Shown here: in pieces, positions 1-18,183 of the stretch
How positions within the stretch are numbered: position 1 is the stretch's first letter
How the letters are laid out: each line of letters opens with the position of its first letter
From: Polaribacter sp.
GTDB taxonomy: Bacteria; Pseudomonadota; Gammaproteobacteria; Pseudomonadales; Cellvibrionaceae
Reading direction: 5' to 3'
Assembly: GCA_964226685.1 (NCBI GenBank)
Contig: CAXQRU010000078.1
Coordinates: 1-18,183, forward strand
Length of the DNA: 18,183 nucleotides
Notes under the pieces: model-generated
Databases searched by the model: none
What the model was told of the DNA's origin: nothing
What the model saw: only the letters and a program-made list of their open reading frames with translations
Program-made: the position numbers and the translations under genes

Positions 1-20
1 ACACGACGCTCTTCCGATCT
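1..20. other. Residual Illumina TruSeq-type adapter (ACACGACGCTCTTCCGATCT) at the contig terminus
   Basis: Bases 1-20 are identical to the 3' end of the standard Illumina universal adapter (…CTACACGACGCTCTTCCGATCT). Native sequence begins at base 21. Confidence 0.8.
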
Positions 21-21
21 G

Positions 22-77
22 TTACATGTAAGAAAAATAATTATTACATGTAATTTTTGTTGACATGTTACATGTAA
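22..77. promoter_or_regulatory. Three copies of the perfect 10-bp palindrome TTACATGTAA (22-31, 44-53, 68-77), a candidate operator array
   Basis: Direct reading. The copies are identical and their centres are 22 and 24 bp apart, about two helical turns. Copy 2 extends to the 12-bp palindrome ATTACATGTAAT. Copy 3 lies inside the -35/-10 spacer of the promoter below. Confidence 0.6.
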
Positions 78-87
78 TAGCTATAAT
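60..87 (+). promoter_or_regulatory. Sigma70-type promoter with TTGACA (60-65), a 16-nt spacer and TATAAT (82-87). The predicted transcription start falls at or near the ATG at 94, so the mRNA is leaderless.
   Basis: Both hexamers match consensus exactly. No Shine-Dalgarno sequence precedes the ATG at 94, and the -10 ends 6 nt before that ATG. Confidence 0.55.
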
Positions 88-93
88 CGACCT

Positions 94-714
94 ATGATTA
101 AAAAAACATCAGCCTATTATCAACGAAAATACCGCGAGCGCCTGCGAGAACAGGGGCTGGTGAAGCGCGAAGTGTGGGTTAAACCCGAGCACGTTGGGCT
201 TTTGGCGGACATTGAGAAGCAATTGAGAGATCCTTTGCTATTGGATAAACCATCGGTAGGAATCAGTCAAATGAGTGAAACACAAAAATGGACCAACGAT
301 ACCTTGCTCACCGCGCTTGCGAACAGCCCATTGGGCGATCGTATCAGCATTGAAGTGGTCGAGGGTGTAGAGCCAGCGCTCTACATTGTTATGCATGATT
401 ACGGTGATCTACCCCTATTTGCCACCATTGTTGGCGATCAGATCATTGTTGAGGCCGCGCTTTGGCCGGCTGATGCCATAGCCGATAAGGCCGCATTTAA
501 TGAGGTGGTACTAAAGACCCACAAGTATTTTCCTTTATCAACCATCAGCTTAGACACCATGAGCGACGGGGTTGATTATTACCAAATGTTTGGCGCCCTA
601 AGCGCCACATCGACCCTACCCAATGTAGTATTTGAGGTAGAAACCCTGGCTGACAACGTGATTCAAGCGACATCAGCCTATAGTGAATTTTTGAAACCAG
701 ACGCATACGCATAA
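94..714 (+). CDS. Fusion protein with an N-terminal ribbon-helix-helix-like (RepB-regulatory/Arc-like) DNA-binding domain and a C-terminal YjfI-like DUF2170 domain. Putative autoregulator of the operon.
   Basis: 206-aa ORF. The N-terminus YYQRKYRERLREQGLVKREVWVKPEH fits the [YRER..G…V.W.] pattern of small ribbon-helix-helix-like regulators. The segment from the internal MSETQKW onward (…MHDYGDLPLFATIVGDQIIVEAALWP… PLSTISL… YYQMFGALS…) matches, from memory, the motifs of E. coli YjfI/DUF2170. Its stop lies 15 nt before the next gene, which suggests translational coupling. Confidence 0.6.
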   Translation: MIKKTSAYYQRKYRERLREQGLVKREVWVKPEHVGLLADIEKQLRDPLLLDKPSVGISQMSETQKWTNDTLLTALANSPLGDRISIEVVEGVEPALYIVMHDYGDLPLFATIVGDQIIVEAALWPADAIADKAAFNEVVLKTHKYFPLSTISLDTMSDGVDYYQMFGALSATSTLPNVVFEVETLADNVIQATSAYSEFLKPDAYA

Positions 715-729
715 GCGAGGAGCGCAAAA

Positions 730-1416
730 ATGAATATTTTAAAGAAGATGATTACAGCATTGCGCGGCGGCATCAACGAAGCCGGCGAAGCCATTATTGA
801 CACCCAAGCCCTGAGAATCCTAGATCAAGAGATCAGGGATGCTTCCGAAGAGTTAAAACGCTCGAAAGATAGCTTGGCCGAGATTATTGCCAAAGAAAAA
901 CTGGCCAATCAGAAGTGCGATGTCACCAGCAAGAAAATTACAGAGCACGAAGGCTACGCGGTTAAGGCGCTAGAACAGCAAAACGAAACCTTGGCCCTAG
1001 AAGTGGCCGAGAAGATCGCCGAGCTTGAAAATCAACTCGCAAACGAGCAAACTGTCGCCCAAGAATTTGCCCAAAGCGGCAATGACCTGCGGGCCGCAAT
1101 CCTGCAGGCCGAGAACAACTTGCGCCATCTTAAGCAGCAGGTGGATACGGTCAAGGCAACAGAGAGCGTACAGCGTGCTCAAGAAGCGGTGGCCGAGCGC
1201 CATAGCGGTGCCAATAGCAAGATGCGCACAGCAATGGATTCTCTTGAGCGCATTAAAGAGAAGCAAGCACTGAAATCAGCGCAAATGAGTGCAGCCAGGG
1301 AGATGGCTAACGAAACGCCGGAGTCGTCTTTGGCAAGCAAACTGGAAGCGGCAGGCATTACCACCTCAACCAGTGCCAGCGATGTGCTTGAGCGCCTAAA
1401 AAAGAAGGCTAAGTAA
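730..1416 (+). CDS. PspA/IM30/Vipp1-family protein (ESCRT-III-like), YjfJ-like
   Basis: 228 aa. There is an N-terminal amphipathic helix (MNILKKMITALRGGINEAGEAI) and a long coiled coil. It carries the motif …VKATESVQRAQEAVAERHSG… and a tail …AAGITTSTSASDVLERLKKK that I recall from E. coli YjfJ. The ribosome-binding site GAGGAG sits 8 nt upstream. Confidence 0.8.
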   Translation: MNILKKMITALRGGINEAGEAIIDTQALRILDQEIRDASEELKRSKDSLAEIIAKEKLANQKCDVTSKKITEHEGYAVKALEQQNETLALEVAEKIAELENQLANEQTVAQEFAQSGNDLRAAILQAENNLRHLKQQVDTVKATESVQRAQEAVAERHSGANSKMRTAMDSLERIKEKQALKSAQMSAAREMANETPESSLASKLEAAGITTSTSASDVLERLKKKAK

Positions 1417-1429
1417 GGGCCAGCAATAC

Positions 1430-1454
1430 GCACCACTGACCCCAGCAGTGGTGC
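1430..1454 (+). other. Intra-operon stem-loop between the PspA-like and YqiJ-like genes (9-bp stem GCACCACTG/CAGTGGTGC, 7-nt loop). Possible partial terminator or mRNA-stability element.
   Basis: The repeat is perfect but it is followed by an A-rich tract, not a U-rich one, so it is not a canonical intrinsic terminator. Confidence 0.3.
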
Positions 1455-1484
1455 CAATAAAACAGGAATGACAGGAGGGGGGAT

Positions 1485-2195
1485 ATGTTCGCAATATTAT
1501 TAACTGACAAAATGGATGTGTTTTATAAAAACATATTGTCCTTCCCTACCATTGTTTTTAGCATACTATTGTTAATTTGCATCCTATTTTGGCTGGTAGC
1601 CATTCTAGGATTTCTCGACATCTCATTTATGGATCCCGATGTCGACGTTGGAGATGTCGGTGACATTGGAGATGTAGGAGACGTAGGCGGCGACGCCGGC
1701 CCAAGTGCTGTGGCCGGTATCATCCAGCGCTTTGGTCTCAACGGTGTACCGCTAACCATCATTATTACATCCATTTCTTTGATCGGCTGGCTCATTAGCT
1801 TCTATACCGTACACATTCTATTCCCTCTGATTCCAAGCGGCTTACTGACGTGGGTTGCCGGGGTAGGCACTCTATTAGGGGCGACCATCGGCGCCACGTT
1901 TATTACCGCCATGCTCATCAAACCTCTGCGCCCTTTGTTTAAAAAGCTTGAGGTACACCTCGACAAACGCATCGTAGGACAAACGGCCAAAGTGAGAAGC
2001 TCGCGAGTGGACCAAGCGTTTGGTGAGGCTGTTTTAGAAGATGGTGGCGCAGGCTTGATATTAAAAGTTCGCTCAGCCGATCATCAGGTCTATGGCCGAG
2101 GCGATGATGTTGTCATCATTGACTATGTCGAAGCAGATAATACCTTCAAAGTTGTTTCACTTGAGGAATTTCAATCCATGAGATCCTCTATTTAA
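1485..2195 (+). CDS. YqiJ-like inner-membrane protein with a C-terminal NfeD-like OB-fold, the partner of the flotillin
   Basis: 236 aa. The N-terminal half has several hydrophobic transmembrane segments and an acidic loop, DVDVGDVGDIGDVGDVGGD. The C-terminus (VGQTAKVRSS…GAGLILKVRS…GDDVVIIDYVEADNTFKV) is beta-rich, as in NfeD or YqiJ. The gene sits directly upstream of an SPFH/flotillin gene, the arrangement of E. coli yqiJ-yqiK. The ribosome-binding site is AGGAGG. Confidence 0.7.
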   Translation: MFAILLTDKMDVFYKNILSFPTIVFSILLLICILFWLVAILGFLDISFMDPDVDVGDVGDIGDVGDVGGDAGPSAVAGIIQRFGLNGVPLTIIITSISLIGWLISFYTVHILFPLIPSGLLTWVAGVGTLLGATIGATFITAMLIKPLRPLFKKLEVHLDKRIVGQTAKVRSSRVDQAFGEAVLEDGGAGLILKVRSADHQVYGRGDDVVIIDYVEADNTFKVVSLEEFQSMRSSI

Positions 2196-2226
2196 CCATC
2201 GTTTACTAACAAGGAGATAAAACATC

Positions 2227-2289
2227 ATGCAAACCATCACCAAAGGACAATCTCGTCCTACTCATACATTAATGGAGAACACACTATGA
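2227..2289 (+). CDS. Possible 20-codon upstream mini-ORF (MQTITKGQSRPTHTLMENTL). Its TGA stop overlaps the flotillin ATG as ATGA.
   Basis: A strong Shine-Dalgarno sequence, AAGGAG, lies 10 nt upstream. The stop overlaps the start of the next gene. No homology is claimed. It may only be a coupling or leader ORF. Confidence 0.2.
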   Translation: MQTITKGQSRPTHTLMENTL

Positions 2290-4199
2290 GCGAGTACATC
2301 CCACACCTTATGACTTTATTGATCGTCGTCGGGGTGATCTTTGTTGTCCTTTTGGGCTTCATTGCCATCGTTAAGGCTTGGTATATTAAAGTTCCTCAGG
2401 GAACCGCCTTGATTGTTAACGGCATCCGCAACATCAAAGTTAGCTTTACTGGCGCACTGGTTTACCCTGTGATCAATAAAAAGGAATTTATGAAAATATC
2501 CTTAATTACCTTGGAGGTAGATCGCCGAGGTAAGGATGGTTTGATCTGTCAGGATAATATGCGTGCGGATATTACCGTAGCATTTTATCTTCGCGTAAAT
2601 GAAACTGCAGCCGATGTATTAAAAGTTGCCAAATCGTTAGGTGCCGATCGCGCGTCAGATAAAAACGCCGTGAATGAATTATTTAATGCTAAATTTTCTG
2701 AAGCGCTAAAAACCGTGGGCAAGCAAATTGAATTTACCAAGCTGTTTGAAGATCGCTTGGAGTTTCGCGAAAAAATTGTTCAGGTCATCGGTAACGACTT
2801 AAACGGCTATATCTTGGAAGACGTAGCTATCGATTATCTTGAGCAAACCCCAAAAAGTGCGCTAGATCCAAACAATACCATGGATGCTGAAGGTATTCGC
2901 AAGATCACGGAGCTGACAGCTATTCAAAACATAACCACCAACATGCTAGAGCGCGATGAGCAACTAGCCATTAAAAAGAAAGACGTGGAAACCTATGAAG
3001 CCATGCTGGAGCTAGAGCGCCAGGAAGCCGATGCCGCCGCCAGACAAAAGCGCGAAATCGAAACGTTGAAAGCGCGAGAAGAAGCAGAAACCAAAAAAGT
3101 TCAAGAGGAAGAACGCAAAAAAGCGGAATCAGCCACTATTGCCGTTGAGCAAGATCTAGCTGTGCAAATGGAAAATCAAAAGCGTGAAATCGAAGTAGCG
3201 GAACAAAACCGTCAGCGCGCCGTAGTGATTGAAATGGAAAAAGTCACCCGGGCACGCGATCTTGAAATCGTTTCTCGCGAACGTGAAGTTGAGCTGCAAA
3301 GAATCGAGGCTGAAAAAGCCGTCGAGGTGGAAAAGAAAGAAATAGCCAACGTCATTCGCGAGCGTGTAGCAGTGGATAAAACCGTTGCTATCGAAGAAGA
3401 GCGTATTAAAGAAGTGCGTGAAGTGTCAGAGGCTGATCGCTTAAAGCAAGTCCAAGTATTAGAAGCGGAAGCACTTGCTGAACAGGCAAAAGTCAAAGAA
3501 GTGAAAGCGGCTGAAGCACAAGAAATCTCAGCCAAACATAAGGCCCTTGAAATCACAACGATTGCTCAGGCTAAGTTAGAGGCCGCGGCCAAAGAGGCCG
3601 ATGCCAAGAAGAAATTGGCTGAGGCCACCCAAGCAGAGCGTGCAGCCCCCGGTTTAGCCGATGCCAAAGTACAAGAAGCCAAAGCCGAGGCCTTAGAGAA
3701 AGAAGGTTTGGCCGAAGCGCATGTGATCAATGCCAAAGGTAGCGCGGAAGCTGAAGTCATTGCGAGCAAAGGTGATGCCCAAGCGAAAGCGGACAAAGGC
3801 ATTGGTTTGGCGCATGCTGAAGTCACTCGTGAGCAATTTAAAGCTGAAGCCGATGGCTTGGTTGAGAAATTCAATGCTATGGGCACCATGAGCGATGCCG
3901 CTAGACAACATGAGGAATTCCGCATGAGTCTTGAGACCGCGCTCAAAGAAGCACTCGCTTCAATCGACGCCGGCAAAGACATCGCGAAAGAAAATGCGGA
4001 AGTACTGGCCACTGCACTTCAAAGAGCGAAGATCGATATTGTGGGTGGTGAGGATCACTTCTTCAATAACTTTGCGAAAGCCTTGTCGATGGGTAAAGCG
4101 ATTGACGGCTTAGCAGATAAGAGCAGCATGCTGGGCTCGATTATCAGCAAATTTATTGATCGCCCAGAAGATGTGGTTGCTGAAGAATCAGCAGAATAA
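2286..4199 (+). CDS. Flotillin-like SPFH/band-7 protein (YqiK family) with an extended E/A/K-rich coiled coil
   Basis: 637 aa. An N-terminal transmembrane helix (LMTLLIVVGVIFVVLLGFIAIV) is followed by an SPFH core (…ALIVNG… GKDGLICQDNMRADITVAFYLRVNE…). A long EA/KA-repeat coiled coil and a flotillin-type C-terminus follow. Confidence 0.85.
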   Translation: MSEYIPHLMTLLIVVGVIFVVLLGFIAIVKAWYIKVPQGTALIVNGIRNIKVSFTGALVYPVINKKEFMKISLITLEVDRRGKDGLICQDNMRADITVAFYLRVNETAADVLKVAKSLGADRASDKNAVNELFNAKFSEALKTVGKQIEFTKLFEDRLEFREKIVQVIGNDLNGYILEDVAIDYLEQTPKSALDPNNTMDAEGIRKITELTAIQNITTNMLERDEQLAIKKKDVETYEAMLELERQEADAAARQKREIETLKAREEAETKKVQEEERKKAESATIAVEQDLAVQMENQKREIEVAEQNRQRAVVIEMEKVTRARDLEIVSREREVELQRIEAEKAVEVEKKEIANVIRERVAVDKTVAIEEERIKEVREVSEADRLKQVQVLEAEALAEQAKVKEVKAAEAQEISAKHKALEITTIAQAKLEAAAKEADAKKKLAEATQAERAAPGLADAKVQEAKAEALEKEGLAEAHVINAKGSAEAEVIASKGDAQAKADKGIGLAHAEVTREQFKAEADGLVEKFNAMGTMSDAARQHEEFRMSLETALKEALASIDAGKDIAKENAEVLATALQRAKIDIVGGEDHFFNNFAKALSMGKAIDGLADKSSMLGSIISKFIDRPEDVVAEESAE

Positions 4200-4212
4200 T
4201 CTTGCAAGCCCT

Positions 4213-4232
4213 GCACCGGCTCTCGCCGGTGC
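4213..4232 (+). other. Stem-loop (GCACCGGC-tctc-GCCGGTGC) between the flotillin and the giant gene. Candidate attenuator or processing site.
   Basis: The inverted repeat is a perfect 8 bp. No U-tract follows it. Confidence 0.3.
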
Positions 4233-4267
4233 TCATTAAAACTGAGTAAAACGTAGAGGGAGAAAGT

Positions 4268-7200
4268 ATGTCGTCTCAGGATAAATCACAAGCACAAGAC
4301 GATAACGCAATTGTTAATGAAGCGGTTGCTCAAGGTGGCGCATACGAGGTCATTCGCCAACGCCTAGTTGACCAAGCTCAGCAGCTACATAAACACACTC
4401 AAAGCTTAAACGAGGCGCGCATTAGCGAGTTCGGCTCGCCAGACATGAGTGTTTTGGCTCGAGTGCGCGTGCGCACGGAAAATAATTGTGTCGCTAGAGA
4501 TATTGTAGAAGTGGGTCAGCACTTACTGTTTGGTTACAATGTTTTTATAGGGCTCAAGCGCGAGACTAAAGTCGATGATGTTTTTTCTCTTTACACAATT
4601 ACCCAAAACGATGATCAGTACGAACTAACCCCCGTTACCGCCAGCAACACATTTTTAACGGATCCAAGATTTGTCAGCGATTTCGATGAACTCTATCGTT
4701 ACTACAAACACACCAAACTCATCCAGTTATCAGTTCGCCATGGCAAATTGTTAGCGGGTTTTCAAATTGGTGAGAAACTCGAAGATGTTCGGGTATTTCG
4801 TTGGTCAGTATCTGCTGACGGCAAAGATATTAGCTATATTGATAATCGGGGTGAGCGTGACCTTGCCCTACCCCCACCCTACGATTTTGAGTGGGTTAAT
4901 ACGACTCGCGAAGATATTGTGCACAGCCGTCATCCGCATATCAATATTGAAGACACCTTGTTTATCAGTAATAACAAGGGCTTTTTGAATATAAAAATCG
5001 AAGACAATACCGAAGAAGGCATGTCAGTTTTTAGAGAAAAAGTTGAAGATGATACTCAGTCTCTTGATGACCTCTCTGTCAGCTATGCCATAACTGGCAA
5101 GTTAATTTTATTGAAAATATTACCGTATCGAGAGCAAATCTCTCGATACTTTGTTTACAACACGTTGACTCAAACCATTCAACGCATTGATGCCATTGGT
5201 CAATCTTGTGTGCAGCTTCCTGAAGATCACGGCATTATTTTCCCGGGCGGCTATTATTTAGAAAGTGGCGAACACAAAACCTTTGATGAGCAATATACAG
5301 GTTTAATGTTTAAACGCAGTTTTCGATCGCCTAACGGAGAGGATGTATTGTACATTTTCTATGAACCCGTAGAAGGTGTTGTCGGCTTGTTTGCCTACAA
5401 TATGATTAATAAAACCTTAAAAAATCCCATTTATGGTCATGGTTACGCACAGTTTGATAATGGTTTAATCATTATTTTTTCATCGGAAGGCGAGCCAACT
5501 CGCGTTCACCCCATGCAATTATGGCAAACACCTTTTTTTAGCGCCGAGTACGCCAGCGCCCTACCCGATAGCCAAACACCACTTGGTAAAATTGGCAACG
5601 CTGAACTCGTTCGCGGGATTTCGGATTTATTTAGCATTTGTCGAATTGTCGACAATCAATCGGTCTCCATGCGTTTATATGAAGAGCTAACTAGAATTAC
5701 TCAAAAAATATTTGATGACTACTACTGGCTGACTCAAGATAACTTCAATGATATCAAAGATTCGGTCAATCTAATTACTGCAACGGCTGAACTGGTCATT
5801 GATGAGTTCGAAAAAGTTGAGAGCATTCGACAGCAATCGGCCAAGACTTTACAAAAAGCGCAAGAAGAGCAAGAAAAAATTATTAGCCAAGCAAGGCCCG
5901 ATAATTGGGAAAGCGCCGAACAATATGTTAATGCGTTAAGAAAGATTCGCCAGCAACGGGGTCACTTATCGACAATTTCTGATTATCGATACATCGACAA
6001 GAAAAAAATTAGTGATTTAGATCAAGAACTGGTAAAAATTGAAGAGAAATTAAGTGAAAAAACCGTTACCTTCTTGGTGGGAGAAGAGGCTTTAACGCCG
6101 TATTTCACAAAAGTAGAACAATTAGATCACGGCGTAGAAACAGCCAACACGATTGCAGAATTGACACCCATCATTGAAGCCATTGAAGGTACCACGGCAG
6201 GACTCGATGTACTTTCTGAGTTGATGGGCACGCTACAAATAGATGATGCCACCGTGCGCACACGCATCATTGACTCGATTTCTGAAGTCTATGCCAAACT
6301 CAACCAAAGCAAAGCTCAGGCGAATCATCGTAGAAAATCTCTGGGCTCACAAGAAGCGGTTGCTCAATTTAGTGCTCAATTTAAATTGTTTTCTCAAAGC
6401 ATTACAAACGCTCTTGGCTTGGCAACCACACCAGACAAATGTGATGAACAATTATCACGCTTACTTGCTCGGTTAGAAGAGTTAGAAAGCCAATTCAGTG
6501 ACTTTGAAGATTACCTGGCCGATATTATTACCAAAAGGGAAGAAGTGTATCAGGCCTTCGAGGCCCATAAACAACAATTACTCGATGAAAGGCAACGAAA
6601 ATCGCAAGCGGTGATGGAGGCGACCAATCGCATTTTATCGAGCATTGAAAAACGCTCACTAAAATTCACCGACCCCGATGAACTCAATACTTATTTTGCG
6701 TCCGATAGCTTGGTCGCCAAAGTGCGAGAATTTGTTGAGCGCTTAAGAGATTTGAACAGTGCGGTTCAAGCCGATGATGTCGAGGCTCGTTTTAAATCCA
6801 TTAAAGAGCAATCCATTCGCGCCCTTCGAGACAAGACTGATATTTATGAAGAGGGAGGCAATGTGATTAAACTTGGGCCTCGCCATAAATTCAGCGTGAA
6901 TACCCAAGAGCTTGATCTCACCCTTTTCCCGAAGGAGGGGGTCATGAATGTGCATTTGACGGGCACCGATTTCTATGAACCCATTAAAAATGAAGATTTG
7001 GACTCTTTAAAAGCCTATTGGGGTTTGGCGGTCGAATCGGAAACCCCTCAGCTCTATCGAGCTGAATATCTTGCTGGCTCCATTATCCGTGCTGCTCAAA
7101 ACCAAACCGATGGTTTAACGATAGAAATACTCAATACCGCTTTGCTAGATGATAACCATTTAAGCAAGTTAGTTCGAGATTTTGCCACGCCGCGCTATAA

Positions 7201-9700
7201 AGAAGGCTACGAAAAAGGCATTCACGATCACGATGCCACCTTGCTATTGAAAAAATTATTACCGGCTATTGCCAGTGCTGACCTACTCACGTTTGACCCG
7301 ACCAGCCGAGCCTTGGCTCAAGTGTTCTGGGCGAGCATAGAGCAAAGAAATATTTCAGGTATTGCTCACCGAGCTTGGATTGAACAAGCTCAATCAGCCG
7401 TGCAGTTAAATGAAATTTTTGCCAGCCACAAAGCATTGGATTTATTGATTGATGATGTAGAAACGGCGTTAAAGCTGTTTTTAGAGAGACACCCCTTAGC
7501 ACTCGACACCTACCATCAACGCCGAGCGGCGCACTATTTAGTGTTAGAACTTGGGCGCGATAGACTGGACTTTATCACTAGCAAATACGCGGAAAATTTA
7601 GCGGGAGAACTCAAACGTTCGTTAACGGATGAGCAGTGGCGACAGTATCAAAAATCATTAGATAATTTAAGCGGCCAGCCCAACCGGCGTTGGCAATTAA
7701 CCAACACTTGGCTCAATGCCTTAATTGAGAACAAACAACTCGGTCGCCTAGCTCACTACTTATCTGAGGCCATAGCCTTTTTAATTATTCGCGAACCCTT
7801 GAGTCGCCGCTCAGTTGAAGTCGATTTAGAAATTGATGTTCAGGGTTTACTGGGTAATCATAGTCGAATTGTGGATCGAGGCTTACTGCTATCTGTTGAT
7901 AATTTCTTGCAGCGTTTCGAGCAACATTGCACGGAGGTAATCCCCTCTTATCATCGCTATTTAGCATTGCGCCAACAAATCGCCGAGCGCGAACGCAAAC
8001 AGTTAAGGCTAGACTCCTTTAAGCCTAAGCCCTTAAGTTCATTTGTTCGCAACCGGCTCATTAATGAAGCGTATCTACCGATTATCGGGGATAACCTTGC
8101 CAAACAAATGGGCACTGTGGGTGAGAGCAAACGAACCGATTTGATGGGATTATTAATGATGATCTCGCCTCCTGGTTACGGTAAAACCACATTGATGGAA
8201 TACGTTGCCAGCCGCTTGGGTTTGATTTTCATGAAAATCAACTGCCCCTCCTTGGGTCACGATGTAACCTCGCTAGATCCTGCACAAGCGCCAAATGCAA
8301 CCGCCAAACAAGAGTTGAATAAAATCAATCTGTCCTTTGAGATGGGTAATAACGTTATGCTTTATCTGGATGATATTCAGCACACTCATCCAGAATTTTT
8401 GCAAAAATTTATTTCATTGTGTGATGGTACGCGGCGAATTGATGGTGTTTGGAACGGCGAGACCAAAACCTATGATATGCGCGGGCGTAAATTTTGTGTG
8501 GTGATGGCAGGCAACCCCTATACCGAGTCGGGCGAGGTTTTCAAAATTCCTGATATGCTTGCCAACCGCGCTGACATTTATAATCTGGGTGATATCTTAG
8601 GCGGCATGGATGAACAATTTGCCTTGAGTTATATTGAAAACGCACTCACTTCCAACCCTGTGCTCGCACCACTTGCACTGAGAGAATTGAGCGATGTCTA
8701 TAAACTGGTTCGCATGAGCCAGGGTGAGAATGTCCCTAGCACGGATTTAAGCTACAGTTATTCGGGTGCTGAGATTAACGAGATTACACAAGTCTTGAAA
8801 AAATTATTTGTGATCCAAGATGTCGTGCTCAAAATTAATCAGCAATATATTGCCTCAGCCGCGCAAGATGATAAGTATCGGACCGAACCGGCCTTTAAGT
8901 TACAGGGTAGTTATCGAAACATGAATAAAATGGCTGAAAAAGTTTCGGCCGTTATGAACGATGAAGAACTGATGGCGATGATTGCCGATCACTATTTGGG
9001 CGAGGCACAACTATTAACAACCGGCGCCGAGGCGAATTTATTAAAGCTTTCTGAACTTAGAGGCAATATGACACAGGAGCAGCACGCTCGCTGGCAAGCC
9101 ATTAAAGCCGACTTCCTGCGCAATAAAGCCATGGGCGGCGATGAAACCGATACTGGCAACAAAATGGTTGTGCAGCTTAATGATATCGTCAATAGCTTAA
9201 AACAGTTGGGTGTGGCAACGCAAAGTAGCGGGCAATCATTGACGAGCGTGGTGGAGTCGATCAATCATCAAAATAGCGAATCGCAACAGGCGGCTATTGA
9301 CCAATTAAGCAATATTGTAAAAGGTTTGCAGCAGCTAGGAAAAATCACCAATAGTAACGGCAAATCCCTAGCCGCACTGGTTGAAAACCTAGAAAAAGAA
9401 GAGCCTTTATTGCTGGATGAAGCGACTCAACCGCAGTCTGAAAGTTCACAAATGGTTGAAGCACTGGTTCAGGCTTTGGAAAAAATTGAAACCGTTGGCG
9501 AGGGTGCGCCCAATGAGATTGCACATTCTCTAGCGCAATTGACCCAGGAAATCGATCAAATCGCCAAGCCCTTGATCAAGAAGATGGATAAAAAATTATC
9601 GGTTGATTTGAGAACTTACTTTAGAGTCACTGAATTATCCAAAAAAATTATTGAAATGAATCAAAAATCGCCGGCAAAAAAGGCAACCAAAGGAGAGTAG
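4268..9700 (+). CDS. Giant multidomain protein (1810 aa) with a beta-rich N-terminal region, a long helical middle, a C-terminal AAA+ ATPase core (AAA_5/MoxR-like) and C-terminal tandem repeats. Family not recognised.
   Basis: The 5433-nt ORF has no stops and a ribosome-binding site GGGAGA. Walker A is MMISPPGYGKTTLMEY (nt ~8159-8197). Walker B is VMLYLDDIQ (nt ~8357-8380). Sensor-1-like VVMAGNP and an Arg-containing LANRADIY follow. The C-terminus has about three degenerate ~43-aa repeats (…IVNSLKQLGVATQSSGQSLTSVVESI / …IVKGLQQLGKITNSNGKSLAALVENL…). Confidence 0.8.
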   Translation: MSSQDKSQAQDDNAIVNEAVAQGGAYEVIRQRLVDQAQQLHKHTQSLNEARISEFGSPDMSVLARVRVRTENNCVARDIVEVGQHLLFGYNVFIGLKRETKVDDVFSLYTITQNDDQYELTPVTASNTFLTDPRFVSDFDELYRYYKHTKLIQLSVRHGKLLAGFQIGEKLEDVRVFRWSVSADGKDISYIDNRGERDLALPPPYDFEWVNTTREDIVHSRHPHINIEDTLFISNNKGFLNIKIEDNTEEGMSVFREKVEDDTQSLDDLSVSYAITGKLILLKILPYREQISRYFVYNTLTQTIQRIDAIGQSCVQLPEDHGIIFPGGYYLESGEHKTFDEQYTGLMFKRSFRSPNGEDVLYIFYEPVEGVVGLFAYNMINKTLKNPIYGHGYAQFDNGLIIIFSSEGEPTRVHPMQLWQTPFFSAEYASALPDSQTPLGKIGNAELVRGISDLFSICRIVDNQSVSMRLYEELTRITQKIFDDYYWLTQDNFNDIKDSVNLITATAELVIDEFEKVESIRQQSAKTLQKAQEEQEKIISQARPDNWESAEQYVNALRKIRQQRGHLSTISDYRYIDKKKISDLDQELVKIEEKLSEKTVTFLVGEEALTPYFTKVEQLDHGVETANTIAELTPIIEAIEGTTAGLDVLSELMGTLQIDDATVRTRIIDSISEVYAKLNQSKAQANHRRKSLGSQEAVAQFSAQFKLFSQSITNALGLATTPDKCDEQLSRLLARLEELESQFSDFEDYLADIITKREEVYQAFEAHKQQLLDERQRKSQAVMEATNRILSSIEKRSLKFTDPDELNTYFASDSLVAKVREFVERLRDLNSAVQADDVEARFKSIKEQSIRALRDKTDIYEEGGNVIKLGPRHKFSVNTQELDLTLFPKEGVMNVHLTGTDFYEPIKNEDLDSLKAYWGLAVESETPQLYRAEYLAGSIIRAAQNQTDGLTIEILNTALLDDNHLSKLVRDFATPRYKEGYEKGIHDHDATLLLKKLLPAIASADLLTFDPTSRALAQVFWASIEQRNISGIAHRAWIEQAQSAVQLNEIFASHKALDLLIDDVETALKLFLERHPLALDTYHQRRAAHYLVLELGRDRLDFITSKYAENLAGELKRSLTDEQWRQYQKSLDNLSGQPNRRWQLTNTWLNALIENKQLGRLAHYLSEAIAFLIIREPLSRRSVEVDLEIDVQGLLGNHSRIVDRGLLLSVDNFLQRFEQHCTEVIPSYHRYLALRQQIAERERKQLRLDSFKPKPLSSFVRNRLINEAYLPIIGDNLAKQMGTVGESKRTDLMGLLMMISPPGYGKTTLMEYVASRLGLIFMKINCPSLGHDVTSLDPAQAPNATAKQELNKINLSFEMGNNVMLYLDDIQHTHPEFLQKFISLCDGTRRIDGVWNGETKTYDMRGRKFCVVMAGNPYTESGEVFKIPDMLANRADIYNLGDILGGMDEQFALSYIENALTSNPVLAPLALRELSDVYKLVRMSQGENVPSTDLSYSYSGAEINEITQVLKKLFVIQDVVLKINQQYIASAAQDDKYRTEPAFKLQGSYRNMNKMAEKVSAVMNDEELMAMIADHYLGEAQLLTTGAEANLLKLSELRGNMTQEQHARWQAIKADFLRNKAMGGDETDTGNKMVVQLNDIVNSLKQLGVATQSSGQSLTSVVESINHQNSESQQAAIDQLSNIVKGLQQLGKITNSNGKSLAALVENLEKEEPLLLDEATQPQSESSQMVEALVQALEKIETVGEGAPNEIAHSLAQLTQEIDQIAKPLIKKMDKKLSVDLRTYFRVTELSKKIIEMNQKSPAKKATKGE

Positions 9701-9714
9701 TATGAGTTATTTAG

Positions 9715-9985
9715 TTAAGGAACCTCTGATCAAGTCTAGCGTGCCTCTGGCCTAGCAGGTTTGTTCGAGATCTAGGCGCTTCTTTGCAGCAATGTCTAGA
9801 CCTTGCAAAAAGGAGCAACAACGATATCGGACAAACCTGCAGGCCCCGAAGGGCGTGGCCAAAACGTCCATATGCTGCGTTGAACTTCTTGCAAAGGACT
9901 AAGGCCATTAGACTGCGAAGTCCGCCTTGCCTATGAACGTTTTGACTCACGCAGAGCCGGCTAGACTTGATCAGAGGTTCCTTAA
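9715..9985. mobile_element. 271-bp element bounded by perfect 26-bp terminal inverted repeats (TTAAGGAACCTCTGATCAAGTCTAGC at 9715-9740, and its reverse complement at 9960-9985). MITE-like or a structured non-coding RNA.
   Basis: Direct reading. The two repeats match 26/26. The interior has nested complementary segments, for example GCAGGTTTGTTCGA (about 9755-9768) paired with TCGGACAAACCTGC (about 9827-9840). It has no ORF. It lies 14 nt after the stop of the giant gene. Confidence 0.55.
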
Positions 9986-10194
9986 GTTATAAATCCATTC
10001 AATGTTTTGCTAACGATGGCCGTTTGCTAGTTGATGAACTGGATGAATTATTATCCATCGCCTTGCGCGACGGCGTCGTTGATGAAGACGAACAGCGCGT
10101 GCTGAACAATATCATCGATCGATTAAATCCTGATGAACTCACCACAGACATGCTGGATAAAATTGCCGAGGTAAAAAAAGCCATTAATGCCTAA
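9967..10194 (+). CDS. Small acidic ORF with a TerB-like motif (…DGRLLVDELDELLSIALRDGVVDEDEQRVLNNIIDRL…). No ATG start; it begins inside the right inverted repeat. Either a 3' gene remnant or a small protein with a non-canonical start.
   Basis: The only in-frame start candidates are TTG and GTG codons, and there is no clear ribosome-binding site. The D/E-rich helical repeat resembles TerB/DjlA-N-type domains from memory. The stem-loop with the 12-bp stem follows. Confidence 0.3.
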   Translation: MIRGSLSYKSIQCFANDGRLLVDELDELLSIALRDGVVDEDEQRVLNNIIDRLNPDELTTDMLDKIAEVKKAINA

Positions 10195-10201
10195 TCGACC
10201 A

Positions 10202-10232
10202 AATAAGGCTACCCATTTTCGGTAGCCTTATT
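10202..10232. terminator. Bidirectional intrinsic terminator between convergent genes: a perfect 12-bp stem AATAAGGCTACC/GGTAGCCTTATT with loop CATTTTC
   Basis: Direct reading. The stem contains A/T-rich ends that supply U-tracts on both strands. It lies between the 3' ends of 9967-10194 (+) and dprA (-). Confidence 0.7.
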
Positions 10233-10246
10233 CATCTTAATTCACG

Positions 10247-11338
10247 TTAAACTCGCTCAAAACCCCAACGACTGTAACGGATCAAGCCTTTTAATTCCAA
10301 CATCATTAAGCCCGAAGCCAGCTCACTGGAATCTAAGCAAGTCATATCGGTTAATAGCTCCAAAGATACGGTATCAAATCCCATAGCATCGTAAATGGTT
10401 TGCTCGTTCGGCGCTAAACCTTCGCTGGATCGTGCCTCGTGAGCAAAGGCCTTAATGGGACTCAATACATCCTCCAAATGCTCGGCAATATCCTCTGGCG
10501 ACTCGGCCAAAATGGCGCCCTGGCGAATTAATTCGTGTGGCCCTTTAGACTGTGGATTTTGGATGGAACCTGGCAAGGCAAACACTAAGCGATTTTGCTC
10601 ATTGGCCAAACGCGCGGTAATTAGTGAGCCGCTTTTAATGGCAGCCTCCACGACAATGGTGGCACAACTTAAGCCGCTAATGATGCGATTACGCTCAGGG
10701 AAGTGGCCGGCACGGGGCGGCGTGGTCGGTAAAAACTCGCTCACCAACGCACCCCCATGTTCTAAAATTTCCTCAGCCAAACGCTCGTGACGCTTGGGGT
10801 ACACTGAGTCCACGCCCGTTGCCATCACCGCAATGGTGGGCTTGCGCTGATCCACCACGGCCTGATGGGCGGCACCATCAATACCGATCGCCAAACCACT
10901 GGTGACCACAAAACCGCTCAGAGCCAATGATTGCGCAAAATAGCGCGCGTTGCGCGCGCCGCCGGCACTGGGGTGGCGCGATCCCACAATGGCCAACTGC
11001 GGCAAGGTTAATGGGCTAACATCGCCGCGCACAAATAACACCAAGGGCGGTCGCACGGTTTGTGCCAACAAGGGCGGGTAATGTTCACTGCCGTAAGCGA
11101 CCAGTGTGGCTCCAAAGCGTTCTAACTTTTCCATCACCGCCTGAGCTTGGCGATGCAATGGGCTGGCAGCCCCTGCCGCTTGATAATTGCCTAAGGCTTG
11201 TTTGGCTTTGTCATTGATGGTGAGGGCCTGTGGGTCAGCGTTTAAGATCGCTTCAGGGGTTTGAAAGTGCTCAAGCAGTTGCCAAGCGGTATTGCGGCCA
11301 ACGCCGGGGAGTAATTGCAATAATAAATAGGGGGACAT
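10247..11338 (-). CDS. dprA: DNA processing protein A (DprA/Smf)
   Basis: 363 aa. It has the DprA Rossmann-like core (…LAIVGSRHPSAGGARNARYFAQSLALSGFVVTSGLAIGIDGAAHQAVV… TIAVMATGVDSVYPKRH… ALPGSIQNPQSKGPHELIRQGA…). The ribosome-binding site is AAGGA. Its GC content is visibly higher than that of the flanking genes. Confidence 0.9.
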   Translation of the reverse strand: MSPYLLLQLLPGVGRNTAWQLLEHFQTPEAILNADPQALTINDKAKQALGNYQAAGAASPLHRQAQAVMEKLERFGATLVAYGSEHYPPLLAQTVRPPLVLFVRGDVSPLTLPQLAIVGSRHPSAGGARNARYFAQSLALSGFVVTSGLAIGIDGAAHQAVVDQRKPTIAVMATGVDSVYPKRHERLAEEILEHGGALVSEFLPTTPPRAGHFPERNRIISGLSCATIVVEAAIKSGSLITARLANEQNRLVFALPGSIQNPQSKGPHELIRQGAILAESPEDIAEHLEDVLSPIKAFAHEARSSEGLAPNEQTIYDAMGFDTVSLELLTDMTCLDSSELASGLMMLELKGLIRYSRWGFERV

Positions 11339-11598
11339 AGTTCATCCTTGAATTAAATTAAATCACCAGTGTAACCAAAAATTCTGGTTCGCTCAATTGG
11401 TATCTAGGCCCTTTCTCAAAATTCAATTGGCTCGCTTGGGAGACTCTTCACATGTCACAAAACTGTCATAAAAAAGTCATCCCCATCAGGTAGAATGTAA
11501 AGTGTAGTACCACCTCAAGCCACCTTTTCGTTTTCGTACTACTTAGGCTTACTCTCAACCCTCCCTATCTATACAAGGAATTTTTTCAAGGAGAAATC

Positions 11599-13665
11599 AT
11601 GAAACCTGAAACCGCAGCTGGTGTCAGGGTAGATACTCTGCACCAACAAGATCCTCCTACGTATTTAGGGGATCTAGCCAAAAACCAACTTGCCGTCAGA
11701 GGCCCTGTAAGAGCCAATGACCCAAGAGCACTTAACCAACTCCACAACCGCATGGAGAAATTTGCACCATTGGGTAGCGAAACGGATCGAGCCACGGCTC
11801 CCAGTAACTTTGTTAGTGGTGTCTTTGCTATCGCAGCGACAACTCTGGCTGCCGTTACTCTGCCGGTGCCAGCGTTTGCGGTAGCATCGGTGGGTCTTTT
11901 AGCTCGCTCTTACGTTTCACAACGCGCAGAAATGCGCAAGAAACTATTGGCTAGCAATAAAGACTCGGTCAATGCTTTCCAGCGAATGAAGGCCGCAAGG
12001 ACTTCAAGAGCTGAAGCTAAGACTCAAGGCCTAGCGTTTAGCCTCAAGAGTTGCTCAAAGATAATGGCTTGGCGACAAGTCAGAATCAGTGCGGCGAGTA
12101 TACCCTTGCTTACAGCTATTGGCTTGGGTATTGGCAGCGCCGCTGGCACCATGGGCTTATCGCTGGTGGGAATAGCCGCTGTGGCTGCTATCTCCTTGGC
12201 CGTGAGCTTGGCCGCTCAAGCTTTAGCAGCCTCCAAAGCTGACAAAGCCGCGCTCGAAGCTGAAGTACAACAAGAAGCGCTTCAACAGTATTCTCTTGGG
12301 TTACCCACCCACGGTGAGAATGGAGAAATCCTGCCTCACTCAGACAATGAGAATATCAAAGAAGTGCCCGAGGCGCGCCGAGCCTACCTAGTAGACAAGG
12401 TCGTTCGAGAGCTTAACCGCAACCCCGCCATTGTAGCGCCACCACCGGCTACCATTGACAGGGCTCCTTCTACCGATGATGACCAGTATTCATTGACCCT
12501 GGATGAGGATGGAGCAATCCTACCCAACCCACGACCAGTGAATATTATCGGCAACCCTGACAATCTAGTCCCAGATGATGGGTTTATTACGTTTGAAGGG
12601 GAGCAGTATGGGGATCCCGTTGGAGATGATCCAGATCCTCAAGTGGGTGCTCTTCCTGCCGGTGCATTTCCTGTGGGAGCGTTAATTGGCGGAGCCGTTC
12701 AGTCTGTGGTTTCTGACCACAGTTCTGCTGGAGCAAGAGGCAATGCCTCAAGTGTGGGTACTGTGGCCAGTGAACGGACACAAAAGCCATTTCGGGGGGG
12801 ATTTTTCAAAAGCCTACAGGTGTTTGCGCGTTCGCACACACGCCTCTTAGGCTTTGGAATGAATCCTTTTAAGGAACCCAGTGAAAATGACTTGGTCTCT
12901 TACCGAAATGCGGTACACCGCTCCAACCAGGTCGCCAATCGCTTTACCGATAATGGTAAACGCTTTGGTGCCTATGTGGGTGCGGGTGCCGGGGCTTTTG
13001 GCGCCGTTGGTGCTGCGGGTATTTGGTTAAAACACGGTAGTGATCAAGATTTCGAGTTTGATGGTGCCCATCGGTTATTTGGCCCATTAGGTGGAATCTT
13101 GTCGGCGATATCAAGCTGTTACAGTTTGTTCGCCTCCTCGGATGTAAAGCCTGTTGAACTTAGCGATAAGCTCAACAGTACTCTACAACCAAGGCGCTAC
13201 CAAGCGAGTCCAGAGCAACTTGACAGGGTCAACCTAATCAAGAGCTGGGGCAAGTGTAAACCATCGCTCAATGAGCGGCGCAAAGCCGCGGGCATTAACG
13301 TGGCTACGGCCGCAGCCTTAACCGCTTTGACGGTGGCGTCAATACCCGCTGGTGGCATTCCCATTGCCATTGTGGGTTTTGTTGCGATTGGCACTGCGGT
13401 TGCGAATATGGCGTCTTCGACCTATCTAGCAGGTTGGCGTTACAATAAGGCGGTGATCAAACAGAAATGTTTTGATGATTGCGTTAAGTTGGCGGCCCAG
13501 GGGCGGCTTTTTACAGGTCGGGAGTATACTCCTGAAGCTCGTAACAAGCTCAAATCTTGGGCAAATCCGAAAGGCGGACCTCTGAGTTTTAAAGAGGTGC
13601 GACTTGAGGCTTTGGATGCCGAACGTCATATTAATAAGCTGCGTTCTCAACTGCTGATTCGCTAG
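11599..13665 (+). CDS. 688-aa hypothetical protein with several Gly/Ala-rich hydrophobic (glycine-zipper-like) segments and a Pro/Asp-rich linker. No family recognised.
   Basis: The ORF is long and free of stops. The ribosome-binding site AAGGAG lies 6 nt upstream. Its hydrophobic segments include IAATTLAAVTLPVPAFAVASVGLLA, LLTAIGLGIGSAAGTMGLSLVGIAAVAAISLAVSLAAQALAA, AYVGAGAGAFGAVGAAGIWL and VATAAALTALTVASIPAGGIPIAIVGFVAIGTAVANMA. A strong terminator follows. Confidence 0.7.
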   Translation: MKPETAAGVRVDTLHQQDPPTYLGDLAKNQLAVRGPVRANDPRALNQLHNRMEKFAPLGSETDRATAPSNFVSGVFAIAATTLAAVTLPVPAFAVASVGLLARSYVSQRAEMRKKLLASNKDSVNAFQRMKAARTSRAEAKTQGLAFSLKSCSKIMAWRQVRISAASIPLLTAIGLGIGSAAGTMGLSLVGIAAVAAISLAVSLAAQALAASKADKAALEAEVQQEALQQYSLGLPTHGENGEILPHSDNENIKEVPEARRAYLVDKVVRELNRNPAIVAPPPATIDRAPSTDDDQYSLTLDEDGAILPNPRPVNIIGNPDNLVPDDGFITFEGEQYGDPVGDDPDPQVGALPAGAFPVGALIGGAVQSVVSDHSSAGARGNASSVGTVASERTQKPFRGGFFKSLQVFARSHTRLLGFGMNPFKEPSENDLVSYRNAVHRSNQVANRFTDNGKRFGAYVGAGAGAFGAVGAAGIWLKHGSDQDFEFDGAHRLFGPLGGILSAISSCYSLFASSDVKPVELSDKLNSTLQPRRYQASPEQLDRVNLIKSWGKCKPSLNERRKAAGINVATAAALTALTVASIPAGGIPIAIVGFVAIGTAVANMASSTYLAGWRYNKAVIKQKCFDDCVKLAAQGRLFTGREYTPEARNKLKSWANPKGGPLSFKEVRLEALDAERHINKLRSQLLIR

Positions 13666-13683
13666 CATCAGCTTCTACCATCA

Positions 13684-13725
13684 GCATCACACCCCTCCAA
13701 AAGGTGTGGTGCTGTTTTTTCTTTT
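13684..13725 (+). terminator. Rho-independent terminator (GCATCACACC…GGTGTGGTGC stem with one mismatch, then TGTTTTTTCTTTT)
   Basis: Direct reading. A GC-rich hairpin is followed by a T-run 18 nt after the stop at 13665. Confidence 0.75.
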
Positions 13726-13876
13726 GTGGACAGGCACGATGCAAGGGATCTTTAAAAATATAAAGATGAACTAAAGGTAAAGGTCGGGGACAGGCATCAC
13801 TGAAAAATCTTTACGAGTAATTTTGAGGAGTCAGCAAACAGTAGCAAAGCCCATCCATAGGCTATCTATTTTTTGA

Positions 13877-14686
13877 TCAAAAACCAGCCACGCCCATGCT
13901 ATGGCGCTTAATCTCAGTAATTCTCTCGACCAAAAAATTGCGCTTACGATAAGATTGGCATAAGCCCATTTTGCGATAAATATTTTTTTGATGGGTTTTG
14001 AGCGTATTAACGGATTTGTTCAACTCCTTGCTGACACTTTCACGATCCCCTGACTTCGAATAAGCAATCGCCACTTTGGCCTCTTCTGAGGTCAACGAGT
14101 ATCGATCAATCAAGGTCGCCCCGATCACTTGCTCCTCGATACAATGGGTAAATTTTGGGTTTTTCAAAATACCCCACCGAGCAGAGCGCTGAATATGAAT
14201 GGCCACTCGATTCAAAGTATCCATCGCTTCGTGAGTCACGCTATTTGGGTCAACCAATAGGCTTAAGGTGGTATAACAATTACCGTATTCAAAAAGGCGC
14301 AGCACAATGTAGTCCTCGACTTGAGCTTCTAACTCAACGCGACCACGAACCAAAGAGCGGCTGTACACCTTAAATTTGCTATTTTTATCAAAACTCAAGG
14401 TGCCAGAGTTTAACTGCAAGTTAACCTGAGCCCAGACATCCAGTTCGCCGAAATACTCGTTGTAACGCTGGACAAAATCGTGCTCCATATTGACCAAAAA
14501 AGAATGCTCAAAAAAGCCCTGATCCAGCAACACTTCACCGGTTTTCATGTTGCGATGCAAAATAGCCGCTTTGCCGCCAGAAAACAAAGAACACAAGTCT
14601 TGCAAGACGATATGCCAATGGCTAGGTTTATCGGCTGCCTGATAAATGCTATCAATAAGATGATTAATATTTTTTTCTGAAATCAT
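13877..14686 (-). CDS. LuxR/GerE-family transcriptional regulator with an uncharacterised ~190-aa N-terminal domain
   Basis: The C-terminus …LTSEEAKVAIAYSKSGDRESVSKELNKSVNTLKTHQKNIYRKMGL… fits the LuxR-type helix-turn-helix. The N-terminal domain is neither a receiver nor an obvious autoinducer-binding domain. The ORF opens with a GTG at 14695, but the first ATG is at 14686 (MISEKN…). Confidence 0.75.
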   Translation of the reverse strand: MISEKNINHLIDSIYQAADKPSHWHIVLQDLCSLFSGGKAAILHRNMKTGEVLLDQGFFEHSFLVNMEHDFVQRYNEYFGELDVWAQVNLQLNSGTLSFDKNSKFKVYSRSLVRGRVELEAQVEDYIVLRLFEYGNCYTTLSLLVDPNSVTHEAMDTLNRVAIHIQRSARWGILKNPKFTHCIEEQVIGATLIDRYSLTSEEAKVAIAYSKSGDRESVSKELNKSVNTLKTHQKNIYRKMGLCQSYRKRNFLVERITEIKRHSMGVAGF

Positions 14687-15155
14687 AATTACCACTGTTT
14701 TTCTTATTTCGGTTAAACAATCACCAGCACTACGAGTATCAATTCGTAGATAGATGCAGTTGGAAAAATTTAAGTGATAAAAAATGCCAAAATGTGAATA
14801 AAGTCACACTTTTTGTGATTTTTGCGGGGAACTACCAAGGAACAGCGGGACAATTGCCAAGCTTACCAACCTAATACCACAAAATAACTTAACACTCAGC
14901 TCTAGAATGATTGCCAAAGCAATGAAGGTTATCGTTATGAAAACTTATCTCTGCCAAAATAGAGAGGCTAAGCCAACGGTTTTCTTTTTAGGAAACAGCA
15001 ACCTATCAAGAACGATAATACTGCTCGAACAGCAGAACTTGTGAAAACTGAGTCAGCCGAAGCTAGGTGCCACTCGTGACTCGCAGGCACCAAATTGGCA
15101 CGCAATATACACGACAACTGTTAAGTGTTCAACATTTCAACTGTAATATTACGGT

Positions 15156-15183
15156 TTGCTTTGTCAGAAAAAGCCTCTATACT
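15156..15183 (+). promoter_or_regulatory. Candidate sigma70 promoter (TTGCTT, 16-nt spacer, TATACT) about 120 nt upstream of the 15304 gene
   Basis: Hexamer match only. It lies in a 590-bp AT-rich divergent intergenic region. Confidence 0.25.
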
Positions 15184-15303
15184 CGACAATGCTCAACCAT
15201 AGTTGGGCATTTTTCAAACTGAGTTTCACCTTGCCAAGCCACCTCGGTGGAGAAACTCGCATCTCTGATGCTGGCATAAACGATCATTTTGAAAGGATAT
15301 AAA

Positions 15304-15987
15304 ATGATTAACGCAATTAATCATCAACTGGCAGACTTTGAGCCGCCTGATGCAACATTACCCTTAACCCAAAAGCTATCACAAACGGTAGCCAATCTAA
15401 GCTCCACCCTCTTTAAGGCTGCGAAAGCCGCCATCAATACCTACAAACCTGAGAGGGCCAACATTAGCAACTTGCATCAATACGATGCTGACTCACTCAA
15501 CTCAGAACAAATCGAGATGATTGAGTACTTCCAAAATAGCTTTAGGGCCAATACGGTGGGTTACGGCTCAGATGGCGACACAGCATCCATGCCAGATGAC
15601 GACGATGCCAGCTCTATTGCTTCAGATGACTCATTTCATTCAGCAAGCAGCGATGAAATGACCTTTATGACCGCCAATAGTGAAGCATCATTTCAAACGG
15701 CAACATCGTCAGATTCTTTTAAAAGTGCGGTATCAAGTATCCCTTCGGAAGTCTCGTTTAATAGCGCAGACTCTACCGAAGCCTCAGTCGATTCAACGCC
15801 TGTTCAGGGTTGCTTAGCCTTTTTGAAGGAAAAACTGAGCGCCTTAGGATGTTCGCCGCTCAAAATGGCTGGGCTTGTGATTGGTGCTGGGCTCGCGATT
15901 GCAGGTGCAACATTGCTGGGCGGCCCGCCAGCGGGCATCGCTATGGCGGCAGGAATTTTACTGGGTTACCTCGCCACACAAAAGTGA
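15304..15987 (+). CDS. Hypothetical protein with tandem Ser-rich [D/E]xSFxSAxS-type repeats and a C-terminal glycine-zipper transmembrane anchor
   Basis: The ATG at 15304 has the ribosome-binding site AAAGGA 6 nt upstream; the ORF track's start at 15289 is a TTG. The repeats read DDSFHSASS / DEMTFMTANS / EASFQTATS / SDSFKSAVS / SEVSFNSADS. The C-terminus is GLVIGAGLAIAGATLLGGPPAGIAMAAGILLGYL. Confidence 0.65.
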   Translation: MINAINHQLADFEPPDATLPLTQKLSQTVANLSSTLFKAAKAAINTYKPERANISNLHQYDADSLNSEQIEMIEYFQNSFRANTVGYGSDGDTASMPDDDDASSIASDDSFHSASSDEMTFMTANSEASFQTATSSDSFKSAVSSIPSEVSFNSADSTEASVDSTPVQGCLAFLKEKLSALGCSPLKMAGLVIGAGLAIAGATLLGGPPAGIAMAAGILLGYLATQK

Positions 15988-16034
15988 CTTTCTTCAACCT
16001 GAGGGGCTTTGCCCCCTCTTCTTTCTTTAAATAA

Positions 16035-16053
16035 CCCCGTCATTGCAACGGGG
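16035..16053. terminator. Hairpin CCCCGT-cattgca-ACGGGG between convergent genes. On the minus strand it is followed by a U-rich tract, so it likely terminates the small-gene operon and may act bidirectionally.
   Basis: Direct reading. On the minus strand the hairpin is followed by TTATTTAAAGAAAG. Confidence 0.45.
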
Positions 16054-16068
16054 TCTGGGTCAAAATAC

Positions 16069-16377
16069 TTAAAGAAGGTCAGAAAAATCCTCTAAGCTGT
16101 CCCGAGTACCATCCGATACATCAGAAATATAGTAGTCATTGTTCACCACCGTAATTTCACTTGGAACGGGCGGTGAAGATTCCGCCTGATGTTGAGCCTC
16201 TGGCACTGATTGCTCAGCCACCACCGACCCCAAATCAACCACTCCGGCTAAACTATCGGCTAAAGCTTGAACGGATAAGGGTAAGCCCTGATTTCCATTC
16301 ACCGAATGTGCCGGTGTATTCGGCGGCGCCAGCACACCAGAAGCGTTTGACGATAAGGTGGATACAGTAAAATTCAT
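16069..16377 (-). CDS. Small hypothetical protein (102 aa) with an S/P/A-rich N-terminus, likely disordered, and an acidic C-terminus …DSLEDFSDLL
   Basis: The ribosome-binding site GGAGAG lies 5 nt upstream. It is the fourth gene of a co-directional operon. Confidence 0.5.
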   Translation of the reverse strand: MNFTVSTLSSNASGVLAPPNTPAHSVNGNQGLPLSVQALADSLAGVVDLGSVVAEQSVPEAQHQAESSPPVPSEITVVNNDYYISDVSDGTRDSLEDFSDLL

Positions 16378-16391
16378 AGTCTCTCTCCATA

Positions 16392-16418
16392 GAAAAAAGC
16401 CTCCGAGATGGAGGCTTA
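16392..16418 (-). terminator. Intra-operon intrinsic terminator or attenuator on the minus strand (AAGCCTCC-atctc-GGAGGCTT followed by TTTTTTCT)
   Basis: Direct reading of the reverse complement of 16392-16418. It sits between the 137-aa and 102-aa genes. Confidence 0.6.
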
Positions 16419-16428
16419 ACGTTAAAAA

Positions 16429-16842
16429 TTAGCTAGCAAGCAATCGATTTTTTTCATTAATCAATTCTGCAGTGCTATTTTGCACCAGCGCTTTTTGGAC
16501 ACCCAAAGTATGCAAAGCGTGGACCTTTTGGGCGATGGAGCCGGGCCTTTGATTGACCGACCCCATCGCTTGCACGATTGATAGGAACGCCGCATTGTTC
16601 CCCCTAATCTTTCGATCGAGGGTTAGCAGAGTAGATGCTTTATTCCCTGCAAAGTCCTTATGAGCACCACTCGAGGGTGGCATATTCGCGTCAAATACTC
16701 TCACCTGGACATTCTCCAGGTCAAAGCCTAGACTCTTGGCTACTTGGCCGACCGCCTCAGTGCTAGCACTGCTATCACTTTTATAGCCAGTCGAACTCCC
16801 TGTTGATGATGTGTCACCAACGACACCTGACTCAACTTTCAT
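16429..16842 (-). CDS. Small hypothetical protein (137 aa) with an S/T/G-rich N-terminus
   Basis: The ribosome-binding site AGGAAA lies 7 nt upstream. No family recognised. Confidence 0.5.
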   Translation of the reverse strand: MKVESGVVGDTSSTGSSTGYKSDSSASTEAVGQVAKSLGFDLENVQVRVFDANMPPSSGAHKDFAGNKASTLLTLDRKIRGNNAAFLSIVQAMGSVNQRPGSIAQKVHALHTLGVQKALVQNSTAELINEKNRLLAS

Positions 16843-16884
16843 TTTTTTGTTTCCTATAAGTTAAAAAACCATCCATCGGATGGG

Positions 16885-17121
16885 CTATACATAACCTCTC
16901 TCTTTAATCTTGTAGAGAAGGTATTGTATGAGGTTAATAGAGATCATATTTTTCAAGCTTAACTCCACATCACTAGAATATAGAGCTTCAACCTGTAGCC
17001 TTTCGGCCATATCGCCCAACAACTCCACGATACCCCCATCTATGATGGCTTTCGCTTTGTCGTTGCTAGAATTCTCCAGAAAAAATTGTTTCTTCAAAGT
17101 TGAAATAATATCTTCACTCAT
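16885..17121 (-). CDS. Small acidic hypothetical protein (78 aa), chaperone-like in size and charge
   Basis: The ribosome-binding site AAGGA lies 5 nt upstream. No family recognised. Confidence 0.45.
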   Translation of the reverse strand: MSEDIISTLKKQFFLENSSNDKAKAIIDGGIVELLGDMAERLQVEALYSSDVELSLKNMISINLIQYLLYKIKERGYV

Positions 17122-17193
17122 AACGAGTCCTTGTTTTGAAAGTGGTAAAAATAAACTGGGCCTACTTAAGCAAGCCCAGCTACTTAAAAACGC

Positions 17194-17583
17194 TTATTGA
17201 ATCTGCTCAAGACGGTGCTCGAGATTCATCAATTTTGTTTGCAGCTCTGATACCTGCCTCTGGTACATAGCGGGCATTCTGCCCCTCATCCCAGAAACAT
17301 TAGCCAGGTTCAGCCGCATTTGAGCTGTGCCTAACTTGCTTTTGACATCATCAATCTGTCCCTGAAGGGACTCAATGGAGTCTCCACTGGACTCGGAATC
17401 TGACCCCGAATCTCCCAGAGAAACCACCCTAACCATCATACCGGTCAGATCTGGACTCTGAGCCAAGTTTGTTGCAGCTGAAGCCATCGCTGACTGCCGA
17501 GGAGAGTCCACAGAACGAGTTAAACTCGCTGTGGTATGCGTTACATCGTCTGCTGCATTACGTCCGTTGATTCCTGCAACCAT
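17194..17583 (-). CDS. Small hypothetical protein (~129 aa from the ATG at 17583) with a Ser/Asp-rich stretch and a C-terminal coiled coil
   Basis: The ATG at 17583 is preceded by AAAGGAATAATC-ATG, a good Shine-Dalgarno sequence. The ORF track's longer form starts at a TTG (17718) that overlaps a strong hairpin, which argues for the shorter gene. Confidence 0.5.
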   Translation of the reverse strand: MVAGINGRNAADDVTHTTASLTRSVDSPRQSAMASAATNLAQSPDLTGMMVRVVSLGDSGSDSESSGDSIESLQGQIDDVKSKLGTAQMRLNLANVSGMRGRMPAMYQRQVSELQTKLMNLEHRLEQIQ

Positions 17584-17686
17584 GATTATTCCTTTATTGT
17601 TGAAAGTAAGTTGAAAACAACTGCTCCCCATTGGGGGGTTTTGCTGGTGATGACCAACAAAATGGGTAGGCCTACTGGCGGCCATT

Positions 17687-17716
17687 GGAAGGTATTTTTG
17701 AGAAAAAATACCCTCC
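17687..17716. other. Strong hairpin (GGAAGGTATTTTT-gag-AAAAAATACCCTCC; 12 of 13 positions paired) in the leader or promoter region of the minus-strand small-gene operon
   Basis: Direct reading. It could be a regulatory structure or a terminator for upstream transcription. Confidence 0.35.
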
Positions 17717-18183
17717 AATAACCGCAGGAACTATTTGGCAAATAAAGGGTAGAAGTGGAGTCTTAGAGAAGCGCTAATCAGTAGACTCGTTGAGCGCCTT
17801 GAATTGGGCGTGGCCATGTCAGCAAAATCAACCACCCAGAATGGCGCGGCATTTTACCGATTTGGCGCGTAAAAACAAGGTCATTCTCTCAAAGATTGGC
17901 ACAGATTACAACATTTATAATCATCAGATTGATTATTAACCCGAAATACGCTAGCATCGAAGCGTTAGCGCCCATCCGAGCCCAACGCGCCGACTTCAGG
18001 CTCCACTTCACCTCAATAACCTCGTTATTTCTTCACCGAGCTACTACACAGGCTGGGTTTTTAGACCTCACTATTGGTCAGTAATGAGTTCTAAAAGCCC
18101 ATCGGCTTTACTTTAAACTGTGCAAACGGTTTAGGGGCCTTCTTAGATAAGAAGGTTTTAGTTGTACTTAATTTTTAACATCA

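Follow-up and report, generated by a model that had tools for sequence, protein, structure and literature searches.

A palindrome array over a leaderless sigma-70 promoter as the putative, self-repressed control region of a bacA-like operon

Three identical short palindromes lie across a consensus promoter immediately ahead of the first gene of the window, by which we mean the entire stretch of 18,183 nucleotides analyzed here, and they raise the question of which protein might recognize them and with what consequence for the genes downstream. We give a probability of roughly 0.8 to the reading that positions 21-96 constitute a control region in which a sigma-70 promoter for a leaderless transcript is combined with a palindrome array that is putatively bound by the product of the first gene, BacA, which would thereby repress its own synthesis. 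The elements at this end of the window are:

1-20, no strand: Illumina adapter remnant, non-genomic and outside the feature
22-31, no strand: candidate operator O1 (distal), TTACATGTAA, centered at -67.5 from the A of the ATG
44-53, no strand: candidate operator O2, centered at -45.5, immediately upstream of the -35 hexamer
60-65, + strand: -35 hexamer TTGACA (promoter scan)
68-77, no strand: candidate operator O3 (proximal), inside the -35/-10 spacer, centered at -21.5
82-87, + strand: -10 hexamer TATAAT (promoter scan)
94-96, + strand: start codon ATG, its A being the predicted transcription start of a leaderless mRNA

Exact copies of the palindrome TTACATGTAA begin at 22, 44, and 68 (22-31, 44-53, and 68-77), their starts thus being 22 and 24 bp apart, and the 18,183 bases of the window hold no others; across 200 dinucleotide-preserving shuffles, the mean copy number was 0.00, and no shuffle contained three copies (0/200). 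Thus, the triplet and its spacing, first described in a sequence-only reading of this DNA, are borne out. O2 forms the core of a perfect 12-mer, ATTACATGTAAT, at 43-54. A degenerate fourth match, TGACATGTTA at 61-70, overlaps the -35 hexamer with 2 mismatches, and matches of this kind are at chance level at that stringency. The first 20 bases (ACACGACGCTCTTCCGATCT) we take to be the 3' end, namely, the last 20 nucleotides, of the Illumina TruSeq universal adapter, and in a near-identical contig (L116) the sequence agrees with that of the window from position 20/21 on and is unrelated before that point. The first palindrome therefore adjoins an artificial contig end. The native locus in L116 has exactly three sites, with no fourth within 1.3 kb upstream.

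The promoter scan returned a 12/12 match to the sigma-70 consensus, with TTGACA and TATAAT separated by a 16-nt spacer. Six bases (88-93) lie between the -10 hexamer and the ATG at 94, a gap at the short end of the range seen in the family, and they include no fitting Shine-Dalgarno (SD) sequence; each of the four genes downstream of the bacA-like gene has a purine-rich SD-like sequence. Accordingly, transcription in the window is predicted to begin at the A of the ATG and the mRNA to be leaderless. For the orthologue in Pseudomonas aeruginosa PA14, published dRNA-seq data place the transcription start at 1374599, which is the A of the ATG of the 206-aa reading frame, 6 nt past a TAGTGT -10 element. 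Because the mapped start coincides with the A of this long-form ATG, the PA14 gene is leaderless. The suggestion of a leaderless transcript in the earlier reading is upheld by this mapped start, together with the -10-to-ATG geometry in the window and its relatives.

The layout recurs across 73-76 non-redundant homologous loci, P. aeruginosa and Lysobacter among them. In 73 of these loci, the degenerate motif YYACATGTRR has 157 occurrences in the 10.6 kb of sequence ahead of bacA as against 2 in 372 kb of flanking sequence, a roughly 2200-fold higher density. The centers of these sites cluster at -20.5 to -24.5 (58/157), at -42.5 to -48.5 (70/157), and at -64.5 to -70.5; the last class comprises the third sites, three sites being present in 18/73 loci and four in one. 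Of 96 pairs of neighboring sites, 80 are spaced by 22-23 bp, and the extended operator consensus reads A-TYACATGTRA-T. An identical layout is seen in P. aeruginosa, Pseudomonas piscis, and Lysobacter, whose genomes of 63-67% GC retain the AT-rich ACATGT core; P. aeruginosa has two TTACATGTGA sites, at -44.5 and -22.5, and a -10 element that ends 6 nt before the ATG. More generally, among the 68 loci in which a -10 could be placed, 54 have a TAnnnT element whose end lies 5-8 nt from the ATG. TTGACA is the most frequent -35 hexamer, although many loci have weak ones, for example, TTGAGT or TTTACG. An ATG serves as start codon in 75/76 loci, and an SD-like motif precedes it in only 2/76. Repeated palindromes that overlap the core promoter and are conserved in orthologous loci are what characterizes the operator-promoter region of an autorepressed gene, and the earlier view of a repressor-operator layout is supported by the placement of the third palindrome in the promoter spacer and by the persistence of the positions in the 73-76 homologous loci.

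Certain other occurrences of the motif were set aside. A paired-motif scan recovered TTACATGTAA arrays in 18 viral contigs, but these encode no BacA, BacB, or BacA-N-like ORF and are therefore unrelated uses of the palindrome. A scan of genome contigs with a single protein returned one irrelevant actinobacterial locus only, and a full-text literature search on the motif strings produced no relevant bacterial operator. To our knowledge, the order and spacing of the half-sites fit no CRP/Vfr, LexA, Fur, or TyrR-type box.

The classical psp operon is sigma-54 dependent, and one alternative holds that a sigma-54 promoter and a Psp-type enhancer-binding activator operate here, with the sigma-70-like hexamers being incidental. 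Wallart 2024 (PMC10948618) indeed proposes -24/-12 elements from sequence inspection. However, with up to 3 mismatches allowed, the element TGGCAC-N5-TTGCW has no match in positions 1-100 of the window and none on the coding strand in the roughly 580 nt that precede P. aeruginosa bacA. Some 70 loci retain the -35/-10 geometry, and the mapped PA14 start lies 6 nt past the TAGTGT -10 element. If the proposed site was located relative to the annotated PA14 start (see below), it would fall inside the true coding region. Hence, we find a sigma-54 promoter hardly credible and retain the sigma-70 reading.

The genes that this promoter would serve are the following:

94-714, + strand: bacA-like gene (206 aa; NCBIfam NF050185; 46% identity to P. 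aeruginosa BacA over the full length)
94-228, + strand: basic N-terminal domain, residues 1-45, a candidate DNA-binding module (conservation, coding signature)
258-273, + strand: internal SD-like AGGA (258-261) and in-frame ATG (271-273, Met60), a possible second start
289-693, + strand: DUF2170 domain, residues 66-200 (PF09938, E 1.6e-47), resembling type III secretion chaperones
730-1416, + strand: bacB-like PspA/IM30 gene (PF04012, E 3e-44; 55% identity to P. aeruginosa BacB)
1485-2195, + strand: bacC-like gene (38% identity to the P. aeruginosa bacC product)
2286-4199, + strand: bacD-like gene (637 aa; 70% identical to its P. aeruginosa counterpart across about 500 residues)
4268-9700, + strand: large DUF3686-DUF7902-AAA ATPase gene (1810 aa; Pfam), the last gene on this strand

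The first ORF is a BacA orthologue. It matches the model for the "biofilm formation regulator BacA" (NF050185) over residues 1-204 of 206 with 288.5 bits and an E value of 2.3e-86, against a cutoff of 300 that, in this 206-position equivalog model, was built on Pseudomonas. The genes bacA, bacB, bacC, and bacD stand in identical order in P. aeruginosa, where they belong to the bacA-F "biofilm-associated cluster" with BacA as PA3732/PA14_16140 (Mace 2008, PMC2587700; Wallart 2024, PMC10948618). The best explanation of the context is that 21-96 heads a bacA-bacB-bacC-bacD(-ATPase) operon, a Psp-like membrane-stress or biofilm cluster. All family matches of the bacC-like product are sub-threshold (Na_Pi_cotrans, 17.8 bits against a cutoff of 29.1; EbrA, E 0.012), and from these transporter families one might at best guess at a membrane role. 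As described in the two P. aeruginosa papers (PMC2587700; PMC10948618), the other Bac proteins over-accumulate in a bacA mutant. This excess fits autorepression and thereby favors the autoregulation that had been suggested from the DNA sequence.

The candidate for binding the palindromes is the N-terminal segment of about 45 residues, which is the most conserved part of the protein among 29 homologues, with many invariant residues and a Met1 common to nearly all of them. It is also clearly coding: in codons 4-45, variation amounts to 0.54 at position 3 as opposed to 0.24 and 0.15 at positions 1 and 2, respectively, and synonymous changes make up 63% of codon differences. All 20 family N-termini compared, including that of the window (22.8 bits, E 7e-5, residues 7-45; below the cutoff of 100), match NF041430, "plasmid repression protein F," with a best E value of 5e-5, and in terms of sequence the N-terminal domain of the window appears to be a remote relative of this family rather than a member. 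We take NF041430 to correspond to repressor F of RSF1010, in part on the basis of PMC2200642. Weak similarity to the MazE-like family PF11455 was seen in 9/20 BacA N-termini at E values of about 0.01, the window protein scoring 15.9 bits (E 0.013; gathering threshold 22). The domain further aligns with free-standing homologues of 44-80 aa (hhalign probability 99.7%), of which 20/50 match NF041430 (best E 8e-7) and 16/50 match PF11455 (best E 8.9e-6). Among five contexts of these free-standing homologues, a 9/10 site lies in the promoter spacer at L110/L111 only. A literature search for "UrfF" gave nothing relevant.

The fold of this domain is predicted only in outline. AlphaFold2 (AF2) monomer models, moderately confident with a pLDDT of about 73, show a helix at 6-19, an unstructured or low-confidence stretch at 20-30, and a helix at 31-45, so that the predicted order is helix, probable strand, helix; the strand could form only in the dimer. 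The DUF2170 region is modeled at a pLDDT of about 90, and the crystal structure 8q8o matches it with an E value of 2e-35. The ribbon-helix-helix (RHH)-like character ascribed to the N-terminus in the sequence-only reading is not confirmed by these data: the predicted element order is not strand-helix-helix, and the Pfam search of the window protein brought up no RHH family at E values up to 10. Fold searches gave nothing usable, and searching the PDB with the domain, by sequence and by profile, yielded noise-level matches and no sequence-related solved structure, the best being an ATP-dependent protease (7cay, E 0.048) and a KorA-domain protein (7bca, E 0.26), both of which were rejected.

As no curated DNA-binding family matches the N-terminal domain of the window above threshold and the fold searches were empty, it might be supposed that an unlinked transcription factor binds the palindromes, with the domain serving another purpose, such as interaction with proteins or the membrane. 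This appears unlikely to us. The motif is nearly confined to bacA promoters, and it follows the N-terminal domain through Pseudomonadales, marine gammaproteobacteria, Lysobacter, and a megaplasmid. The yjfI gene of Escherichia coli has neither the domain nor the motif, whereas the yjfI-like gene of pQBR103 has both, despite a different operon content. An unlinked factor would have to co-occur with the motif in all lineages that bear it, and it is deletion of bacA itself that derepresses the operon products. The conservation and coding status of the N-terminus and the company that the motif keeps with it thus leave the first-gene product as the leading candidate, as initially proposed. One apparent further argument, a covariation between operator variants and residue 12, with TCACA half-sites at 12% in Glu-12 clades versus 42-60% in Leu-12 and Val-12 clades, runs parallel to GC content and phylogeny and was discarded as evidence because it is confounded by both.

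The same positional data bear on the sign of the regulation. Class I activators classically bind near -45 and -67, where O2 and O1 are centered; the weak -35 hexamers of many loci would also suit a BacA that acts mainly as an activator or as a dual regulator, recruiting RNA polymerase from O2/O1 and repressing through O3 only. However, Bac proteins accumulate rather than disappear in the bacA mutant, the 12/12 consensus promoter of the window requires no activator, and the spacer site is among the most constant. We consider activation very improbable, and repression by BacA remains the preferred account.

A separate issue concerns where translation begins. In 75/76 loci, the internal Met is preceded at a distance of 5-18 nt by an SD-like motif, as compared with 12.9% at other codons, and the Gly codon near this internal start is GGA in 53/73 cases versus 65/719 elsewhere. 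This suggests a conserved internal ribosome-binding site at Met60 that gives rise to a second, shorter isoform, which would be about 147 aa long and devoid of the candidate DNA-binding domain. The PA14 annotation and the crystallized protein (8q8o) both begin at Met60, without the conserved 45-residue basic N-terminal domain. One could therefore hold that the gene simply starts there, that 94-270 is a 177-nt 5' untranslated region, and that neither a DNA-binding domain nor leaderless translation exists. This is barely tenable in view of the third-position and synonymous bias of codons 4-45, the invariant N-terminal residues and nearly universal Met1, and a 206-position NCBIfam model that spans residues 1-49; moreover, the internal start does not exclude the upstream one, because both can coexist. 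These observations indicate that the PA14 gene model and the crystallized protein rest on a start 59 codons too far downstream, as probably does the proposed sigma-54 promoter. Short gene calls of 132-147 aa, considered as natural variants lacking the N-terminus, were traced in the two cases checked to a contig end and a frameshift.

Taken together, these data allow a mechanism to be proposed. TTGACA-16 nt-TATAAT would start transcription at, or within 1 base of, the A of the bacA ATG, and the first gene would be translated from the resulting leaderless mRNA. The three 10-12 bp palindromes, 22-24 bp apart, would present themselves on one face of the helix, where full-length BacA (206 aa) would most likely bind them through its basic N-terminal 45 residues, with dimers probably cooperating along the array; we infer that bound BacA would block RNA polymerase and so keep its own operon repressed. 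For the C-terminal DUF2170 domain, dimerization is known and binding to the PspA-like BacB is predicted, the published AF2 prediction giving the BacA-BacB interaction a probability of 0.981, and through this domain repression may be coupled to the state of BacB. The BacA paper (PMC10948618) proposes a protein-protein mechanism instead. A tentative extension, which we entertain without favoring it, is that one leaderless transcript encodes two proteins, a full-length autorepressor and a DUF2170-only form from Met60, and that the short form and/or BacB, by binding the chaperone-like domain of the long form, would set the occupancy of the operator array. Membrane stress sensed by BacB might then derepress the bac operon. 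Such an arrangement would amount to a Psp-type circuit on a sigma-70 leaderless promoter, would draw its DNA-binding domain from an uncharacterized family of small, roughly 45-residue proteins also found in phage- and plasmid-like contigs, and would mean that the published structural and biochemical work on BacA covers the short isoform only.

In P. aeruginosa, the bac cluster has an influence on biofilm formation, the secretion of rhamnolipids, swarming, and virulence, and the literature presents BacA as a "possible regulator," without a mechanism. The comparative evidence offers a concrete and testable one, in which an operator of 10-12 bp and a leaderless sigma-70 promoter are combined with an N-terminal domain that had been overlooked. 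That the layout spans marine bacteria to P. aeruginosa points, on comparative grounds, to a domain and an operator missed in the published BacA work. On the same evidence, sequence-specific DNA binding would become the likely function of a family of very small proteins now unannotated or labeled "hypothetical." For Gammaproteobacteria, bacA adds a well-supported example of a chromosomal leaderless gene, and its additional, conserved internal ribosome-binding site makes it a convenient model in which to study dual initiation.

Among known systems, the closest is the P. aeruginosa bac cluster, which shares the orthologous genes in order, the upstream layout, and, as proposed here for the window, negative control by BacA; it differs in having two sites, as opposed to the three perfect sites and perfect consensus promoter of the window, and the published work on it describes neither an operator nor a DNA-binding domain. 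YjfI of the E. coli yjfIJKLMC operon has a homologous DUF2170 domain and is likewise followed by a PspA-family gene, but it is a 133-aa protein with no N-terminal domain, no upstream palindrome, and an ordinary leader. The lambda cI gene transcribed from PRM and the tetR gene of Tn1721 are leaderless, have no SD sequence, and repress themselves via tandem operators. The bacA layout shares with them the start at the A of the AUG, mapped in PA14 and predicted in the window, the missing SD sequence, and the putative tandem operators, yet these repressors use a helix-turn-helix and operators of 17-19 bp in place of the 10-12 bp palindromes seen here, and, unlike either of them, the bacA-like gene heads a five-gene chromosomal operon. 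RHH repressors (Arc, MetJ, CopG) and MazE-like antitoxins (PF11455) are small dimers that recognize tandem short palindromes, as is proposed for BacA; the RHH order of strand-helix-helix differs from that predicted for the BacA N-terminus, which has no RHH Pfam match. Repressor F of the IncQ plasmid RSF1010 and its P4 promoter are reported in Maeser et al. 1990, as cited in PMC2200642; F is a small basic protein that autoregulates its own operon promoter. The N-terminus of BacA is similarly small, basic, and part of a putatively autoregulatory arrangement, and all 20 N-termini match NF041430, whereas F is a free-standing 68-aa plasmid protein and BacA scores far below the NF041430 cutoff. Finally, the Psp system of E. 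coli relies on partner switching, with PspF being a sigma-54 activator that is inhibited by PspA. Both cases place a PspA-family effector beside a regulator that it is predicted to bind, with negative feedback as the outcome; however, the bac regulator looks like a repressor of a sigma-70 promoter equipped with a chaperone-like sensor domain.

Three exact copies of the 10-bp palindrome TTACATGTAA stand ahead of the first gene of the bac operon, and they are the only ones in the 18,183 bases of the window; 200 dinucleotide-preserving shuffles gave not one copy. Their identity and spacing are as the sequence-only reading had described them, and so is the placing of one copy between consensus TTGACA and TATAAT hexamers: a promoter scan returned a 12/12 match at 60-87, unequalled elsewhere in the first 2.5 kb, with the third palindrome filling the -35/-10 spacer and the second ending 6 nt from the -35.

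Features of the window
22-31, 44-53, and 68-77: exact copies of TTACATGTAA, 22 and 24 bp apart start to start; centres at -67.5, -45.5, and -21.5 from the ATG
60-65: -35 hexamer TTGACA
82-87: -10 hexamer TATAAT, 16-nt spacer to the -35
94-714, plus strand: ORF1, bacA-like, 206 aa; DUF2170 domain at residues 66-200
258-261: internal SD-like AGGA
271-273: in-frame ATG (Met60)
2286-4199: bacD-like gene
4268-9700: last gene of the operon, 1810 aa; DUF3686 ("ATPase involved in DNA repair"), DUF7902, and AAA+ domain
10247-11338, minus strand: dprA, convergent to the bac operon
11599-13665: 688-aa ORF, no family match
13877-14695, minus strand: LuxR-type (GerE) regulator

The window opens with the 20 3'-terminal nucleotides of the Illumina TruSeq adapter (1-20), left untrimmed at this end of the assembly. 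L116, a near-identical contig, matches the window from 20/21 on and is unrelated before, which confirms the adapter and supplies the native upstream sequence. This native locus carries the three sites of the window and none besides over 1.3 kb of upstream DNA, nor does L116 show a second strong promoter-like sequence there.

A metagenome scan yielded 80 homologous loci, in whose upstream regions the same layout is visible by eye. Across 73 non-redundant loci, the 10.6 kb of DNA preceding bacA contain 157 matches to the motif YYACATGTRR, and the 372 kb of flanks contain two; at least one site is present in 73/73 loci and at least two in 64/73, or in 75/76 if one mismatch is allowed. The site centres, measured from the ATG, fall into three narrow classes (-20.5 to -24.5, -42.5 to -48.5, and -64.5 to -70.5), and neighbouring sites are 22-23 bp, or two helical turns, apart in 80 of 96 pairs, a same-face spacing that suggests cooperative occupancy. 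The extended motif is A-TYACATGTRA-T, and the commonest -35 and spacer are TTGACA and 17 nt. The loci of P. aeruginosa, P. piscis, and Lysobacter are laid out alike: TYACATGTGA recurs near -45 and -23, and the AT-rich core is retained at 63-67% GC. In the window, dprA, the 688-aa ORF, and the LuxR-type gene have no TTACATGTAA-like site. The motif is nearly exclusive to bacA promoters, and these comparisons make it almost certainly a real, conserved cis-element.

The -10 ends six bases before the ATG at 94, which leaves no room for an SD sequence; with a canonical transcription start about 7 nt past the -10, the start is predicted on the A of this ATG. Purine-rich SD-like sequences precede all four downstream genes. 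Across the loci, a TAnnnT hexamer ends 5-8 nt 5' of the ATG in 54/68 (mode 7), the start codon is ATG in 75/76, and an upstream SD-like motif is seen in 2/76. For P. aeruginosa PA14_16140-16150, Wurtzel et al. 2012 (PMC3460626, Table S3) place the transcription start at 1374599, the ORF start as annotated at 1374776, so that 177 nt are listed as 5' UTR, and the end of the operon at 1375929. Mapped on the P. aeruginosa locus L083 (bacA at 3001-3621 of L083/L084), position 1374599 falls on the A of the Met1 ATG and the annotated start on Met60 of a 206-aa protein. Thus, the P. aeruginosa bacA mRNA is leaderless, and the PA14 gene model lacks the first 59 codons. The leaderless start proposed from the sequence alone is supported, and the first gene of the window is very probably leaderless. 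In one subclade (L020, L021, L035, L039, L051, L060, L067, and L074) a 28-29 nt AT-rich stretch with no SD separates the -10 from the aligned ATG; these genes either carry a leader or begin elsewhere. A sigma-54 promoter had been proposed for the P. aeruginosa bac operon from sequence inspection alone (Wallart et al. 2024, PMC10948618); no sigma-54-like element was found in window 1-100, nor in about 580 nt of coding-strand sequence ahead of P. aeruginosa bacA.

Over its entire length, ORF1 matches the NCBIfam family "biofilm formation regulator BacA", with a score of 288.5 bits (cutoff 300). It is followed by genes for a PspA/IM30 homologue, a small protein with no family match above threshold, a 637-aa protein, and the 1810-aa DUF3686-AAA ATPase; the first four genes of the operon are orthologues of P. 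aeruginosa bacA-D, with identities of 46, 55, 38, and 70%. The bacD-like protein, which is better conserved than any other product of the operon (70% identity to P. aeruginosa, as against 46% for BacA), has no Pfam match; its homologue on the megaplasmid pQBR103 is annotated as SPFH-domain containing. A second PA14 start site, at 1376533, lies 129 nt upstream of bacD (PA14_16180) (PMC3460626, Table S3, TU 843), so that operon has at least one internal promoter, which would be outside the control of the BacA operators.

Among about 1,350 homologues of ORF1, the best 120 cover 96-100% of the query, and hence the approximately 65 residues before DUF2170 are real. Residues 1-45 are the most conserved part of BacA in an alignment of 29 homologues (consensus MKxKSSAHYQREYRRRLREQGLVKKEVWIRPENAKxLAxxEKxLR), with the same Met1 in nearly all and a variable linker thereafter. 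Over codons 4-45 of 69 distinct sequences, differences per site are 0.24, 0.15, and 0.54 at positions 1, 2, and 3; this concentration at the third position indicates that the region is translated. The crystal structure PDB 8q8o (146 residues) is a truncated form starting at the equivalent of residue 62, which explains why Wallart et al. 2024 (PMC10948618) described a T3SS-chaperone-like fold only and no DNA-binding domain.

The N-terminal domain is basic and strongly conserved, and a profile run against 1.8 billion representative proteins recovered free-standing relatives of 44-80 aa, whose profile aligns with the BacA N terminus at an hhalign probability of 99.7%. "Plasmid repression protein F" is matched by 20/20 BacA N termini (best E 5e-5) and 20/50 free-standing relatives (best 8e-7); Pfam MazE-like is matched by 9/20, weakly, and by 16/50 (best 9e-6), respectively, and the LexA-regulated protein YbfE by one of the 50. 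The ribbon-helix-helix-like label of the sequence-only reading remains a guess: no such family was matched, no solved relative was found, and fold searches came back empty. AF2 models (full protein and residues 1-50) have helices at 6-19 and 31-45 around a low-confidence stretch, approximately VKREVWV, at which a strand could pair only within a dimer; a palindrome as compact as 10-12 bp would at least suit a small dimeric reader, of ribbon type or otherwise. One iteron-rich contig of plasmid- or phage-like look (L110 1801-2520 and L111; repeated TTGCGCCCCA) encodes a 54-aa free-standing homologue in an operon whose promoter, TTGCAG-(GTAACATGTAAC)-TATAAT, has a 9/10 operator match in its spacer.

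The motif also tracks this domain. E. coli yjfI has DUF2170 without the N-terminal domain, without the palindrome, and with an ordinary leader; the BacA-like gene of pQBR103 from P. fluorescens SBW25 (L088 5800-6600), which has an extra N-terminal tail, combines the domain with upstream TTTCATGTAA, TTACATGAAA, and TTACATGTAA, plus an SD. This plasmid gene heads an E. coli-type yjfJKLMC-like operon with bacC- and bacD-like genes, a mosaic of both operon types. In a P. aeruginosa bacA mutant, the other Bac proteins accumulate (PMC2587700, PMC10948618). From the privacy of the motif, its tracking of the domain, the kinships of that domain, and the mutant phenotype, we infer with a probability of about 0.8 that BacA itself binds the palindromes and represses. 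A protein bound within a -35/-10 spacer excludes RNA polymerase, and BacA on its spacer site would in this way repress its own operon. Moreover, DUF2170 forms dimers in the crystal, and the PspA-like BacB is its predicted partner (Wallart et al. 2024, PMC10948618), making it plausible, if speculative, that the state of BacB is coupled to repression through this domain. Paired or tandem TTACATGTAA also occurs in 18 viral contigs (L091-L108), with three tandem GATTACATGTAAGGCATTTCAG units in L092 and 3-5 copies of TTACATGTAA in L098, L100, L101, and L106; no BacA- or BacB-like ORF was found in them, so other systems presumably use TTACATGTAA as an operator or iteron.

Inside the otherwise variable linker, Met60 and Gly56 are near-invariant in the 29 homologues. 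In 75/76 loci the internal Met is preceded, at 5-18 nt, by an SD-like motif, as against 12.9% at other codons; the effect is large, even though phylogenetic kinship among the loci makes the nominal p-value too optimistic. The nearby Gly codon is GGA in 53/73 cases as against 65/719 elsewhere in bacA. This bias marks a nucleotide-level constraint and suggests a second, SD-driven start yielding a DUF2170-only isoform; that two BacA isoforms are made is a tentative proposal, somewhat below even odds.

Published work covers the BacA family and the negative influence of BacA on its operon (PMC2587700, PMC10948618). None of the following was described in the literature searched: the operator, the sigma-70 leaderless promoter of bacA, the BacA N-terminal domain, the mis-set start codon, and the internal ribosome-binding site. 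The arrangement is of a classical kind: an autorepressor acts on its own promoter through tandem operators, and the first gene is leaderless, as in lambda cI. The bacA system thus appears to be a small repressor module joined to a chaperone-like domain, ahead of a PspA-family operon. Such a design differs from the sigma-54/PspF, LiaRS, and ClgR solutions.

Follow-up and report, generated by a model that had tools for sequence, protein, structure and literature searches.

A two-module operon orthologous to the Pseudomonas aeruginosa bac operon, with a conserved operator and a putative DUF2170 autorepressor

The 18,183-nt window (the whole stretch of DNA analysed here) carries, from position 22 to 9,700, what we take, at a probability of about 0.6, to be an orthologue of the Pseudomonas aeruginosa bac operon, composed of two modules, belonging to an envelope-stress class of systems and controlled by its own DUF2170 protein as an autorepressor (Table 1). 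An initial annotation had recognised five co-directional genes here as a possible membrane-remodelling or envelope-stress machine, and its gene identities, conserved unit and membrane role stand, whereas its claims of novelty, of a Vps4-like ATPase and of PspA as the partner of that ATPase do not. The arrangement itself is already known: Ravi et al. 2024 (mSystems, PMC11237479) described a class with the identical domain set, namely CesT/Tir (DUF2170)-PspA, TM-Band7-coiled coil-flotillin, a novel AAA+ ATPase and a YqiJ/YuaF 3TM protein, and bacABCDEF (PA3732–PA3727 / PA14_16140–16200), the orthologue, was found to be co-transcribed by RT-PCR (PMC10948618). Newly noted here are an operator and an N-terminal, DNA-binding-like domain of the DUF2170 protein, both of which are conserved and apparently undescribed; the account of Ravi et al. 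(PMC11237479) is silent on a promoter, an operator or a regulator of the class and on the DUF2170 N-terminal domain, and leaves the linkage unquantified.

Table 1. Features of the operon and its control region (positions in the window).
Feature	Position	Strand	Details
Operator region	22..77	.	three exact palindromes TTACATGTAA at 22-31, 44-53, 68-77
Sigma-70-type promoter, TTGACA-16 nt-TATAAT	60..87	+	12/12 consensus match
Gene 1, bacA-like (DUF2170)	94-714	+	206 aa
Gene 2, PspA/IM30 family, YjfJ/BacB type	730-1416	+	228 aa; bacterial ESCRT-III homologue
Gene 3, YqiJ-like (NfeD-type) membrane protein	1485-2195	+	236 aa
Gene 4, flotillin-like SPFH protein	2286-4199	+	637 aa
Gene 5, giant cytosolic ATPase, BacE/PA3728 orthologue	4268-9700	+	1810 aa; 'DNA repair ATPase' in databases
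DUF3686 domain of giant protein	4385..5725	+	residues 40-486; Pfam 645 bits
AAA+ core of giant protein	8126..8587	+	residues ~1287-1440; Pfam AAA, AAA_5

The identities of the first two genes are clear from Pfam and BLASTP: gene 1 matches DUF2170 (E 1.6e-47), reaches 288 bits against the NCBIfam BacA cutoff of 300 and is 34% identical to E. coli YjfI, and gene 2 matches PspA_IM30 (E 3.2e-44) and is 37% identical to E. coli YjfJ (E 9e-37). Gene 4 is 30% identical to E. coli YqiK (BLASTP, E 6e-43), and its N-terminal 230 aa match Band_7/SPFH above threshold; the full-length protein gave no Pfam match and its C-terminal 'Flot' domain went undetected, the polypeptide consisting of a TM segment (11–29), the SPFH domain (35–183), a long E/A/K-rich coiled coil and a divergent C-terminus. 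BLASTP of gene 3 against E. coli YqiJ gave nothing, and comparison of its family profile with YqiJ by hhalign (probability 91.8%, E 7e-7) suggests a kinship that is only remote; its product has approximately three TM segments, an acidic loop and a C-terminal beta-rich domain (TM scan and alignment). The genes are separated by 15, 68, 90 and 68 nt, with SD-like sequences ahead of genes 2–5, and a terminator scan placed no site in these intergenic gaps. As the initial annotation stated, the homologous E. coli K-12 pairs lie apart (yqiJK at 3.19 Mb, yjfIJ at 4.41 Mb); there, no giant ATPase gene sits beside yqiK, and a yjfKLMC polyamine-type module follows yjfIJ. In P. aeruginosa, by contrast, the first five bac genes have the same order as here, and experiments have given that operon roles in biofilm formation, swarming, rhamnolipid production and virulence; its bacF (PLD/HKD) gene is absent from the window. 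The P. paraeruginosa orthologue shares 54–55% ATPase identity and the same operator/promoter layout.

A search for neighbourhood conservation, which the initial annotation had proposed, covered 80 related loci, the best 80 of 571 matches and thus a sample of the closer contexts, and 69 of these were informative. The YqiJ-like, flotillin-like and giant ATPase genes occur together in 69/69 of the informative loci among these best 80 of 571, and all five genes stand in the same order in 50, the DUF2170-PspA pair being missing from the other 19; the three-gene core without this pair was also found in Streptomyces and Deinococcus (Actinomycetota, Deinococcota). Judged from these neighbourhoods, the operon is composed of two modules, a YqiJ-like/flotillin/ATPase core found across phyla and a DUF2170-PspA add-on of Proteobacteria, and since the flotillin and YqiJ-like neighbours are invariable (69/69) whereas DUF2170-PspA is not (50/69), the constant partner of the ATPase is the SPFH scaffold and not, as the initial annotation had supposed, PspA. 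Our count from the best 80 of 571 matches agrees with the observation of Ravi et al. (PMC11237479) that PspA-less short operons are the more widespread. A rhomboid gene comes after the ATPase gene in 27 of the related loci. An SPFH scaffold working with an AAA+ enzyme is familiar from HflK/C-FtsH and from the mitochondrial SLP2-PARL-YME1L assembly, the latter with a rhomboid; here the tie is a genetic one, and the ATPase differs from FtsH and YME1L in having neither TM segments nor a protease domain and in being unrelated to them in sequence.

Upstream of gene 1, the operator is interleaved with the promoter and holds an additional, overlapping ACATGT at 62–67. Just 6 nt separate the end of the -10 hexamer from the ATG at 94, a spacing that would leave the mRNA leaderless, and gene 1 is probably translated from such a message. 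The palindrome TTACATGTAA has three matches in the 18-kb window, all within 22–77, and related loci totalling 1.82 Mb contain the paired-box pattern 44 times, always upstream of a DUF2170 gene (44/44), a co-occurrence that is partly by construction because the operator sits in bacA's own promoter. The succession of box, -35, box, -10, 6–8 nt and ATG, without an SD-like sequence, recurs in 49 of 51 aligned promoters. Published work on P. aeruginosa puts forward a sigma-54 promoter for the bac operon, whereas the window has a perfect sigma-70 consensus, and no sigma-54 GG-N10-GC element was found in the 73 nt up to the contig end. The 'one regulator' invoked in the initial annotation, which did not mention the promoter and operator at 22–87, has no visible counterpart in the window.

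The DUF2170 protein is a candidate for this regulator. It comprises a strongly basic N-terminal domain of 50 aa (residues 1–50), a disordered linker and a DUF2170/T3SS-chaperone-like domain (62–202). The N-terminal domain, with 9 invariant and 11 near-invariant residues in 33 sequences, is found neither in E. coli YjfI nor in the BacA crystal construct (PDB 8Q8O; the published BacA has 146 aa), and is confined to the DUF2170/BacA-like family (73 representatives among 1.84 billion proteins). In 22 of the 33 members it weakly resembles a known DNA-binding family, the MazE-like antitoxins, with a sub-threshold best score of 18.6 bits (Pfam threshold 22), and its monomer model is of modest confidence (pLDDT 53–73). 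The C-terminal domain superposes on 8Q8O with a TM of 0.90–0.93, and its next structural matches are YbjN/AmyR, ExsC and other T3SS chaperones. In P. aeruginosa, a bacA transposon mutant is de-repressed, with BacB-F raised 6- to 13-fold (PMC10948618), and AlphaFold2 put the probability of an interaction between BacA and BacB at 0.981 (PMC13092808). From these observations we infer that the DUF2170 protein is a putative autorepressor of the operon. The boxes might instead be bound by a regulator encoded elsewhere, with the DUF2170 protein serving as a post-transcriptional chaperone or anti-regulator and its N-terminal domain making protein-protein or membrane contacts. Such a reading would suit the sub-threshold nature of the DNA-binding assignment, the precedent of the T3SS-chaperone-like ExsC and YbjN, which regulate without binding DNA, and the proposal by the BacA authors of control by protein-protein interaction (PMC10948618). 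We nevertheless find it rather unlikely: no transcription-factor gene is conserved beside the operon in the loci compared (best 80 of 571), the basic domain is restricted to the DUF2170/BacA-like family just as the operator is to its promoter, and the palindromes would suit a dimeric chaperone-fold protein. In the Xanthomonadales group, moreover, the boxes (TTTCATGTAAG) and the N-terminal residues (SSAHYQR becoming SSTEYVR) are altered together.

The 1810-aa protein with an AAA+ core, as claimed initially, is confirmed by Pfam and its motifs are not degenerate: its DUF3686 and DUF7902 domains are accompanied by a single AAA+ module around residues 1290–1470, with Walker A PPGYGKT (1301–1307), Walker B LYLDD (1365–1369), sensor-1 N1416 and R1434, and these motifs are invariant among 26 aligned homologues. 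Among the best 80 of 571 matching loci, SPPGYGKTT (Walker A) and PDMLANRAD are found in 80/80 and the Walker B form hhhDDIQH in 72/80. The DD in place of DE resembles the DDIQ of DnaA and may, by analogy, point to hydrolysis of a slow, switch-like kind and not to a motor. The unique N-terminal domains span about 1250 residues, and the protein also has spectrin-like helical bundles and a well-folded middle domain without a known counterpart; the N-terminal region with DUF3686 was assigned to beta-propeller repeats by Ravi et al. (PMC11237479). A TM scan found no TM segment in the ATPase, unlike in the flotillin-like and YqiJ-like proteins.

It could be that this ATPase is a functional Vps4 counterpart that remodels PspA-like polymers, with flotillin and YqiJ merely marking the site. 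PspA and the ATPase do share one operon in 50/69 informative loci (best 80 of 571), Ravi et al. proposed ATP-dependent remodelling by analogy (PMC11237479), and a 2025 review describes bacteria as without a Vps4-like ATPase and the control of PspA polymerisation as unresolved, so that the niche is open for one (PMC7619361). The ATPase, however, lacks a neighbouring PspA in 19/69 loci and in Actinomycetota and Deinococcota, and is never without the flotillin-like and YqiJ-like genes in the 69 informative loci. Its AAA+ core, modelled with moderate confidence (pLDDT about 75–83), has weak PDB matches in Foldseek (best E 5e-4), MoxR-type NorQ at the top and dynein, Lon and Clp among the other best, with Vps4, spastin and katanin not among them; together with the DD Walker B and the lack of a MIT domain in a Pfam search, these weak NorQ-type matches indicate that it is not a Vps4 family member, and we regard the counterpart reading as unlikely.

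Under the preferred reading, that of a two-module, autorepressed bac-type operon, we infer by analogy that the ATPase would dock on the flotillin/YqiJ assembly and that ATP binding and hydrolysis would assemble, remodel or dismantle this scaffold or its bound clients; a comparable working mode is that of HflK/C-FtsH. The PspA-family, ESCRT-III-like effector would be brought to the same membrane sites. The basic N-terminal domain of the DUF2170 protein would bind the palindromes overlapping the strong sigma-70 promoter, while its T3SS-chaperone-like domain would bind the PspA-like protein, and movement of PspA to damaged membrane could in turn alter the repression through a partner switch of the PspA-PspF or ExsC kind. 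The proposed likeness to the Psp system and to ExsC thus lies in a stress-titrated PspA that also binds a regulator, and in the ExsC/T3SS-chaperone fold of the BacA C-terminal domain; in contrast to Psp, there is no PspF, PspB or PspC here, and control would be negative, with a putative repressor acting on a sigma-70 promoter in place of a sigma-54 activator.

The operon is most reasonably read as serving in membrane stress or remodelling, in line with the accumulation of PA3731 after osmotic shock (PMC2587700) and the joint induction of PA3728–PA3732 by two virulent phages (PMC12041424). That induction, seen in all phage-infected P. aeruginosa samples (PMC12041424), and the frequency of large ATPases with sensor-like N-termini in defence systems could also suggest an infection-triggered, abortive-infection type of anti-phage defence, but we consider this very improbable: PADLOC matches are coiled-coil noise alone, the giant gene occurs in 0/50,697 phage records and 13/72,556 plasmid records (megaplasmids for the most part), the gene is widely distributed and stable in its chromosomal context, and phage induction is to be expected of a membrane-stress ('phage shock') response. 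A role in DNA repair for the giant ATPase, which the Pfam description of DUF3686, NCBI product names and the nearby dprA would imply, is hardly credible, given that DUF3686 is unmentioned in the literature searched, that domain searches revealed neither a nuclease nor a helicase nor a DNA-binding domain, that the conserved partners are membrane proteins, and that dprA is convergent and, like the other downstream genes of the window (orf688, a LuxR-like gene and orf232), neighbours the operon in 0/80 related loci (best 80 of 571). The operon ends at 9,700 and is followed by a MITE-like element, with dprA lying 547 nt downstream of the operon.

The five contiguous, co-directional genes at 94–9700 described in the initial annotation were confirmed by open reading frames (ORFs) and family matches, and its comparison with E. 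coli K-12 also held, yqiJK and yjfIJ lying 1.2 Mb apart there with nothing resembling the giant ATPase gene beside yqiK. The arrangement had been thought undescribed, which proved wrong: the operon is orthologous to the bac operon of Pseudomonas aeruginosa (bacABCDEF, PA3732–PA3727), and Ravi et al. had already described the bac-type gene combination, with a PLD hydrolase as an occasional addition and PspA-less shortened versions as the commoner form. The gene arrangement itself is no discovery; of remaining interest are what this very large and conserved, flotillin-linked ATPase does biochemically and the regulatory model developed below. In P. aeruginosa, PA3731 is required for biofilm formation, swarming, rhamnolipid production and virulence and builds up after osmotic shock (PMC2587700); the operon class bears on biofilm formation and virulence in this species. 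RT-PCR in strain PA14 puts all six genes, bacA–bacF, on one transcript, a bacA transposon mutant has BacB–F raised 6- to 13-fold, and crystallography of BacA (8Q8O) revealed a T3SS-chaperone fold (PMC10948618). Two virulent phages raise PA3728–PA3732 jointly in infected cells (PMC12041424), and an AlphaFold2 screen predicted a BacA–BacB complex (PMC13092808). Literature searches on PA3728, DUF3686 and the TTACATGTAA palindrome found no functional information, with no paper on DUF3686 in the library searched and PA3728 named in gene lists only.

Features of the window (nucleotide positions unless residues are given)
Feature	Position	Strand	Details
Palindrome TTACATGTAA, three exact copies	22-31, 44-53, 68-77		sole matches in the 18-kb window
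Sigma-70 promoter	TTGACA 60-65, TATAAT 82-87	+	perfect consensus, 16-nt spacer
Gene 1, DUF2170/BacA-like	94-714	+	206 aa; DUF2170 E 1.6e-47
Gene 2, PspA/IM30	730-1416	+	228 aa; Pfam E 3.2e-44
Gene 3, YqiJ-like, about 3 transmembrane segments	1485-2195	+	236 aa; profile similarity to E. coli YqiJ
Gene 4, SPFH/flotillin-like	2286-4199	+	637 aa; 30% identity to E. coli YqiK
Gene 5, giant ATPase	4268-9700	+	1810 aa; DUF3686, DUF7902 and one AAA+ module
DUF3686	giant protein residues 40-486	+	Pfam 645 bits
DUF7902	giant protein residues 607-691	+	Pfam
AAA+ module	giant protein residues ~1290-1470	+	single copy
MITE-like element	9715-9985		271 bp; perfect 26-bp inverted repeats TTAAGGAACCTCTGATCAAGTCTAGC; arms to 39 nt at 85%
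75-aa ORF	9967-10194	+	weak TerB-like match, E 0.012
Hairpin	10202-10232		perfect 12-bp stem, 7-nt loop; between 75-aa ORF and convergent dprA
688-aa ORF	11599-13665	+	several hydrophobic segments
232-aa ORF	15289-15987	+	no Pfam, NCBIfam or PADLOC match

Within the window, what speaks for a single transcript is the short intergenic gaps (15, 68, 90 and 68 nt, in order) and a consensus scan that placed no terminator-like site in them; GGAG-type ribosome-binding sequences precede genes 2–5. Gene 1 scored 288.5 bits against the NCBIfam equivalog model ‘biofilm formation regulator BacA’, just below its 300-bit cutoff, and gene 2, which follows it immediately, encodes a protein 37% identical to E. 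coli YjfJ. The gene 3 product has about three transmembrane (TM) segments and an architecture like that of YqiJ, and since BLASTP found no similarity between the two, their relation had to be sought by profile comparison, in which an alignment of 24 orthologues with YqiJ extended across 146 columns (hhalign probability 91.8%, E 7e-7), at the level of remote homology only; a Pfam search of this product gave no match, including to the NfeD and YqiJ_OB models. The alignment between the gene 4 product and E. coli YqiK spans 482 residues (E 6e-43), and the product contains a TM segment, an SPFH domain and a coiled coil. Its full-length sequence had no Pfam match even at E 5, and its first 230 residues scored 32 bits with SPFH/Band_7 (cutoff 23.6), probably because the E/A/K-rich coiled coil trips the HMMER bias filter; automated annotation can fall into this trap. 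The Pfam ‘Flot’ domain was not detected in its C-terminus (E 0.59, versus 6e-41 for E. coli YqiK). For a possible SPFH–NfeD pairing, the window offers an SPFH domain above threshold and a candidate partner that is YqiJ-like by profile and architecture. An Rfam search of the window returned nothing, PADLOC nothing beyond coiled-coil noise on PspA, and PDB sequence searches with the giant protein (as a profile), the flotillin-like protein and the BacA N-terminal domain nothing useful.

Neighborhood conservation was assessed by scanning genomes with the giant protein as query (571 confirmed matches), from which the best 80 loci (48–69% identity; Gammaproteobacteria, Betaproteobacteria, Zetaproteobacteria and one Longimicrobium) were kept and their six-frame ORFs searched with the window proteins. 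The YqiJ-like, flotillin-like and giant genes were adjacent and in the same order in each of the 69 loci whose upstream sequence extended far enough, and 50 of these carried DUF2170 and PspA genes ahead of this three-gene core, giving all five in order, while the DUF2170–PspA pair was absent from the other 19 (including Alteromonadaceae, Psychromonas, Psychrobacter, Xenorhabdus, Pragia and a zetaproteobacterium). The remaining 11 truncated loci agree with the gene order as far as their sequence extends. The window’s downstream genes (dprA, the 688-aa ORF, a LuxR-like gene and the 232-aa ORF) recurred beside the operon in none of the 80 loci, so that the block shared with relatives comprises just these five genes. 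Among those relatives the giant gene is often followed by extra genes, for a rhomboid protease in 27 loci, for a PLD/HKD hydrolase in 30 and for a zinc-ribbon protein in 16. All three are missing from the window, and no ORF after 9700 corresponds to the sixth gene, bacF (the PLD/HKD hydrolase that is optional according to Ravi et al.). Streptomyces and Deinococcus megaplasmid records hold the three-gene core without PspA, and the giant gene occurs in 13 of 72,556 plasmid records and in no phage record. On the Pseudomonas megaplasmid pQBR103 (locus L086, NC_009444.1 86428–103329), the YqiJ-like, SPFH and giant ATPase genes come immediately after a rhomboid gene and a DUF2491–DUF350–DUF1190–glutathionylspermidine synthase module, a yjfKLMC-type polyamine module such as lies downstream of yjfIJ in E. 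coli, so the modules recombine. No conserved regulator or partner gene was found next to the PspA-less operons.

The giant protein belongs to a large family, for which more than 4,464 of the 8,000 candidates scored reached E ≤ 1e-5, and its AAA+ motifs, which might have proved degenerate, are intact: Walker A (SPPGYGKTT) and the motif PDMLANRAD are found in 80/80 loci and a Walker B region of the form hhhDDIQH in at least 72, and an alignment of 26 homologues shows no variation at sensor-1 N1416 or at R1434. The Walker B of the window protein reads LYLDD, with Asp-Asp in place of Asp-Glu, similar to the DDIQ of DnaA, and by analogy hydrolysis may be slow and switch-like. A TM scan found no TM segment in the protein. 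Structurally, an AlphaFold2 model of residues 611–1810 (pLDDT 70.5) comprises long helical bundles with a confidently folded middle domain at ~880–1250 (pLDDT 85–92), an AAA+ core at pLDDT ~75–83 and a poorly ordered C-terminal tail. In that tail, at residues ~1635–1730 (window ~9170–9460), two alike segments of ~30 residues, NDIVNSLKQLGVATQSSGQSLTSVVESINHQ and SNIVKGLQQLGKITNSNGKSLAALVENLEKE, were noticed by eye and suggest a recent internal duplication in a poorly conserved, poorly modeled region. Foldseek against the PDB returned weak AAA+ matches only, with MoxR-type NorQ first (E 5e-4), followed by dynein, Lon, ClpA/C, Skd3, PspF and RuvB. The NCBI product name, DNA repair ATPase, was rejected, as the searches turned up neither a nuclease, helicase or DNA-binding domain nor a DNA-repair neighbor that is conserved, dprA adjoining the operon in 0/80 loci; the label appears to derive solely from the Pfam description.

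On which substrate, then, would this ATPase act? The initial annotation had likened it to Vps4 within a membrane-remodeling machine, and of that proposal the conserved membrane-stress operon stands, while membership of the Vps4 family falls on each point and a Vps4-like mechanism is not favored. The N-terminal MIT domain that receives ESCRT-III tails is absent (Pfam found none); in place of a classical-clade AAA module with a DE Walker B there are LYLDD and fold matches to NorQ, dynein, Lon and ClpA/C, with no Vps4, katanin or spastin ATPase module among the Foldseek top 50; and the ESCRT-III/PspA linkage that would be obligate for a Vps4-type enzyme is broken in 19/69 loci and in the Streptomyces and Deinococcus loci. 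The window operon also differs from the classical Psp regulon, as PspF and PspB/PspC genes are absent from the window. The giant ATPase could nevertheless act on PspA polymers, with which it is encoded in the five-gene loci. The genes that invariably accompany its own, though, encode the flotillin-like and YqiJ-like proteins, and for this reason we favor a role at the SPFH scaffold. Precedents for SPFH scaffolds paired with AAA+ enzymes are HflK/C–FtsH and mitochondrial SLP2–PARL–YME1L, the latter echoed by the rhomboid genes in relatives of the window operon. Taken as a whole, we give roughly one chance in four to the following reading: the giant DUF3686-AAA+ protein is a new membrane-scaffold remodeler, cytosolic, that docks onto flotillin/NfeD cages and also turns over ESCRT-III-like PspA polymers where a PspA-family gene is attached, in an operon switched on by a hitherto unrecognized autorepressor of two domains, BacA, that reads the TTACATGTAA operators and senses free PspA. 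If true, the giant protein would be a non-homologous bacterial answer to Vps4. How the building and dismantling of ESCRT-III-like PspA/Vipp1 polymers and of flotillin scaffolds is controlled in bacteria without a Vps4 is a question raised in PMC7619361, for which operons of this class are the first place one would search. Experiments could be redirected by the finding that the ATPase goes with flotillin and YqiJ, not with PspA.

Upstream of gene 1, the promoter and palindromes overlap within the 73 nt that separate the contig end from the ATG, which lies 6 nt past the end of the −10 hexamer with no SD-like sequence ahead of it, so the first gene is probably translated from a leaderless mRNA. 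The same layout (box, TTGAC, box, TAnnnT, 6–8 nt, ATG) was seen across 51 aligned promoters, 49 of them without an SD-like core. The paired-box pattern [TC]ACATGT[AG]-N12-19-[TC]ACATGT[AG] has 44 matches across the related loci (1.82 Mb), every one of them at the start of a DUF2170 gene, and these cover 40 of the 50 five-gene loci; the other 10 have variant boxes or spacings, and no box pair precedes operons lacking DUF2170–PspA. The P. aeruginosa literature proposes a sigma-54 model for the bac operon. A regular-expression search found no sigma-54 −24/−12 element upstream of the operon in any locus, the window’s own upstream DNA being cut by the contig end, and window 21–93, the upstream DNA available, contains no GG-N10-GC. 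A highly conserved sigma-70 promoter with palindromic operators, ahead of a first gene that is probably leaderless, makes a simple, testable model unlike the published one, which could also redirect experiments. Window 1–20, ACACGACGCTCTTCCGATCT, comes from the 3′ portion of the Illumina TruSeq read-1 adapter. The contig therefore begins with a sequencing artefact and lacks what truly lies upstream of the operon.

The BacA-like protein is the likely reader of these boxes. At 206 aa it exceeds E. coli YjfI (133 aa), which aligns with residues 66–200 only, and the 146-aa BacA crystal construct (8Q8O) matches residues 62–202 only. The 50 extra residues at the N-terminus have a strongly basic composition (consensus KSSAHYQREYRRRLREQGLVKKEVWILPENA..L...EK.LR), with 9 residues invariant and 11 nearly so in 33 sequences, and the best 120 of 1,356 homologues cover at least 96% of the query, this region included. 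AlphaFold2 models the N-terminal domain with modest confidence as helix, extended segment and helix; a disordered linker then leads to a confidently modeled chaperone-like domain, which matches 8Q8O (TM 0.90–0.93), then YbjN/AmyR and ExsC; as this domain dominates the matches, Foldseek is uninformative on the N-terminal one. A phmmer search of 1.84 billion proteins confined the N-terminal domain to the BacA-like family (73 representatives) and gave no bridge to a known DNA-binding family. Weak matches to PF11455, a MazE-like antitoxin-type domain presumably binding DNA, were found for 22/33 N-terminal domains (best E 1e-3, at most 18.6 bits against a threshold of 22, residues 11–29 only). Evolutionarily, the Xanthomonadales group has variant boxes, TTTCATGTAAG, together with variant N-terminal residues, a co-variation that is suggestive and confounded by phylogeny. 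We infer that the BacA-like protein would act as a dimeric autorepressor on the palindromes, its chaperone-like domain coupling repression to the PspA-like protein, which would fit the de-repression in the bacA mutant, the predicted BacA–BacB complex and the lack of any other conserved regulator gene. It is possible instead that a regulator encoded elsewhere binds the TTACATGTAA boxes; the operator lies in bacA’s own promoter, and the co-occurrence of box and bacA is partly built in. Published BacA work concerns a protein without the conserved basic N-terminal domain, a point that could redirect experiments. In P. paraeruginosa (L031:5713–5892), the conserved bacA frame opens ~60 codons earlier, right after operator and promoter, and BacA as published for P. 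aeruginosa (16 kDa; crystal construct of 146 aa) appears to start at an internal Met; the sigma-54 site proposed 5′ of the annotated start may therefore fall within or near coding sequence.

Downstream of the operon, the 688-aa and 232-aa ORFs had no Pfam, NCBIfam or PADLOC match. The 271-bp element, which begins 15 nt past the giant gene’s stop codon, looks like a miniature inverted-repeat transposable element (MITE), and an independent Logan assembly of the operon locus breaks inside it. The start of the 75-aa ORF overlaps the right inverted repeat, and this ORF may be a gene truncated by the MITE-like insertion. The hairpin that follows is a candidate bidirectional terminator.

Follow-up and report, generated by a model that had tools for sequence, protein, structure and literature searches.

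Correia elements (CREE) of Neisseria are about 100-150 bp long, have terminal inverted repeats of about 26 bp and occupy TA-containing targets; they are often co-transcribed with neighbouring genes, and cleavage of their long hairpin RNA by RNase III alters mRNA stability. Chunjie, a foldback non-coding MITE of Geobacter uraniireducens, is said to have inserted recently in an operon whose structure is reportedly intact. IS5 duplicates its 4-bp target, YTAR (PMC5009759), and the MITEs already described for the IS5 family include BrickBuilt, MITE293 and MITE700 of Porphyromonas gingivalis and the ATR element of Neisseria, which is linked to ISNme1 (PMC4596501).

The present work concerns a 271-bp unit at positions 9715-9985 of a stretch of 18,183 nucleotides, the whole of which was analysed and is called the window below. 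This unit is very probably an IS5-group MITE inserted on a TTAA target in a small conserved gene, a reading to which we give a probability of roughly 0.88. Correia elements differ from it in their ends, in their TA duplication and in being confined to one genus, and, unlike the insertion of Chunjie, the insertion in the window severs a gene from its start. Like the insertion sequences (ISs) of the IS5 group, the element has ends that begin GGAA and a 4-bp YTAR duplication. Autonomous elements that share its ends measure about 1.2 kb and encode one IS5-family transposase (NF033581), whereas the window element is 263 bp long, has no transposase and shares with them only the sequence of its 22-bp ends. 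It resembles BrickBuilt, MITE293, MITE700 and ATR in being non-coding, in having IS5-family ends and an interior unrelated to the transposase gene, and in its long predicted stem-loops (PMC4596501). BrickBuilt is nevertheless unrelated in sequence, has irregular or missing duplications and contains an internal minisatellite (PMC4596501), whereas the family to which the window element belongs has regular YTAR duplications, one or two polar modules of about 100 nt and a distribution over several phyla. The window element is thus a further member of a class that is already known; it is the breadth of its family and the covarying hairpin module in its interior that go beyond the ordinary.

Ends and extent of the element

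The sequence at 9960-9985 is the exact reverse complement of that at 9715-9740 (TTAAGGAACCTCTGATCAAGTCTAGC), as the first-pass annotation of this DNA had recognized. This 26-mer occurs at only these two sites in the window even if up to 3 mismatches are allowed, and none of 200 dinucleotide-preserving shuffles produced a 26-mer match. Each 26-nt arm consists of a 4-bp target-site duplication, TTAA, and a perfect 22-bp terminal inverted repeat (22 of 22 bp); because TTAA is its own reverse complement, the outer TTAA reads as part of the repeat, and the true repeat is therefore 22 bp long. The left duplication (9715-9718), which is identified by the flank statistics of the family and by the single TTAA in empty sites, is followed by the left repeat GGAACCTCTGATCAAGTCTAGC (9719-9740), which has GATC inside it and contains a 20-mer common to the family and to the ends of IS5-family ISs. 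The right repeat (9960-9981), an exact reverse complement of the left one, holds a TTG at 9967 and is followed by the right duplication (9982-9985), in which TTA is a Leu codon of the native small gene. The first-pass annotation saw no unambiguous target-site duplication; the 4-bp TTAA duplication is present, and the element proper extends over 9719-9981 (263 bp), with a GC content of 51% as against 46% for the window.

The element has the small size of a MITE and carries no transposase gene; there is also no transposase in the 18-kb window, and hence no autonomous partner there. The interior had been described as having no ORF, but an ORF of 79 aa on the minus strand (9711-9950) overlaps the element. 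A search of 5.8 billion proteins gave no homolog of this ORF, for which reason it is treated as spurious, and its use as a protein probe for further copies of the element gave no matches. A BLASTN comparison of the whole element with plasmids gave no match, and the IS ends described below surfaced only with a short query at E<=10. The nearest relatives found are 74% identical, and no near-identical second copy was found.

The perfection of both the terminal repeats and the duplication makes a recent mobilisation, which the first-pass annotation had suggested, plausible; against it stand the 74% identity of the nearest relatives, which leaves activity and recency in this host putative, and the 8 nt by which the 5' stump of the interrupted gene departs from the homologs. 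A GATC lies within TGATCA in each terminal repeat; the positions noted in the window are 9728, 9769 and 9969. IS10, IS50 and IS903 have ends that are sensitive to Dam methylation, and the ends of the present element could likewise be methylation-sensitive if the host has a Dam methylase.

The interior hairpin module

The terminal helix closes an interior of 219 bp, in which two hairpins of about 100 nt flank a tiny central one. Hairpin A (9746-9846, minus strand) and hairpin B (9852-9955, plus strand) both match a covariance model, R1, with scores of 32.9 bits (E 4e-5) and 87.3 bits (E 2e-19), respectively; the former is further supported by its fold and the latter by covariation. The central mini-hairpin GCCC-CGAA-GGGC (9843-9854) stands at the junction of the two and is part of the most conserved core, CCCCGAAGGGCGYGGCCAAAACGTCCAT. 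The nested complementarity reported for the interior is borne out on both strands, since the predicted RNA folds have energies of -132 kcal/mol (plus strand) and -136 kcal/mol (minus strand) with z about -11, and a fold with DNA parameters has -72 kcal/mol (z -9.6).

Homologs of the interior were found in a 362-bp element of Gilvimarinus (L031), where the core is conserved, and in four metagenome elements (L124-L127), where it is exact; the three core-sharing metagenome elements that were aligned are 63-74% identical overall. More distant homologs form a class of 273-287 bp in Beta- and Gammaproteobacteria. The covariance model, which was built on hairpin B and has 104 positions and 24 pairs, finds 50 copies of the module in the DNA searched (49 in the first search). 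Elements with two hairpins have one copy on each strand, and their interior is therefore an inverted dimer of a single polar module, while the classes of about 160 and about 186 bp contain one module; single or dimeric, the module is found between IS5-type ends in several proteobacterial classes. It is absent from the autonomous ISs L046, L055 and L128-L130, which were searched for it because its presence would have indicated that the small elements arose by internal deletion. In two of the metagenome elements (L125 2438-2718 and L126 11507-11787) the module lies between a different terminal repeat (GGCACCTCTATTAAT...), and an IS5-family element on a Methylomonas plasmid has an intermediate end, GGAACCTCTGATTAATTC (L130 1805-1825). 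These different and intermediate ends suggest that modules move between related end types.

In the alignment of 49 module sequences, standard pairs make up 87.1% of the cells at paired columns, compared with 55.0% in shuffled alignments and 31-45% with slid partners; there are 350 double-sided changes where 103 are expected, and the covariation score of 0.74, compared with 0.21, is reached by none of 500 shuffles. The pairing in this alignment is inflated because the alignment was fitted to the structure of the model, but compensatory changes in 18 of the 24 pairs also emerge when the 10 seed sequences are analysed independently with MAFFT/RNAalifold. The module is more than a plain palindrome, because its unpaired motifs (GCGTTG, CTTGGCA/CGCCTTGC and AATGGCCATT) are conserved and asymmetric. 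CCTTG is repeated directly, rather than in inverted orientation, on the two arms, which leaves conserved internal loops that could be a protein-binding site.

Covariation of this strength, together with the asymmetric conserved internal-loop motifs, a fold that is very stable on either strand and a location inside a transcription unit upstream of its terminator, would fit a dedicated structured non-coding RNA gene or a cis-regulatory RNA, closed by a 26-bp helix, whose terminal repeats serve RNA folding rather than transposition; the first-pass annotation had raised a structured non-coding RNA of this kind as an alternative. The composition of the paired columns does not favour it. When one conserved U.G column is set aside (columns 36/95 of alignment A3, nearly invariant and present in 35 of the 49 sequences), G.U and U.G together occupy 44 cells and A.C and C.A together 56. 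In an RNA structure formed by one transcript, wobbles are normally tolerated far better than A.C. The parity observed here fits a constraint acting on both strands better than it fits a one-strand RNA gene, and it is expected with DNA hairpins or cruciforms, with arm-to-arm template-switch correction or with an RNA that functions in either orientation. Since the modules of a dimer lie on opposite strands, no transcript presents both in the same sense.

The RNA reading also has no match in Rfam, even at E<=10: in the scan of Rfam 15, the best overlaps scored 15.8-20.5 bits against cutoffs of 47-60, and all belonged to models of eukaryotic miRNAs and snoRNAs. A promoter scan found no sigma-70-like site near the element; by eye, a TTGATC in the right repeat can be joined with a TATAAA in the flank, at a spacing of just 15 nt. 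Finally, the same ends flank IS5 transposase genes elsewhere, with 4-bp duplications at dispersed sites, and the element interrupts a gene rather than occupying a conserved regulatory position. A dedicated RNA is on these grounds very improbable, and the rejection of a retron in the first-pass annotation is likewise reasonable. Lying between the giant gene and the operon terminator, the element should be transcribed passively in the operon mRNA, where it would also fold.

The stems of the module are accordingly read, from the pattern of substitutions, as a putative constraint on the DNA of a MITE. It is a more speculative idea, and one that we consider unlikely though worth stating, that the module is functional cargo under selection, a previously undescribed and widely distributed structured element carried on IS5 ends. 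Such cargo could act as single-stranded DNA or as a cruciform with protein-binding loops (CCTTG, GCGTTG and AATGGCCATT) that aids mobilisation in trans, or as an RNA that works in either orientation.

The family sharing the terminal repeat

The terminal 20-mer AAGGAACCTCTGATCAAGTC was used as an exact probe on one genome per species, in a pattern that fixed AA at positions 3-4 of the left flank. It ends at least 119 elements in Proteobacteria, Acidobacteriota, Chloroflexota and Bacteroidota; the hosts among the matches listed are Methylococcales, Thiotrichales, Gallionella, Thiobacillus, Nitrosomonas, Burkholderiales, Marinobacter, Cellvibrionaceae, Novosphingobium, Acidobacteriota, Chloroflexota and a Chitinophaga MAG. 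In several MAGs among these matches, 3-6 contigs of the same MAG bear the 20-mer, and in the close subfamily there are two contigs per metagenome. The terminal-repeat sequence had 0 matches in a search of full-text papers.

Among the matches listed, 81 elements have an imperfect inverted copy of the end at a distance of 52-1572 bp; the sizes are mostly 52-372 bp, with modes at 156-162, 186 and 273-287 bp. The minimal members, of 52-81 bp, consist of two terminal repeats around a short loop (L093 4617-4672, L048, L052, L095, L004 and L009). In L071 (about 889-1173) two members abut head to tail (…GATTCCTTAAGGAAAC…) and resemble one element of 281 bp; this pair exemplifies insertions that are clustered or nested and share a TTAA.

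Copies of about 1.2 kb account for two of the 81 end-paired elements among the matches listed, L046 and L055. L046 (1206 bp, flanks CTAA/CTAA) encodes a protein of 327 aa that scores 330 bits on the NCBIfam model NF033581, IS5 family transposase (cutoff 140), and that has further matches in Pfam, to DDE_Tnp_1 and DUF772; the other copy, L055, is frameshifted. Transposases of the L046 type are 58% identical to a common IS5-type protein of enterobacterial plasmids, 70% to the copies in Granulicella and 49% to the copy on the Achromobacter plasmid pA81. On pA81 and on the Methylomonas plasmid pUP202, sequences that match the end at 20-21 of 22 positions border annotated IS5-family transposase genes on the left, and the pA81 element, TTAA|GGAACCTCTGAACAAGTCC...|TTAA, is an annotated IS5-family IS of about 1.2 kb. 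The ends of L046, L055 and the pA81 IS are thus the same or nearly the same as those of the window element, and these partners sit in other genomes. The MITE-like nature suggested in the first-pass annotation can therefore be made specific: the ends are those of IS5-family elements, the duplication is TTAA, and the element is a non-autonomous derivative of the IS5 group.

The flanks of the family members show how many bases are duplicated. The 4-mers on the left and right are identical in 51 of the 81 elements among the matches listed (TTAA in 33 and CTAA in 16), while permutation gives an expected mean of 25 (sd 3.3) and none of 10000 permutations reaches 51. The first base of the flank is C on both sides in 23 of these elements and T on both sides in 44, and the two sides are C/T-discordant in 8. 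Because the first base agrees between the flanks, four bases are duplicated and the target is of the YTAR type, the R being observed on the right flank only, since positions 3-4 of the left flank were fixed as AA.

Flanks of the form Y-TA-R would also fit the NTAN/CTAG preference of IS630, so the element could in principle be a MITE of the IS630/Tc1-mariner type which duplicates only TA and extends over 9718-9982. This reading is highly improbable, since the agreement of the base outside the TA means that four bases rather than two are duplicated, and since the autonomous elements with these ends encode transposases of the IS5 family and not of the IS630 family. That the unit is a purely local palindrome, an artefact of replication or repair which was never mobile, is scarcely credible in spite of its single copy in the window and the lack of an identical copy among the sequences found elsewhere, because dispersed elements in many genomes have ends and interiors homologous to its own and because it is flanked by a duplicated TTAA at a point where the homologs show no interruption.

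The insertion site and the interrupted gene

The MITE lies within a PspA/DUF2170/DUF3686-AAA+ operon, downstream of a giant gene (4268-9700, plus strand, stop TAG at 9698-9700) whose 1810-aa product contains DUF3686 (Pfam, 5e-194), DUF7902 and AAA domains. The first-pass annotation placed the element 14 nt after the last stop codon of the operon. The distance is correct for the stop codon of the giant gene, but this stop is not the last of the operon, because the 14 nt hold the ATG and four codons of the next gene. This 5' stump (9692-9714, plus strand) has a Shine-Dalgarno sequence, GGAGAG, an ATG at 9702, one base past the TAG of the giant gene, and the codons for MSYL; its frame, cut after 13 nt, runs on into the element and stops at 9755, so that it now encodes MSYLVKEPLIKSSVPLA.

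The rest of the small gene (…SYKSIQCFANDG…) lies at 9986-10194 on the plus strand and is the last in the operon. When intact, the gene encodes about 76 aa, and its six homologs (P0002-P0007) are 76-79 aa long and 62-74% identical. They start MSNDYLELSYKSIQCF, with the N-terminal consensus MS(N/S)DYLEL(S/T)Y(K/Q)SIQCF, and the corresponding DNA is ATGAGTAATGA(T/C)TATTTAGA(A/G)TTAA. The uninterrupted sites read ...TAT TTA GA(A/G) TTA A(C/G)... and thus have one TTAA where the window has TTAA-element-TTAA; the empty sites available for this comparison are all distant, the nearest relative in the protein database being 61% identical over the C-terminus of the giant gene. Read against these homologs, the element interrupts the small conserved gene at about codon 8.

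The small gene is found directly after the DUF3686/AAA+ gene in L120, L121 and L132. Its acidic product of about 76 aa (MSNDYLELSYKSIQCFANDGKL...ALRDGVVDEDEKRVL...) is always encoded directly after the giant gene, often overlapping it or a few nt from its stop (window 9702-9714 + 9986-10194; L120 6001-6234; L121 6001-6231; L132 1547-1777). The protein matches no Pfam family, and shows only a sub-threshold similarity to TerB-like sequences (E ~0.01). Homologous operons continue with a gene of about 380 aa and a zinc-ribbon gene of 184 aa (L120 6271-8053; L121 6251-7956). These two genes are absent from the window (10195-11338), where the operon ends instead in a terminator-like hairpin with a T-run (10202-10232, plus strand), followed by a convergent dprA (10247-11338, minus strand).

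The remaining ORF has been called from the TTG at 9967, within the right repeat, as a protein of 75 aa (P0001, MIRGSLSYKS...). No Shine-Dalgarno sequence belongs to this TTG, and when 9690-10040 is folded it is paired in the 26-bp helix. Because the native Shine-Dalgarno sequence, ATG and first codons have been separated from the rest of the gene, and because the TTG is buried and lacks a ribosome-binding site, the small gene is most probably silenced in this population. Two other assemblies contain the same insertion, with an identity of 99.96-100%. One of them, an independent assembly of this population, provides a Logan contig (SRR28144556, L123) whose position 1 corresponds to window position 9927, the break lying inside hairpin B; such a break is a typical effect of a repeat or a strong hairpin on short-read assembly, and it hints at further copies in the source genome.

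The stump is shorter than its counterpart in the homologs. It lacks the 6 nt AATGA(T/C), or the Asn-Asp codons, which are present in all four uninterrupted homologs compared, and 2 nt (AA/AG) directly before the TTAA, a total deficit of 8 nt. The predicted empty site, …TATTTAGTTAAGTTATAAA… / TATTTAGTTAAGTTATAAATCC, is consequently 2 nt out of frame relative to the homologs, the in-frame ancestral form of the site being TATTTAGA(A/G)TTAAGTTATAAA; because of this deficit, excision of the element together with one TTAA leaves the gene out of frame. The deficit reflects either secondary deletions and decay after the insertion or N-terminal variation in this lineage.

It is barely conceivable that the unit is an intron-like element excised from the mRNA, since, although deletion of all 271 nt (9715-9985) joins the ATG at 9702 in frame to the rest of the gene and gives a 73-aa product, MSYLGYKSIQCF..., one in three deletions is in frame by chance, the joined MSYLGYKS is unlike the homologs (MSNDYLELSYKS), in which the TTAA target itself makes up the Leu-Ser codons, no group I or group II intron or ribozyme matched in Rfam, and the 8-nt deficit of the stump makes the in-frame deletion a coincidence rather than evidence of splicing.

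In the nearest relative (L131, about 1277-1510, the 61% identical one) the small gene has two in-frame TAA codons (…LLVE*LDQLL…, …AQEI*EKITK…) and was not called; this copy may be a pseudogene or may contain sequencing errors. As it carries two in-frame stops, the small gene may be dispensable.

Proposed mechanism

The ends, the TTAA duplication and the kinship with the family are observed; from them we infer that an IS5-group MITE transposed. Having no transposase of its own, the element would have been mobilised in trans by an IS5-type DDE transposase from an autonomous element with the same ends, for which the perfect 22-bp repeats GGAACCTCTGATCAAGTCTAGC are the predicted sites of binding and cleavage. 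Staggered cleavage of 4 bp at the TTAA target, followed by repair, would have left the flanking TTAA duplication. The module may assist this process as a hairpin or cruciform that joins the two ends, or its stems may be maintained by arm-to-arm template-switch correction.

The element would have entered TTA AGT, which codes for Leu-Ser around codon 8, in a small gene that is presumably coupled translationally to the giant gene, and the insertion would have parted the Shine-Dalgarno sequence, the ATG and the first codons from the rest of it. The TTG at 9967 would then be the sole start left, probably buried in the perfect 26-bp helix of the operon transcript. This helix may also serve as an RNase III site or as a 3' stabiliser for the upstream message; processing by RNase III of the kind known for Correia elements is plausible at this locus.

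Significance

The consequences of the insertion for function are those that the sequence alone would predict, and they change the annotation of the locus, because the 75-aa protein called from TTG 9967 would be the product of a MITE-truncated gene. For the family as a whole, one transposon end of 20 nt is identical in small elements from MAGs of Proteobacteria, Acidobacteriota, Chloroflexota and Bacteroidota, and these small elements far outnumber their autonomous partners, with 2 transposase-encoding copies in the 81 end-paired elements among the matches listed. Many of the small elements contain a hairpin module whose covariation is unusually clear. The family is a recurrent cause of contig breaks and of miscalled small ORFs in metagenome assemblies, and it offers a convenient system for asking what non-autonomous elements need, besides their terminal repeats, in order to spread.
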